Shown here: in pieces, positions 1 to 64,000 of the stretch | Layout of the letters: every line of letters starts with the position of its first letter | How positions within the stretch are numbered: position 1 is the first letter of the stretch | Origin: an uncultured bacterium | GTDB taxonomy: Bacteria > Actinomycetota > Coriobacteriia > Coriobacteriales > Coriobacteriaceae | Direction of reading: 5' to 3' | Assembly (NCBI GenBank): GCA_905214385.1 | Contig: CAJMMF010000005.1 | Coordinates: 16,345 to 80,344, forward strand | DNA: 64,000 nt | The notes under the pieces: model-generated | Database searches by the model: none | Told to the model about the DNA's origin: nothing | What the model saw: only the letters and a program-made list of their open reading frames with translations | Translations under genes and position numbers: made by a program

Positions 1-227
1 ATAGCAGCCTGCACCTTCTGAGCATCGAAGCCAAACACCATGCCGCCCACCTTATGCCCAGGCGCCACGCCATCGGCCTCGACTCCGCGCACCTCAGCCT
101 TGGGCGTCGCGCGCACCACACCGTTATGCGTCAGATACATCCCACAGCCTGCCGCCGAAGCATCGGCCTTGGCCTCGCGCAGCCAAGCATCAATCGAAGG
201 CATCAATTTGCCACTCTCGAGCATCAT
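1..227 (-). CDS. hypothetical protein, N-terminal ~75 aa only (gene runs off the left edge)
   Basis: Hand translation of the minus strand. Tandem ATG ATG at 222-227 is preceded by SD AAGGGAGAA. It reads MMLESGKLMPSIDAWLREAKADASAAGCGMYLTHNGVVRATPKAEVRGVEADG... and stays open to position 1. It is absent from the ORF track because it is truncated. It lies 65 nt downstream of the sortase stop on the same strand. Confidence 0.4.
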   Translation of the reverse strand, partial: MMLESGKLMPSIDAWLREAKADASAAGCGMYLTHNGVVRATPKAEVRGVEADGVAPGHKVGGMVFGFDAQKVQAA

Positions 228-291
228 TTCTCCCTTACCGTCGTCGAGTAGCCAATTTGGGACGGGGCCTTTTTAGCTACTCTCGAACAAC

Positions 292-1290
292 TTATTCCTC
301 GACCGGCGTGAGCACCATGACGGCGCGTGTGTTGCTCAGCGACAGCGAACGACAGGTCACAAGCGTTACAACCTTAGTTGCCGAAGCGGCACGATCGGTG
401 GCATCACTCGCCACGGCAGAAGCGCCGTCGAGCATCTCGGACAGGTAGTTCTTGAGTCCGTCGTCGCCCTCAAAATTGGTCGTGCGCGCCTTGGCATACG
501 TGTCCTCGACCACCTTGGTCGCCAGCGGACGCAACTTATACGTCGCATCGCGCGTGATGTAGTACACATATTCAATGCTATCGAACGTTGCCTGGTCAGT
601 CGTATCCGAAATCACGTTGAACATCGACCCATCGTTCATATGGTGGCCGTAGATCGTGGTCTGCTGGTCGACCATTCCCGGCGCGGTGTCATCGCTATCC
701 AAGAAGATGGCACCCGAGGCGTTAGACGTGCCATCGAACAGCGTGTTGAGGTATTTGGAGTTGTTGTTGGTCTGCACCACGGGATAGTTGATGTTGGTTC
801 CCGGCACGTAAATCCAACCCACAATCTCGGGGTTCGTCTGAGCAAGCGCATCAAAGTCGATAATCGGCACGCCGCTGGCGTCCTTATCGCTTACATATTG
901 CTTCTCGATTTTCTGATACGAATCGCTCGCCTGCTTATAGCCAATCTGGGCATTAATAAAAATAGCGGCGGCGGCGACAATCAGACCGATACCGATGATG
1001 ATGAGCAGAATGGGAATAATGGAGTGGCGCTTTTTGCGCGGCGGCTCGGTGCGATCCGACGGCGCGGCATGCGATGAAGACCGGGGCGGCTTCTTAGCGG
1101 AGCTATAAGACGAAGGACGATATGCGGCCGGCGCGTCCTGTCGACGATGCGTCGCCGGTGTCACGGGGCGCGGCGCGCGCGGCTGCTGAGGAGAGGATGT
1201 CCGACCCTGCTGTGCCGCACGGGCAGCACCCGGCTTCGACGGATCGGGAATCTGAGAAGCCTTGAATCGTTTTCCCTGATAATCGGACAT
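292..1290 (-). CDS. srtB: class B sortase with a basic/Pro-rich cytoplasmic tail and one TM helix
   Basis: 332-aa ORF. SD AAGGAG lies 4 nt before the ATG at 1288-1290. TM helix is IIPILLIIIGIGLIVAAAAIFI. SrtB-type motifs are VGWIYVPGTNINYPVVQTNNNSKYL, TIYGHHMNDGSMFN and catalytic TLVTC. Confidence 0.8.
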   Translation of the reverse strand: MSDYQGKRFKASQIPDPSKPGAARAAQQGRTSSPQQPRAPRPVTPATHRRQDAPAAYRPSSYSSAKKPPRSSSHAAPSDRTEPPRKKRHSIIPILLIIIGIGLIVAAAAIFINAQIGYKQASDSYQKIEKQYVSDKDASGVPIIDFDALAQTNPEIVGWIYVPGTNINYPVVQTNNNSKYLNTLFDGTSNASGAIFLDSDDTAPGMVDQQTTIYGHHMNDGSMFNVISDTTDQATFDSIEYVYYITRDATYKLRPLATKVVEDTYAKARTTNFEGDDGLKNYLSEMLDGASAVASDATDRAASATKVVTLVTCRSLSLSNTRAVMVLTPVEE

Positions 1291-1325
1291 GGCTCTCCTT
1301 ATACTGCGGTGAAACGGCGGAACGC

Positions 1326-1790
1326 TTAGGCGTCAGCCATCTCCTGCTTCATCTTCTCGATAACCTTGCGGTACTCGGGGTCGCAAGCACCCAGAATCTG
1401 TGTGGCATAGATGGCGGCGTTCTTGGCACCGTTGATGGCAACGCAGGCCACGGGCACGCCCGAAGGCATCTGCACCATCGACAGCAGCGAATCCATACCG
1501 CCCAGGTCACTCGTCTTCATAGGCACGCCGATAACCGGCAGCGGCGTAAAGGCAGCCACGACACCACCCAAGTGAGCGGCCTTGCCGGCGGCGGCGATAA
1601 TCACTTTGATACCGCGATCGGCGGCAGTCGAAGCCCAGTCGTGGACCTTCGCCGGCGTGCGGTGCGCGCTCGCAATGACGAGCTCATAGGGCACACCCAG
1701 TGCCTCGAGCTCGGCGGTGCAGCCTTCCATAACGCCCAGATCGGACTTGGAACCCATGATGATCCCGACAACCGGCTTCTGATCTGCCAT
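1326..1790 (-). CDS. purE: 5-(carboxyamino)imidazole ribonucleotide mutase
   Basis: Contains PVVGIIMGSKSDLGVM...ASAHRTP...IIAAAGKAAHLGGVVA, a typical PurE sequence. The ORF track begins at 1796. The ATG at 1788-1790 has better spacing (9 nt) to SD AGGAGG. Confidence 0.9.
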   Translation of the reverse strand: MADQKPVVGIIMGSKSDLGVMEGCTAELEALGVPYELVIASAHRTPAKVHDWASTAADRGIKVIIAAAGKAAHLGGVVAAFTPLPVIGVPMKTSDLGGMDSLLSMVQMPSGVPVACVAINGAKNAAIYATQILGACDPEYRKVIEKMKQEMADA

Positions 1791-1945
1791 AAACATAGAC
1801 CTCCTGTTGAGAGCGGTGACGCAGCGAATCCGCGACCCTTAACTGCAAATAATTCAAGTATAGCCACCGATGCCGATGTGTTCGGTGAGAGACGGAATGC
1901 TTTGCGAGATTAAGGCCGAAGGGTCGGAGCTTTCCGCCTACATTC

Positions 1946-1983
1946 AAAAAGCATGCCCACCGTCCTTGGGTGGGACGGCGGGC
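1946..1983 (-). terminator. intrinsic terminator of the GH31 gene
   Basis: The minus strand reads GCCCGCCGTCC-CACCCAA-GGACGGTGGGC followed by ATGCTTTTT. It lies 25 nt after the stop at 2008. Confidence 0.7.
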
Positions 1984-2007
1984 ACGCTTGCTTAGCTGTT
2001 GCTGGGG

Positions 2008-5000
2008 CTACTTGGCCTTGCTGCGACGATGGAAGAAAGCGCCGATCGCGGCGATGATGGCGCCGAGACCACCGACGGTCACGACGGTCGCCGCCGTCTG
2101 GTCGCCGGTATTGGGGATCGCCGAACCGTTCTTCTTGCTGCCCTGGGCCTTGTCGCGTGCGGGCTTGCCCGCCTGGTTGCCGCCGTTCGAGCCATTGCCG
2201 GAACCCTGGTTGCCCGAGCCGCCCTGGTTGCCGGAGTCGGCATCCCTGAGGCTCTCAATGGCCAGCTTGAGCTGGTCATAGGCCGCCTGGAGCTGGGTGT
2301 CGGAAGCATTCTCATCACCCAAGATGTCCTCGGCGTAGGTAATGGCATCCGTCAGGGCCTTGACAGACTCGTCCGTCTTGCCCCTGGTGTCAGTCTCCTT
2401 CGCCTGCTTGACCAGGGCCTTGAGCTGCTTCTTAGTCGGATTCTCGACCGGGACCACCGGGGTCTTCTCGAGCGCGCCGCGGGCGCTCTCGAGCGCCCTG
2501 AGCGCCTGGTCGACCTCGTCCTGCGTGGCGTCCTCATCGCTCAAGATGGCGCGGGCGCTCGCCAGGGCGTTCTCGAGCGCCGTCCAGGAGGCCTCGGTGT
2601 AGTCACCGGCCTTGAGGTCGCCGGCAGCAACCTCGGCATCAACCTTTTCGATCGCGGTAGCGAGATCATCCTTCGCCACCGGATCGGGGACGGCCGTACC
2701 GTAGAACTTGAGCTCCGCCATGCTGCAGTAGGCATCAACGTCGCCACCGCCGGCGTGAATCACCTTGACGGTCACGTAGCGACCGCGCGCGGCGCCAAAG
2801 CTCATCTGCTTCCAGTCGCCACGGTCGGTGAGCACGCGGCCGTCGTTGTCGAAGGCGAACGTACCCATCGACGCGGCGGTGCCCATCTCATAACCGTCGG
2901 CAGTGTCGGAGACCAGTATCTCGGCCTCGAAGATATCGCCGTTAGTGCCGCCGTCCTGGCGCGGCAGGAATGTAACGTCGGTGAGATCGTAGTCGCGGCC
3001 CAGGTCGACACTCAGATACTGGGGCATACCGGTCCCATGGGCCCAGTCGCTGTGCCAAAGCGTCCGCTCGTCGCCGTCGAGAGCGTTGACGGCGTTGCTG
3101 CCCTCGTAGTCGGCCTCACTCGAGAAGTCGGCCACCTTGACGTTCTTGCGGTTCTCGGGCGTGTTGATGAGGATCTTCTCATCGACAGGGCGCATCTTGA
3201 GGCCGTCGATTGCCTTCTCGATCTTGGCAGTGGCGTCTGCGACATCCTTCTTGCTATAGCTGCCCTGGCCGCTGTCGAGGAGCTTCCGAGCCGCCTCGAC
3301 CGCAGTGGTGAGAGCTGCATAGGAATCCTTGGTGTAGACGGACTCGCTGTAGCCCGCGGCCTTGGAAAGCGCTGCCACGAGCGCAGAGGTATCGACACCA
3401 GCCTTGACCTCGACCTCATAGGATGCGGTCTTGGAGGGGTCGAGTACCGACGCCACCGTGATCTTTGCCTTGCCGGCCTTGTTGGCACGCAGGTAGTAGC
3501 TCACGCTATCGCCAGCCTGAACAGCGGAGACGCTTACCACAGAGGGGTCGGAGCTCTCGACCGTCACATAGGGGTAGCCAGCGCTCTCAGGCGTAGCCTT
3601 GGCGTCGACGGGCGTAATGTCGCCTTCAAAGAACTCGGTCTGGTTCTTGCCTAGCTCGACACCCTCGATGGCCTCGACACCCTGCGTGTAGTTGAAGTTG
3701 ACCTCACGCAGTGTGAGCATCTGGTCACCCGATGCCTCAAGCGGCGTGACCTCGACCTTGGTCGCCTTCTTGCCCTTGTTCTCGGCAGAGAGGTCAAAGG
3801 CGTAGCGAGCCAGGAAGGAATCGTACTCCCCGCCCGCGAACTCTTGGATCGAGCCATCCTCGAACGTCACGACGGCCTTGATCTTCTGTACGGTTCCGTT
3901 GCCGCCGTTGCGGTTAACGACCTCGACGCTATCGAGTTTCGACGGCGTCTTAAATGCGAATGTCATCGTGGTGGGAAGCTTCACGTAACTCGGTAGCTTA
4001 CCCTCGCTGTCCCAGTTGCCACTCCAGTTCCACAGGAACTCAAAGCCGTTGTCGCCCTCGTTATTATCGAACAGCGCGTTATAGCTCTTCTGCTGGATAA
4101 GTTTCTCGACGTTGGTCCCGTCGTCGGTCGTGAGCTCATCGTTGGTCATCGTGATGTTGAAGGCATCCTGGGCGTACTCGGCGACCGTTGGCTGAGGAAC
4201 GTCCGGCATCGTCACCGTGCCGTCGCTCGCAAACTCAAGTGCGTCGCATGCCGGGCCGATAAGCCAAGATGTCGAGGGCAGTTCGACCTTTCCGGCGGTC
4301 TTGGCCTTGAGCTTGAAACTCGCCACCGCGCCAGTACCGTTGTAGAGCTTGCCATCGCCGCGGTTGGCAAAGGCGAGATTGATAGTCTGCGTTCCGTCCA
4401 CGAACTGGACCTTCTCGCGAGACAGGTTCTCCATGCCGGCAGTCGAGCCGTCCTGCGCGATGCTCTCGGACACAAACTCGAACTGGTCGCTCTTGAAGTT
4501 GACGAGGGCGCCCAGGGCGTTGACGTTCTTGGCGTCGGCCGCATAGACATCAACGGTGATCTCATCACCGGCCTCGACCTCGGTCTTGCTCGGAATCACC
4601 GCGAGCGAACCTGCGACCTTGCCCTTTTGTTTAGTGCCGCCGTCAAGACCCGCCATGGTGAACGAGTAATCGTAGACGTCGTAAACGCCGTTATCGTTGA
4701 GGTCGGCGAAGTGGTCGCGGATCTGCGAACCGAACGTCGGGGTATCGGGCTCGCGATTCTCGAGGCCCAGATAGTTCTTCATGTTGGAGTAGTCTCCGTC
4801 GGAGATCGTGGCCTTGTTGAGGTTGGAGCCCACGGCGAAGCCATCCGTGCCGTCGGTCTTGTAGATGGCAATCTCGGACGCGGAGAAGAAATTGCCGACC
4901 GAGGCGAGCGGTGTCATGCGCACGTAACGGGCGGCCACGGTGCCGTCAAACGCTACCGTCTTACAATCAGCGGAACGTGCCCAATCGACCTCCTGGCTCG

Positions 5001-8000
5001 TCCAGTGGACGCCATCGAGACTCGTCTCAACACGCATCTTGGTCACGGTGCCGTTGCCGGCGTCATCGCGCGGATAGTACTCGAGCTTATCGAGCTTGTA
5101 AGCGCGTCCATAGTCAACGGTAAGCGCCTTGCCCAGATCGTTGCCACCGGAGTGGAAACCGCCGTCGCCCGACTGGAACTCATGGTCGAAGGCGAGCTCG
5201 GCCTTATGGCTGCCGTAAAGTGAGCCCTCCCAGGTGATTTCCTCGGCGTCGGGGACGTTCCGCCACGGATCGAGTGCGGAGTTCGCCTCGAGCACATCGC
5301 TCCAGGCGGAGTAACCTTCGGCGTTGCGCGAACGAATCTGGTAGGTGTGCTTGCTATTGTAGGCGAGGTCGGTGTGCGTGAACTCGGCCGCATCACCCAC
5401 GGCAAACACAGTGCCGTCGACCTTAAGGTCGTAGGAGGTAGCACCATCGACCTTTCCCCAGGTGAGCTTGATGCTCGTTGGGGTCGTGGCGTCCTCGGGG
5501 GCAGCAAGGTTCGTGGGTGCGGAGAGGTTCTCGTTGAGGCGATCGGCTGTGAGCGTGGCGTCGGCGTTCACGAAACCGCCCAGCTCAAGCGTCTGCGCCG
5601 CTGCAGCAACATCGGTCTTCGCGAACTTGACGTAGACCTTGGGGTTCGTGGTGATCTTGGTGTTGTTGAAGCTCTCGCCCTGCTCGGCCTCGGTGCCGTC
5701 CGCATCGCTGCCGTAGTGGTTGAGGTTGGGGGTCTCGCTGTAGAAGTAGACCGCCTGGCCGGCCTCGGGGGTCGCGGCGTCAAAGGTCTCCTGCGAGTCG
5801 ACCTCAACCACGTTGAGTGCGGATCCGCCGTTCTTGGCGACAACGCTCGTGGGCTTGGCGGACACATTGGCCACGAAGGTCGTGGTGCGGTTGGAGTCGT
5901 AGCCGTTGTAGCCGCCCTGCGAGGCCTCGGCGGTAAAGGTCGCGGTGCCGCCTGCGGCCTTGGAGCTGTAGACGGTGCTCACATGCTCACCGTAGGAGAT
6001 ATTGTCGATCGTGCCGTAGGAATCGTCCTCAGTCGTGTTGTTCTCGATGGAGGAGCCGTCGTCCTCGTACTGCGTAAAGGTGCCGTCGCCCTCGGTGGCG
6101 AAGAACTCGACGATACGCTGGCTGCGGTCGGTACCCTTGGTGTTGGTGTCGCTCACGGCCTCGGGGTTGTTGTTCTCGGCGTACATCGGCACGATAGCGT
6201 TGGCCTTCACAAACAGCGGCAGCTTCCAAAGCGGAGCCTCGTAGTTGTTGAGAACCTGGCCGCCGCGATACTGCTTACCCGAGAAGTAATCGATCCAGAT
6301 GGTGGGATTCTCGTCGGTGCCGTAGTTGGGGAGGTAAATCCCATTGCGAATGTCGTTGCCGTTCTCGTCTGCCTGGGTATCCTGATACACCGGTGCCACT
6401 AGGAAGTTCTCACCGAACATATACTGGTACTGCGTCGAAGTGCTTGCGGCGTACTCGGAGTTGTCGGAAAGCAGCATGGCGCGGATCATGGGCAGGCCGG
6501 CATCGCCGTTACCCGTGTCGATGTTGGCCGCCGAGGCCGCGCTCGTGTAGATATAGGGCATGAGCTGCGCCTTGAGCTTGAGGTAGAAGCGCGAGATGCC
6601 TGTGTAGGGATCGCCGTGCGTCATGGGCGATTTACGGTAGGTGCCCCAACCGTCCATGTCAAGCATAGAGGGCGTGAACGTCTTCCACTGGTAGTCACGC
6701 GCAGAGATGATGGGGTCGCCGCCAAAGATGCCATCCATGTCGGAGCCGATGTTGGGGTTGCCCGAAAGACTCTGACCGATATACGTGGGGATATGGAAGC
6801 GAATGTACTCCCAGTTACCGCCATACTGGTCGCCGGTCCAAATGCCACCAAAGCGCTGCGTGCCGGCCCAACCATCGAGCGTGATGATGTTGGGGCGCTT
6901 GTTAGCGCCGGTCGTCACCGTGTCATAAGCTGTCTTGATGCCATTAAGACCAAAGGAGTAGCCAGATCCAACCCAGGCAACGTCGGTCTTAAGGGTAGTG
7001 ATGCCTCCCGTCTTGACCTCGGCGTCGAAGTCGCGAAGCAGATGCCACGGGGTCTCAGGGTTGCTGTCGGGCTCAAGGTTGGACTGGGTCCACAAGCCCG
7101 TGCTCACACCCTTGGAGTTGGCATACTCGGTGAACTTCTTAAGGTTGTCGACATTGGCACGCACAGCGTTAAGACGGTCGGCCGAGCTCGCTCCGTCGGA
7201 GTTGACGCCGCCGGTCTTGTAGTAACCGTTCTGGCCATAGCCGGCGCCGTAACCGTCGTTCGGCAGGAACCAGCCGAGCGGCATGTCGTTGTCCTCGTAG
7301 TCATCGATAACCTGACGAGCAGAGAACTGGCGGTCGAAATCGGTCGCTTTCATGTTCTCGGTATCAACCGTAGGGCCCTCACCGTTGAGCGTCTCGGCCG
7401 CAAGTGTGCCGTCGAGCTTGTAGCCCGTCGACATGCCAGACTCGTACTTAACGTCGCCCTTCTCGCTCGAGGACTTGCTGCCCTTGGTCTCCCACTTCTT
7501 TTGACCCGAGGTCGTTGACCAGCCATCACGGTTATAGGCATTAAGATGACCAAGGTAGAACCCGTACTCGGGCAGCAGTACCGGGTTACCGGTCACCTTG
7601 TAGTAGTCCTGCAGCATCTCGGTTGCCACGTTCGAAGCGCCCTCGTTGGTCGCCACGAAGTAGTAGGCATCAAACTCATTCTCGCTGTGCAAAGTCGTGA
7701 CCGTCGATGAGTCCGTGGAACCGAAGTCGTAGGAACCCTCTGCAAACGTGTTTCGGAGTACGCCGTAGCCGTCACTCGTCCAATAAAACGGGTTGGGCGA
7801 GGCAACGCCGCCATCGGTCCAGTTGTTCGTGTTGGAGATGGCGATGGTCTGGTTGGTGTGCAGGAAGCGTCCGTTCTGGGTGCCGCCGCCAAAGAAGTTC
7901 TCGGACTTCTCCTTGGCGAGCGTCTGGACGGTACCCTTCTTATCAAGGTCGAGGGACGCGGACTCGGAAACCACGACACGGTCGCCTGACTTGATACTCA

Positions 8001-8421
8001 TCTTGCCAGTCGCCTTGTCCAGGATCACGGTCGCCTTTCCGCCGGTGATCTCGATAGTGTCGCCCTTGTCGGCAACCGTCGCACTCGGCTTGCTGTAGGT
8101 GTCCGAGGTATCGGGCTGAGCCTGGATCTTAGCCGTGTGGGACTTACTACGCGGCGTGGCGTACTCGGAAAACTCACCCTTGGGGTCGACGTTATAACGG
8201 AAAATACCGTCCTCGAGGAACGTAATACGGCCCTTGATGCCGTCAGCGAAATCGATGTCGACGACATTCGAGGCAGACTGGGACACGGTCGCCGAGTCGA
8301 CGCCCTTGAGTGGCGTGGCAATCGCCTGCTGGGGATTGGCAAACACGAGCGTCGCTGCAGTGGCAACGAGGACCGCGCTTCCCTTCACCCACCGTTTCGT
8401 AAAAATGGAATTCCTGCGCAT
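2008..8421 (-). CDS. cell-wall-anchored multidomain glycoside hydrolase family 31 (about 2137 aa)
   Basis: The ATG at 8419-8421 with SD AAAGGAG gives signal peptide MRRNSIFTKRWVKGSAVLVATAATLVFANPQQAIA. The ORF-track start at 8571 is an upstream extension. GH31 motifs are LKTDVAWVG (KTD codons 6982-6990) and GIWTGDQ...IGSDMDGIFGG. Other modules: three discoidin/F5-8 type C (CBM32-like) segments (e.g. NALDGDERTLWHSDW), a dockerin-like DLNDNGVYDVYDY (4661-4717), a cohesin-like module (about 4240-4615), a Big_2-like domain and several FIVAR-like helical repeats. The C-terminal sorting signal is IPNTG (2104-2118) followed by a hydrophobic stretch and RRSKAK. Confidence 0.85.
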   Translation of the reverse strand: MRRNSIFTKRWVKGSAVLVATAATLVFANPQQAIATPLKGVDSATVSQSASNVVDIDFADGIKGRITFLEDGIFRYNVDPKGEFSEYATPRSKSHTAKIQAQPDTSDTYSKPSATVADKGDTIEITGGKATVILDKATGKMSIKSGDRVVVSESASLDLDKKGTVQTLAKEKSENFFGGGTQNGRFLHTNQTIAISNTNNWTDGGVASPNPFYWTSDGYGVLRNTFAEGSYDFGSTDSSTVTTLHSENEFDAYYFVATNEGASNVATEMLQDYYKVTGNPVLLPEYGFYLGHLNAYNRDGWSTTSGQKKWETKGSKSSSEKGDVKYESGMSTGYKLDGTLAAETLNGEGPTVDTENMKATDFDRQFSARQVIDDYEDNDMPLGWFLPNDGYGAGYGQNGYYKTGGVNSDGASSADRLNAVRANVDNLKKFTEYANSKGVSTGLWTQSNLEPDSNPETPWHLLRDFDAEVKTGGITTLKTDVAWVGSGYSFGLNGIKTAYDTVTTGANKRPNIITLDGWAGTQRFGGIWTGDQYGGNWEYIRFHIPTYIGQSLSGNPNIGSDMDGIFGGDPIISARDYQWKTFTPSMLDMDGWGTYRKSPMTHGDPYTGISRFYLKLKAQLMPYIYTSAASAANIDTGNGDAGLPMIRAMLLSDNSEYAASTSTQYQYMFGENFLVAPVYQDTQADENGNDIRNGIYLPNYGTDENPTIWIDYFSGKQYRGGQVLNNYEAPLWKLPLFVKANAIVPMYAENNNPEAVSDTNTKGTDRSQRIVEFFATEGDGTFTQYEDDGSSIENNTTEDDSYGTIDNISYGEHVSTVYSSKAAGGTATFTAEASQGGYNGYDSNRTTTFVANVSAKPTSVVAKNGGSALNVVEVDSQETFDAATPEAGQAVYFYSETPNLNHYGSDADGTEAEQGESFNNTKITTNPKVYVKFAKTDVAAAAQTLELGGFVNADATLTADRLNENLSAPTNLAAPEDATTPTSIKLTWGKVDGATSYDLKVDGTVFAVGDAAEFTHTDLAYNSKHTYQIRSRNAEGYSAWSDVLEANSALDPWRNVPDAEEITWEGSLYGSHKAELAFDHEFQSGDGGFHSGGNDLGKALTVDYGRAYKLDKLEYYPRDDAGNGTVTKMRVETSLDGVHWTSQEVDWARSADCKTVAFDGTVAARYVRMTPLASVGNFFSASEIAIYKTDGTDGFAVGSNLNKATISDGDYSNMKNYLGLENREPDTPTFGSQIRDHFADLNDNGVYDVYDYSFTMAGLDGGTKQKGKVAGSLAVIPSKTEVEAGDEITVDVYAADAKNVNALGALVNFKSDQFEFVSESIAQDGSTAGMENLSREKVQFVDGTQTINLAFANRGDGKLYNGTGAVASFKLKAKTAGKVELPSTSWLIGPACDALEFASDGTVTMPDVPQPTVAEYAQDAFNITMTNDELTTDDGTNVEKLIQQKSYNALFDNNEGDNGFEFLWNWSGNWDSEGKLPSYVKLPTTMTFAFKTPSKLDSVEVVNRNGGNGTVQKIKAVVTFEDGSIQEFAGGEYDSFLARYAFDLSAENKGKKATKVEVTPLEASGDQMLTLREVNFNYTQGVEAIEGVELGKNQTEFFEGDITPVDAKATPESAGYPYVTVESSDPSVVSVSAVQAGDSVSYYLRANKAGKAKITVASVLDPSKTASYEVEVKAGVDTSALVAALSKAAGYSESVYTKDSYAALTTAVEAARKLLDSGQGSYSKKDVADATAKIEKAIDGLKMRPVDEKILINTPENRKNVKVADFSSEADYEGSNAVNALDGDERTLWHSDWAHGTGMPQYLSVDLGRDYDLTDVTFLPRQDGGTNGDIFEAEILVSDTADGYEMGTAASMGTFAFDNDGRVLTDRGDWKQMSFGAARGRYVTVKVIHAGGGDVDAYCSMAELKFYGTAVPDPVAKDDLATAIEKVDAEVAAGDLKAGDYTEASWTALENALASARAILSDEDATQDEVDQALRALESARGALEKTPVVPVENPTKKQLKALVKQAKETDTRGKTDESVKALTDAITYAEDILGDENASDTQLQAAYDQLKLAIESLRDADSGNQGGSGNQGSGNGSNGGNQAGKPARDKAQGSKKNGSAIPNTGDQTAATVVTVGGLGAIIAAIGAFFHRRSKAK

Positions 8422-8461
8422 CTGGTCTCCTTTCTTCCGACATGCTGAGGTGCCGAGGACG

Positions 8462-8470
8462 CCCCCCCCC
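8462..8470. repeat. homopolymeric C9/G9 tract in the GH31 5' leader
   Basis: Nine consecutive C residues on the plus strand, read directly. The tract sits in the loop between inverted CATGCTG (8441-8447) and CAGCATG (8473-8479), 41 nt upstream of the GH31 start. Confidence 0.9.
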
Positions 8471-8747
8471 GGCAGCATGGGAAAACGTATCAAACGGAGA
8501 TGTTCGGTACATTCCGCACAATGGGGGCCACCCGTTACCAAGGGGCCAACTGGTAGTAACCAGATAGCCACCTACTAGGTCATATCAACATATGGGAGCA
8601 CTTGCGCACCCAAGTTCGGAATTCTCCCAGCGGCAGCAAAATAAGCGTCAACGGCAAGGTGGGCTTAATAAGCCATACCAATTGGTTCTTCAGTCAAATA
8701 CCAATCTAGCAAAAATGTACTGTTTGTCTGGTATTACACAGACCATA

Positions 8748-8793
8748 CCTTTCCCTCGGGAACTGGGCTTCGCGAAGTTTCCCGAGGGAAAGG
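8748..8793. repeat. family-A intergenic hairpin, copy 1
   Basis: Sequence is CCTTTCCCTCGGGAA [CTGGGCTTCGCGAAGT] TTCCCGAGGGAAAGG, with perfect 15-bp arms. The loop is identical to the reverse complement of the loop of the copy at 13993-14036. Confidence 0.85.
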
Positions 8794-8935
8794 CTCAGCC
8801 GCCATCCTGCAACCTACCGGGGATTGCCATGACGTACGTTGGCTGATTTGGTTTGGAATGAGATGTTGACGGTGGCTGATGGGCACAACTGTCCCGGGTG
8901 CATTTCAAGATGCACCTAAATGTCTGTCTTTATCC

Positions 8936-9412
8936 TTATAGATTGTCCAGGTAGTCGTCGGCATCATAGGTAAGGCTGTAAGCTTTATTCAGGATGCGCA
9001 CGAGCTCCTGGGCATCGTGCTCGCCGAGCGCCGAGAGTTGTTTCGAGAGCGATGCCACACTCTCGGCATTTTTTTTCGCCGCGAAATCACGGCCTTCCTC
9101 GGTAATGCTCACCAGCACACGCCGACGATCGTTTGGATCAGTCCTGCGCTGAACGTAACCCTTACTCTCGAGTGAATCCAAGATATGCGACATGCGCGCA
9201 CGGGAGAATTTCAGCTTCTTGGCAATCTCGGAGGGAATGACATCACCGTCAATACCCGATAGATACTGTAAAACCGGTGCCTCGCCCACACTGGCGCCGC
9301 CGGCAGCACTCAAGGATCCCTTGGCAAGGGAACGTGAGTACACAATCAGTTTTCGAGCGACGTCATCGTAATCCACTGGGGATATTGTCCTTTGCAACTC
9401 TAGAAGGGCCAT
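8936..9412 (-). CDS. MarR family transcriptional regulator
   Basis: 158 aa. The wHTH region is VIPSEIAKKLKFSRARMSHILDSLESKGYVQRRTDPNDRRRVLVSITEEG, typical of MarR. Confidence 0.85.
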   Translation of the reverse strand: MALLELQRTISPVDYDDVARKLIVYSRSLAKGSLSAAGGASVGEAPVLQYLSGIDGDVIPSEIAKKLKFSRARMSHILDSLESKGYVQRRTDPNDRRRVLVSITEEGRDFAAKKNAESVASLSKQLSALGEHDAQELVRILNKAYSLTYDADDYLDNL

Positions 9413-9480
9413 AAAACCGTCATTTGCCGTACATTAGTTAACATTCGCAACAATTATTTATGATACCCCAACGCGGAAGT

Positions 9481-9807
9481 CTATTGCTCGTCCTTCTTGC
9501 GTCGCATAAGCTCCTCAACGTCGACACCAGCGGCCTCGAGCATGCGCTCGACATTCTTTTTGGCGTTGGTCGTGCCGACCTTAAGCACGATCGAAAGCGG
9601 AGTGCCCACCACCAGGCACACGATGCCCACGGGGACACCCCAGCCGGGGCCGCCCTGCATACCCCACATCCCCACCAAAAAGCCAATAGCCACGAGCGAA
9701 TAGCCCAGGCGCAGCCAAACGTTGAGCCGCTGAATAGCATCGGTCTGCATCTTTGCCTCGCGGATCAAGTCGTCGCGCGAAAGGTCGTGTCCGTGTTTCT
9801 CGTGCAT
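9481..9807 (-). CDS. small two-TM membrane protein, function unknown
   Basis: 108 aa. SD GAGGAGG lies 6 nt before the ATG at 9805-9807. There are two hydrophobic helices (LGYSLVAIGFLVGMW and VPVGIVCLVVGTPLSIVL). The overlapping ORFs in other frames look like shadows. Confidence 0.6.
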   Translation of the reverse strand: MHEKHGHDLSRDDLIREAKMQTDAIQRLNVWLRLGYSLVAIGFLVGMWGMQGGPGWGVPVGIVCLVVGTPLSIVLKVGTTNAKKNVERMLEAAGVDVEELMRRKKDEQ

Positions 9808-9943
9808 ATGGGTCCTCCTCGTGCAAAGCGTGCATCATGTGCAAGTACATCGTTTTTCGAATACGTCATCTTTCAAGAGCAATATAGCGGGTGTCGTGTA
9901 GGCGATGGAGGTCGCTGGCCATATTGCCCTTGAAGGGCGGCGC

Positions 9944-9981
9944 AAAATCAGAAGGCCGTGCGGTTGAGGCCGCACGGCCTT
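9944..9981 (-). terminator. intrinsic terminator after PTS IID
   Basis: The minus strand reads AAGGCCGTGCGG-CCTCAA-CCGCACGGCCTT followed by CTGATTTTG. Confidence 0.6.
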
Positions 9982-10003
9982 ACAGGGGGCCAGGGGATGA
10001 TGA

Positions 10004-10831
10004 CTAGTAGCTCAGTGCCGGGTCGAAGAAGCCAATGAGAACGCCCACAAATGCGATCACAACGAGGATCAGCATCATAACGATGGGGTTGACCTTCTTC
10101 TTGGTCATCATGTACCAGCAGAAGATGATGAAGATCATCGGCAGCAGGTGCGGATAGATGCCATCGAGCGTGTCCTGGAACTTACCGCCGCCGGGCAGCA
10201 CCAGGTTGGGGCTGCAGGTGATGGAGACCCAAGTTGCGCCCACGGCACCGATGACCATGGTACCGACCATCACGATGGAATCACGCAGAGCCTTGGCCTT
10301 GGGGCCGACGAGGGCCTCGACCGCCTTGCCGCCGAGCTCATAGCCCTGGTTGTAGGCAAAGCGCATGCCAAGGAACATGAGCAGGTTCCACACGACAATA
10401 TAGAAGATGGCGCCGAGCGGGGAGCCGCCGGTCGAGAGACCGAGGGCGATACCGAGCAGAATCGGGATCAGGGTACCGACGATCAGCGAGTCGCCAAGGC
10501 CGGCGAGCGGGCCCATGAGGCCGGCGCGGATGCCGTTGATGGCGTCGTCGTCGATGGCCTCGCCGTTTGCGCGAGCCTCCTCGAGGCCGGCGGTGACGCC
10601 GACAATCATGGTGCCGATCTGCGGCTCGGTGTTGAAGAACGCGGAGTAGGTCTGGAGGGCCTGCTTCTGCTCCTCGGGCGTGTCGTAGAGCTCCTCGACA
10701 ATCGGAAGCATGGCGCACAGGTAACCGAAGGTCTGCATGTGCTCCTGCGAGAAGCAGGTCAGGTTGCCATAGGACCAGTTACGGAACGACTTGGCAAGCG
10801 TTTTCTTAGAGAGCTTTTTCTTCTCTGCCAT
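10004..10831 (-). CDS. PTS mannose/fructose/sorbose family EIID
   Basis: 275 aa. It starts KLSKKTLAKSFRNWSYGNLTCFSQEHMQTFGY, a typical IID N-terminus, and is polytopic. Its start overlaps the IIC stop (ATGA-type junction at 10831). Confidence 0.9.
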   Translation of the reverse strand: MAEKKKLSKKTLAKSFRNWSYGNLTCFSQEHMQTFGYLCAMLPIVEELYDTPEEQKQALQTYSAFFNTEPQIGTMIVGVTAGLEEARANGEAIDDDAINGIRAGLMGPLAGLGDSLIVGTLIPILLGIALGLSTGGSPLGAIFYIVVWNLLMFLGMRFAYNQGYELGGKAVEALVGPKAKALRDSIVMVGTMVIGAVGATWVSITCSPNLVLPGGGKFQDTLDGIYPHLLPMIFIIFCWYMMTKKKVNPIVMMLILVVIAFVGVLIGFFDPALSY

Positions 10832-11688
10832 TAGATGTCCTCCTCTTCCTCATCATCTGAACCCGAGGCGATAGCTGCCTTGGGAGCGTTTGCGAGGTCG
10901 ATCTTGAGCGAAGCGATCTCATAGTTGATCAGGGCGAAGAAGCAGCCGATGCCGGCAGCGGCGATCAGGTTGCAGCCCATAACAGCGGACAGGGTGAAGC
11001 CGAAGAAGAACGTCAGGAAGTCCGTGGGCTTAGAGATGACCTGCTTGAGCAGGATGGCGATACCGACGGTAGGCAGCAGCGAGCCGACGGTAAACAGCGT
11101 CTTCATCGCGATGCCGTCCATGGGCATGTAGGTCTTCATGAGGTCGACCATGGCGGTGCCGCCCATGGTGATGATGAACGTCGGGAGGAACGAGCAGACG
11201 ATGTGACCGATCCAAGGCAGAACGTTGTTGACCAGGTAGAGCTTGTGGAGATCGCCCTTCTCGAGCCACTTCCAGCCCATGCCCTGCCACACCAGGTTGA
11301 TGGTGGCGGTGCCATAGAAGAGCACAGTGCCGAGCGTGCCGACGGCGGCACCGAGGGATGCGGCCATGCCGGCAGCCTCAGCGGAGGCGGGATCGATGCC
11401 CGAGTTCTTGATGGCGAGGATCGCCAGCGGGATACCGATATAGGACACGGCGCGGACGTCGGCGGAGACGGTTCCGCCGGGGGTCACGAGAGCGATGTAG
11501 ACAACCTGGATGGCAGCGCCGACGAGGATGCCCGTCTGCATATCGCCCATGATGATGCCGACGATGAGGCCGGCGACCAGAGGACGACCCAGAGTGTAGT
11601 TGCCGATCGTCGTGCCACCCATGCCAGGCAGTGATGCCAGGCAGGCGAACAGGCCGAACAGCGCGGCTTGGAATGCATTGATTGCCAT
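10831..11688 (-). CDS. PTS mannose/fructose/sorbose family EIIC
   Basis: 285-aa polytopic membrane protein located between IIB and IID. It has an acidic C-terminal tail. Confidence 0.85.
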   Translation of the reverse strand: MAINAFQAALFGLFACLASLPGMGGTTIGNYTLGRPLVAGLIVGIIMGDMQTGILVGAAIQVVYIALVTPGGTVSADVRAVSYIGIPLAILAIKNSGIDPASAEAAGMAASLGAAVGTLGTVLFYGTATINLVWQGMGWKWLEKGDLHKLYLVNNVLPWIGHIVCSFLPTFIITMGGTAMVDLMKTYMPMDGIAMKTLFTVGSLLPTVGIAILLKQVISKPTDFLTFFFGFTLSAVMGCNLIAAAGIGCFFALINYEIASLKIDLANAPKAAIASGSDDEEEEDI

Positions 11689-11760
11689 GCTTTCCCCTTT
11701 CTTTATTCCTCAGCCCCTTTCACCAAGGGCTGTAGATACCAAAATGCGGCTGGCGCCTAA

Positions 11761-12249
11761 CTAGAAGCCAAACTGACCGCGGAACTTGGGCCACTCACCG
11801 ATGGACTTCTCCTTGATAAGGGCGAACTCGACCGTGTAGCCGGCGTTGGTGAGATCCTCGAGCGCCTGGGCCTCTTCCTGCGTGATCGACTGGTTGTTGC
11901 CGAGCTTGGTGGTGCCGGGACGATCGTTGCAGGGACCGACGATGATGCGGTCCATGCCGGGCTTAAAGCCAAAATCGACGAGAAGTTCCTTCATGTCGAG
12001 CGGGTTCTTGGTGATCAGGAAGTACTTGGTGTCGGACTTGAGAACCTTCTCGGAGACCTCCTTGAAGTGCTCCTTGGTCCACACGAACGTCTTCTTGCCC
12101 GAGGCACTCTTGTAGGCCTCCTTGAGCACGGGGTTGGACGCTGCAGCGTCGTTGACGGCGATAAGACCGTCGCAGGGATACTCGAGGGCCCAACGGGTAA
12201 CGGTCTGTCCATGGATCATACGGTCGTCAATACGGATGAACGAAATCAT
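11761..12249 (-). CDS. PTS mannose/sorbose family EIIB
   Basis: 162 aa. MISFIRIDDRMIHGQTVTRW contains the IIB-Man phospho-His motif (IHGQ). Confidence 0.9.
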   Translation of the reverse strand: MISFIRIDDRMIHGQTVTRWALEYPCDGLIAVNDAAASNPVLKEAYKSASGKKTFVWTKEHFKEVSEKVLKSDTKYFLITKNPLDMKELLVDFGFKPGMDRIIVGPCNDRPGTTKLGNNQSITQEEAQALEDLTNAGYTVEFALIKEKSIGEWPKFRGQFGF

Positions 12250-12328
12250 GCGTTCTCCCTTTCCTTATCACCGGGGGTCTTTCCTCTTAACCCCCGCTCC
12301 ATCACAAAAATTTGGGCGGATGCGCTGC

Positions 12329-12763
12329 CTAGATGTCGTCGTCCTCGTCATCGGCGTCATCGGTCGGGACAACGAGCTCGGACATACCGTTCTTGCCCTC
12401 CTGCAGCATCATCTGCTTGAGGGAATCCAGGTCCATGGTGGCAAGCCCCATCATGGCGGTCATAGCCATGGGCAGATTCATACCGCCGAAGGCAATGGTG
12501 TGGGCGAGCAGACCCTTCTCGGCCAGCGTGTTCATGGCATTGGTGAGCGGCGATCCGCCCAGGATGTCACCAAGCAGGACAACCTCGTCATCGGCGGTAA
12601 CGGGAGCGAGCATCGCCTTGACGTTCTCGACATACTCGTCAGCGCCCATGCCGTCCACGAGACTCGTCGACAAGATGTTCGGGGCGTCATTGCCGAGCAT
12701 CTTGAGGACACTGTGCAGTCCGGGAGCGAGCGTTCCGTGACTGACCATTACCAGATACCGCAT
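12329..12763 (-). CDS. PTS mannose family EIIA
   Basis: MRYLVMVSHGTLAPGLHS is a typical IIA-Man N-terminus. The ATG at 12761-12763 is preceded by SD GAGAGGAG. The ORF-track start at 12835 is an upstream extension. Confidence 0.85.
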   Translation of the reverse strand: MRYLVMVSHGTLAPGLHSVLKMLGNDAPNILSTSLVDGMGADEYVENVKAMLAPVTADDEVVLLGDILGGSPLTNAMNTLAEKGLLAHTIAFGGMNLPMAMTAMMGLATMDLDSLKQMMLQEGKNGMSELVVPTDDADDEDDDI

Positions 12764-13071
12764 GCGGTCTCCTCTCGACCTGCCGTGTGTCGCACGGCTT
12801 TGCTTTTTGCTGAGATTATTGTTGCGCCGGGGCATGTTCGGTACAAGAAAATAGTCGCGAACGGCAACTATTCATCGGTTAACGGTAGCAACTATTTTTG
12901 TGCCTAAATTATTTTTTCTTCTAATTATTTTTAAATTAGCAGGTAGATTGCCTGATAAATGTTTTATGTTCCTTATGCACCATACATACCAGCAAGAATC
13001 GGGCCTGGCATCTCCGGTTTGCCCCGCAGTGTCAGACCATGTCACGTACGCCCACGACATGGAGGTACCCC
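12764..13071. promoter_or_regulatory. divergent PTS / GntR control region
   Basis: Direct repeats AACGGCAACTATT (12860-12872) and AACGGTAGCAACTATT (12881-12896). Inverted AATAGT/ACTATT at 12850-12855 and 12867-12872. A very AT-rich tract at 12897-12975. A hairpin GCCGTG-CGACA-CACGGC (minus strand) lies just upstream of the IIA SD. Confidence 0.4.
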
Positions 13072-13854
13072 ATGGATATGATCTCGTTTCTCGCCTCCGA
13101 ACCCTTCGACCGCAGCGGTGATACGCCGCTCTATGTCCAACTTAAACATCGAATCGCCCTGCTTATCGCCAGCCAGGCGTTCGACACCAAGACGCCGCTG
13201 CCACGCGAGCTCGAAATCTGTGAGCGGCTGGAGTTATCGCGCGCGACCGTGCGCCGTTGCTTCCAAGATCTCGTCATCGAGGGGCGCGTGGTGCGCAAAC
13301 GTGGGCAGGGCACGTTCATCAAACCCCAAACCTCAGCACCCGGCATCGACCTGGCCCTGAATTTCAGCGCGCGGATGCGCGAAGCGGGACGGGTTCCGAG
13401 CTCGCAGATTCTCGCCTTTTCAAGCATACCGGCCGTCCGCGGCATCGCCTCTGGGCTCAAAGTGCCCGAAGGGACACCCGTCTGGGAGATTCGCCGCCTG
13501 CGTCTCGCCAACGACAAGCCCATGGAGCTCAACTACGTCTATATCCCCGTGTCACTTTGCCCCGAGCTCACACGCAAAGACGTGGATGGCTCGCTCTACG
13601 CCTACATCGCGGAAAAGACCGGCATCCTGCCCGCAAGCGTCGATGCCGTCTACGAGACGGTCAACCTCGACAAGCATGAGGCGCGCCTTTTGGGACAGAA
13701 CACCGGTAAGGCGGCGATGCGCATCGTGCGTTCGACCTACGACAAGACGGGAACCCCGTTCGAGGTAGGCGTGCTCATCAGCTGCGACGGTCAGGCAAAG
13801 CTGCACGTGCACATCGCCGCCGACAAAACAACCTTCACCGCCACAGCCCAATAA
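13072..13854 (+). CDS. GntR family (HutC/UTRA subfamily) transcriptional regulator
   Basis: The HTH is PLPRELEICERLELSRATVRRCFQDLVIEGRVVRKRGQGTFI, followed by a UTRA-like C-terminal half. The ATG at 13072 is preceded by GGAGG (13061-13065). The ORF track starts at 13039. Confidence 0.85.
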   Translation: MDMISFLASEPFDRSGDTPLYVQLKHRIALLIASQAFDTKTPLPRELEICERLELSRATVRRCFQDLVIEGRVVRKRGQGTFIKPQTSAPGIDLALNFSARMREAGRVPSSQILAFSSIPAVRGIASGLKVPEGTPVWEIRRLRLANDKPMELNYVYIPVSLCPELTRKDVDGSLYAYIAEKTGILPASVDAVYETVNLDKHEARLLGQNTGKAAMRIVRSTYDKTGTPFEVGVLISCDGQAKLHVHIAADKTTFTATAQ

Positions 13855-13863
13855 ATCCAAAAC

Positions 13864-13899
13864 GTGGGCGCCGTCGTTCAAACGAACGACGGCGCCCAC
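13864..13899 (+). terminator. intrinsic terminator after the GntR gene
   Basis: GTGGGCGCCGTCGTT-CAAACG-AACGACGGCGCCCAC (15-bp stem) is followed by ACTCATTTTC. Confidence 0.7.
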
Positions 13900-13972
13900 A
13901 CTCATTTTCTATTCAGCCCTAGTCATCGCACAAAGCCCCTTCGGCAGCACACGGTGCAACCGAGTCACCGTA

Positions 13973-14057
13973 GGCCGGGGCGGGAGGCGGTCCTTTCTCT
14001 CGGAAAACTTCGCGAAGCCCAGTTTCCGAGAGAAAGTGTCCGGCTGCCGCCCCGGCC
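13973..14057. repeat. family-A intergenic hairpin, copy 2 (inverted relative to copy 1), nested in an outer GC stem
   Basis: The inner hairpin is CTTTCTCTCGGAAA [ACTTCGCGAAGCCCAG] TTTCCGAGAGAAAG (13993-14036). Outer arms are GGCCGGGGCGG (13973-13983) and CCGCCCCGGCC (14047-14057). It ends 13 nt from the carB stop. Confidence 0.85.
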
Positions 14058-14069
14058 GACCAGGTCACA

Positions 14070-17384
<3,315 letters not shown>

Positions 17385-17385
17385 G

Positions 17386-18831
17386 TTAGTTCTCCTCGTT
17401 CTTGGTCGCGGCGGAACCATCGTCGGCGAAATTCCAACCGGCAAGGCGGTCCTTCGCGGTGTCGATGGCCAGGTAGTTCTCCTCGCCGTCCATGAGTCGC
17501 GTAAAGGCGGTAAAGAGATAGTGGGCATCGGTGGGGCCGGGCGAGGCCTCGGGGTGGTACTGGACCGAGAAGCACGGGGCGTCGAGCAGCTGGATGCCCT
17601 CGGCGGTGCCGTCGTTGAGGTTCACGTGCGTCAGGCGAATGCGACCGAAGCGCTCGTTCATCACGACCGGCGCGATGCCGCGGCGCACCCAGGCGCGCAG
17701 GTCGCCATCGGCCGCATGCTCGGTCTCGCCGCCGGAAAGCTCCGGGATCAGTTTGCCCAGACTGGGGAACAGCAGGCCAAAGCCGTGGTTTTGCGCGGTG
17801 ATCTCCACGCGACGGCTCACCAGGTTCATAACCGGCTGGTTACCGCCACGGTGACCGAATTTAAGCTTTTCCATTTGGGCGCCGCACGCCAAGCTGATCA
17901 TCTGGTGACCAAGGCAAATGCCAAAGACCGGCACCTTGCCGATCAGCTGCTGTACCTGCTCATAGGTCTCCACCACGGCATCGGGGTCGCCGGGGCCGTT
18001 GGACAAAAAGACGCCATCGGGATTCATGTCGAGCACCTGCTGGGCGGGCGTATCCCACGGCACGACGGTGAGATCGCAGCCGGCACGGACCAGGCCCTCC
18101 AGAATACCGCGCTTCACACCGCAGTCGTAGGCGACCACTTTGTGACGGGCAGGAGCGGCAGCCGCAAGCGCAAAGTCATGCGTGGCAGGCAGGTCGGCGG
18201 CCACAAACTCGTGAGGCGCGGGGCAACTTACGGTCTTGACCAGGTTCTCGCCTACCAGCGTGGGCGCAGCGGACAAGCGCTCGGCAAGCTCGTCGACGTC
18301 GAAGATCTCGGTCGAGATAATGCCCATCTTGGAACCATTGTCGCGCAGATGGCGCACCAGAGCGCGGGTGTCGATACCCTCGATAGCGACGATGCCGTGA
18401 GCGCGCAGGTACTCCGGCACGCTGACGGCCGAGCGCCAGTTAGAAGGCGTGGCGCACATATCGCGAACGATCATGCCGCGCATAGCCGGAGCGCTCGCAG
18501 GGCGCACGGCGTCGCCGGGGAAGGCCGACTGGACATCGGTCTCGTCGATACCGTAATTGCCGATCTGCGGATAGGTCATGGTTACAATTTGGCCGGCATA
18601 ACTCGGGTCGGTCATGACCTCAAAGTAGCCCTCGAGCGAGGTGTTGAAGCAGACTTCGCCGGTCGCGGTGCCCTCGGCGCCGCATGCACGTCCATAAAAA
18701 ATGGTCCCATCCTCAAGATACAGGATACAGGGACCGCAGGTGCCCTTGCTGGTTTTGGCCAGCATACGCTGGCAAAGCTCGCTGGGCGCGAAGGTGCGGG
18801 CGGCAGCGCCCGCGGTATGGTTGTTCGCCAT
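17386..18831 (-). CDS. carA: carbamoyl-phosphate synthase small (glutaminase) subunit
   Basis: Contains [19 protein letters not shown]... and GICLGHQ (catalytic Cys). The ATG at 18829-18831 is preceded by SD GGAAGGAG. Confidence 0.95.
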
Positions 18832-18841
18832 AATTCTCCTT

Positions 18842-18869
18842 CCCGGTCTCACAGGACCGGCTTAAAGGT
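18842..18869 (-). promoter_or_regulatory. candidate PyrR-binding hairpin overlapping the carA SD
   Basis: The minus strand reads CCUUUAAGCCGGUCCUGUGAGACCGGGAAGGAG. That is UUUAA followed by stem CCGGUC/GACCGG with a CUGUGA loop. It resembles the PyrR site (UUUAA..GUCCAGAGAGGC) as I recall it. Confidence 0.45.
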
Positions 18870-18992
18870 GTGTAGTTAGGCCTCGCGGTATTGTAACCGC
18901 AAGCATGCCTCATGGCGTTAATTTCATCGAAATGTTTACGAAATGATAATTATGACTTTCTATGCATAATGATTATTTAATCCCCGTCCCAG

Positions 18993-19033
18993 AAAAATTA
19001 TCCCGCGTGGGCTTGTGGCTCACGCGGGATAAT
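18993..19033 (-). terminator. intrinsic terminator of the 19040-20005 gene
   Basis: The minus strand reads ATTATCCCGCGTG-AGCCACAAGCC-CACGCGGGATAAT followed by TTTTT. Confidence 0.75.
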
Positions 19034-19039
19034 GGCCTC

Positions 19040-20005
19040 TTACTTTTGCTTGTCCTGTTCCAGCAGATCGGACGGTGAGCGATCGGGCTTGCCGCCGCGG
19101 AAAATCTCGCGGCCATGCAGACGATGCTCCAGGTCACGTTCGGCCTTTTCCTCGTCAATCTTGGTCTGGCTCACCACCGGGTCCTCGATCAGCGACGAAA
19201 CCGAGTTCACCTGTTTTTGAATGCGCTCGGCAATGGTGTCGTCCATGCTTACGATGCGCATCTTCCAGTCGATACTCGTGGCGTTGGATGAGCTCTTGGT
19301 CCACACAAACGTCAAAATGGCGCTCTGATGACCCCGCGCGGGAAACATGCCAAAGAAGGAATCGTGCTGAATGTTGCTATCCTCGTCGATATAGGCGTGA
19401 ACGTTATACACCACGCGGTCGATCTTATCGTTGAGCAGCGCGTTGGTCGCAAGCGCAGCGGCCTGAATCTGCCCGTTGGACAGCAGCTCGAGCTCGTTGG
19501 CAGACGATGTGTCCAACACCGTCACCTCGACCGTGCCCGTACGCTCATCAGCTTCATCGACGGTAAAGTCGAGCGGGAACTGCGTAAAGCCGTTGCCCCA
19601 CTCAAGGCCGCCCTTCAGCGCCGTCGAAACGGTATCCACCGAAACGCTCTCGGACAGGTTGGCGGTGTTCAGGCGTCGCATCACGCCGTAGCCAATCTGC
19701 ATGCCCACAATCAGCACCAAGATGCCAATGACCACGGCCATGGCAGTCTTCGTAATGGTATGGCTCACCTGCGAGCCCGAAGGGTCGTCCTCGGACAGCG
19801 GGTCGATATGTTTTGCCTGGCTCGCGCGGTCCTCGCTGCGCAGCTGCGCTAGCGCCGCTTTGTCACCGCGCTTGGCCGCAGCCTCCTTCTCACGCATGCG
19901 CTCGGTGCGCTTTTTGGCAAGCGTGGGATCCAAGACACCGGATGCATCGATTTCGGAGAATAACTCCGTCACTTCTTCCGGAGTCAAAGGGTTCTTGTCA
20001 GCCAT
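19040..20005 (-). CDS. single-pass membrane protein, function unknown
   Basis: 321 aa. It has a charged N-terminal region, one TM helix (AMAVVIGILVLIVGMQIGYGVM), an extracytoplasmic domain of about 180 aa and a charged tail. No family was recognised. Confidence 0.6.
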   Translation of the reverse strand: MADKNPLTPEEVTELFSEIDASGVLDPTLAKKRTERMREKEAAAKRGDKAALAQLRSEDRASQAKHIDPLSEDDPSGSQVSHTITKTAMAVVIGILVLIVGMQIGYGVMRRLNTANLSESVSVDTVSTALKGGLEWGNGFTQFPLDFTVDEADERTGTVEVTVLDTSSANELELLSNGQIQAAALATNALLNDKIDRVVYNVHAYIDEDSNIQHDSFFGMFPARGHQSAILTFVWTKSSSNATSIDWKMRIVSMDDTIAERIQKQVNSVSSLIEDPVVSQTKIDEEKAERDLEHRLHGREIFRGGKPDRSPSDLLEQDKQK

Positions 20006-20024
20006 AAACTTCCTGTCATATCAA

Positions 20025-21797
20025 TCAGTCGAGCTCGTGCGCACGCGCACCTTCGAACTGCATTCGATAGTAACGGGCATAAGTGCCGCCACGGGCGAGA
20101 AGCTCCTCGTGCGTGCCACGCTCCACAACGCGACCATGCTCAACGGTCGCGATCTCATCGGCATGCTTAATGGTCGAAAGACGGTGGGCGATGATAATCG
20201 TGGTGCGGCCGCGTGCCAGCTCTTCGAGCGACTCCTGCACCGCCTCCTCGCTCTCGTTATCCAAAGCACTCGTCGCCTCATCCAAAATAAGGATCTTGGG
20301 GTTCTTGAGAAACACACGCGCAATGGCAACGCGCTGCTTTTGGCCGCCCGAAAGACGGCTGCCGCGCTCGCCCACGACCGTGTCATAGCCCTGTGGAAGC
20401 GACTCGATAAAGACATCGATGTTGGCACGACGGGCGGCTCCGGCGATCTCTTCTGCCGTGGCGCCCGGCTTGCCGTAGGCTATGTTCTCGCCGATTGTTC
20501 CGTCAAACAGGTAGACATCCTGCTGTACCAGGCCGATGGCGCGGCGCAGGCTCTGCTGCGTCACATCGCGCACGTCCTGACCGTCGATGCTAATGGATCC
20601 GGCAGCAACGTCATAAAAGCGCGGCAGCAGCGAACAGGTCGTGGACTTGCCACCGCCCGAAGGGCCAACCAAAGCGATGGTCTGCCCGGGCTTGATGGAC
20701 AGATCCATATGGTCGATAACGGGACGCTCGTCGGCATCGCCCTCGCCCAGCTCAACATCCTCGTAGTTAAAGCACACGTCGTGATAATCCACGGCGCCGG
20801 CGGTCACCTGCAGATCCGTGGCGCCCGGCTTGTCCTGGATATCCGGCGCGGTCGAGAGCACCTCGTCCATACGCTTAAAGCCGGCAATGGCCTTCTGATA
20901 CGTTTCGGCCGAATTGACGAGTGTCTCGAGCGGCGTGCAGAACAGCGAAATGTAGAGTGCAAACGTCGCCATATCGACCGCCTGCAGCTGACCCTGGGCA
21001 ACGAGCCAACCACCCAGCAGCACCACGATCACGTACAGCACGCCCGAGAGCAGGCCATACGTCGCAGTATAGACGCCCATGGCGTGGTACATGTTTTCCT
21101 TGGACGAAAGGTAGCGGTCGTTAGAGGCACGGAATTTGGCGCGCTCGGTCTCCTCATTGGCAAAGCTCTTGACCACGCGCATGCCCGCCAGCGAATCCTG
21201 CAGCTGCGCATTGATGCCGCTGATCTTTTTGCGGTTGTCGCTAAAGACCTCGCGCATGCGCATGTTCTGCCAAAACATAATGACCGCAAACGCCGCCGTC
21301 ACCACGGCCATGGCGAGCGCCAGAACCGGGGCGATGGTAAAGAGGATCACAAACGAGCCGATAATCTCGATGCCGCAGATGATGATCCACTCGGGCACGT
21401 GATGCGCCGCCTCGCAGATATCGAACAGGTCGTTGACCACGCGGCTCATCATGTCGCCCGAGCTGTTGCGATCGAAGTATGCAAAGCTAAAGCGCTCGTA
21501 CTGATCGAACAGGTCCTCGCGCATCTTGGACTCCATGCGCGCGCCCATCACATGGCCCCAGTAGGTCACAAAGTAGCGGCAGGCGCAGCGGATGGCATAC
21601 ATCAGCACCAGTCCCACCGCAATCATACCGAGCGCCTGCATAATGGCAGCCTGACCCTGGGTAAACAACCCGCCGGTCAGATTGCGCAGAATAATAGGAA
21701 ACGCAAGGTCAATGGCAGCAAGCACCAGAGCACAAACAGTATCGGCAACAAAAAGCCCCGTCTGGGGCTCGTAATACGAGAGAAACCTTTTAAACAT
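20025..21797 (-). CDS. ABC exporter, fused permease/ATPase (MsbA/type IV fold)
   Basis: 590 aa with six N-terminal TM segments. Walker A is GPSGGGKST, the signature is LSGGQKQR and Walker B is ILILDEATSALD. Confidence 0.9.
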   Translation of the reverse strand: MFKRFLSYYEPQTGLFVADTVCALVLAAIDLAFPIILRNLTGGLFTQGQAAIMQALGMIAVGLVLMYAIRCACRYFVTYWGHVMGARMESKMREDLFDQYERFSFAYFDRNSSGDMMSRVVNDLFDICEAAHHVPEWIIICGIEIIGSFVILFTIAPVLALAMAVVTAAFAVIMFWQNMRMREVFSDNRKKISGINAQLQDSLAGMRVVKSFANEETERAKFRASNDRYLSSKENMYHAMGVYTATYGLLSGVLYVIVVLLGGWLVAQGQLQAVDMATFALYISLFCTPLETLVNSAETYQKAIAGFKRMDEVLSTAPDIQDKPGATDLQVTAGAVDYHDVCFNYEDVELGEGDADERPVIDHMDLSIKPGQTIALVGPSGGGKSTTCSLLPRFYDVAAGSISIDGQDVRDVTQQSLRRAIGLVQQDVYLFDGTIGENIAYGKPGATAEEIAGAARRANIDVFIESLPQGYDTVVGERGSRLSGGQKQRVAIARVFLKNPKILILDEATSALDNESEEAVQESLEELARGRTTIIIAHRLSTIKHADEIATVEHGRVVERGTHEELLARGGTYARYYRMQFEGARAHELD

Positions 21798-21901
21798 GCA
21801 ATCCTCGAAGAGAAATAAATAGCGTGAGAAATCCGGTTGAACCGGTCAGGCTGAAAACAAAGCGTCCCAACAAGCATAACGCCGATGTTCTGGCAGCGTC
21901 A

Positions 21902-22005
21902 GCGAAAACGTCCCTAAGCGAGCAAGGTGCCTTGAAAGAGGAGCGACGCGTACTTCGGTACGCGAGCGACGATTGAAAGGCAGATTGCCGCTTAGGGGCG
22001 TTTGC
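21902..22005. repeat. family-B intergenic palindromic element, copy 1
   Basis: Core at 21934-21980 is GAAAGAGGAGCGACGCGTACTTCGGTACGCGAGCGACGATTGAAAGG. Outer imperfect arms are GCGAAAACGTCCCTAAGCG and CGCTTAGGGGCGTTTGC. It matches the copy at 38783-38828 at 39 of the first 43 core positions (hand alignment). Confidence 0.8.
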
Positions 22006-22044
22006 AGCGTCGACTCGTTACGCGGTTTGGTAAAACCGCGTAAC

Positions 22045-22740
22045 CTAGAGCTCGGCCCCACCCAAGCGGTGCGCGATGCTGTCGCAGGCAAGCGCGCCTA
22101 CGACGGTCTTGGCGTCTTCGATCTTGCCGTCGAGCACGGCGTCGATCAGCTCGTGCAGCGGCACCAGGTCCACGTTGACAAACTCGTCATCATCGGGGTT
22201 GGGCGCATCAAACTCGAGCTTGGTAGCCAAGTAGATGCGGATGATCTCATCGCAAAAACCGCAGGACGTGACAATCGACGTCAAAAAGCGAATACGACCA
22301 GCCCTAAAGCCCGTCTCCTCATGCAGTTCGCGCTTGGCGCAATCGAGCGGATCCTCGCCTGGATCGAGCTTGCCGGCGGGAATCTCGACCGTCACGCGGT
22401 CGATGGCGGTGCGGTACTGACGCACCAGTACGATCTTGCCGCTCTCGGTCAGCGCCACGACGGCCGCCGCACCCGGATGGCGAACGATATCGCGGGCGCT
22501 GCGGCGACCGTTGGGCAGCTCAACCTCAAGACGGTGGACGTCGAGGATCTTGCCCTTCCAGGCGCACTCCTCCGAAAGAATCTTCTCGTGCAGCTCGGCA
22601 TCGTGCGGGTCGTCGTCGCCCAGCACCAGCGCCGGCTCGTCAGCGACCTCGCCACCAGGCTCGCCCTCGGCGTGCCCATACATGCGGCTGTCCTCTTCGA
22701 CGATCTGCGCGTCCACGAGCTCTTCGTTCTTCTCGTCCAT
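22045..22740 (-). CDS. NUDIX hydrolase (ADP-ribose pyrophosphatase-like)
   Basis: The Nudix box is GKLDPGEDPLDCAKRELHEETG. The N-terminus is acidic. The start is taken at the ATG at 22738-22740, 9 nt after GAGAGGA. The ORF track starts at 22749. Confidence 0.85.
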   Translation of the reverse strand: MDEKNEELVDAQIVEEDSRMYGHAEGEPGGEVADEPALVLGDDDPHDAELHEKILSEECAWKGKILDVHRLEVELPNGRRSARDIVRHPGAAAVVALTESGKIVLVRQYRTAIDRVTVEIPAGKLDPGEDPLDCAKRELHEETGFRAGRIRFLTSIVTSCGFCDEIIRIYLATKLEFDAPNPDDDEFVNVDLVPLHELIDAVLDGKIEDAKTVVGALACDSIAHRLGGAEL

Positions 22741-22761
22741 CCGTCTCATTCCTCTCGGATT

Positions 22762-24066
<1,305 letters not shown>

Positions 24067-24184
24067 GGGTGCCTCCTCTATGGATGAATGGCCCGCTCCG
24101 CGCGAGCCCTTTGCAAGCAAATATACCCCTCGGCCGCCCACTTGGGCTGCAAAGGGGTATATCGCAATAACCAAATGGTCCCGA

Positions 24185-25480
<1,296 letters not shown>

Positions 25481-25564
25481 TTACATTCATGGACTGTCTA
25501 CGCGCCACGCCGGCACGCAGAAGCACAAAACATTCCCAGTATACCCGTGCAACGGGCGCCTGTC

Positions 25565-26956
25565 CTACTCCTCGGCATGTGCCCCATCAAGCTCATAGAA
25601 CTTGGTGGATGCCGGCAGGAACATCAGGTCGACGTCGCCGATCGGGCCCGAACGGTTCTTGGCCACGACGATACGCGTAACGCCCTCGTCGGGTCGATCG
25701 TCGCGCGAGGCTTCGGCCTCGTCGGCGGAGCGGTCCAAGAACATGACGATATCGGCGTCCTGCTCGATGGAGCCCGATTCACGAAGGTCGGAAAGCTGCG
25801 GGCGCTTGCCGGTACGGGATTCGACCTGACGCGAGAGCTGTGACAGCGCGATGAGCGGGATCTTGAGCTCCTTGGCCATAATCTTAAGACCACGCGACAT
25901 CTCCGAAACCTCGACGGTACGGCTCTCGGAGCGGCGTCCCGGTGGAGGACTCACCAGCTGCAGGTAGTCCAAAATGATGATTGCCTTTTCCTTGTTATGG
26001 AGCATGCGGCGGCTCTTGGCGCGAATCTCAGTCACTGTGGTGCCGGGCGTATCGTCAATCAGAATATCGAGCTTGGACAAGGTCTGCGTGGCCTCGTTGA
26101 TATTGGCCCACTGCTCGGGGCTAATGCGGCCCATGCGGAAGTCACTGATCGAGATCATGGCGTAGGCGCAAATCAGACGCTGGGCAATTTCCTTGCCCGA
26201 CATCTCCAGTGAGAAGAAGCCGACGGTATAACCAGCAGCGGCAGCGTTAAGTGCCAGGTTCAGAGCGAACGACGTCTTACCCACGGCAGGACGGGCGCCG
26301 ATGATGATGAGCTGGCCTTCGCGAAAACCCATGAGCATGCGGTCGAGCGACGGGAAACCCGTGGGCACGCCCGCAGCCTGGCCGCCGGCCTGGCATACTT
26401 CCTCGGCCTCGTTATAGGCCTCGACCATAAACTCGGTCAACGTCTTGTAGCTCGACTTGACCTCGCGCGCCGTGACCTTGAGCAGCTTGCTCTCGGCCAG
26501 CTCCACGACCTCCTTGGTGTCGGTAGGGGCGTTATAGGCCAGCGCGTTGATCTCGTTGGTGGCACCGATCAGCTCGCGCAGCATCGAGTCGCGACGGACG
26601 ATGGCGGCATGGTGCTGCCAGTTGACGAGCGACAGGGTCTGACCCATCAGCTCCAAAATGTAGGCCTCGCCGCCCACGGCATCGAGCTTGTTGATGCTTC
26701 GCAGGTAATCGATCAGCGAGATGGAGTCGATGGGAATGCGGCTGTTGTACATATCGACCATCGCGGTATAGATGGTCTTATGAATGGGCCGGTAGAAGTC
26801 ATCGGGCTGCAGCTCGACCTGGGCCTCTTCGACCACCTCGGGCGATAGCAGCATAGCGGCCAGTACATTGGCCTCTGCATCTTGGTTTTGGGGAAGACCC
26901 AACTTGGAGCCGCGGTCCTCAACCGTCAGCCCGGTCTCCCTATCGTCATATGCCAT
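25565..26956 (-). CDS. dnaB: replicative DNA helicase
   Basis: Contains DAEANVLAAMLL, Walker A GARPAVGKTSFALN, and SLEMS and IILDYLQL motifs. The start is taken at the ATG at 26954-26956, 5 nt after GAGGA. Confidence 0.95.
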   Translation of the reverse strand: MAYDDRETGLTVEDRGSKLGLPQNQDAEANVLAAMLLSPEVVEEAQVELQPDDFYRPIHKTIYTAMVDMYNSRIPIDSISLIDYLRSINKLDAVGGEAYILELMGQTLSLVNWQHHAAIVRRDSMLRELIGATNEINALAYNAPTDTKEVVELAESKLLKVTAREVKSSYKTLTEFMVEAYNEAEEVCQAGGQAAGVPTGFPSLDRMLMGFREGQLIIIGARPAVGKTSFALNLALNAAAAGYTVGFFSLEMSGKEIAQRLICAYAMISISDFRMGRISPEQWANINEATQTLSKLDILIDDTPGTTVTEIRAKSRRMLHNKEKAIIILDYLQLVSPPPGRRSESRTVEVSEMSRGLKIMAKELKIPLIALSQLSRQVESRTGKRPQLSDLRESGSIEQDADIVMFLDRSADEAEASRDDRPDEGVTRIVVAKNRSGPIGDVDLMFLPASTKFYELDGAHAEE

Positions 26957-27109
26957 GAGCATCCTCATTCATATCGCTTGCGAGCATCCATAGTATCAGC
27001 CACGGTCCCAAAACGCGCCGCGCGCCGCCAATCATCACCGAACCAAACGGATGAACGGTCCTGTATATAGGACTTCGACGCAACGTTCACCATGACACTC
27101 ACTCAGCGC

Positions 27110-27148
27110 AAAAAACAAAAGGGCGCCCTGGTTTCCCAGAGCGCCCTT
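27110..27148 (-). terminator. intrinsic terminator after rplI
   Basis: The minus strand reads AAGGGCGCTCTGG-GAAA-CCAGGGCGCCCTT followed by TTGTTTTTT. Confidence 0.75.
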
Positions 27149-27180
27149 CTTAGAACAAGATTGTTGCGTTGCAGCAAATG

Positions 27181-27720
27181 CTACTCGGCAGCAGCCTCAG
27201 TCTCGACCTCGGCGGTCTCGGCCTCGGCGACCTCAGCGGCCTCCTCGACCTCAGCCTCGGCAGCGAGCTCCTCGGCGGTAACGCCGACGAGAACGACAAC
27301 CTCGGCCTTGATCTCGCGGTACAGCGAGATGGCAACGGTGTGGGCACCGGCAACCTTGATGGGCTTACCGAGCTCGACGCGCTTGCGGTCGATGTCCATA
27401 CCGAGCTGAGCCTTGATGGCGTCAGCGATCATAGCGGCGGTAACGGAGCCAAAGAGGATGCCCTCGTCGCCGACCTTGACGTCAACGGTGACCGTCTTGC
27501 CCTCAAAGGCAGCCTTGGTCTCGTTGGCGGTAGCCAGACGGACGGCCTCGCGCTTAGCGATGTTGTTGTGACGCTCGTCAAGCTGCTTGAGGTTGCCCTT
27601 GGTGGCGGCAACAGCGAGCTTCTTGGGGAACAGGAAGTTCTCAGCGTAACCCTGAGCGACCTCTACGACGTCACCCTCGCCGCCCTTGCCCTTGATCTCA
27701 TCGAGAAGAATAACCTTCAT
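27181..27720 (-). CDS. rplI: 50S ribosomal protein L9 with an acidic Ala/Glu-rich C-terminal extension
   Basis: Starts MKVILLDEIKGKGGEGDVVEVAQGYAENFLFPKKLA. Confidence 0.95.
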   Translation of the reverse strand: MKVILLDEIKGKGGEGDVVEVAQGYAENFLFPKKLAVAATKGNLKQLDERHNNIAKREAVRLATANETKAAFEGKTVTVDVKVGDEGILFGSVTAAMIADAIKAQLGMDIDRKRVELGKPIKVAGAHTVAISLYREIKAEVVVLVGVTAEELAAEAEVEEAAEVAEAETAEVETEAAAE

Positions 27721-27735
27721 GATGCGTCTCCCTTC

Positions 27736-28002
27736 TTAGCCGCGGTCGCGGTTGCCACGAGAGGAAACCACGGGGACGGTGTACGGCAGGAGTGCCATCT
27801 CGCGGGCGCGCTTGATGGCATTGGCGATGTCATGCTGATGCTGCGTGCAAGCGCCAGTGACGCGACGGGGCTTGATCTTGCCACGGTCGGTCATGTACTT
27901 ACGGAGAAGCTGAGTGTCCTTATAGTCGATGAACTCAGTGTTCTCCTTGCAGAACTGGCAGTACTTACGACGCGGCTGACGTGCAGAAAAATCATTAGCC
28001 AT
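27736..28002 (-). CDS. rpsR: 30S ribosomal protein S18
   Basis: Reads [21 protein letters not shown]...[32 protein letters not shown]. The start is the ATG at 28000-28002. Confidence 0.95.
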
Positions 28003-28074
28003 GTCAAAATACCTTTCATTTGGCAACTTCGGCGAACCGAAGCCGCCTCTCACTCAAAAATAGGTGAACAACCC

Positions 28075-28527
28075 TTAGAACGGGATGTCCTCATCGTAGA
28101 CGTCGACCGCGGGCGGCGTAGCCACCGGTGCGGCAGGACGTGCTGCGGGCGCGGGAGCTGCGGGGGCGTAACCGCCCTGATCGTAGCCACCCTGGCCACC
28201 ACGGGAGCTCATAAACTCGATCTCATCGACGATGACCTCAAGCTTGCTCCGGCGCTGGCCGTCGCGCTCCCAAGAGCTGTAGCGCAGCTTGCCCTCGATC
28301 GCGACCTTGTTTCCCTTTGCCAGGAAACGGCTCACGGCCTCGGCGCGGGTGCCGAACATGGTGCAGTCGACAAAGTTGGGATAGTCCTCCCACTCGCCAG
28401 TCTGCGCGTTGCGGCGACGATCGTTCACGGCGACGCCAAAGGACAGAACCTGGGTTCCGCCGGCGGTGGCGCGCAGCTCGGGATCGCGGGTGAGGTTACC
28501 GGTGATGTTCACTCGATTGATGCTCAT
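28075..28527 (-). CDS. ssb: single-stranded DNA-binding protein
   Basis: Has an OB-fold N-terminus (MSINRVNITGNLTRDPELR), a Gly/Pro/Ala-rich linker and an acidic tip DEDIPF. Confidence 0.95.
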   Translation of the reverse strand: MSINRVNITGNLTRDPELRATAGGTQVLSFGVAVNDRRRNAQTGEWEDYPNFVDCTMFGTRAEAVSRFLAKGNKVAIEGKLRYSSWERDGQRRSKLEVIVDEIEFMSSRGGQGGYDQGGYAPAAPAPAARPAAPVATPPAVDVYDEDIPF

Positions 28528-28575
28528 AACTCACTACTTCCTCTTGGGGCACAAGCCCAGTCCAAAACGACAGTC

Positions 28576-28869
28576 TTACTCCTGGTCGTCGCGACGGACG
28601 ATCATGTGGCGGACCACAGCGTCGGTGATGCGCAGGACGCGATCAAGCTCGGCGATCTGGGTAGGATCTGCGTGGAAGTTGATGAGGGTGTAGTCACCAT
28701 CGGTGAGGTCGTTGATCTCGTAGGCGAGCTTGCGCTTGCCCCACTCGTCAACGGAGTCGACCTTGCCAGCGCCCTCAGCGATCGTGGTATCGATACGCTT
28801 CATAACAGCGAGACGAGTCTCGGGGTCGAGCGACGGGTCAACAAAGAACAGCAGTTCATAAGCCTTCAT
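28576..28869 (-). CDS. rpsF: 30S ribosomal protein S6
   Basis: Starts MKAYELLFFVDPSLDPE. The ATG at 28867-28869 is preceded by SD AGAGGAGGTG. Confidence 0.95.
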   Translation of the reverse strand: MKAYELLFFVDPSLDPETRLAVMKRIDTTIAEGAGKVDSVDEWGKRKLAYEINDLTDGDYTLINFHADPTQIAELDRVLRITDAVVRHMIVRRDDQE

Positions 28870-28940
28870 ATTGTCACCTCCTCTGGGCAAATGTGGCTTC
28901 AGGTCGTGAAGGTGCGCCTGAAGCAGGAAAAGACTTGGTA

Positions 28941-28969
28941 ATAATATCTTTCAACCTCCTAGGCTGCAA
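28941..28969 (-). promoter_or_regulatory. candidate rpsF operon promoter
   Basis: The minus strand reads TTGCAG-17 nt-TATTAT. The resulting leader of about 65 nt contains the hairpin GCTTCAGG...CCTGAAGC (28896-28924). Confidence 0.45.
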
Positions 28970-29330
28970 GAATATGCAGCTACAACCTCATGACCTCCAC
29001 ATATGTCCATGCTCACACGGCACTTCATGCGCATTCCAACCAAATGCTGACCAAATGCTTGACGGATCTGTGTTCAAGATACGGTGCCGTGGGGACAAGC
29101 TGAGCCAAGCCGCAGGTCAGCGGGCACAAGGCTGTGGTCGCAAAATGCATACCAGTGGCCCACAGCACCACCCAAAGATTTTTAAATTCATTGCCAAGTC
29201 GCTTATGAATACCCTTTTTTGAACAATTGAGTTGATCAACCACGCTGGTCGGAAGCCGTTTTTTGGGACCTCAAGCCCCACTGCAGCGCCAAGCACGGCC
29301 AAGCGTTTTAAAAAATGCCAACTTTTCTGT

Positions 29331-29358
29331 TTGCACTTTGCGATTCCTCGTGTATACT
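29331..29358 (+). promoter_or_regulatory. candidate promoter for the tRNA-Ser genes
   Basis: TTGCAC (29331-29336), a 16-nt spacer, then TATACT (29353-29358). It lies 16 nt upstream of the tRNA 5' end. Confidence 0.6.
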
Positions 29359-29374
29359 GACTTTCGCATTTAAC

Positions 29375-29465
29375 GGAGAGTTGTCCGAGTGGCCGAAGGA
29401 GCACGATTGGAAATCGTGTAGGCGTCAAAAGCGTCTCCAGGGTTCAAATCCCTGACTCTCCGCCA
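29375..29465 (+). tRNA. tRNA-Ser (anticodon GGA)
   Basis: Hand-folded cloverleaf. Acceptor GGAGAGT/ACTCTCC, anticodon arm CACGA-TTGGAAA-TCGTG, a long variable arm, T arm CAGGG-TTCAAAT-CCCTG and an encoded CCA. Confidence 0.95.
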
Positions 29466-29474
29466 GTTAATTCC

Positions 29475-29504
29475 AAAGCAGGCCTTCGAGCCTGCTTTGT
29501 TTTT
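29475..29504 (+). terminator. hairpin plus T-run between the two tRNA-Ser genes
   Basis: AAAGCAGGC-CTTCGA-GCCTGCTTT followed by GTTTTT. Confidence 0.6.
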
Positions 29505-29513
29505 ACCCCACGC

Positions 29514-29604
29514 GGAGGGGTGGCAGAGTGGTTGAATGCGGCGGTCTCGAAAACCGTTTGGCCTGTATAAGGTCACGAGGGTTCGAATCCCTCCTCCTCC
29601 GCCA
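29514..29604 (+). tRNA. tRNA-Ser (anticodon CGA)
   Basis: Acceptor GGAGGGG/CTCCTCC (one G-U pair), anticodon loop CTCGAAA, a long variable arm, T arm GAGGG-TTCGAAT-CCCTC and an encoded CCA. Confidence 0.95.
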
Positions 29605-29616
29605 TTTTGGTTGAGA

Positions 29617-29645
29617 AAGCTCCCGAAAACGGGGGCTTTTTTGTT
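29617..29645 (+). terminator. intrinsic terminator after tRNA-Ser(CGA)
   Basis: AAGCTCCCG-AAAA-CGGGGGCTT followed by TTTTGTTT. Confidence 0.75.
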
Positions 29646-29668
29646 TAGAGTCCCTTACAAGCAAATAC

Positions 29669-29693
29669 GGCGGAGGAGGAGGGATTCGAACCC
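29669..29693 (-). repeat. inverted 25-nt copy of the 3' end of tRNA-Ser(CGA)
   Basis: GGCGGAGGAGGAGGGATTCGAACCC is the exact reverse complement of 29579-29603 (T loop plus 3' acceptor strand). Identity stops at both ends. The remainder of a tRNA is absent. Confidence 0.9.
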
Positions 29694-29714
29694 GTCAGGA
29701 CGCGGAGCGTAAAG

Positions 29715-29795
29715 AAAACGCGCCAGTGGCGCGTTTTTAGCGCAGCGCGGTCGGCGCAAGCCGACCGAATAAATTTTGAGCTCCGCTCAAAATTT
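29715..29795. other. three consecutive perfect hairpins in an orphan non-coding region
   Basis: H1 is AAAACGCGCCAGTGGCGCGTTTT (29715-29737). H2 is CGGTCGGC-GCAA-GCCGACCG (29748-29767). H3 is AAATTTTGAG-CTCCG-CTCAAAATTT (29771-29795). Confidence 0.8.
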
Positions 29796-29857
29796 GGACA
29801 TCCCTCCTATTCAGCCACGTCCCCCATTGCTTTCGATTTCACCTTGAATCTCAAACA

Positions 29858-29912
29858 TGTACATCACCCTCCAAAAACGACATTTTTCGGCATCTTTGGA
29901 GGCTGATGTACA
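29858..29912. repeat. 18-bp inverted repeat with a 19-nt spacer, upstream of the TRIC-type gene
   Basis: TGTACATCACCCTCCAAA (29858-29875) pairs with TTTGGAGGCTGATGTACA (29895-29912), with one mismatch. Confidence 0.85.
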
Positions 29913-30050
29913 CGTTTGGTACCCATGACCGTTCCCAGTCCCTACCGTTTGCCGAGCAATAGGGTCTCAATCGCCGCCAACCATGTACTATGTACGGGCA
30001 TTGTTCAAACCCGAGAATCAAAGGACCTCATCTTGCCCGTCGTCGCCGCT

Positions 30051-30722
30051 ATGACTGTTACTTCACACGCCTCGGATGCCATGGTCGCTATCCCATTTTG
30101 GCTCGAGATGTTCGCCGTTGTCGCGGCATCGATCTCGGGCGTGCTGGTCGCTCGCGAGCACAAGCTCGACCTGGTGGGCGCGGTCGCGCTCGCGGTGGTC
30201 TGCGGTCTGGGCGGCGGTCTTTTGCGCGATATGACGCTCCAGGTCGGCAACGTCTACATCCTCAACCAGCCCATGGCACTACCGCTCTCCATCGCCACAG
30301 CCGCCATCATCTATATCTTCCCGGCAATCGTCGATAAGCCCGAAAAACTCATTCCCCTGCTCGACATCATCTCGGTCGGCATCTATGCAGCAACCGGCGC
30401 GGACAAGGCGTTGGTGTACGGATTTGCGCCCGCCGTATGTATCATGATGGGCTTCTTTACCGCCGTGGGCGGCGGCATGCTGCGCGACGGCTTTATGGGC
30501 GTGGTCCCGGGCATTTTCCAACGCACCAACTTCTATGCCATCGCGGCCATCGCCGGATCGGCAAGCTATGTAGCCCTCGTCATGAGCGGCCTCATGAGCA
30601 ATGTTGCCGCGCTGGTCGTATGCGTTGTGGTGACCATGGGGCTGCGTTGGCTATCACTGCGCTTTGACATTAAAAGCCCTACCGAGGAAGACATCGCGCG
30701 CTTTTTGCACCGTAAAAAGTAG
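30051..30722 (+). CDS. UPF0126 / TRIC-type membrane protein (YadS family)
   Basis: Two internal repeats each carry the GGGxxRD motif (GLGGGLLRDM and AVGGGMLRDG), and there are about seven TM helices. The start is ambiguous. In-frame ATGs lie at 29925, 30051 and 30081, none with a good SD. Confidence 0.75.
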   Translation: MTVTSHASDAMVAIPFWLEMFAVVAASISGVLVAREHKLDLVGAVALAVVCGLGGGLLRDMTLQVGNVYILNQPMALPLSIATAAIIYIFPAIVDKPEKLIPLLDIISVGIYAATGADKALVYGFAPAVCIMMGFFTAVGGGMLRDGFMGVVPGIFQRTNFYAIAAIAGSASYVALVMSGLMSNVAALVVCVVVTMGLRWLSLRFDIKSPTEEDIARFLHRKK

Positions 30723-30828
30723 GTAGCACAGCACAACCCCTCGAAATGCAACCGAGAGATTCTTTTAGAGCGCCCGCGCGTTGGGTACCCTGTTAGATAC
30801 CTGTCGAGTATCTAACGAAGGATTCACT

Positions 30829-31974
30829 ATGCCTTGCAACCAAGTACCGTCGATCCGGCGCCACAAAGCGCAGGCCCGCATCACCATCCTATTCGCGCTG
30901 ATTGCGCTCGCGCTCACCGCACTTCCCACGGTGTCGTTCGCCGGCACCGACACCGCGGGAAACGTGCTCGCAACCGAAGTTGACTCAACTCCGTCCGGTA
31001 TCGAAGGCGACCTGTACTGGGCCGGCCAAAGTCTCAACCTAGACGACGCCTCCATCGGCCGCGATATTATCGCGGCGGGTGAGAACCTGTCGATTCGCGA
31101 TTGCACCGTAGGCGGCGCCGTTCGTCTGGCGGCACGCACCATCGATATCGCCAAAACCGCAATCGATGGCAGCGTCACGGTGGCCGGCCAGCACGTCGTG
31201 CTCAACACCGGCAGCACCGCCAACTGTTTTTACGCGGCAGGCGAAACGGTCGCCCTGCGCGGCTCCGCCAAATCGGCGGCGCTTGCCGGCGACACCGTAA
31301 CCATCGACGGCACCGTCGATGGCGATGTTGAGGTCTGGGCCGACAAGCTCATCCTGGGTAAAAACGCCCGCATCACCGGCACGGTGAACGCCCACGTCTC
31401 ACAGGACCCCGAGCGGGCCGAGGGCGCCCAGGTCGGAGCTCTCAAGATCGACCGGACCGAGAACGAGAACACCTCTACGGCCAACGACATTATCGGCGGC
31501 ATCGTTGCCGCGGCGCTTTCCACCTGCTTTGTCGCCATCCTGCTTGAGCTTGTCTTTCCACGCGCAACCGCCAGCGCTGCCGGCATGCTCCATCAGCGTC
31601 CCATGCCGCTGTGGGTAAGTGGTCTTCTGGGCACGGTCGCCGTCGCTCCCGCCGTGCTGCTGCTCATCATCTCGATTGCAGGCCTGTCGCTCGCCGCCGC
31701 CCTCATGTGCGGCGTCATCGGCATCGCTTTGGTCTCGGCGGCATTTACGGGCACCGCGGTCGCGCGCATGGTCGGACACAACCAAAACCGCTACGCCATG
31801 GCTGCCGTGGGCGGTATCGTCGCGGGCGCACTCACGGCACTTCCTCTTATGGGCAACTTTGTCAGCGGTGTAGCCTTCGTCTTCACGCTCGGCTACGCCA
31901 TCCAGATCATCTGGCGCAACGCCCACCTCAAGCCGCAGCAGCCGGCTAACACGCCAGGACTCCCCACCGCCTAG
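30829..31974 (+). CDS. exported bactofilin-like beta-helix repeat domain fused to a polytopic membrane domain
   Basis: The ATG at 30829 follows GAAGGA. There is a signal/anchor segment (ITILFALIALALTALPTVSFA). Degenerate repeats of the type GDxxxxGxxLxIxGxVxG follow (e.g. GDTVTIDGTVDGDVEVWADKLILGKNARITGTV). The C-terminus has about five TM helices. Confidence 0.6.
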   Translation: MPCNQVPSIRRHKAQARITILFALIALALTALPTVSFAGTDTAGNVLATEVDSTPSGIEGDLYWAGQSLNLDDASIGRDIIAAGENLSIRDCTVGGAVRLAARTIDIAKTAIDGSVTVAGQHVVLNTGSTANCFYAAGETVALRGSAKSAALAGDTVTIDGTVDGDVEVWADKLILGKNARITGTVNAHVSQDPERAEGAQVGALKIDRTENENTSTANDIIGGIVAAALSTCFVAILLELVFPRATASAAGMLHQRPMPLWVSGLLGTVAVAPAVLLLIISIAGLSLAAALMCGVIGIALVSAAFTGTAVARMVGHNQNRYAMAAVGGIVAGALTALPLMGNFVSGVAFVFTLGYAIQIIWRNAHLKPQQPANTPGLPTA

Positions 31975-32041
31975 CCGCCAACCACCACAAAAGGGCCAGG
32001 CACCTTTGTGGTGGCGCAAAGCAACCTGATCCCATTGCACC

Positions 32042-32076
32042 AAAAAGGGCGCCGACCATTGCGGTCGACGCCCTTT
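32042..32076 (-). terminator. intrinsic terminator after typA
   Basis: The minus strand reads AAGGGCGTCGACC-GCAAT-GGTCGGCGCCCTT followed by TTTGG. Confidence 0.7.
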
Positions 32077-32103
32077 CTTATTGGCAGTTATAAGCCCCAG
32101 CGC

Positions 32104-33942
<1,839 letters not shown>

Positions 33943-34059
33943 GTAGTTCCCCTATCTTCTATCCATATACAAACGGCACGCGTATGCGGCCCGCCCAGCG
34001 ATACAACGCTCAGCGGGAATATTGAGCCTTTTACCGAAAACTCGTTTATTTTAGCGATT

Positions 34060-34509
34060 TTAGATAAGAGGGGTTTCCTCACCTGCAGGTTCAGGGTCGC
34101 TCCACATAAAACCATCGCCGGCACCCATGCCCTCATACAGCACGTATGCCGAAAAACCGCTCTCGAGCGTGGTTTCGAAGAAGCTCACGAGCAGGGCGTC
34201 GTGATAGCCGCCGTCAATTTCGACACAACCGGTGTAGCCGATGGCATAGCGGGCGATGCGGCCCAGGCCCTCGTCCTTAAGACCCATCTTGTGCTCGGAG
34301 ATAAAGTTGGTGGCCGCCTCGAGGCACGCCTCCTCGCCATCCTCATCGAGCGCCGCCAGATAACGGTTGGAAGCAGCGTCCTCGATCGCCACAACTACAC
34401 CCGGATTCTCGCCGGCGGCAAGGTCGTCCAAGAACGCACCAATCAGGTCACACACCATGGCGTCGAGCTCGGCGGAGACGTTACCGGCGTCCTGCATATC
34501 CTGTGCCAT
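34060..34509 (-). CDS. acidic cytoplasmic protein, function unknown
   Basis: 149 aa. SD GGGAAGG precedes the start. It is the third gene of the bifunctional-nuclease operon. No family was recognised. Confidence 0.55.
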   Translation of the reverse strand: MAQDMQDAGNVSAELDAMVCDLIGAFLDDLAAGENPGVVVAIEDAASNRYLAALDEDGEEACLEAATNFISEHKMGLKDEGLGRIARYAIGYTGCVEIDGGYHDALLVSFFETTLESGFSAYVLYEGMGAGDGFMWSDPEPAGEETPLI

Positions 34510-34539
34510 CTTTAGACCTTCCCATCGAGTCTGGCGTCG

Positions 34540-34926
34540 TTACAGTTCTTGTGCCTCGGCAGCGATCTTGGCGGCAGCGTCGCGGGCGCGCATCATATCC
34601 ATCGCGCGCTTGTCGAGTACCTTGATCTGGCTGGTCAGCATTACTGCATCGACCACACCCCAGATTACCAAGCCTGTTGAAATCGAAAACCCAAGCGCAC
34701 CAACTGTACCACGAAGGCGCGAACAGATTGCCGCGACAAGGACGGAGACGACAACCATCTTGATAAACGAGCCGCGGCGCTCGCGAAGCGTGCGGGCCTG
34801 CGTCACATAGGCAATGCGAGCCGCCTCAGAAGCCTCCGAGCGCATCTGGGCTTCACGCGCGATGGCGGCCGCTTCAGCCGATACGCGGGTACCCATCAGC
34901 GACCTCTCCGCTCGCGTGCCAGACAT
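34540..34926 (-). CDS. small membrane protein (two TM helices), function unknown
   Basis: 128 aa. Its ATG directly abuts the TAA of the upstream nuclease gene (TAAATG). TM helices are MVVVSVLVAAICSRL and LGFSISTGLVIWGVVDAVML. Confidence 0.55.
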   Translation of the reverse strand: MSGTRAERSLMGTRVSAEAAAIAREAQMRSEASEAARIAYVTQARTLRERRGSFIKMVVVSVLVAAICSRLRGTVGALGFSISTGLVIWGVVDAVMLTSQIKVLDKRAMDMMRARDAAAKIAAEAQEL

Positions 34927-35427
34927 TTAGAAGTCATCGGGGGAGAGCGTATGGACGAACTCGTCGAACTTCTCGAACTCCTGCTCGTCGTCGACATCCT
35001 CGGCGTGGGTGGAAACAGTGCCCAGGCGATTCATGATGTCGTCCTCCACAAACATGGGGGCATTGCTGCGCACGGCAAGGGCAATGGCGTCACTGGGGCG
35101 GGCGTCGATCTTGCGCTCGGCGCCATCGGCCAGTACGACGATCGTCGCGTAGAACACCGGCGGCTCGGCGCGAACGATCTCTATACGCTCGAGCTTGGCG
35201 CCCAGGGCGTCAACGGTATCGAGCAGCAGGTCATGGGTAATCGGGCGCTCGGCGCGGCCGCTATCGATGCCGCGGCTGATGGCAGCAGCTTCAAACGAAC
35301 CAGTCTGAATGGAAAGGGAGCGCAGTGGCGCGGGCGAGTCCGATTTGCTGCTGCGCTCACGAAGCACGATAAGCGATGGCACGGGACCGGCGGCCATGAC
35401 GATGGTCTCTATGTCGACACGAACCAT
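34927..35427 (-). CDS. bifunctional nuclease family protein (BFN/DUF151)
   Basis: Contains MVRVDIETIVMAAGPVPSLIVLRE... and RPITHDLLLDTVDALG, typical of BFN. The ATG at 35425-35427 follows GGAGGTG. Confidence 0.75.
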   Translation of the reverse strand: MVRVDIETIVMAAGPVPSLIVLRERSSKSDSPAPLRSLSIQTGSFEAAAISRGIDSGRAERPITHDLLLDTVDALGAKLERIEIVRAEPPVFYATIVVLADGAERKIDARPSDAIALAVRSNAPMFVEDDIMNRLGTVSTHAEDVDDEQEFEKFDEFVHTLSPDDF

Positions 35428-35541
35428 GGAACACCTCCGGTACGTAGCGGTTAACACGCGGCAGCCCGCCGCATTGAATAGCTATACTACCCAATCTTTC
35501 GCCCAGCACACAAAACCAAAATGAGATTTATCGCAGACAAG

Positions 35542-35572
35542 AAAAAAGCCCCGAGGCAATTGCCCCGAGGCT
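35542..35572 (-). terminator. intrinsic terminator after tRNA-Ile
   Basis: The minus strand reads AGCCUCGGGGC-AAUU-GCCUCGGGGCU (11 bp including two G-U pairs) followed by TTTTTT. Confidence 0.65.
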
Positions 35573-35586
35573 CTTCACAGTTTTGA

Positions 35587-35663
35587 TGGTGGACCTGACA
35601 AGATTCGAACTTGTGACCTCCCGGTTATCAGCCGGACGCTCTAACCAACTGAGCTACAGGTCC
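35587..35663 (-). tRNA. tRNA-Ile (anticodon GAT)
   Basis: The reverse complement folds as a cloverleaf. Acceptor GGACCTG, anticodon loop CTGATAA, T loop GGTTCGAATC and an encoded CCA. Confidence 0.95.
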
Positions 35664-35677
35664 ATCGCGCAAGGGAT

Positions 35678-35707
35678 ATATTAGACGAGTCGTTACGCGC
35701 GCGTCAA
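35678..35707 (-). promoter_or_regulatory. candidate tRNA-Ile promoter
   Basis: The minus strand reads TTGACG-18 nt-TAATAT. An A/T-rich UP-like tract (AAAGATTTTCAAAAAAG) lies upstream. The -10 element ends about 14 nt before the tRNA 5' end. Confidence 0.55.
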
Positions 35708-35710
35708 CAA

Positions 35711-35897
35711 CTTTTTTGAAAATCTTTGGAGGGTGTTCGCCCCGGCCGCACGGCGGCATGTGAAGTCGCCTGCTCGGACAGTCCTGACTCGCGCAGAGAG
35801 CACATTAAGTGCTCTCTGGCTCGTGCGGAACTCGCGATCGACTTCACATGCCGCCGTGCGGCCGGGGCGTACGCGAGTCCCAAAGTTTTCAAAAAAG
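35711..35897. repeat. family-C ~187-bp nested palindromic element
   Basis: Perfect 31-bp arms CGCCCCGGCCGCACGGCGGCATGTGAAGTCG (35738-35768) and their complement (35839-35869). A central hairpin AGAGAGCAC-ATTAA-GTGCTCTCT (35795-35817). Outer arms CTTTTTTGAAAATCTTTGG (35711-35729) and CCAAAGTTTTCAAAAAAG (35880-35897). Confidence 0.85.
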
Positions 35898-35923
35898 CGG
35901 TCGACGCGCAGTGCGCCGACCGC
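35891..35923 (-). terminator. intrinsic terminator after gyrA
   Basis: The minus strand reads GCGGTCGGCGCACTGCGCGTCGACCGC followed by TTTTTT. Confidence 0.75.
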
Positions 35924-35963
35924 CGATATATGGGGTCTGATATTTTCTACCAGCTAGGGCCTC

Positions 35964-38705
35964 TTACTCGTCTAGGAGATCCTCTGGCATGTCGTTGCCG
36001 TCGCCTAGGTCGACTGGGGCCTCTTCGGTGTCGGCTGCGGCCTCGGCGCTTTCACCTTCGGGCTTCTCCTTGGCGGCCGTCATGCGGGCTACGGCGCAGA
36101 TGCGGTCGTTGTCGTCGACGGTCATCATCTTGACGCCCTGGGTAGCGCGGCCAGTCTGGCTGATCTCATCGGTCTTGACGCGAATGACCGTCGCGCCCTC
36201 CGTCACGATGAACAGCTCGTGCTGCGGGCCCACCGTCTTCATGGCCGCGAGGTTACCCTTACGCTCGGTCATTTGGATGGTGTAGACGCCCTGGCCGCCG
36301 CGATTCTGCTCCGGGTAGTCCGCGACCGGCGTGCGCTTGCCGTAGCCGCGCTCGGTGATGACGAATAGATCGCCGTTGCCGTTAGTGACTTCCATGCCCA
36401 GAACGCTCACGCCGTCCTTCATACCGATACCGCGAACGCCGCTGGTATCGCGGCCGGTGGCGCGCACCTGCTCCTCGGAGAACATGATCGCCTTGCCCGC
36501 GGTGGTGGCCAGGATAATCTTGTCGCCCTCGCGCACGCGGCGCACGTTCAGCAGCGCGTCGTCGTCACGCAGGTTGATAGCGATCAGGCCGTCGCGACGG
36601 CTGCGGTCATATGCGCTCATCACGGTCTTCTTGACCATGCCGCTCTTGGTGGCAAACATCAGGTACTCGTCGGCAGGGAACTCGCGGCAGCTGATGACGC
36701 TCGCGATCTTCTCGCCCTCCTCGAAGGGCAGCAGGTTGACGATCGCGGTACCGCGCGCCTGGCGCGTACCCACCGGCAGCTCGTGCACCTTCAGGCGATA
36801 GACCTTGCCCTTGCTCGAGAAGAACAGCACGTACTCGTGCGTGGACGCGATGAACATCTCGTCGATGACATCGTCCTCTTTGAGGTTGACGCCCGACACG
36901 CCCTTGCCGCCGCGTTTCTGGGCGCGGTAGGCGGCCACCGGGATGCGCTTGACATAGCCGGTGTGGGTGATGGTCACGACCATGTCCTCGTCGGCAATGA
37001 GGTCCTCGACGTCCAGGTCCTTCTCGACCTGGCTGATCTCGGTGCGGCGCTTATCGCCAAACTTCTTGGAGATCTCGCGCATCTCTTCCTTAATGACGCC
37101 CAGGATCTTCTCCTCGTGCGCCAGCAGGTCCTCGTAGTAGGCGATGGCGCGGCGCAGGCCGTCCAGCTCTTCCTGAATCTTGTCGCGCTCCAGGCCAGTC
37201 AGGCGGCGCAGCTTCATCTCGAGGATGGCCGTGGTCTGCTCGGGCGTAAAGCCAAAGCGCTCGATCAGGCGGCTGCTGGCCTCAGAATCGGTCTGCGAGG
37301 AGCGAATGATGCTAATGACCTCGTCGATATGGTCGAGAGCCATCAAGTAGCCCTCAAGGATATGCGCGCGGGCCTGGGCCTTCTTAAGGTCGAAGCGGGT
37401 GCGGCGAGTGACGACGTCGACCTGGTGGTCGATGTAGTGCTGCAGCATCTCGCGCAGGCTCAGGCATTTGGGAACGCCGTTGACGAGCGCCAGGTTGTTG
37501 GCGCCGAAGGTCGTCTGCAGCGAGGTGTACTTATACAGGTTGTTGAGCACGACCTGCGGAATGACGCCCTTCTTGAGCTCGATGACCAGACGGATGCCCT
37601 TCTGGTTGGACTCATCGCGCATGTCCGAGATGCCCTCGATGCGCTTGTCGTTGACGAGCTGGGCGATCTTCTCCTGCAGGGTGCCCTTGTTGACCATGTA
37701 GGGAATCTCGGTAAAGACCAGGCGGTTGCGGCCGGTCTTGGTGGATTCCACGTGGGCCTTGGCGCGCACGGTAATGGAGCCGCGGCCGGTCTCGTAGCTC
37801 TGCTTAATGCCGGCGCTGCCCATGATGATAGCGCCGGTGGGGAAGTCCGGACCGGGCATGATCTGCATGAGCTCGTCGACAGTGGCGTCGGGATTATCGA
37901 TCAGGTAGCAGGTGGCCTCAATCGCCTCGGTGAGGTTGTGCGGGGCGATGTTGGTGGCCATGCCGACGGCGATACCCTGGCTGCCGTTGACCAGCAGATT
38001 GGGGAAGCGCGCGGGCAGCGCCTGAGGCTCGGCGAGCGATTCGTCGTAGTTGGGCTGCCAGTCGACGGTATCCTTCTGCAGGTCACGCAGCAGCTCCATG
38101 GCGGGCTTTGCCAGGCGGCTCTCGGTGTAACGCATGGCAGCGGCGCCGTCGCCGTCGATGTTGCCGAAGTTGCCGTGGCCGTCGATGAGCGGCGTGCGCA
38201 TGGAGAACCACTGCGCCAGGCGAACCATTGCCTCGTAGACCGCGTAGTCACCGTGCGGATGGTACTTACCGATAACTTCGCCGACCGTCCAAGCGGACTT
38301 CTTGTGCGGACGGTTGGGGTAGATGCCGCTCTCGTTCATCGCGTACAGGATGCGGCGGTGCACCGGCTTTAAGCCGTCGCGCACGTCCGGCAGGGCGCGC
38401 GCCGTGATGACCGACATCGAATACTCGATAAATGACTGCTTCATCTCGCGGCCAAACTCCGAAATCTGGAGCTGGCCGCCGTTTATATCCTCGCCGGCCG
38501 AGGCGCCACGATCGACTTCGCCAAAGCTCTCCTCGAGCTCACCGTCGTCGTCCTCTTCCTCGTCATCATCGGCATCGGGGTTATAGGCGTCAGGATCGCC
38601 GTCCTCGCCCTGCTCAGCACGGGCAAGCAGGCGCTTCAGATCGTCGGGCATGCCGGCATCGCCGGCCTCGCCCATACCCTCGTTATTGTTGATATCGTCT
38701 GCCAC
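35964..38705 (-). CDS. gyrA: DNA gyrase subunit A
   Basis: Contains [22 protein letters not shown] and AAMRYTE (catalytic Tyr). It has acidic N- and C-terminal tails. The start is GTG, preceded by GAGGAGG. Confidence 0.95.
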
Positions 38706-38754
38706 GTTACCTCCTCATGGTTTGCGTGGTCCATTAGTTCCCTGCCACGGAGAC

Positions 38755-38853
38755 GGCTTTTCCAGGTGCCGCAGATTCGCTCGAAAGAGGAGGGAAGCGT
38801 ACTTGGGTACGCGACCGACGATTGAGGGCGAAGGTGCGGTGGCTGGGAAAGCC
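38755..38853. repeat. family-B intergenic palindromic element, copy 2 (gyrB-gyrA spacer)
   Basis: Core at 38783-38828 is GAAAGAGGAGGGAAGCGTACTTGGGTACGCGACCGACGATTGAGGG. Outer arms are GGCTTTTCCAGGTGCCGCAGATTCGC and GCGAAGGTGCGGTGGCTGGGAAAGCC. Confidence 0.8.
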
Positions 38854-38860
38854 GAACAGG

Positions 38861-40933
<2,073 letters not shown>

Positions 40934-40996
40934 TTATCGTAAAAAAATACCCTCGGGAACGAGGGTATTTGGCTCTACAAGGCCACCAGATGCGAT

Positions 40997-41560
40997 TTAA
41001 GGCTCTTTTTTGCTTTGCACGCCCTTGGCCCACTCGGCACTGGCTCTCATGGCGTTCTCGAGGGCCTCGCGCAGTTTTTGGTCTTCGATGGGCGCCACTT
41101 GGCGCTCGATCTCGGTGCGCTCGGCCTCACTTAGGTCGGCGTGCGGGGCCGGCGGGCGCTCGGTCATCGCCGGGCGCAGGCGCTCCTTGGCGGCGGGTGG
41201 CGTGTGACCGGGCGCGGTAGTTTTGAACACCAGGCCGTCCACATGCGCACCGGCGCGCTCCATGCGCGCGCGGATGATCTCGCGCAGCAGCGTCATTTCC
41301 TGCGTCCATGAGGGCGAGTCGAGATACACCAGCAGCTCATTGGACTCGGGCAGGTAACGCAGCCCCGTCACATGCCGCCCCTCGCGCGTGCCCGAGCACA
41401 CCGCATTCCAGGCGCGATAGACCGCACGAGACTCCTCTGCAGCCTCCATCTGCGCACGACGCCTAGGCGTTGCAGCCGCCAGGATGCGCTGGCGCTCTGC
41501 GTTCAAAAAGCCACTGAAGGCGACCGTTTCGCTCTCGCGCTCGTAATCAGCACGTCTCAC
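40997..41560 (-). CDS. DUF721 (DciA-type) protein
   Basis: Sits at the conserved position between recF and gyrB. The DUF721-like core is AVYRAWNAVCSGTREGRHVTGLRYLPESNELLVYLDSPSWTQEMTLLREIIRARM. The start is GTG and overlaps the recF stop. Confidence 0.75.
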   Translation of the reverse strand: MRRADYERESETVAFSGFLNAERQRILAAATPRRRAQMEAAEESRAVYRAWNAVCSGTREGRHVTGLRYLPESNELLVYLDSPSWTQEMTLLREIIRARMERAGAHVDGLVFKTTAPGHTPPAAKERLRPAMTERPPAPHADLSEAERTEIERQVAPIEDQKLREALENAMRASAEWAKGVQSKKEP

Positions 41561-42653
41561 CCACGCTCACCACCTTGGCTCGATCAAGCAGGTCATCGGT
41601 AAAGTACCCCAGGTTGGTCGTAGTTATGACCGTCTGGATATCATCGCCGATCAGCCGCAGGAAAGCGCCGCGACGCTCGCCGTCGAGCTCGCTCATCACG
41701 TCGTCCAAAAGCAGCAGCGGGGCGGTGCCCAGGACATCGCGAGCCACGGCCACCTCGGCCACCTTCCAGGACAGTACCAGCGTGCGCTGCTGTCCTTGGC
41801 TGGCAAATGAACGGGCGGAGCGACCCGCCACGGTGAACTCGATCTCGTCGCGATGCGGTCCCACCAACGTCACGCCGCGGCGAATTTCCTCGTCGGCATG
41901 CTCGTCAAGGGCGGCCAGCATGCGCTCGTACGCCCAACCCTTCAGCTCTTCGCGATCCTCGACCTGGGGCAAATCCCCCAGCGTGGACGCATAGGTCACG
42001 TTGGCAGCCTCGCCGGACGCCACTTGCCCGTAGGCAGTGTGCACATGGCCCGCCAGCCGGTCGAGTAGGGCCAACCGGTGCACGAGCAGGGCCGAGCCCG
42101 CGCGAGCAATCGAATCGTTCCACGCGCCGAGCATCTCGCGACAGCACCAGGTCTCCTTGAGCAGGGCGTTACGCTGGGTCACGCAGCGCCCATAGGTGCT
42201 CGCAAGATCGGCATAACGCGCGCTCAGCTGCATGCCAAAGTCATCGAGGGCGGCGCGGCGCACACTGGCGCCTCGCTTAACCATGTCCAGATGGTCGGGG
42301 CAAAACAGCACGCTCGGCAGAATCCCGCGCACACCGGCGGCAGAGCATCTCTTGCCGTTGCGACTAAACGAGCGCTTACCGTCCTCCGCGCTCAATCCCA
42401 TATCAAGCACGCGGCCGTCGCCCTCGAGCCTCAGCTCGATCTTGCACGAGCCCACGCCGTCATGGACGAGCTCGGCTGCGGTCGGATGCCTAAACGAGGC
42501 GCCGCTCGTCAGCAGCTGCAGCGCCTCTATGAGATTGGTCTTTCCCGCCGCGTTGGGTCCCGCAAGTATCGTCACGCCCTCGTCCAGGGCAAGGCGATAG
42601 CTATCGAAGCTGCGGTAGTGCGCGACGGAAAGATCGCGGGCGAACATGGTCAT
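41547..42653 (-). CDS. recF: DNA replication and repair protein RecF
   Basis: Walker A is GPNAAGKTNLIEAL, the signature-like motif is SQGQQRTLVLS and Walker B is LLLLDDVMSELD. Confidence 0.95.
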   Translation of the reverse strand: MTMFARDLSVAHYRSFDSYRLALDEGVTILAGPNAAGKTNLIEALQLLTSGASFRHPTAAELVHDGVGSCKIELRLEGDGRVLDMGLSAEDGKRSFSRNGKRCSAAGVRGILPSVLFCPDHLDMVKRGASVRRAALDDFGMQLSARYADLASTYGRCVTQRNALLKETWCCREMLGAWNDSIARAGSALLVHRLALLDRLAGHVHTAYGQVASGEAANVTYASTLGDLPQVEDREELKGWAYERMLAALDEHADEEIRRGVTLVGPHRDEIEFTVAGRSARSFASQGQQRTLVLSWKVAEVAVARDVLGTAPLLLLDDVMSELDGERRGAFLRLIGDDIQTVITTTNLGYFTDDLLDRAKVVSVGETC

Positions 42654-42662
42654 GGCGCAGCG

Positions 42663-43766
42663 CTAGATGCGGACCGGCATGACCAGGTACAGGTAGTTGA
42701 TCTTGTCGTAGGACTTGAAGATGCCCGCCTGCGAGTAGCTCTTGAGCTCCAGCGTGATCTCCTTCTCCTTGGACAGGGCATTGAGGCAGCCGAAGATGTA
42801 GTGGTAGTTGAAGGCGATGGTACCCGACTCGCCCTCAGCCTCGACATCGATCGTCTCCTGCGCAAGGTCCTGGTCATTGGAAATGGAGGACAGGCCCATC
42901 TGCCCGTTCTCGACATCGATCTCGAACTTGACGGCGGGGTTGGCGCTCGCGATAACGGCCACGCGCTTGAGGGCGGCGTTAAAGGCGGCGACATCGATCT
43001 TGACGCTCGTCACGCACGAATCGGGGATGAGCTGCTTGTAGTTGGGGTACACGCCCTCGATGCGACGCGACACGTAGGTGGTGTTGCCGGCCTCGAAGAC
43101 GACCTGGGTGTCGGTAGCCCCGATCATGATGGTCGCCTGGCTGGCCATGATGTTCAGCGCGTCGTTAAAGGCGTCAGCCGGAACGTTGAGCTCAAAGGAG
43201 CCCTCGAGGGTCGAGGTCTCGACCTGCGTATCGCACACGGCCAAGCGGAAGGAATCGGTCGCCACCAGGCGTACGGTGTTGTTCTCGACCTTCATGTGCA
43301 CGCCGCCCAGGATGGGGCGAGCCTTGTCGGTCGAGGTGACGCGCCACACGCGGCCGACCATTTCGGACAAGACATCGGTCGGCAGCTCCACGGCACTCTC
43401 GATGGCATAGGCCGGAAACTCGGGGAAGTCTTTGGCATCGAGCGTGTTCAGCCTAAAAGAGCTCTTCTCGCAACCAATCAGCACCTGGCGCTCGGACAGC
43501 TCAAAGGTGACCGGGGCATCGGGGAGGGTCTTGGTGATATTGGAGAGCACCTTACAGGGGATAACCATCTCGCCCTCTTCTTCGACATGCGCCGCGATGC
43601 GATGACGGATCGAGATAGTGTAGTTAGAGGTCTGGAATTCCAAGATGCCGTCTTGGGCCTTAACGAGCACGCCCGACAGGATGGGAAGGGTGGATGCCGA
43701 AGCGACACCCTTCATAACGACGCCGATGGCTTGTGTAAGCGAGCTCTGGCTGACGGTGAACTTCAT
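42663..43766 (-). CDS. dnaN: DNA polymerase III beta sliding clamp
   Basis: 367 aa. Starts MKFTVSQSSLTQAIGVVMKGV. Sits at the canonical position after dnaA. Confidence 0.95.
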   Translation of the reverse strand: MKFTVSQSSLTQAIGVVMKGVASASTLPILSGVLVKAQDGILEFQTSNYTISIRHRIAAHVEEEGEMVIPCKVLSNITKTLPDAPVTFELSERQVLIGCEKSSFRLNTLDAKDFPEFPAYAIESAVELPTDVLSEMVGRVWRVTSTDKARPILGGVHMKVENNTVRLVATDSFRLAVCDTQVETSTLEGSFELNVPADAFNDALNIMASQATIMIGATDTQVVFEAGNTTYVSRRIEGVYPNYKQLIPDSCVTSVKIDVAAFNAALKRVAVIASANPAVKFEIDVENGQMGLSSISNDQDLAQETIDVEAEGESGTIAFNYHYIFGCLNALSKEKEITLELKSYSQAGIFKSYDKINYLYLVMPVRI

Positions 43767-44004
43767 CTTTTAATACCTTTCTATAGATATAAATATCTTA
43801 ATAATAGTAATAGCACTGACGAAACTGTTGATTACTCCCAAAGACGCAGGTCAGACCAAGAAAGAGAATCGACAGCAACCTGTGTGCAACAGGGGTGGTT
43901 TTCCACGTTCAAAACCTGCGCAAAACTTTTCATCACCGCGGGTTGGGTTTTAGACACCTTATGCCCGTGGTTTCGACAAGTTTTCAACAGGTGTCTCTAT
44001 TTCC
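43767..44004. other. oriC candidate: AT-rich unwinding tract plus DnaA-box-like sites (dnaA-dnaN spacer)
   Basis: A nearly pure A/T tract at 43767-43825. Box-like sites are TTTTCCACG (43899-43907), TTTCGACAAGTTTTCAACA (43971-43989) and TTTTCATCA (about 43927). There is also a palindrome CCTGTGTGCAACAGG (43879-43893). Confidence 0.7.
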
Positions 44005-45729
44005 CTACGAGCGCAGTGTAATTTTATCGCGCAGCGACTTGAGGTCTTCGGTGACGGTGCGGTCTTCCTGGATCATCTTCTGGACCTTTTTGTAACTCGT
44101 GCTGACGGTCGAGTGGTTGCGGTTGCCAAATTCGGCGCCCACCGCCGTGGTCGTCATCTCGCACATCTCGATGGCCAGGTAGATAGCGATATGGCGTGCT
44201 TTGGCGATATTGGCGTTGCGACGCGGGCCGATGAGCTCCTCGTGCGTCACGCCGTACTGCTCTTCGATGACGGACTGAACCGTCTGGACGTTGATCTTTT
44301 TGGCCGATGTGTCAAAGTACTGGCTGGCGATGGCGTCGATATCGTCAAAGGTGAGCTCCCCGCCCTCGCGCTCGCGGTCGCCCGCCTCGCCGGCGCAGCG
44401 CTCGCAAAAGCTCTCGAGTTCGCGGATGTTGGTGCCCGAGACCTCGGCCATGTGTTTAAAGTGCTCGTCGGTTAGGTGCCCGCCGTCGCCCCCATAGGCC
44501 GCCAGCAGCGAGTCGTCGCCTGCCTCGGGAGCGGCGACGATGGTGTTCTCGTAATAGCGCTGCAAGATCTTGTATTTCATTTCGTAGCTGGGCTCTGCGA
44601 CCAGGCAGAGCATGCCGGCGTTGAAGCGGCTGGTTAGACGCTCGTCCATGCTCAGGTCCTTGGGGGCGCGGTCTGCCGCGATGACGACCTTCTTGTTGTT
44701 GCGGATGAACTCGTCCATGAGCTGGAAAAAGTAGTCCACGCTCGCGCGCTTGCCGATGATGTTTTGGATGTCGTCGATGATGAGCACGTCCACGCCGTGG
44801 TACGCCTGCATGATGGGGGCGTTGCTCTTCTTTTGGCGGTCGAACTCGGTCATCAGGTCGTCCAGATATGCCTGGGAGTTGGCATACTTGACCTTGATCT
44901 CGGGCGACTTTTCGGCGAGCTCGTTTTTGATGGCAAGCAGCAGGTGCGTCTTGCCCAGGCCCGATTTGCCGTAGATGAACAGTGATGTGCACGTGCCCCG
45001 CTCGTCCGCGAGGGCGGCAAACTTGAGTGCCGAGCGATAGGCATGGCTGTTCTCGGGGCCGTAGACAAAGTTCTCAAAGGTAAATTTTGAGTTCGCGGCG
45101 AGCGGGGCTCCATCCGTATTCTGTTCGGCCGGCGCGGTCGGTGCTGGCATGGGTGAAGCGGGGGTCGCAGCTTGCGTGGATTTAGTTGGCGCTCCGCCCT
45201 TCATCTGGTTCATCATGCGGCGAAAATCATCGGCCGAGAGCGTGTTCTTGATTGCAATGCCCGAATCCGCGCCCGTCGTTGCGTCGTGAGCGATGGGCAT
45301 GTGCGTGACGGGTGCGTTCGTTGACGTCGCCGCCGCGGTCGGCAACGGTGCCATGGTTTCACGGGAAACATCGCTGTGCTGGTGCTCGATTGTCGGCACG
45401 TCGCCTGCGGAGGCCGGCACCGCCGGGGAAGCTGCGGGAGCCGTGGCAGGCGCCGTCGCGGCAGCGGATTCCGTCGCGGCGCCTTGCGGTGCCACGATGT
45501 CGAGCGCGATCGGTGCAAAGGCGATTTCTTCCAGATAGGCCTCAATGGTCGGCTGATGCTTTTTGAGCTGCGCGATGGCAAAGCGCGAGGGGGCCTCGAT
45601 CGTGAGCGTATCTTCGGTCAGGCTTATGGCGCGCGATTGCCCCAGCATGTTGATGAGGCGTGCATCTCGGCCGTCGCGCTGGCAAAAGGCGATGGCATCC
45701 CCCAGGATGATGCTTGCTTCCTCGTCCAC
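44005..45729 (-). CDS. dnaA: chromosomal replication initiator protein DnaA
   Basis: The AAA+ core is LFIYGKSGLGKTHLL and the domain IV motif is ARHIAIYLAIEMCEMTTTAVGAEFGNRNHSTV. A long Ala/Pro-rich linker is present. The start is the GTG at 45727-45729, preceded by GGGAGAG. Confidence 0.95.
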   Translation of the reverse strand: MDEEASIILGDAIAFCQRDGRDARLINMLGQSRAISLTEDTLTIEAPSRFAIAQLKKHQPTIEAYLEEIAFAPIALDIVAPQGAATESAAATAPATAPAASPAVPASAGDVPTIEHQHSDVSRETMAPLPTAAATSTNAPVTHMPIAHDATTGADSGIAIKNTLSADDFRRMMNQMKGGAPTKSTQAATPASPMPAPTAPAEQNTDGAPLAANSKFTFENFVYGPENSHAYRSALKFAALADERGTCTSLFIYGKSGLGKTHLLLAIKNELAEKSPEIKVKYANSQAYLDDLMTEFDRQKKSNAPIMQAYHGVDVLIIDDIQNIIGKRASVDYFFQLMDEFIRNNKKVVIAADRAPKDLSMDERLTSRFNAGMLCLVAEPSYEMKYKILQRYYENTIVAAPEAGDDSLLAAYGGDGGHLTDEHFKHMAEVSGTNIRELESFCERCAGEAGDREREGGELTFDDIDAIASQYFDTSAKKINVQTVQSVIEEQYGVTHEELIGPRRNANIAKARHIAIYLAIEMCEMTTTAVGAEFGNRNHSTVSTSYKKVQKMIQEDRTVTEDLKSLRDKITLRS

Positions 45730-45744
45730 TGTCTCTCCCGTTCT

Positions 45745-47097
45745 TTAGCTCTGAGCTCGCACGCGAGCGGCGCCGAGTTCGGTCAGATGGTATTTCTGGC
45801 CATGCTTGATGACCAAGCCGGCCTGCGCCAAGTCATTGAGCGTGCGTGACCAAGTGGGGGCCGAGTTTCCAAACGCCCTCGCCAGATCGGTGGCACCGCA
45901 CGCTTGATTTTGCGCCAGATAGCCCAGCGCGGCGTTGCCGCGATCGCTTACGAACACGTCCGGTTGTGGCTGCGCATACTGATTTGCTGCATTAGGATAC
46001 ATCATTTGAGCTGCTGGTTGTTGAGAACTCTGCATCGGCGGCATTTGCTGTTGAAAACTTTGAGGCCACTGGTGGTAAGGCTGCGGAGGCATCTGCTGGG
46101 CCCAGGGGTTGTACTGCTGCTGCGTCATCTGCTGGTACGGCTGCTGATATCCCTGCTGGTACTGCTGCGGGAACTGCTGGCCATACCCCAGTGGCGGCAT
46201 CTGCTGATATGGATATCCCTGTTGGTACGGCTGATAGCCCATTTGCTGGCCACCCGGTGCCCCCGTCGCCTGCTGCATTGCTGCTGTATCCTGATCCGCC
46301 AGCGGCATGGCCTCTGGCACGTTTGGCGGCATCGACATCGACGCCGCCTGGGGCTCTTGTGTAGGAAGCATTCCGGGCTGCTGCATCTGTCCCACGCGGG
46401 GCTGCATCTGTTGCGTTGCCATGGGCTGCTGCGCAAAAGCCCCCGGCAGGGGATATGCGGGCTGCTCCGTCTCGGGCCGCACGGCAGCACCGCGCCCGCC
46501 GGCGCGTTCGATTTCCTGCACGCGTTTAGGGTCCAGGCTTACCGTAACCACGGTGCCGTTGCCCATGTTGTCCTCGATGGACACGGCCCCGCCGGCGTTT
46601 TCCAAATACTCCTGCACCATGGGAAACCCTGCTCCGGTTCCACGGATATAGCGCTTCATCTTGCTGTTTGCGCTGGTAACGCCAAAGTCGAAAGCGCGCT
46701 CCTTGTCGTCGATGCCGGGTCCTTGATCAGCAAAGCGGATGGTGTCTCCGCCGTCCAGAATCGAGATGATGGGCTCGGCAAAGTGTGCGTGGATAAAGTT
46801 TTCGACAATCTCGCGGATGACCATGAGCGAGATGTGGCCACCTTGCTCTTTCATACACTGGTAGACGGTGTTGGTCGTCTCTTCCAAATACGTGCGGACA
46901 TCTTGCGGATCAATGACGATCACACGCGGTGTCGACAGCATGTCGTCATAGACGGCGATGCGCGCGGCGTACATGGCTTTTGGCGCCTGCGTGGTCGTCT
47001 GCTCGCCTTCCTTACGCTCTTCGCGCACGCCGGTGATGTGCTCGTTGTCGGGTGCCGGGTCTCCGGAATCGACCATGGTGTAAAAGTCGTCAGACAT
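45745..47097 (-). CDS. GHKL-type ATPase / Q,P,Y-rich low-complexity linker / C-terminal winged-helix protein
   Basis: 450 aa. The N box is REIVENFIHA, G1 is DQGPGID and G2 is GTGAGF. A stretch of about 160 aa contains 48 Gln (hand count). The C-terminal wHTH-like segment is GATDLARAFGNSAPTWSRTLNDLAQAGLVIKHGQKYHLT. The stop is 15 nt from the dnaA start. Confidence 0.8.
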   Translation of the reverse strand: MSDDFYTMVDSGDPAPDNEHITGVREERKEGEQTTTQAPKAMYAARIAVYDDMLSTPRVIVIDPQDVRTYLEETTNTVYQCMKEQGGHISLMVIREIVENFIHAHFAEPIISILDGGDTIRFADQGPGIDDKERAFDFGVTSANSKMKRYIRGTGAGFPMVQEYLENAGGAVSIEDNMGNGTVVTVSLDPKRVQEIERAGGRGAAVRPETEQPAYPLPGAFAQQPMATQQMQPRVGQMQQPGMLPTQEPQAASMSMPPNVPEAMPLADQDTAAMQQATGAPGGQQMGYQPYQQGYPYQQMPPLGYGQQFPQQYQQGYQQPYQQMTQQQYNPWAQQMPPQPYHQWPQSFQQQMPPMQSSQQPAAQMMYPNAANQYAQPQPDVFVSDRGNAALGYLAQNQACGATDLARAFGNSAPTWSRTLNDLAQAGLVIKHGQKYHLTELGAARVRAQS

Positions 47098-47340
47098 GCC
47101 GCTCGCAATCTTTCAAAAGGTTTCGAACAAATAGTAGCTCACCGTGCAATGTTTCTCATCTTTCGACAACTTTTCAAAACCTGTTGAAAACTTTGGAAAA
47201 CGGACGAAAAGTTCTCAACATTGCCAACATGACCTGTTGAAAACTCGATGAAATATCGTGAAAAGTTGCCATGCACCGCTAAATCGAGCTCGGCTTATGG
47301 GGGAACCGTGTGAACTGCGCAACCTTTTACCTTTGATTTC
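47098..47340. other. second DnaA-box cluster (rpmH-proximal part of a bipartite origin)
   Basis: TGTTGAAAA at 47182-47190 and 47235-47243. TTCTCAACA at 47212-47220. TTTCGACAACTTTTCAAAA at 47161-47179. Weaker variants (TTTTCCAAA, TTTTCACGA) occur on the minus strand. Confidence 0.65.
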
Positions 47341-47370
47341 TTGACATTTGAACATTGATTTCCCTACAAT
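47341..47370 (+). promoter_or_regulatory. rpmH operon promoter
   Basis: TTGACA (47341-47346), an 18-nt spacer, then TACAAT (47365-47370). Confidence 0.7.
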
Positions 47371-47442
47371 CTTCAAGCTCACGTGTCTATATCTGCGTCC
47401 GCGCCCCCGCGGACACTCGAAATGCAGCAGGAGGAACTTAAG

Positions 47443-47577
47443 ATGAAGCGTACGTATCAGCCTAATAAGCGTAAGCGTGCCAAGACCCATGGCTTCCGTG
47501 CCCGTATGGCCACCAAGGGTGGTCGTGCCGTGCTCGCCCGTCGTCGCGCCAAGGGCCGCAAGCGTCTCACTGTCTAG
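47443..47577 (+). CDS. rpmH: 50S ribosomal protein L34
   Basis: Reads [55 protein letters not shown] precedes the start. Confidence 0.97.
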
Positions 47578-47597
47578 CAGCGATACACACATCTCGC

Positions 47598-47936
47598 ATG
47601 AAGACTATTAAGTCTCGGCAAGATTTCGAGCATGTGTTCAGTCAGGGGCGTCGTTTCAATCACCCTCTGATTCGAATGACCATATGTGAATCGGTTGGCG
47701 AAGGCGACTCCGGAAGGGTCGCCTTCGTTGGTGCTAAACGGCTCGGTTGTGCTGTCGTGCGCAACCGTTCTAAGCGTGTGATGCGCGAGGCCGCCCGCAG
47801 CTGTGGATTTCCCGTTGCGGGTTATGACATCATCTTGTTCGCAACTCCCAAGACGAGGGTTTCCTCGCCGCAGGAGATGGACAATGCATTGCGTTCGCTT
47901 ATGAAACGCGCCGGCGTTGCCGGGGAGGAGCGATGA
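47598..47936 (+). CDS. rnpA: ribonuclease P protein component
   Basis: 112 aa and basic. Sits in the conserved position after rpmH. Contains KSRQDFEHVFSQGRR...AVVRNRSKRVMREA. Confidence 0.9.
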   Translation: MKTIKSRQDFEHVFSQGRRFNHPLIRMTICESVGEGDSGRVAFVGAKRLGCAVVRNRSKRVMREAARSCGFPVAGYDIILFATPKTRVSSPQEMDNALRSLMKRAGVAGEER

Positions 47937-48157
47937 GCAATCACGTTTTGCGACGTGTTGCCATCGCTCCTATTCGCATATATCAACAGGTTATTTCGCC
48001 CTTATTGCCTGACGCCTGCATTTATTACCCAACGTGCTCGCAATACGCCGTCCAGGCGATTGAGAAGTACGGTGTTTTGAGAGGCTGCTGGCTTGCCGTG
48101 AGGCGCATCGCTCGCTGCAATCCCCTGCACGTCGGCGGTTATGACCCTGTGCCCTAG
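47933..48157 (+). CDS. yidD: membrane protein insertion efficiency factor YidD
   Basis: Contains IRIYQQVISPLLPDACIYYPTCSQYAVQAIEKYG. Overlaps rnpA by an ATGA junction. Confidence 0.9.
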   Translation: MSNHVLRRVAIAPIRIYQQVISPLLPDACIYYPTCSQYAVQAIEKYGVLRGCWLAVRRIARCNPLHVGGYDPVP

Positions 48158-48186
48158 CGGGCACTCGCTATCGGAGGAAAACTTAC

Positions 48187-48957
48187 ATGTGGGATTGGAT
48201 CGTTAACATCCTTTTCGAGCTGCTCAAGCTCATCCAGACCTTTGCGGTCGACTGGGGCCTGTCCATTATCATCCTGGTGGTCATCATCCGTCTGCTGCTG
48301 ACGCCGCTTATGCTCAAGTCGACTAAGTCGACGGCACGCATGCAGGTGCTGCAGCCCAAGATGCTCGAGATCCAGGAGCGCTATGCCGACGATCCCCAGC
48401 GTCAGGCCGAGGAAATGCAGAAGTTCTACAGCGAGAACAAGTTCAACCCGATGGCTGGTTGTCTGCCGCTGTTGATTCAGATGCCTGTCCTGTTCGCCCT
48501 ATTTACGCTGCTGCGTAACCTGCCGGACTACTTTAACGACGGCACGTTCTCGTTCTTTAATATTCTGCCCGACCTGACCACCACGCCGAGTGCCTCCTTT
48601 GCCGATGGCTTTATGGTCGCGCTGCCTGCGCTGGTCTGCCTGATCCTGTTCGCTGTCCTGACCCTGATTCCGCAGCTCTATATGTCGCGCAACCAGACCG
48701 GCCAGCAGGCTCAGAGCATGCGTATGATGGCCGTTGTCATGACGGTCATGATGCTTTGGATGGGCTGGAGCCTTCCCGTTGGTGTTCTGCTGTACTACGA
48801 CGTCTCGTCTGCTTGGCAGGTTATCCAGCAGATTTTTGTGACGCAGAAGGTCATCGACAAGGCGAAGGCCGATGAGGAGGAGCGCCTTAAGAACGCGCCG
48901 CTGCAGGTTGAGGTCACTCGTCGCGAGAAGAAGCCGCGCCCGCACAAGAAGAAGTAG
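48187..48957 (+). CDS. yidC: membrane insertase YidC (short Gram-positive type)
   Basis: 256 aa. Contains KSTKSTARMQVLQPKMLEIQERY...NPMAGCLPLLIQMPVLFAL and a basic tail. Confidence 0.9.
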   Translation: MWDWIVNILFELLKLIQTFAVDWGLSIIILVVIIRLLLTPLMLKSTKSTARMQVLQPKMLEIQERYADDPQRQAEEMQKFYSENKFNPMAGCLPLLIQMPVLFALFTLLRNLPDYFNDGTFSFFNILPDLTTTPSASFADGFMVALPALVCLILFAVLTLIPQLYMSRNQTGQQAQSMRMMAVVMTVMMLWMGWSLPVGVLLYYDVSSAWQVIQQIFVTQKVIDKAKADEEERLKNAPLQVEVTRREKKPRPHKKK

Positions 48958-48974
48958 TGGGATATCAATCTTAT

Positions 48975-48987
48975 TTAGGTACCTAAC
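48975..48987. repeat. 13-mer TTAGGTACCTAAC (12-bp palindrome), copy 1
   Basis: Read directly. Lies 14 nt upstream of the jag ATG. An identical 13-mer occurs at 52479-52491. Confidence 0.9.
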
Positions 48988-49001
48988 TTTTGGAGTACGT
49001 T

Positions 49002-49571
49002 ATGTCTGAAGAGATCATCGAGGATATGCTTGAGGAGGTTGCCCCGCAGGTCGCGGGCGATTATCCCGAGATTGCACAGCGCTACAAGGCTGGTGAAGAG
49101 CTGACCGACGAGGAGCTCGACACCATTGCCGATGTCGCGATTTCCATCCTGCGTTCCATCCTTTCGCACTTCGATGCCGCCAACTCTCCTATCGATGAGT
49201 ATGAGGGCGACGAGGGTGAGCTGATTCTGGATGTAACGGCTCCCGACCTTGCTGTTCTCATTGGCCGTCATGGTCGCACCCTTGATGCCCTTCAGGTTAT
49301 GTTCTCATTGCTGGTGAGCCGCAAGCTCGGCTTTAGGTATCCGGTTGTAGTGGACGTCGAGGGATACAAGAGCCGCCGTCAGGACAAGGTTGCCTCCATG
49401 GCTCAGTCTGCTGCCGAGCGTGCCATCCGCACTCATAAGAGTGTTTCGCTTCCGCCCATGAATGCCTACGAGCGCCGACTGGTTCACATTGCACTTCGTG
49501 GCAATGACGCCGTCGATACTCATTCTGAGGGTTCTGACCCCGATCGCCATGTGGTGATTGTTGCTCGATAA
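49002..49571 (+). CDS. jag: Jag/KhpB-type RNA-binding protein (KH + R3H)
   Basis: The KH-like segment is VLIGRHGRTLDALQ and the R3H motif is PMNAYERRLVHIAL. The ATG at 49002 follows GGAG. The ORF track starts at the TTG at 48990. Confidence 0.85.
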   Translation: MSEEIIEDMLEEVAPQVAGDYPEIAQRYKAGEELTDEELDTIADVAISILRSILSHFDAANSPIDEYEGDEGELILDVTAPDLAVLIGRHGRTLDALQVMFSLLVSRKLGFRYPVVVDVEGYKSRRQDKVASMAQSAAERAIRTHKSVSLPPMNAYERRLVHIALRGNDAVDTHSEGSDPDRHVVIVAR

Positions 49572-49589
49572 TCTACTCGAGCTTATGCT

Positions 49590-49621
49590 AAGGGGACGTG
49601 GTTTCCACGTCCCCTTTTTTT
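49590..49621 (+). terminator. strong intrinsic terminator between jag and rsmG
   Basis: AAGGGGACGTGG-TTT-CCACGTCCCCTT followed by TTTTT. Confidence 0.8.
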
Positions 49622-49667
49622 GTCAAAAGTTCTCGATACACTGATTTTTGTCAGAAAGGAGCTTTCG

Positions 49668-50405
49668 TTGTTAGTACTTACTGATCAGCAGGCTGACGAG
49701 ATGTTGAGTCGTCTAACTTCCTATTGCAAAGAGTATTCCTTGAGCGTAACTGATACTGAGCTGAGGAAATGTATTCAACATTTGGATTTGGTTCTGGAAA
49801 CAAATAAGACAACCAATCTCACCCGTATTCTTAACATAGAAGATGCTGCGGTACTTCATATCCTCGACTCACTTGTTTTGCTCCCCTATATCAATAAGGC
49901 TCCTGAGGGAGCTTTGCTCGATATGGGAACAGGTGCGGGCTTCCCTGGTATTCCGTTAACCATAACCACGCATCGTAAAGCTACTTATATTGACTCTGTT
50001 GGTAAGAAGGTTGATGCTGTCAATTCTTTTGTTGATGTTCTTGGATTGAAACATGCTCATGCGGTTCATGATCGCCTTGAAGAATATGCTCGAAGCCATA
50101 AGAAGCAGTTTTCTGTCGTAACCGCCCGCGCACTTGCCCCTCTACCGATTCTTGTTGAGTATGCTGCTCCGTTCCTCAAAGACGGAGGGCTATTTGTTAT
50201 CACCAAGGGTAATCCTTCCGATGAGGAGCTTGCTTCCGGCATGTCAGCAGCTAAGATTTGCGGCTTCACTTTGCTTCTGAATGACGCAATCGATTTGCCT
50301 GAGGGCTTGGGCCACAGGGAGTTCATTGTTCTTAAAAAGAGTCATCCGGCATCCGTTTCATTGCCTCGTGCAAATGGCATGGCAAAGAAGAATCCGCTTG
50401 CCTAG
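49668..50405 (+). CDS. rsmG: 16S rRNA (guanine527-N7)-methyltransferase
   Basis: Contains TNLTRILNIEDAAVLHILDSL and the SAM motif LLDMGTGAGFPGIPL. The TTG at 49668 lies 6 nt after AAAGGAG. The ORF-track start at 49620 would overlap the terminator. Confidence 0.85.
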   Translation: MLVLTDQQADEMLSRLTSYCKEYSLSVTDTELRKCIQHLDLVLETNKTTNLTRILNIEDAAVLHILDSLVLLPYINKAPEGALLDMGTGAGFPGIPLTITTHRKATYIDSVGKKVDAVNSFVDVLGLKHAHAVHDRLEEYARSHKKQFSVVTARALAPLPILVEYAAPFLKDGGLFVITKGNPSDEELASGMSAAKICGFTLLLNDAIDLPEGLGHREFIVLKKSHPASVSLPRANGMAKKNPLA

Positions 50406-50406
50406 A

Positions 50407-50422
50407 TGTTTCACGTGAAACA
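50407..50422. other. parS site 1
   Basis: TGTTTCACGTGAAACA is a perfect match to the canonical 16-bp parS palindrome. Confidence 0.9.
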
Positions 50423-50445
50423 TAATGGATACTAACAACATGCAG

Positions 50446-50461
50446 TGTTTCACGTGAAACA
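50446..50461. other. parS site 2
   Basis: TGTTTCACGTGAAACA, 39 bp from site 1. Confidence 0.9.
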
Positions 50462-50484
50462 TGGCGGTTGATATCGAATCGGAA

Positions 50485-50500
50485 TGTTTCACGTGAAACA
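50485..50500. other. parS site 3
   Basis: TGTTTCACGTGAAACA, 39 bp from site 2 and 40 nt upstream of the parA start. Confidence 0.9.
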
Positions 50501-50539
50501 TCCTCCGTTTGACAGCTTTAATACACACCAGGAGGGACC

Positions 50540-51340
50540 GTGGGATTTCGCGACGTTAAGCGTTCTAAGAGCGCAAAAGACACGCGTATCATTGCAATCA
50601 TCAATCAAAAAGGCGGCGTCGGTAAGTCAACGACGGCTGTGAACCTTGCAGCAGCACTGGGTGAGCAGGGTCGTAAGACACTGATTGTCGATTTTGATCC
50701 GCAGGGAAACAGCACCAGTGGATTTGGAATTGAAAAAGAAGACCTTGATCGCTGCATCTATGATGCATTGTTGAATGATGTGCCGGCAGAATCGCTTGTT
50801 CTTGATACAAATTGCAAAAAGGTATTCGTAATTCCAGCTACGATTCAGCTTGCAGGTGCCGAAATTGAGCTCGTAAGCGCAATTGCTCGTGAAACCCGCC
50901 TCAAAGATTTGCTTGAGCCGATTCAGGACGAGTTCGATTTTATTTTCATTGACTGTCCTCCTTCACTCGGCCTGCTTACTATCAATGCCTTGACCGCAGC
51001 AGACAGCGTTTTGATTCCGATCCAGTGCGAGTACTACGCACTCGAGGGCGTTACGAAGCTGCTAGAGTCAATGAAGATGGTCAAATCACGTCTGAACAAG
51101 GGCTTAGACACCTATGGTGTGCTTATGACCATGTATGACTCGCGTACTTCTCTATCGAATCAGGTTGTTGAGGAGGTTCAATCGTACTTTGGTGATAAGG
51201 CATTTAAGACGCTAATCCCCCGTACGGTTAAAATCTCCGAAGCTCCGTCTTTTGGAGAACCGGTAATTACCTATGCACCTCAAAATAAGGGTGCAAAAGC
51301 GTATATGAACCTTGCAAAAGAGGTGATCAAGCGTGCCTAG
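50540..51340 (+). CDS. parA: chromosome partitioning ATPase ParA/Soj
   Basis: The deviant Walker A is INQKGGVGKSTTAVNLA. Also contains DCPPSLGLLT. The start is GTG, after AGGAGG. Confidence 0.95.
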   Translation: MGFRDVKRSKSAKDTRIIAIINQKGGVGKSTTAVNLAAALGEQGRKTLIVDFDPQGNSTSGFGIEKEDLDRCIYDALLNDVPAESLVLDTNCKKVFVIPATIQLAGAEIELVSAIARETRLKDLLEPIQDEFDFIFIDCPPSLGLLTINALTAADSVLIPIQCEYYALEGVTKLLESMKMVKSRLNKGLDTYGVLMTMYDSRTSLSNQVVEEVQSYFGDKAFKTLIPRTVKISEAPSFGEPVITYAPQNKGAKAYMNLAKEVIKRA

Positions 51341-52238
51341 TGTAAAGAAACGTGGCGGATTGGGACGTGGACTCAATGCTTTGGTCTCAGAGGCCGAGTA
51401 TGAGACCGGTGGTTCTGCTGTATCTGCTTCAAATGCCGCATCTGTAACAAAACTACCTATTGAGGATATCGTTCCCAACCCTAATCAACCGCGAATTCAT
51501 TTTAATGAAACTGAACTTCGCGAGTTGAGCGAGTCAATCCAAGAGCATGGCGTTTTGCAGCCGCTCTTGGTTCGCAAGCATGGAAACGGCTATGAGATCA
51601 TCGCTGGTGAGCGTCGGTATCAGGCATCAAAGCTTGCTGGTCTTGAGGAACTGCCTGTCATCATTAAAGATGTAAATGATGAAGAGATGCTGGCTCTTGC
51701 TCTTATCGAAAACCTTCAGCGTTCTGATCTGAATCCCGTCGAAGAGGCTAAGGGCTATCGCCAGCTTATCGATGCCAGCGGTATGACCCAGGAGGCATTG
51801 TCGAAAGCAGTAAGCAAGTCACGCTCTGCAATTACAAACTCGCTGCGCCTTCTCGATCTCCCCGAAGTAGTTCAGCAGATGATTTTTGAGGGTAAACTTA
51901 CTGCTGGACATGCACGTGCGATTCTTGCAGTTCCCTATGAGGACGCGCGAATTCGACTTGCAGAGAAGGTTGTTGCGGAGGGCCTTTCCGTAAGAGCGAC
52001 AGAAAATCTTGCTCCATTGTTTTCTGCCGGAGAGACAACTAAGACGCCACGGCCTGCAACGCCTCAGTCTTTTAAAAAGGCTGCGCGTGTACTTCGTCAG
52101 GTATTTAATACCAACGTTCGTGTGAAGAGCTCGCGTGGAAAGAATAAGATTGAGATTGAGTTTAAAGACGAGGAAGAGCTCTCTCGTATTCTTGGTGAAA
52201 TGATTCAGTTTGATCAAGGAGGCCAAGATGAGGAATAA
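51333..52238 (+). CDS. parB: chromosome partitioning protein ParB/Spo0J
   Basis: Contains GGLGRGLNALV, IVPNPNQPR and the CTP-binding box YEIIAGERRYQASKLAG. Also has the HTH MTQEALSKAVSKSRSAITNSLRLL. The GTG start overlaps the parA stop. Confidence 0.95.
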   Translation: MPSVKKRGGLGRGLNALVSEAEYETGGSAVSASNAASVTKLPIEDIVPNPNQPRIHFNETELRELSESIQEHGVLQPLLVRKHGNGYEIIAGERRYQASKLAGLEELPVIIKDVNDEEMLALALIENLQRSDLNPVEEAKGYRQLIDASGMTQEALSKAVSKSRSAITNSLRLLDLPEVVQQMIFEGKLTAGHARAILAVPYEDARIRLAEKVVAEGLSVRATENLAPLFSAGETTKTPRPATPQSFKKAARVLRQVFNTNVRVKSSRGKNKIEIEFKDEEELSRILGEMIQFDQGGQDEE

Positions 52239-52482
52239 GATTTTTTCTGCGATTGCATTGGCGACGACTGTCGCGGCTGGTGCCTTTGCTGGCTATAAGA
52301 TCGCGACAGACGATGAACTTCGAGGTCGTTTGCTTCGTGGCGCGCAAGATATCGTTGATACGTCAAAGAAGAAAATGGATGTTATGACAGAAGATGTTGC
52401 CATGCGCACTGCTCAGGTAACGAAAAATCCTAAGATTAATCAAGGTTGGGTTAGCAACCAATGGGAAAATGTAGGCTATTAG
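52228..52482 (+). CDS. small membrane-anchored protein (YtxH-like)
   Basis: 84 aa. The ATG follows AAGGAGG. It has an N-terminal TM helix (IFSAIALATTVAAGAFAGY) and then a charged helical region. It overlaps the end of parB. Confidence 0.55.
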   Translation: MRNKIFSAIALATTVAAGAFAGYKIATDDELRGRLLRGAQDIVDTSKKKMDVMTEDVAMRTAQVTKNPKINQGWVSNQWENVGY

Positions 52483-52491
52483 GTACCTAAC
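52479..52491. repeat. 13-mer TTAGGTACCTAAC, copy 2
   Basis: Read directly. It contains the TAG stop of the small gene at 52228-52482. Confidence 0.9.
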
Positions 52492-52509
52492 AATTACCCT
52501 GCATATTTT

Positions 52510-52553
52510 AAGGGGCCCTTGTCTGATTCATGAGACAAGGGCCCCTTATTTTG
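52510..52553 (+). terminator. strong intrinsic terminator ending the rsmG-parAB unit
   Basis: AAGGGGCCCTTGTCT-GATTCATG-AGACAAGGGCCCCTT (15-bp stem) followed by ATTTTG. Confidence 0.8.
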
Positions 52554-52646
52554 TCCGTAAATAATGGGAAAGGTAGCAGCTGGTCCAAAATTGATGTCAA
52601 TAATGAAACGGCCCCGATTGCATATCCTGCAACCGGGGCCGTTCGA

Positions 52647-52662
52647 TGTTTCACATGAAACG
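52647..52662. other. degenerate parS-like site
   Basis: TGTTTCACATGAAACG has two mismatches to the parS 16-mer. It lies between the rlmN stop and a hairpin (AACGGCCCCG...CGGGGCCGTT, 52607-52645). Confidence 0.4.
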
Positions 52663-52680
52663 TTTTGGAGTAAGACTCCC

Positions 52681-53733
52681 CTATGCGTTCTTCTGAACTT
52701 TGAAGCGCTGTTTCAGCTGTCCGCAAGCGGCGTCAATATCGTTACCACGGGAGTTACGAATCGTGGTCTCGATGCCACGGGACTCAAGACGACGCTGAAG
52801 ATCCTCAACCTTATGAATCGGCGACGGCTTGAGCGGGCTGCCCTCGATGTCGTTTAGTTGAATCAGGTTAACGTGGCACAGCGTTCCCTCGCAGAAGTCG
52901 CAGAGTGCCTGCATCTCGGGATTCGTATCGTTGACGCCTTCGATCATGGCATACTCATAGGTCGGGCGGCGGCCAGTCTTCTCGGTGTAGAGCTGAAGCG
53001 CTTCGTGAAGGCGAAGCAGCGTGTACTTCTTAACACCGGGCATGAGCTTATTGCGCGTCGACTGGATGGCGGAATGCAGGGAAACGGCAAGCGTGAACTG
53101 CTCGGGGATGTCGGCAAATTTGCGAATACCGGGAATAACGCCGCTGGTAGAGACGGTGAGGTGACGAGCGCCGATACCGATACCATCGGGGTCGTTGAGG
53201 ATACGCAATGCCTTGAGAACCTCGTCGTAGTTGGCAAACGGCTCGCCCTGGCCCATGAAGACAACGCTTGTGGCACGCTCGCCAAAGTCGTTGGATACAT
53301 GAAGCACCTGGTCGACGATCTCTTGAGCGGTCAGAGAGCGCTTGAGGCCGTTGAGACCGGTAGCGCAAAAGGCGCAGCCCATGCCGCAGCCTGCCTGGGT
53401 GGAAACGCAGACGGAAAGTTTGTTACGACGGGGCATGCCGACAGTCTCGACGGAAATGCCATCGTGGTACTCGAGCAGATACTTGCGCGAGCCATCTTTG
53501 GAAACCTGCTTGGTGAGTTCAGTCGGCGTATCAAAGGCAAAAGCCTCTTTAAGCTGCTCACGGAAAGCCTTGGGAAGGTTGGTCATATCGTCAAACGAAC
53601 AAACGTTCTTCTCAAAGACCCATTCGATGAGCTGCTTCGCGCGGAAGGCGGGCTGGCCAAGTTCGGCCACGAGCTCGCGAATATCGTTTTGGCTCAAGTC
53701 GCGAATGTCCTGAGATTTAGTCTTGGGATTCAT
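52681..53733 (-). CDS. rlmN: 23S rRNA/tRNA (adenine-C2)-methyltransferase, radical SAM
   Basis: Contains FRAKQLIEWVF, the radical SAM cluster motif CVSTQAGCGMGCAFCATG and the second Cys motif DIDAACGQL. Confidence 0.93.
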   Translation of the reverse strand: MNPKTKSQDIRDLSQNDIRELVAELGQPAFRAKQLIEWVFEKNVCSFDDMTNLPKAFREQLKEAFAFDTPTELTKQVSKDGSRKYLLEYHDGISVETVGMPRRNKLSVCVSTQAGCGMGCAFCATGLNGLKRSLTAQEIVDQVLHVSNDFGERATSVVFMGQGEPFANYDEVLKALRILNDPDGIGIGARHLTVSTSGVIPGIRKFADIPEQFTLAVSLHSAIQSTRNKLMPGVKKYTLLRLHEALQLYTEKTGRRPTYEYAMIEGVNDTNPEMQALCDFCEGTLCHVNLIQLNDIEGSPLKPSPIHKVEDLQRRLESRGIETTIRNSRGNDIDAACGQLKQRFKVQKNA

Positions 53734-53818
53734 GGAAGCCTTTCGATTTTGGGGAAACGTAGAGGGTATCGCTACAATATGGTATCAGCTGCAGAAATTA
53801 TAGAGGAGGAGTCTGCCC

Positions 53819-54784
53819 ATGCCGGGTAAAAGCCTAGAGAACATGCACGTAGCGGTCTTGGCGGGCGGTCATTCCGCCGAGCGCGAGATCTCGCTCGATT
53901 CGGGAAAGAATGTTGTGGTGGCACTGAAGGAAGCCGGCTACACCTCGGTGGAGCTGCTTGACACGGCCGCTGATGACTTTATGGTAACCATGGCGACCGG
54001 CGGATTCGATGTGGCATTTATCGCCATGCACGGCGCCGGCGGTGAGGATGGCGCCATGCAGGGTGCCATGGAGACCCTGGGTATCCCCTACACGGCCTCG
54101 GGCGTACTTGCCAGCGCCTGCGGTGCCGACAAGGAGGTCTCTAAGCTCCTATACGCCAAGGCGGGCATTCCCATTGCCCCCGGCCTTGCGCTCGAGGTGG
54201 GCGACGAAGTCGATATCGATCATATCGTCGAGGTTTGTGGCGAGCGCTGCTTTGTGAAGCCGGCCGTCAACGGTTCCAGCTATGGCATTTCCCTGGTCCA
54301 TGAGCCCTCCGAGCTGCCCGCGGCAATCGCCAAGGCGTTTGAGTACGGCGACAAAGTGCTGGTCGAGAAGTGCATCGAGGGTACCGAGGTCACCGTCGGC
54401 GTATACGGCGAAGATGACGTGCGCGCCCTGCCGATTGTCGAGATTCGTAAGCCCGAGGACTGCGAGTTCTACGATCTGGACGTGAAGTATGTCGACCCTA
54501 CGGATATCCATCGCATTCCGGCGCAGATTTCACCCGAGAATTACGCTCGCGCTCAGGAACTTGCCTGTGCCGCTCACAAGGCCCTCGGTTGCCTGGGTAT
54601 CTCGCGCAGCGACTTTATTGTGAGCGAGGACGGCCCCGTTATCCTCGAGACCAATACCATTCCCGGCATGACCGATACGTCGCTGTATCCGGATGAGATC
54701 CGCCACACCGACGACATGACGTTCCCGCAGGTCTGTGACAGCCTGATCCGTATGGGCCTTCGTCGAGCGGGCATTGCATGCTAA
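53819..54784 (+). CDS. ddl: D-alanine--D-alanine ligase
   Basis: Contains VAVLAGGHSAEREISL, HGAGGEDGAMQGAMETLGIPYTASG and EINTIPGMT-like (ETNTIPGMTDTS). SD is GAGGAGGAG. Confidence 0.93.
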   Translation: MPGKSLENMHVAVLAGGHSAEREISLDSGKNVVVALKEAGYTSVELLDTAADDFMVTMATGGFDVAFIAMHGAGGEDGAMQGAMETLGIPYTASGVLASACGADKEVSKLLYAKAGIPIAPGLALEVGDEVDIDHIVEVCGERCFVKPAVNGSSYGISLVHEPSELPAAIAKAFEYGDKVLVEKCIEGTEVTVGVYGEDDVRALPIVEIRKPEDCEFYDLDVKYVDPTDIHRIPAQISPENYARAQELACAAHKALGCLGISRSDFIVSEDGPVILETNTIPGMTDTSLYPDEIRHTDDMTFPQVCDSLIRMGLRRAGIAC

Positions 54785-57672
54785 TCGAGGACGCGGTTTC
54801 GTCAGGAACGCCGCAGTTTGTCATCGACTCCTATGCCACGCTTGCCGACCGCGCCAAAACGCAGTCCTTCGGCCTTATCGAGGAAGATGTGATTATCCTC
54901 GATACCGAGACCACGGGTCTTTCGGTGCAGGACAACGAGCTGATCGAGATCTCGGCGGCCCGTCTTTCGGGCCGCGAGGTCATCGACCGCTTCGATACCT
55001 TCGTGCATCCCAAACAGCTGATTCCCGCCGAGATTACCGAGCTCACGAGCATTACAAATGCCGATGTGGCAGATGCCCCGTCGGCGGTTGAGGCCGTCGC
55101 CGCTCTCGCCGATTTTGTCGGTGGCTGCCCGGTGATCGCACACAACGCCACGTTCGACCGCTCGTTTATCGAGTCGGTCAAAGGCGGCGTCAACGTGAGC
55201 GATATTTGGATCGATTCGCTGGCGCTGTCGCGCATCGCGCTTCCGCGCCTGGCCTCGCACAAGCTGTCTTTTATGGCCGATCTGTTTGGCTGCGACTCGG
55301 TATCACACCGTGCCAATGCCGACGTCGACGCCCTGTGTGGCGTATGGCGCGTGTTGCTCGTGGCGCTCACCGACTTGCCCCAGGGCCTCATGGCGCGCCT
55401 AGCCGACATGCACCCGGATGTGCCTTGGTCCTATCGTCCTATATTCTCATTCTTGGCGGGACAGAACCCTGGTTCTATCTTCTCTCTCAGCGCCGCTCGT
55501 GCTGACGTTCTCAAGGCCGATCGCGCCGACGATCGGGTGGACGCCGACGAACTGCCGGTCCTCAAGATGCCGAGTCGTGAGGAGATTGAGGCAGACTATG
55601 CGCCGGGTGGCCTGGTCAATCGCATGTATCCCACCTACGAGCCGCGTGATGAGCAGATCGCGATGGCGCTCGAGGTCCGCGATGCGCTGGTCACGGGCAC
55701 TCATCGTGTAATTGAGGCGGGCACAGGCGTCGGCAAATCGATGGCCTATCTGGTGCCTTTTGCCGAGGCAGCACGCCGTAACAACATCACGGTTGGTATT
55801 GCGACCAAATCGAACAATCTTGCCGACCAGCTCATGTACCATGAGCTGCCAAAACTTGCCGAGCAACTGGACGGTGGTCTGTCATTTTGCGCGCTCAAGG
55901 GGTATGACCACTATCCGTGCCTGCGCAAGCTTGAGCGCATGAGCCGCGGCCAGGTCGAGATTACCACCAAGCGCGATCCGGCGGACACGCTCACGGCGGT
56001 CGCGGTCATTATGGCGTACGTCTGCCAATCAGCCGATGGCGACCTCGACTCGCTCGGCATTCGGTGGCGCAGCGTCAACCGTCCCGACTTTACGACGGCC
56101 TCGCGCGAGTGTGCTCGTCGCCTCTGCCCGTTTTTCCCTGATAAATGTTTGGTCCACGGTGCTCGCCGTCGTGCGGCGCATGCCGATGTGGTGGTCACCA
56201 ACCATTCCCTGCTGTTCCGCAACGTCGCGGCCGAGGGCAGGATTTTACCTCCGATTCGTCATTGGGTAATCGACGAGGCCCATTCCATCGAGCGCGAGGC
56301 GCGCCGCCAGTGGGCGCGCGTGGTGTCGGCGGACGAATCACGCGTTCTGTTTGAGCGCCTGGGTGGCTCGAGCACCGGCGCGCTAAGCCAGGTTTCCCGT
56401 GATTTGGCAACCTCCGAGGGCTCTACGCTCTATCTGGGCCTTACTGCCAAGGCGACGTCGACGGTTGCGCGCGCGAGCATGGCGATCGCCGACGTGTTCG
56501 ATGGAGTACGCGAGCTCGGCCGCCGTGCCCGTGGGAGTTATGACAATGCCAATCTGTGGATTGGCCCCGAGCTGCGCGAATCAGACGACTGGCATGATTT
56601 CTTACAGTCGGCCTACACTGCCATCGCCGCATTGGAACAAGCTGACAAGAGCGTCGACGCGCTGGTGCAAGCCGTCGCCGCCGACAAGCCCGAGGTTGTT
56701 GTCGACCTGGGTGATATCTCGCGCCGCCTGCACGAGCTGGCCGAGAACCTCAAACTCATCATTGATGGCACCGATGAACACTACGTGTATTCGCTGCAGG
56801 TCAATCGCAGGCTGCGTGCCGGCGGAGAGTCGATGACCGCAGAGCGCATCGACATTGGCGAGGCCTTGGCAACCGAGTGGCTGCCCGAGGTTCACACGGC
56901 TATCTTTGCCTCAGCGACCATGACGGTGTCCAAAAGCTTTGAGCACTTCAACCATGCTGTCGGGCTCGATCGCATCGGTGCTTCAACATCTTCATCGCTG
57001 CACTTGGACTCGAGCTACGACTTCGATTCGAATATGGCCGTGGTTGTGGCTGGGGATATTCCCGATCCACGCGACCGCGAAGGCTATCTTTCGGCGCTCG
57101 AGCGTGTGCTGGTCGACGCTCATCTTGCCATGGGCGGCTCGGTGCTCACGCTGTTCACCAACAGGCGTGATATGGAGGAGCTGTACGCTCGCGTCGAGCC
57201 CAAGCTTGCCCGTGCGAGTCTGGAACTCAACTGCCAACAGCGCAACTCATCTCCTCGTCGCCTGCGCGACCGGTTTATCAACGAACCGACCTCGTCGCTT
57301 TTTGCGCTCAAGGCCTTCTGGGAGGGGTTTGATGCCAGCGGCGAGACGCTGCGCTGCGTCATCATTCCCAAGTTGCCGTTCTCGAGCCCCACGGACCCGC
57401 TCTCGTGCGAGCGCAACCTGCGCGAAGACCGCGCATGGGCGCGCTATTCGCTGCCCGAGGCGGTGCTCGAGGTTAAGCAGGCCGCGGGGCGTTTGATTCG
57501 CTCGTCGACCGATAGCGGTGTGCTGATCTTGGCGGATCCTCGCCTGGTGACGAAGGGCTATGGCAAGAAGTTCTTAACGTCGCTGCCCACGAGCTCCTAC
57601 CAGCGCATCGAATCGGCGCAGATCGGGCACTATCTACAGCTGTGGCGTGCACGCCACGAGCGGCGGCGCTAA
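54778..57672 (+). CDS. dinG: DinG-family helicase with an N-terminal DnaQ-like 3'-5' exonuclease domain
   Basis: The exonuclease motifs are VIILDTETTGL and IAHNATFDRSF. Helicase motif I is EAGTGVGKS, the DEAH-type box is VIDEAHS and the C-terminal motifs are GTARFWEG-like (LKAFWEGFD). Length is 964 aa. Confidence 0.88.
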   Translation: MLIEDAVSSGTPQFVIDSYATLADRAKTQSFGLIEEDVIILDTETTGLSVQDNELIEISAARLSGREVIDRFDTFVHPKQLIPAEITELTSITNADVADAPSAVEAVAALADFVGGCPVIAHNATFDRSFIESVKGGVNVSDIWIDSLALSRIALPRLASHKLSFMADLFGCDSVSHRANADVDALCGVWRVLLVALTDLPQGLMARLADMHPDVPWSYRPIFSFLAGQNPGSIFSLSAARADVLKADRADDRVDADELPVLKMPSREEIEADYAPGGLVNRMYPTYEPRDEQIAMALEVRDALVTGTHRVIEAGTGVGKSMAYLVPFAEAARRNNITVGIATKSNNLADQLMYHELPKLAEQLDGGLSFCALKGYDHYPCLRKLERMSRGQVEITTKRDPADTLTAVAVIMAYVCQSADGDLDSLGIRWRSVNRPDFTTASRECARRLCPFFPDKCLVHGARRRAAHADVVVTNHSLLFRNVAAEGRILPPIRHWVIDEAHSIEREARRQWARVVSADESRVLFERLGGSSTGALSQVSRDLATSEGSTLYLGLTAKATSTVARASMAIADVFDGVRELGRRARGSYDNANLWIGPELRESDDWHDFLQSAYTAIAALEQADKSVDALVQAVAADKPEVVVDLGDISRRLHELAENLKLIIDGTDEHYVYSLQVNRRLRAGGESMTAERIDIGEALATEWLPEVHTAIFASATMTVSKSFEHFNHAVGLDRIGASTSSSLHLDSSYDFDSNMAVVVAGDIPDPRDREGYLSALERVLVDAHLAMGGSVLTLFTNRRDMEELYARVEPKLARASLELNCQQRNSSPRRLRDRFINEPTSSLFALKAFWEGFDASGETLRCVIIPKLPFSSPTDPLSCERNLREDRAWARYSLPEAVLEVKQAAGRLIRSSTDSGVLILADPRLVTKGYGKKFLTSLPTSSYQRIESAQIGHYLQLWRARHERRR

Positions 57673-58586
57673 AGCGGACAGACGAGGGCTTTTGCCATAT
57701 CGCACAGACGCTTTGACAGGGCGGGGTCATCCAAGATGCGGATGGCTCCGCCCGCTGCGATTATCTGGCTCAGCAGCCAACGCTCGGAGCCGTAATGTAC
57801 GGTTACCGTTGCCATGTCTGTCCCGCTGCGCTCGATTAGGGTGATGCCGGCCCAGTCCAGATGCTCCGCCATATCGAATGGCATCAAGAGCTTTGCGCTA
57901 CGCTGCGTCCGGGCAAGGGAATCGTGGAGGGATGCAACGTCCGGTGCGTGAGGCACGACGGAGTCTTCCGTCAAGGCGAGTCCCTCGATTTTATCCATGC
58001 GATAGGTGCGCTGCTCATCGACCGCGATGTCCCAGGCAATCAGATATGTTTGGTCGCCGTTTGCCGTAATGCGCAAGGGGTCGACCAGACGCTCGCGTGG
58101 CCGTGCATCGTCCATCGAGCGATACGAGATACGACAGCGAACGCCGTCCTGAATGGCGCAGCTCAGCTGCTGCCAGTGCGACCCGTGGTTGACGGTGTCA
58201 AAGACGTGCTGGTTATAGCCGAGCTCTTCGGGTAGAAGAGCATGTCGAATTCGAGCCGCCGCCTGGGGCTCGATCCCCAACGATTCAAGTTCGTGGTTGA
58301 GCACAGCGCCCTCGGCGGCACTCAGGCGCAGCGGTAGTACACGCCCGGCGTCACCGGTGAGGACCACGCGCTCGCCGTGGCATTCGCAGATGATACGCGC
58401 ACCCGATTCTCGGTCCGCGAGCGTCGAGACGATCTCGAGAATCTCGTCGAGCGACGCCCCCGTGATGTCAAAGCGGCTGCAAATCTCGGTTCGTGTCATG
58501 CCGCTCTCGCCGGCGGCGTAGAGGGCCTCCATGATGTCGATGGCGCGCGAGAGCCTCTGCTCGCTGGTGAGTTTACGCACGGGCAT
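57669..58586 (-). CDS. HTH-WYL domain transcriptional regulator (PafC-like, second of a tandem pair)
   Basis: The N-terminal wHTH is MTRTEICSRFDITGASLDEILEIV. The WYL-type core is RCRISYRSMDDARPRERLVDPLRITANGDQTYLIAWD. The ATG at 58584-58586 overlaps the upstream gene by 14 nt. The stop overlaps the dinG stop (CTAA). Confidence 0.75.
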   Translation of the reverse strand: MPVRKLTSEQRLSRAIDIMEALYAAGESGMTRTEICSRFDITGASLDEILEIVSTLADRESGARIICECHGERVVLTGDAGRVLPLRLSAAEGAVLNHELESLGIEPQAAARIRHALLPEELGYNQHVFDTVNHGSHWQQLSCAIQDGVRCRISYRSMDDARPRERLVDPLRITANGDQTYLIAWDIAVDEQRTYRMDKIEGLALTEDSVVPHAPDVASLHDSLARTQRSAKLLMPFDMAEHLDWAGITLIERSGTDMATVTVHYGSERWLLSQIIAAGGAIRILDDPALSKRLCDMAKALVCPL

Positions 58587-59595
58587 GCTCGTGCACCGTC
58601 CTTTCAATGAGGTGGTTCCACGCCTGCTTGAGCGATTTGGGGGCCATGGGCCTCATGCCGTCCATGGCGTGGGCCATGCAAAATGAGGCGGCGGCTTCAA
58701 GATCGCGCACGTCAACGGTCCAAGTCCATCCCGAATCGGTGTGTGCGAGCTCACCTCGCCCGCGCGTGAGGCCGTTGATCATATCGATCTGCGTCTGCGG
58801 GGCGAACGAGAACGTAGCCGCAACGGGCGGGCGGTCGGCAAAATCGAATTCAAAGAACAGGTAGTCGTTGAGATTGAAGTCTGCAGGGATGGCGTAGGCC
58901 TTCGAAGGACGCCAAGCGCGAACGATACGGTCGCAGCGGAATGTCCTGATGTCGTCGGTGGCATTGTCGAGGCCGCAGAAGTACGCAACGCCCTCGCGCT
59001 CGAACATGCCGTAGACGCAGACGGTACGCTCTTTCTGCTCACCGCGTCCGTTCTGATATAAAAATCGCAGCGCGCATCGCTCGGCAAAGGCGCTCCATAC
59101 CGCATCGACGGTGGGAGAGCGGCGGATCGGTGCTTCGTCCGCCGTCGTCCTGCCGGTGAGGTAGGCAATCTTGGAACGAATATCGGCAAGCGGCGCGGCA
59201 AAAGTGGATGAGCCGGCCGCTATTGTCTGGTCGATAGCGTTGAGCAGGATATCGGCGTCGTCTGCGGTGATGAGGCCGCCTGCCGCAAACGTGTGCTCGC
59301 GGTCGATTGTCCATGAGCTTTCCTCGGTCTCCTGCGCGCCGGCGGGGCGAACCTCCTTGATTAAGATGCCGCGTTCGAGCAGTTTGTCACGATCGCGCCG
59401 AAACTTGCGCTTATCCGAGTCGATATTGCCCGAGCCATATCCCAGGTCAGAATCCAAGACGATCTGCTCGGTCGCCAGCGGTTCGGGGGAGCTGTTGAGC
59501 ACAAAGAAAAGATTGAGGATGCGCTGAGCCGTTTTATCGAAACTGGGCTCCGAATTCCCCTTTTTTATTGTCGCGGTCGCGTCGCTTGCCGTCAT
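58573..59595 (-). CDS. HTH-WYL domain transcriptional regulator (PafB-like, first of a tandem pair)
   Basis: 340 aa. The N-terminal wHTH is RILNLFFVLNSSPEPLATEQIV. The WYL-type core is ALRFLYQNGRGEQKERTVCVYGMFEREGVAYFCGLD. A C-terminal extension domain follows. Confidence 0.75.
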   Translation of the reverse strand: MTASDATATIKKGNSEPSFDKTAQRILNLFFVLNSSPEPLATEQIVLDSDLGYGSGNIDSDKRKFRRDRDKLLERGILIKEVRPAGAQETEESSWTIDREHTFAAGGLITADDADILLNAIDQTIAAGSSTFAAPLADIRSKIAYLTGRTTADEAPIRRSPTVDAVWSAFAERCALRFLYQNGRGEQKERTVCVYGMFEREGVAYFCGLDNATDDIRTFRCDRIVRAWRPSKAYAIPADFNLNDYLFFEFDFADRPPVAATFSFAPQTQIDMINGLTRGRGELAHTDSGWTWTVDVRDLEAAASFCMAHAMDGMRPMAPKSLKQAWNHLIERTVHEHARA

Positions 59596-59663
59596 AGAGT
59601 CCTCGCATGAGAAGGTGGTTTGCTGCCATGATTTTAGTCCGATATGGAGATTAGGCTATATCC

Positions 59664-59725
59664 TTGTCCGCTCGGGGCGTTAAGATGGCCCGAATTCGGT
59701 CGTTTGCGCTCGCTCGGGGTATACT
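59664..59725 (+). promoter_or_regulatory. two promoter-like modules sharing CGCTCGGGG next to a -10 hexamer
   Basis: TTGTCCGCTCGGGGCGTTAAGAT (59664-59686) and TTTGCGCTCGCTCGGGGTATACT (59703-59725). Both point toward the M28-like gene and lie in the divergent region shared with the WYL pair. Confidence 0.35.
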
Positions 59726-59793
59726 TTCGACTATATACGGTTCTAATGTGCATGCATTGGGCCTATTTGTCGGATTATGGATGTGGAGCGCAC

Positions 59794-62700
59794 ATGGCGA
59801 ACACCCAGAACTATATTAACCACCTGCTGCAGAACACCGGCATCACGCCGGCATGCAGCGAAGAAGAGCGCTTGGCTGCCGAGGATATCGCTCAGATCTT
59901 CCGCACCCACGGCTTTGATCCCGAGGTTCAGGAGTTCAATGCCCCGGCGCCCAGCAGGTTGGCATTTGCCGTTACCGGTATTCTTGCGTTTGCCGGCGCC
60001 CTGCTGATGGGCATCGGCGGCGGCATCGGCTTGGTCGGCACCTTGCTGGCCATTGTCGGTGCCGTTCTTTACGTGCTCGAGCGCACGGGCCACCCCGTGG
60101 TTTCGCGCCTGGGCAAGACGGGCGTGAGCCAAAATGTCATCGCCTACCACAAGGCCTCGGGCCCGCTCGCGTCTCCGCGCAACCGCCCGGTGGTCGTTGT
60201 CGCACACTACGACTCTCCCCGTGCTGAGCTGCTCGCCCGCGAGCCCTATGCTTCGTATCGTGCGCTCATCGCCAAGCTGTTGCCCGTTGCCACGGTTGCC
60301 CCTGCTGCCGTTGCCATCTTGCGTATCCTGCCGCTCCCCGGCGCGCTCAAGGTTCTGCTGTGGATTGTCGCGATCCTCGCTTCCCTCGTTGCGCTCGCCA
60401 ACGCGGCAAACATCATTTCTAACCGTTTTGTGCTTCCCTATACGTCCGGCGCAGTGTGCAACAAGTCTTCTGTCGCCGCTATGCTCGGCGTTATGGACAA
60501 CGTTGCTCCCTTCCAGGGCGAAAACGAGTTTCCCGACGATGTTCCGTTCGATACCTATTTTGGGGAGCAGAAGCGTCGTGCCGAGGAGATGGCGCGCGCA
60601 GCAGCGGAGTATGCCGCGGCCCAACAGCAAAACGACTACGGCAACACCATCGAGTATGAAGAGCCTACCTACGCCGAGGACGAGTTCGGTCAGCCGATTG
60701 CTCCCGACGCTCAGACCGAGCCCGAACAGGGCGAGGCTTTCGACGAGCAGATCGAGGGCTTTGAGGGTGCGTCTGCCGACGAGACGCTGATTGGCGCCAT
60801 CGTGCCCGAGGATCAGAATCAGGCTGTCCAGGCCGAAGAGTTCAATGACGAGGTTCCCACTGCCGAGCCGGCGGAGGAGCCTGTCGCGGCCGAGCCCGAG
60901 CCCAAGCTCTATCGCAATGCCGCCGGCAACATCCGCTTTGGTTCGGATGCCATCCGTGCGCTCGGGATGCTTCCCGAGTCCTGCACGCTCGATTACGAGG
61001 AGGGCGAGGAGCCGACGTTTGAGCCCGAGCCTGCCCCCGTCGTGACTGCACCTGCGCCCGCCGTCACCGTGGATGATGAGTCTGCCGCGGTTACCGCTGC
61101 CGTTGCCGAGCCCGAGGCGGTGTCCGCGATCGATCCCGCGGCAGGACTGGACATTTTGGCCCCCGCCGCGCCGGCGCAAGACGTTGCGGACGAGCCTGAC
61201 GACGATTACGTTGAACAGCCGAGGCGCGTGTCTTACGAGAGCGATACTGATTTTTCGGCCGAGATTCCCGCGGCAACGCCCCATGCCGATATTGCATCCG
61301 CGTTCTCTTCGATTGGCGCCAGTGCTTCCAACTTCTTTAAGGGTGCGCTTGCAAAGGGCAAGAAATTTGTCGACGATTTCGAGGAGAAGCGCGCTGCCGC
61401 ACGCGAGGCTGCCGAGCAGGAGGCTATCGCTCAGCAGCAGGCAGCCGAGGCGGCACGTGAGCGCGCGGCGCAAGAGCTCGAGCAGAACGAGGCTATGCAG
61501 TCCGTGCCCGTCGACGCTGCCGAAGCTACAACGTCCTTTGAGTCCCAGCAACCGGCGTCCACGGATGTTGTTGAGGCGACGACGTCTTTCGAGGCTCAGC
61601 AGCACGTCGATAGCACCATGTCGTTTGATGCCGCGCAGTTCGATTCCACGATAACGTTTGAAAAGCAAGGCACCGCGATTGCCGAGCCCCTTCCTGTTTC
61701 CGATGAGCAGGGCGACGCGGCAGACGATGACGAGCCCATTGATGCTGCCGAAATTCAGGATGCTGCCGAGGACGAGTCCGTCGAGGCCAACTCTGACGAA
61801 GAGCAATACGCGGCAGCCGATCAAGGTGATTCGGCCGAGGTCGAGCAGGAGGAGGTGCCTGCGGTTTCCGAGACTCCCGAGACGGATGAGTCGAGGCCTT
61901 ACTCCACGCAGATTTTCACCATGCCGACCCCGAGTGGTTCCGGTGCCACGGTTGCCAATGTCGCTCCCACCCAGGACGAAACGGTCGATTCCCTTATGGC
62001 CCAGATTTCCTCCCAAGCATCGCCGCGTCCGCAGATGAATGTTCCCGATCCGGCGTCGGCACCGTCGCCTGCACCCTCCTCGTCTCCGCTGGCTTCGGTC
62101 CCCGATCCGTCGCTGCCGTCGATGAAGCAGACAAACGTTGCGTCTCGCACGTCGCTGTTCGACCTTCCCGATCCCTCCGCACAGGTCAACGACCCCTTTG
62201 CTACCGCCCAGGGTCCCGAACCGACATCGGCACCCGTTGCGCCTCCTATGCCCGTTGCGTCGGGCGCACAGCCGATCGAGACCATTTCGGCTCCCGCCCC
62301 TGCGGCACCCAAGTCTCGCAAGCGCGGCCTGGGCGGCCTGTTCGGTCGTAAAAAGAAAAACGAACAGGACAGCATGAGTGACTGGCTGGGCGTCGAAGAC
62401 GATTACGATGCCAAGAAGTCCGGTCGCGGCATCGGTTCGTGGGATAATTTCGAGGACGATAACGATGGCTGGAAGGGCGGCGCTACGTCTTCCGACGGCG
62501 CTTCTTCCGAAGATATGCTCTCGGCTGTCGCCTCTATGGGCGACGATGAGCTGCTCGGTCACGATATCTGGTTTGTGGCAACGGGCGCCTCGGATTGTGA
62601 TGGCGCCGGTATGAAGGCCTTCTTGGCTTCGCATCGCGATAAGCTCCGCGGCGTATTCTTCATCAATCTTGAATCCGTCGGCGCCGGTAGGCTTTCGGTG

Positions 62701-62991
62701 GTGACGGTTGAGGGCGAACAGCAGCTGCTCAAGGGCGATCGCCGCATCATGAACCTGGTCAGCAAGGTGTGCAAGTCGTTCCATGTCGATTGTGGCGCGC
62801 TCGAGATGCCCTATGCCAAGACCGATGCCTATGCCGCGCTCGAGGCGAGCCGCCGAGCCCTCACCATCGCCGGCGTGGACGGCACGCGCCTGGCTTGTGC
62901 TCGTACCGAGGACGACCTGCCCCACAATGTCAACCCGACGAACATTGCCACGGTATCCGAGGTCGTGACCGAGGTTATCCGCCGTTCGTAG
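59794..62991 (+). CDS. large membrane protein: split, degenerate M28-peptidase-like domain interrupted by TM helices and a ~650-aa acidic disordered region
   Basis: The ATG at 59794 follows GTGGAG. M28-like blocks are SEEERLAAEDIAQIFRTHGFDPEVQEF, NVIAYHK...VVVAHYDSPR, SGAVCNKSSVAAMLG, IWFVATGASDCDGAGMKAFL, VFFINLESVGAG and ARTEDDLPHNV. Several TM helices lie between blocks. A D/E/A/P/Q-rich low-complexity segment spans about 60520-62500. Confidence 0.7.
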   Translation: MANTQNYINHLLQNTGITPACSEEERLAAEDIAQIFRTHGFDPEVQEFNAPAPSRLAFAVTGILAFAGALLMGIGGGIGLVGTLLAIVGAVLYVLERTGHPVVSRLGKTGVSQNVIAYHKASGPLASPRNRPVVVVAHYDSPRAELLAREPYASYRALIAKLLPVATVAPAAVAILRILPLPGALKVLLWIVAILASLVALANAANIISNRFVLPYTSGAVCNKSSVAAMLGVMDNVAPFQGENEFPDDVPFDTYFGEQKRRAEEMARAAAEYAAAQQQNDYGNTIEYEEPTYAEDEFGQPIAPDAQTEPEQGEAFDEQIEGFEGASADETLIGAIVPEDQNQAVQAEEFNDEVPTAEPAEEPVAAEPEPKLYRNAAGNIRFGSDAIRALGMLPESCTLDYEEGEEPTFEPEPAPVVTAPAPAVTVDDESAAVTAAVAEPEAVSAIDPAAGLDILAPAAPAQDVADEPDDDYVEQPRRVSYESDTDFSAEIPAATPHADIASAFSSIGASASNFFKGALAKGKKFVDDFEEKRAAAREAAEQEAIAQQQAAEAARERAAQELEQNEAMQSVPVDAAEATTSFESQQPASTDVVEATTSFEAQQHVDSTMSFDAAQFDSTITFEKQGTAIAEPLPVSDEQGDAADDDEPIDAAEIQDAAEDESVEANSDEEQYAAADQGDSAEVEQEEVPAVSETPETDESRPYSTQIFTMPTPSGSGATVANVAPTQDETVDSLMAQISSQASPRPQMNVPDPASAPSPAPSSSPLASVPDPSLPSMKQTNVASRTSLFDLPDPSAQVNDPFATAQGPEPTSAPVAPPMPVASGAQPIETISAPAPAAPKSRKRGLGGLFGRKKKNEQDSMSDWLGVEDDYDAKKSGRGIGSWDNFEDDNDGWKGGATSSDGASSEDMLSAVASMGDDELLGHDIWFVATGASDCDGAGMKAFLASHRDKLRGVFFINLESVGAGRLSVVTVEGEQQLLKGDRRIMNLVSKVCKSFHVDCGALEMPYAKTDAYAALEASRRALTIAGVDGTRLACARTEDDLPHNVNPTNIATVSEVVTEVIRRS

Positions 62992-63012
62992 ACGGAGCTC
63001 TAAGGAGTCAAC

Positions 63013-63231
63013 GTGTTTTCGTATATTAAGCGCCATTGGCCTGTCTACGTGATTTTGACCTTGATTGCCATTGCGTTAGGGTTTGGAGCTGCCTACATCG
63101 TGGGCGCGAAGGGCTCGACCCCCGCCTCCGCAATCAGCGAAGAGGTGGAGCAAGAACAGAGCACGGGCGCCGATGGGATTCCTGAGTCCGAGCAGGCAAT
63201 CGTTGATGGTGGATCTTCGTCTGCAGAGTAG
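63013..63231 (+). CDS. small single-TM protein, function unknown
   Basis: 72 aa. The GTG start lies 5 nt after AAGGAG. The TM helix is VYVILTLIAIALGFGAAYIV, followed by an acidic tail. Confidence 0.5.
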   Translation: MFSYIKRHWPVYVILTLIAIALGFGAAYIVGAKGSTPASAISEEVEQEQSTGADGIPESEQAIVDGGSSSAE

Positions 63232-63252
63232 ATACGGCGATTTAGATGATTG

Positions 63253-63290
63253 AAAGCGGGCGAGCCGGGGGACTGGCTCGCCCGCTTTTT
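63253..63290 (+). terminator. intrinsic terminator shared by convergent genes
   Basis: AAAGCGGGCGAGCC-GGGGGACT-GGCTCGCCCGCTTT followed by TT. Confidence 0.75.
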
Positions 63291-63297
63291 CATCGCG

Positions 63298-64000
63298 CTA
63301 GCGCTTCTTTGGGATTGACCTAAGGCGAGCGAACCATAGGGCTGCGGCACCCGAGGTCAGGAGCGCGGTGATGCAAGCGGCGATGGGAGCTGATCCTGTT
63401 GCCGGTAGGTCCTGCGGTAGGGTACAGCGTTGAATGACACGGTCCTCGTCATGTGACTCAAGTTTATCGCCGCCGCCGTTGCGGCAAAGATCGACGCGTG
63501 CGCTGTTGGTGAGTGCAGTTTGAGGTGTGTAAGCCGACGTTGCCTGCATGTGCACGACTGCGCCCCGAGCATCTGTGCCAAGGATTGCTTTGGCATCGTC
63601 AAGGTCGTCGTGCTCATCTTTGAGATCATCGCGGGTCCAAGAATCCGTATCGCTTCGAGTCGTAAAGTCGGCGGCTACCGCACCGTATTCAATGCGAATG
63701 CCCGTTACGACGGTATTGGATGCAAGGTCGAGTTCTTTCGCCTCGAGTGTGGCGGATTCCGTGGTCGAGACATCCGCCTTCCAGAGGTGCCAGCCGTCGT
63801 AATCGACGAGGCGGCAATCTTCACCCAGACTCTCTTTTACTTCGTCGGACTCAAGCCAAGGATTTTCGTGCCCATCGTCAAGCGTCGCGTTTGCCGGCTC
63901 ATCGACGTCTGTCGAGTCCAACGGCGTCGTGCGATACCACACGTTGCACAGACCGTTGAGGTCGCCGATGGCGACGGGGGTTTCGATTGAGACGAATCTC
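63298..64000 (-). CDS. LPXTG-anchored surface protein, C-terminal part (gene continues past the right edge)
   Basis: The sorting signal is LPATG, followed by a hydrophobic stretch and RLRSIPKKR. The frame stays open upstream of the ORF-track GTG (63942) to position 64000 (hand translation ...ETPVAIGDLNGLCNVWYR...). Confidence 0.75.
   Translation of the reverse strand, partial: RFVSIETPVAIGDLNGLCNVWYRTTPLDSTDVDEPANATLDDGHENPWLESDEVKESLGEDCRLVDYDGWHLWKADVSTTESATLEAKELDLASNTVVTGIRIEYGAVAADFTTRSDTDSWTRDDLKDEHDDLDDAKAILGTDARGAVVHMQATSAYTPQTALTNSARVDLCRNGGGDKLESHDEDRVIQRCTLPQDLPATGSAPIAACITALLTSGAAALWFARLRSIPKKR

Follow-up and report, generated by a model that had tools for sequence, protein, structure and literature searches.

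A GHKL and winged-helix protein family encoded directly upstream of dnaA in Coriobacteriia: a candidate regulator of replication initiation

The control of replication initiation is known in detail for a few model bacteria, and the regulators described there are lineage-specific: YabA, SirA and Soj in Bacillus, Hda and DiaA in E. coli, and HobA in Helicobacter are unrelated initiation factors. To our knowledge, none of them is a GHKL protein or is encoded directly upstream of dnaA. One of them, Soj (Soj/ParA), is a nucleotide-switched DNA-binding protein, as we tentatively propose for the protein described here, which we call X. While X is proposed to share a role with these regulators of DnaA or oriC, no homology to YabA, SirA, Hda, DiaA/HobA, SeqA or Soj was found in Pfam or NCBIfam, nor among the PDB sequence matches listed. 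DciA shows that an origin-proximal gene whose function is unknown can later prove to encode a replication factor; we take Rv0004 to be the DciA-family protein of the dnaA-dnaN-recF-gyrB cluster. Rv0004 has been reported as 'a new essential member of the mycobacterial DNA replication machinery' (PMC5720831). For many phyla no DnaA regulator has been identified, a point made for mycobacteria in the same paper (PMC5720831). In the Coriobacteriia loci examined here, DciA-family genes lie between recF and gyrB.

In this study, we analysed a 64-kb window of a Collinsella genome, the window being the whole stretch of DNA under study, in whose numbering all coordinates are given (Table 1). Gene X is flanked in it by rpmH and rnpA on one side and by dnaA, dnaN, recF, dciA and gyrB on the other, further ORFs beyond rpmH being judged by translation alone. 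The X ORF is far beyond chance, since one sequence search returned 1886 homologues at E ≤ 1e-3 and an exact-protein look-up found the identical product on 593 public contigs, under the database name 'ATP-binding protein [Collinsella]'. Many homologues share its N-terminal motif, which supports the start codon: the family consensus MxxxFYPF[VI][ED] recurs at their extreme N-terminus. An ORF of 427 aa on the plus strand (45904-47187), antisense to X, was discarded as the shadow of a GC-rich gene, since all the homology and domain evidence lies in the minus-strand frame. The initial annotation of this DNA placed the X stop 15 nt before the dnaA GTG, in a gap holding the Shine-Dalgarno sequence of dnaA; the sequence agrees, and this 15-nt gap recurs in most Collinsella-like loci. 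Two scans of the minus (coding) strand between 43600 and 47700 detected no terminator-like or promoter-like site. With so short a spacer, the co-transcription of X and dnaA put forward in the same annotation is plausible.

Table 1. Features of the X-dnaA locus, in window coordinates.
Feature	Position	Strand	Basis and remarks
CDS of GHKL-linker-winged-helix protein X	45745..47097	-	ORF list: ATG start, 450 aa, TAA stop; HATPase_c above gathering score
N-terminal tail, aa 1-36, predicted disordered	46990..47097	-	pLDDT <50 for residues 1-36; begins MSDDFYTMVD
ATP-binding core, aa 40-192	46522..46980	-	Invariant columns in 108 sequences; AlphaFold model; Foldseek; hhalign
Low-complexity linker, aa 206-380 (175 aa)	45958..46482	-	Composition counts: Q 28%, P 18%, M 9%, Y 7%
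C-terminal winged helix-turn-helix, aa 385-444	45766..45945	-	Multiple wHTH Pfam matches, all sub-threshold
X-dnaA spacer, 15 nt, AGAACGGGAGAGACA	45730..45744	-	dnaA Shine-Dalgarno GGGAGAG at 45733-45739; read from sequence
dnaA, 574 aa, GTG start at 45729	44005..45729	-	Pfam Bac_DnaA + Bac_DnaA_C; ORF list
Conserved DnaA-box-like block AGTT(T/A/C)TCAACA, alternating orientation	47161..47262	.	Box scans and 12-locus footprint
9-mers of the block	47171-47179 (+), 47182-47190 (-), 47192-47200 (-), 47212-47220 (+), 47235-47243 (-)		Box scans
Candidate -10 element TACTAT (TAnnnT type) for the X-dnaA transcript	47131..47136	-	Conserved (C)TAT footprint column; ~35 nt upstream of ATG
Divergent rpmH promoter TTGACA-18-TACAAT	47341..47370	+	Promoter scan, 11/12 matches; both hexamers conserved in footprint
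rpmH CDS	47443-47577	+	Translation
dnaA-dnaN spacer	43767..44004	.	DnaA box 43981-43989 (+) within a 15-nt copy of AAGTTTTCAACAGGT
Most AT-rich 40-mer of the region, candidate unwinding element	43767-43806	.	GC 0.15, minimum-GC scan; in dnaA-dnaN spacer

X had been described as a three-part protein, with a HATPase_c core, a Q-rich linker and a C-terminal winged helix, and both the Pfam matches and the structural models agree with this architecture. From its sequence, the core is a Bergerat-fold ATP-binding domain in which the nucleotide-binding motifs N, G1 and G2 are intact, and ATP binding is predicted. Pfam HATPase_c (PF02518) covers residues 93-190 (E=5.4e-11; 43.4 bits for a gathering score of 26.4) and is matched by 108/108 diverse family members. 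The elements of the core follow one another as a beta-hairpin (ARIAVYDD..PRV), helix 1, the N-box helix (E96-x3-N100), G1 (D124-x-G-x-G128), a lid (TSAN..MKRYIRG), G2 (G153-x-G-x-G157) and G3 (G181-T); in the AlphaFold model, the 90 residues ahead of the N box form a disordered tail, the beta-hairpin and a single helix. The motifs first read from the DNA, REIVENFIHA (N box), DQGPGID (G1) and GTGAGF (G2), are all present in X. Indeed, E99, N100, H103, D124, G126, G128, G153, G155 and G157 are invariant in the 108 diverse homologues, and E96 is conserved in at least 90% of them. The top Foldseek matches of the core model are histidine-kinase CA domains, BCK/PDK kinases and the structure 3lmm, all with a probability of 1.00.

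At the C-terminal end, winged-helix families are matched in most of the 108 diverse homologues. In X from the window the matches spread over many winged-helix families, point to no single subfamily and are all sub-threshold, the best being HVO_A0261_N with 31.8 bits for a cut-off of 35. In the model of a short-form homologue, the winged helix has a pLDDT of 94-98 and superposes on MarR, Hpr and a PhiH1-repressor-like protein with an rmsd of 1.4-2.0 A. The models give two confident domains with a disordered connection between them.

The linker had been given much weight at first, as a Q-rich tract of about 160 aa with 48 Gln. While a tract rich in Q, P, Y and M is indeed present, our recount gives 49 Gln in 175 aa, and the tract is not what defines the family. 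In its common form the protein has a short linker and a length of about 250-300 aa, and family-wide the linker ranges from 9 to about 360 aa with a varied A/G/P/Q composition; Collinsella proteins that are >80% identical are still 404-474 aa long, through differences in linker length. In X, residues 271-379 (nt 45961-46287) form a stretch of 109 residues devoid of D, E, K and R, with YQQ/QGY repeats and a composition of Q 34%, P 17% and Y 11%. Uncharged stretches of at least 60 aa occur in 61/138 family representatives, and their composition varies. The ancestral form is about 250 aa; thus, the long, possibly prion-like linker is a lineage-specific expansion, and prion-like self-association through it would be at best a lineage-specific elaboration.

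Judged by its homologues, X is the first member seen here of a coherent, unnamed and uncharacterised protein family, which comprises 253 clusters at 50% identity (E<1e-30). The named members (about ten named matches at E<1e-30) all belong to Coriobacteriia, in both orders and in environmental MAGs, and on the evidence available from these matches the family is specific to this class. No paper that we found deals with this family, and X falls into no characterised family in the Pfam and NCBIfam searches or among the PDB sequence matches listed. The initial annotation knew of no characterised protein with such an architecture at this locus. Across the class, the X core is 48-62% identical, whereas for the same genome pairs identity reaches 29-38% in the AAA+/DNA-binding region of DnaA, 36-51% in DnaN and 37-49% in RecF. 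By this measure, the X core is more conserved than DnaA, DnaN or RecF of the same genomes. The viral contigs, phage genomes and plasmids searched contain no family member, and libraries of defence systems and phage proteins returned only generic winged-helix or kinase-domain matches; we therefore dropped the mobile-element and defence readings of X, which by these searches is a chromosomal gene.

The initial annotation had considered that homologues might be scattered at loci unlinked to dnaA. Instead, all the informative loci show one arrangement, in which X directly precedes dnaA and both lie on one strand. These loci come from 79 Collinsella genomes, 67 metagenome contigs and 10 individual look-ups, and none of them is a counter-example. 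For Collinsella species the pair occurs in 79/80 loci, the remaining one ending at a contig edge. This contig scan used a single Collinsella query and returned Collinsella species alone; the other clades were covered by exact-protein context look-ups and by a metagenome scan seeded with non-Collinsella sequences. X precedes dnaA in 67/80 metagenome loci, and the other 13 end <700 nt after X. The gap is 9 nt in a Coriobacteriales MAG and 14-42 nt in four environmental Coriobacteriia contigs; X also adjoins dnaA in an Atopobiaceae MAG and in the P0198 clade, and on the environmental contig L087 the ORF downstream of X is dnaA. Where both sides are readable, X is flanked by rpmH (or rnpA if rpmH is uncalled) and dnaA, with the exception of Raoultibacter timonensis, where X and dnaA are still paired, while the upstream side has lost rpmH and now carries a divergent dnaN-recF-gyrB block. 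The X-dnaA spacer of several gut lineages reaches 70-220 nt and can hold DnaA boxes. In these lineages dnaA may have its own promoter, so that operon coupling of X and dnaA is not universal. Gene order beside dnaA could also persist for expression or dosage reasons outside replication, which counts against a role of X in initiation.

With respect to the origin, the DnaA-box cluster noted earlier on the rpmH side is borne out: a degenerate DnaA-box pattern has 14 matches in the 64 kb, 7 of which fall within 43.9-47.3 kb. That X is encoded inside the origin is true only as far as it is true of dnaA, which sits inside a Bacillus-type bipartite origin; the upstream DnaA-box array is also at the candidate X-dnaA promoter, and the AT-richest stretch falls between dnaA and dnaN. 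When the spacer upstream of X was footprinted over 12 loci, the DnaA-box block was the sole conserved block and formed a fixed array beside a -10-like element. Likewise, the DnaA box is the sole motif common to the regions upstream of X across the class (k-mer enrichment, 11 diverse loci). Besides these boxes, the same 11-locus and 12-locus comparisons gave no conserved operator upstream of X, the rest being RBS and promoter elements; the winged helix may have its DNA target in another part of the genome. The -10 element of the X-dnaA transcript is a candidate proposed from its conservation, and a consensus sigma-70 promoter scan called no promoter for X. Two further sites were set aside. The extended 13-15-nt motif AAGTTTTCAACAGGT, considered as a longer and possibly X-specific site, proved on cross-locus comparison to be an ordinary DnaA box with commonly preferred flanks. 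The DnaA-box-like matches at 46799-46807, in the part of the CDS encoding the N box, are a coding artefact, the V-E-N-F codons reading TTTTCnAC on the opposite strand.

The position of X, its conservation and its domain content suggest that it acts on oriC or DnaA, and make it a strong candidate for a new kind of replication-start regulator. The reading that we favour, tentatively and with somewhat less than even confidence, is that X regulates dnaA expression or initiation by binding DNA under an ATP switch. X and dnaA would be transcribed from one promoter controlled by DnaA boxes, at least in lineages with spacers of 3-50 nt. The winged helix would bind DNA in the region of the origin and dnaA promoter, and ATP binding to the GHKL domain would switch self-association or partner binding. 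X would in this way tune dnaA expression and/or DnaA activity at oriC, and so couple initiation to the ATP or energy state of the cell. In Collinsella, the long uncharged Q/P/Y-rich tether could give a longer reach between the domains or allow multivalent self-association; it would be an add-on, the core of the mechanism lying elsewhere in X. A much bolder version, which we regard as improbable, would make X the first GHKL-type ATPase in bacterial replication initiation, an essential DnaA partner specific to Coriobacteriia. Its ATP state would bind and bridge or remodel the DnaA-box arrays flanking X-dnaA, or would capture DnaA via the FYPF peptide, and thereby set the timing of initiation, while the charge-free tether of Collinsella and other gut lineages would lead to a condensate-like multivalent origin assembly.

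The proposed winged helix has the fold of MarR, IclR, TrmB, Lrp and Csa3-type regulators and matches their Pfam families. In those regulators it is joined to domains of other folds that dimerise or bind small molecules, whereas in X its partner is a GHKL domain, connected via a disordered tether. The likeness to such generic regulators would also suit a general transcription factor or nucleoid-associated protein with a regulon outside replication, placed upstream of dnaA for origin-proximal dosage and growth-rate-coupled expression, the order being frozen by the operon. That no X-specific operator is detectable near the origin in the 11-locus k-mers and 12-locus footprint would be in keeping with this, as would the fact that the spacers of several lineages leave room for dnaA to be transcribed independently. 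Housekeeping functions with no relation to one another already stand side by side in the origin-proximal block (rnpA-yidC-jag-rsmG-parAB / dnaA-dnaN-recF-gyrB). We nonetheless hold this reading to be unlikely: the X-dnaA adjacency outlives the Raoultibacter rearrangement that parts dnaA from dnaN and rpmH, the arrangement is invariant in every informative locus of both orders and of the environmental clades, and a core conserved above DnaA is unusual for an ordinary local regulator.

SpoIIAB and RsbW resemble X in having a small GHKL domain after a beta-strand and a helix, with an E-x3-N N box and a Q-P-x-F-T lid. Indeed, hhalign aligns the X family profile with SpoIIAB at 92.5% probability over 87 columns, which is a superfamily-level similarity only, E96/N100 falling on E46/N50 of SpoIIAB with a similar lid segment Q-P-x-F-T-S/T. 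X differs from these proteins by its additional tether and winged helix and by its constant place next to dnaA. Four residues ahead of the Mg-binding Asn, X carries Glu, where Asn is usual in histidine kinases. This E-x3-N arrangement is that of the serine-kinase and ATPase branches, and suits a kinase and a regulatory ATPase equally. X could be imagined as a DNA-tethered protein kinase acting on serine or another residue, or as a partner switch of the SpoIIAB/RsbW/PDK type, with ATP-dependent binding or phosphorylation of DnaA, DnaN, DciA or a transcription factor, any effect on initiation passing via that protein. Foldseek also finds BCK and PDK serine kinases, and members of the family carry the JGI/IMG automatic annotation 'anti-sigma regulatory factor (Ser/Thr protein kinase)'. 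Since X is devoid of DHp/HisKA, any phosphotransfer could go only to another protein, for which the conserved FYPF peptide on the disordered N-terminal tail could serve as a docking motif. We consider such an activity rather unlikely as the function of X, for several reasons. HATPase_c_2 (PF13581), presumably the SpoIIAB/RsbW family model, does not match X at E ≤ 1, and SpoIIAB/RsbW are absent among the best 60 of 202 PDB profile-sequence matches (E ≤ 10). In eight annotated loci (L083-L085, L089, L090-L093), the 5-6 kb to each side of X contain no STAS antagonist or sigma gene, and no obvious substrate gene is found near X. Moreover, no phospho-acceptor site can be proposed, and a soluble protein target leaves the winged helix unexplained.

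Finally, some automatic annotations make X an anti-sigma factor or a degenerate histidine kinase of a two-component system. This is highly improbable and, on domain content, effectively refuted: while its best matches by sequence and Foldseek E-value are the CA domains of HK853 (Thermotoga), KinB (Geobacillus) and EnvZ (E. coli), with which it shares the Bergerat fold and the N, G1 and G2 motifs, and while one NCBI MAG record labels a member 'histidine kinase', X has no HisKA-type Pfam domain (no match at E ≤ 1), no DHp or phospho-acceptor His helix, no sensor or membrane segment, no cognate response regulator adjoining it in loci with both sides readable and no sigma factor or STAS partner in its neighbourhood, its NCBIfam kinase matches are all far below cut-off (e.g. 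23 bits for 560), and it is fused to a C-terminal winged helix that such kinases and anti-sigma factors lack. X contains no HisKA, receiver, STAS or sigma domain, and the earlier remark that no HisKA, receiver or anti-sigma partner was visible nearby is borne out.

X lacks the transducer domain of the dimerising ATPases (GyrB, MutL, Hsp90, MORC), a disordered linker following directly after its ATPase domain; Pfam gave no DNA_gyraseB, MutL-type or HATPase_c_3 match, and MutL appears in the PDB profile search only as a weak match to the N-box region among the matches listed. The X ATPase domain superposes best on PDB 3lmm (TMq 0.52-0.60, rmsd 3.1-3.3 A), a structural-genomics entry for the protein DIP2311 of Corynebacterium diphtheriae. 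3lmm is also the top match for the full-length short form, in an alignment that spans a GHKL-like domain and then a winged helix in the same order. DIP2311 differs from X by its low identity (12-15%) and by its greater length, the 477-556-residue chains having one or more additional N-terminal domains with no counterpart in X, and 3lmm is absent among the best 60 of 202 profile-sequence matches (E ≤ 10). As DIP2311 is uncharacterised, no function for X can be drawn from it. More generally, GHKL domains of the histidine-kinase and SpoIIAB type are usually kinases or partner-binding modules and not DNA-dependent switches, an observation that goes against a regulator of the kind we favour.

By the comparisons made here, what is new is a coherent family, its linkage to dnaA across the class as sampled and a core conserved above DnaA. 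Even if X proves to be an ordinary regulator, the misleading names 'histidine kinase' and 'anti-sigma regulatory factor' stand corrected. The natural series of tethers, from 9 to about 360 residues and with recurrent charge-free Q-rich versions, offers a system for the function of disordered linkers in a putative bacterial DNA-binding protein. Coriobacteriia, such as Collinsella and Eggerthella, are abundant and medically relevant gut organisms, and X is a concrete candidate for their missing initiation regulator, with a fixed place before dnaA, a stronger constraint than dnaA itself, and a predicted nucleotide switch joined to a putative DNA-binding domain. Should this role be confirmed, GHKL would be a protein fold new to the controllers of replication initiation.

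The gene X, which adjoins dnaA in this Collinsella genome, by its sequence encodes a GHKL ATPase domain with intact ATP-binding motifs tethered to a winged helix. On the same strand, dnaA is followed by dnaN, recF, a DciA-family gene and gyrB; on the opposite strand, rpmH and rnpA diverge from X, and beyond them come ORFs that by translation look like yidD, yidC, jag and rsmG. Residues 93-190 match HATPase_c (Pfam PF02518; 43.4 bits against a gathering score of 26.4), and residues 385-444 draw a stack of Pfam winged-helix family matches, every one under threshold. Glutamine makes up 28% of the linker (residues 206-380), proline 18%, methionine 9% and tyrosine 7%; its stretch 271-379 lacks Asp, Glu, Lys and Arg altogether. 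Since the ORF, Pfam and composition results agree, the description of X in the initial annotation proved accurate, including its quoted motifs. The exact protein is found on 593 public contigs, under the names 'ATP-binding protein [Collinsella]' or, in JGI/IMG, 'anti-sigma regulatory factor' and no others. Two long antisense ORFs are treated as shadow ORFs of GC-rich genes because the homology evidence lies entirely on the minus strand.

Features of the X-dnaA region (window coordinates)
Feature	Position	Strand	Description
X CDS	45745-47097	-	ATG start, 450 codons, TAA stop
X N-terminus	46990-47097	-	FYPF-type motif, acidic disordered stretch
X-dnaA spacer		-	15 nt, AGAACGGGAGAGACA, containing GGGAGAG
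dnaA	44005-45729	-	GTG start at 45729, 574 codons
DciA-family gene	40997-41560	-	PF05258, 28.1 bits (cut-off 24); between recF and gyrB
Conserved block	47161-47262		about 110 bp, four DnaA-box-like elements in alternating orientation (12-relative footprint)
Most AT-rich segment	43767-43806		GC 0.15, in dnaA-dnaN spacer
Linker box-like pair	46019-46060	-	two DnaA-box-like elements, 30 nt apart, same orientation
N-box DnaA-box-like site	46799-46807	+	rejected, coding artefact
Antisense ORF opposite X	45904-47187	+	427 aa, treated as a shadow ORF
Antisense ORF opposite dnaN/dnaA	42078-44021	+	647 aa, treated as a shadow ORF

X is a real and strongly constrained gene, present in all the Coriobacteriia lineages sampled. 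Residues 1-205, searched exhaustively against cluster representatives, returned 253 clusters (50% identity) at E<1e-30, whose common core, at 45-60% identity, matches residues 40-192 of X. In an alignment of 108 diverse members, little or no variation is seen in the N box (E96-x3-N100, E99, H103), G1 (D124, G126, G128), G2 (G153, G155, G157) and the N-terminal hairpin motif ARIAVYDD..PRV, which is peculiar to the family; all 108 members match HATPase_c and most match winged-helix families. Identity between paired genomes is 48-62% for the X core; in the same pairs the values are 29-38% for the AAA+/DNA-binding region of DnaA, 36-51% for DnaN and 37-49% for RecF. The organism-named matches (about ten) all belong to the class Coriobacteriia and cover both orders: Collinsella, Raoultibacter, Atopobiaceae, Coriobacteriaceae, Coriobacteriales, and the 'Coriobacteriia bacterium' MAGs that give the most divergent, high-GC clade its names. 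One contig labelled 'uncultured Ruminococcus sp.' (CAVCRP010000017.1) carries an X N-terminal domain 100% identical to that of Collinsella and is most likely mis-binned.

The linker ranges from 9 to about 360 residues across the family, in varied mixtures of A, G, P and Q. Long charge-free linkers recur, with uncharged stretches of at least 60 residues in 61 of 138 representatives; the commonest form has 250-300 residues and a short linker, so the 175-residue Q-rich tether of Collinsella, judged from these sequences, is a lineage-specific expansion. At the N-terminus, X and many homologues begin with M-x-x-x-F-Y-P-F-(V/I)-(E/D) followed by an acidic disordered stretch, and environmental clades have an MxxFF/FY version. 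A crude search found F[FY] within the first 14 residues of 181 of 387 family proteins; one short-form clade is devoid of the motif, which looks like a docking peptide. Four representatives (P0194, 708 aa; P0213, 442 aa; P0247, 393 aa; P0212, 356 aa) have 100-220 extra residues ahead of the core, which may be mis-called starts or genuine extensions.

The linkage to dnaA, on which the initial annotation had staked its proposal, held throughout: at every informative locus X is followed directly by dnaA and preceded by a DnaA-box array, and no other gene follows X at any locus with room for one. The order rpmH, X, dnaA, dnaN is found in 79 of 80 Collinsella species-level genomes, the remaining one ending at a contig edge. 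The same order came out of exact-protein look-ups for a Coriobacteriales MAG (gap of 9 nt), an Atopobiaceae MAG, the short clade represented by P0198 and one environmental contig (L087; a second, L086, is too short to identify the ORF after X), and it recurs on four long contigs from the divergent environmental clade (gaps of 14-42 nt). Two other large clades seeded a metagenome scan, in which 67 of 80 loci have dnaA after X and the remaining 13 break off less than 700 nt past X; rpmH is upstream in all 25 loci listed. At the record end of the complete chromosome of Raoultibacter timonensis (AP025577.1) the order is gyrA < gyrB < recF < dnaN < 886-bp spacer > X > dnaA. There, the dnaN block points the opposite way to dnaA and diverges upstream of X, and rpmH is not on that side; the X-dnaA pair therefore survived a rearrangement that parted dnaA from its other usual neighbours. 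The 886-bp spacer holds DnaA boxes and may be the origin in Raoultibacter. In one Atopobiaceae MAG (GCA_030525685.1, L085 6001-6923), X is called as a pair of ORFs: an ATPase of 212 aa and, 75 nt on, a winged helix of 69 aa, with dnaA next. The two domains may be naturally split, or the low-complexity linker may contain a frameshift or an assembly error; if the split is natural, the two domains would be able to work as separate chains.

Spacers between X and dnaA are short (3-50 nt) in the Collinsella-like and environmental lineages; several gut lineages have longer ones of 70-220 nt, sometimes containing DnaA boxes. Tight operon coupling is likely in the lineage of the window and need not be universal in the class. 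Two scans of 43600-47700 detected neither terminator-like nor promoter-like sites on the coding strand. It is rather unlikely that X is an ordinary regulator or nucleoid protein, placed near dnaA for convenience of expression.

Of 14 matches to a degenerate DnaA-box pattern in the 64-kb window, seven fall at 43.9-47.3 kb. Upstream of X in 11 diverse loci, k-mer enrichment is limited to the DnaA box, as (G)TTTTCCACA or TTATCCACAG, and the ribosome-binding site. A footprint alignment of the rpmH-X spacer in 12 moderately diverged relatives revealed, in order, a divergent rpmH promoter, a variable stretch, the conserved block and a conserved TAnnnT-type element about 35 nt ahead of the X ATG. Boxes gather upstream of X, with 1-6 per locus; the dnaA-dnaN spacer has 0-1 box and the most AT-rich segment. 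This layout resembles the bipartite one of Bacillus, in which dnaA stands between two box clusters, and only in that sense is X 'inside the origin', as first proposed. Within the linker coding region, CAAAGTTTTCAACAGCAA (encoding QSFQQQ), which repeats the box motif of both intergenic spacers exactly over 13 nt, and CAGAGTTCTCAACAACCA (encoding QSSQQP) are present in 80/80 Collinsella loci, and SFQQ/SSQQ persists in 118 of 120 proteins more than 80% identical despite changes in linker length. The pair could be functional or a by-product of CAA/CAG-rich coding; the evidence is weak because these sequences are all close relatives. A further site, also seen at L088 873 (-), was rejected: wherever the invariant N-box V-E-N-F is encoded (GTn GAA AAy TTy), the other strand carries a DnaA-box-like TTTTCnAC(A), so box scans always 'find' a site within X.

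The model of the X N-terminal domain (pLDDT 73, residues 1-36 disordered) comprises a beta-hairpin, a long helix, the N-box helix and a Bergerat sandwich. By E-value, its best Foldseek matches are histidine-kinase CA domains and BCK/PDK serine kinases; its best superposition is on DIP2311 (PDB 3lmm; TMq 0.52-0.60, rmsd about 3.2 A), an uncharacterised structural-genomics protein. The latter is also the top match of a full-length 250-residue homologue (pLDDT 80), aligning over both domains in the same order. In that model the winged helix is very confident and superposes on MarR-type domains at 1.4-2.0 A; the inter-domain connection is disordered and the relative domain orientation is not confidently predicted (pTM 0.55). 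Sequence comparison with solved structures gave generic similarity only among the 60 listed. SpoIIAB matched the family profile with 92.5% probability, E96/N100 of X falling on its E46/N50 with a similar lid segment. HATPase_c_2, the SpoIIAB/RsbW family model, is absent from the Pfam matches of X, and its neighbourhood contains no STAS or sigma partner. It seems unlikely that X works as a serine kinase or partner switch, tethered to DNA, whose target is a protein such as DnaA; as far as a part in initiation goes, this reading is compatible with the one we favour. X is not a histidine kinase, as no DHp/HisKA domain or response regulator was found, nor a GyrB/MutL/Hsp90/MORC-type ATPase, as it has no transducer domain; despite its database names, the 'histidine kinase / anti-sigma factor' reading is effectively excluded. 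Nothing specific came from defence or phage libraries, nor from viral contigs, phage genomes or plasmids.

The reading we favour, tentatively, is that X is co-expressed with DnaA and binds DNA near the origin or the dnaA promoter, where ATP binding would act as a switch tuning dnaA expression or DnaA activity. DnaA domain I is the usual docking site of DnaA regulators, and its divergence in lineages with a long X tether may thus be of interest: the 574-aa Collinsella DnaA has no Pfam DnaA_N match at E<=0.01 and a 130-residue A/T/P-rich region (aa 86-215), and environmental Coriobacteriia DnaA proteins (460-475 aa) do match DnaA_N. The DciA-family gene also lies between recF and gyrB in several related loci. 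DciA acts in replicative-helicase loading, which would suggest that Coriobacteriia use it rather than DnaC/DnaI-type loaders.

No study of the X protein turned up in full-text literature searches, and no curated Pfam or NCBIfam family names it. The domains of X are well-known ones, and as kinds neither one-component regulators nor lineage-specific initiation factors are new. The title of PMC5720831 presents Rv0004 as a 'new essential member' of the machinery for DNA replication in mycobacteria, a precedent that genes of such kind can be central. Rv0004 is DciA and lies in the same origin-proximal cluster. A GHKL ATPase controlling initiation, if true, would be new in kind.
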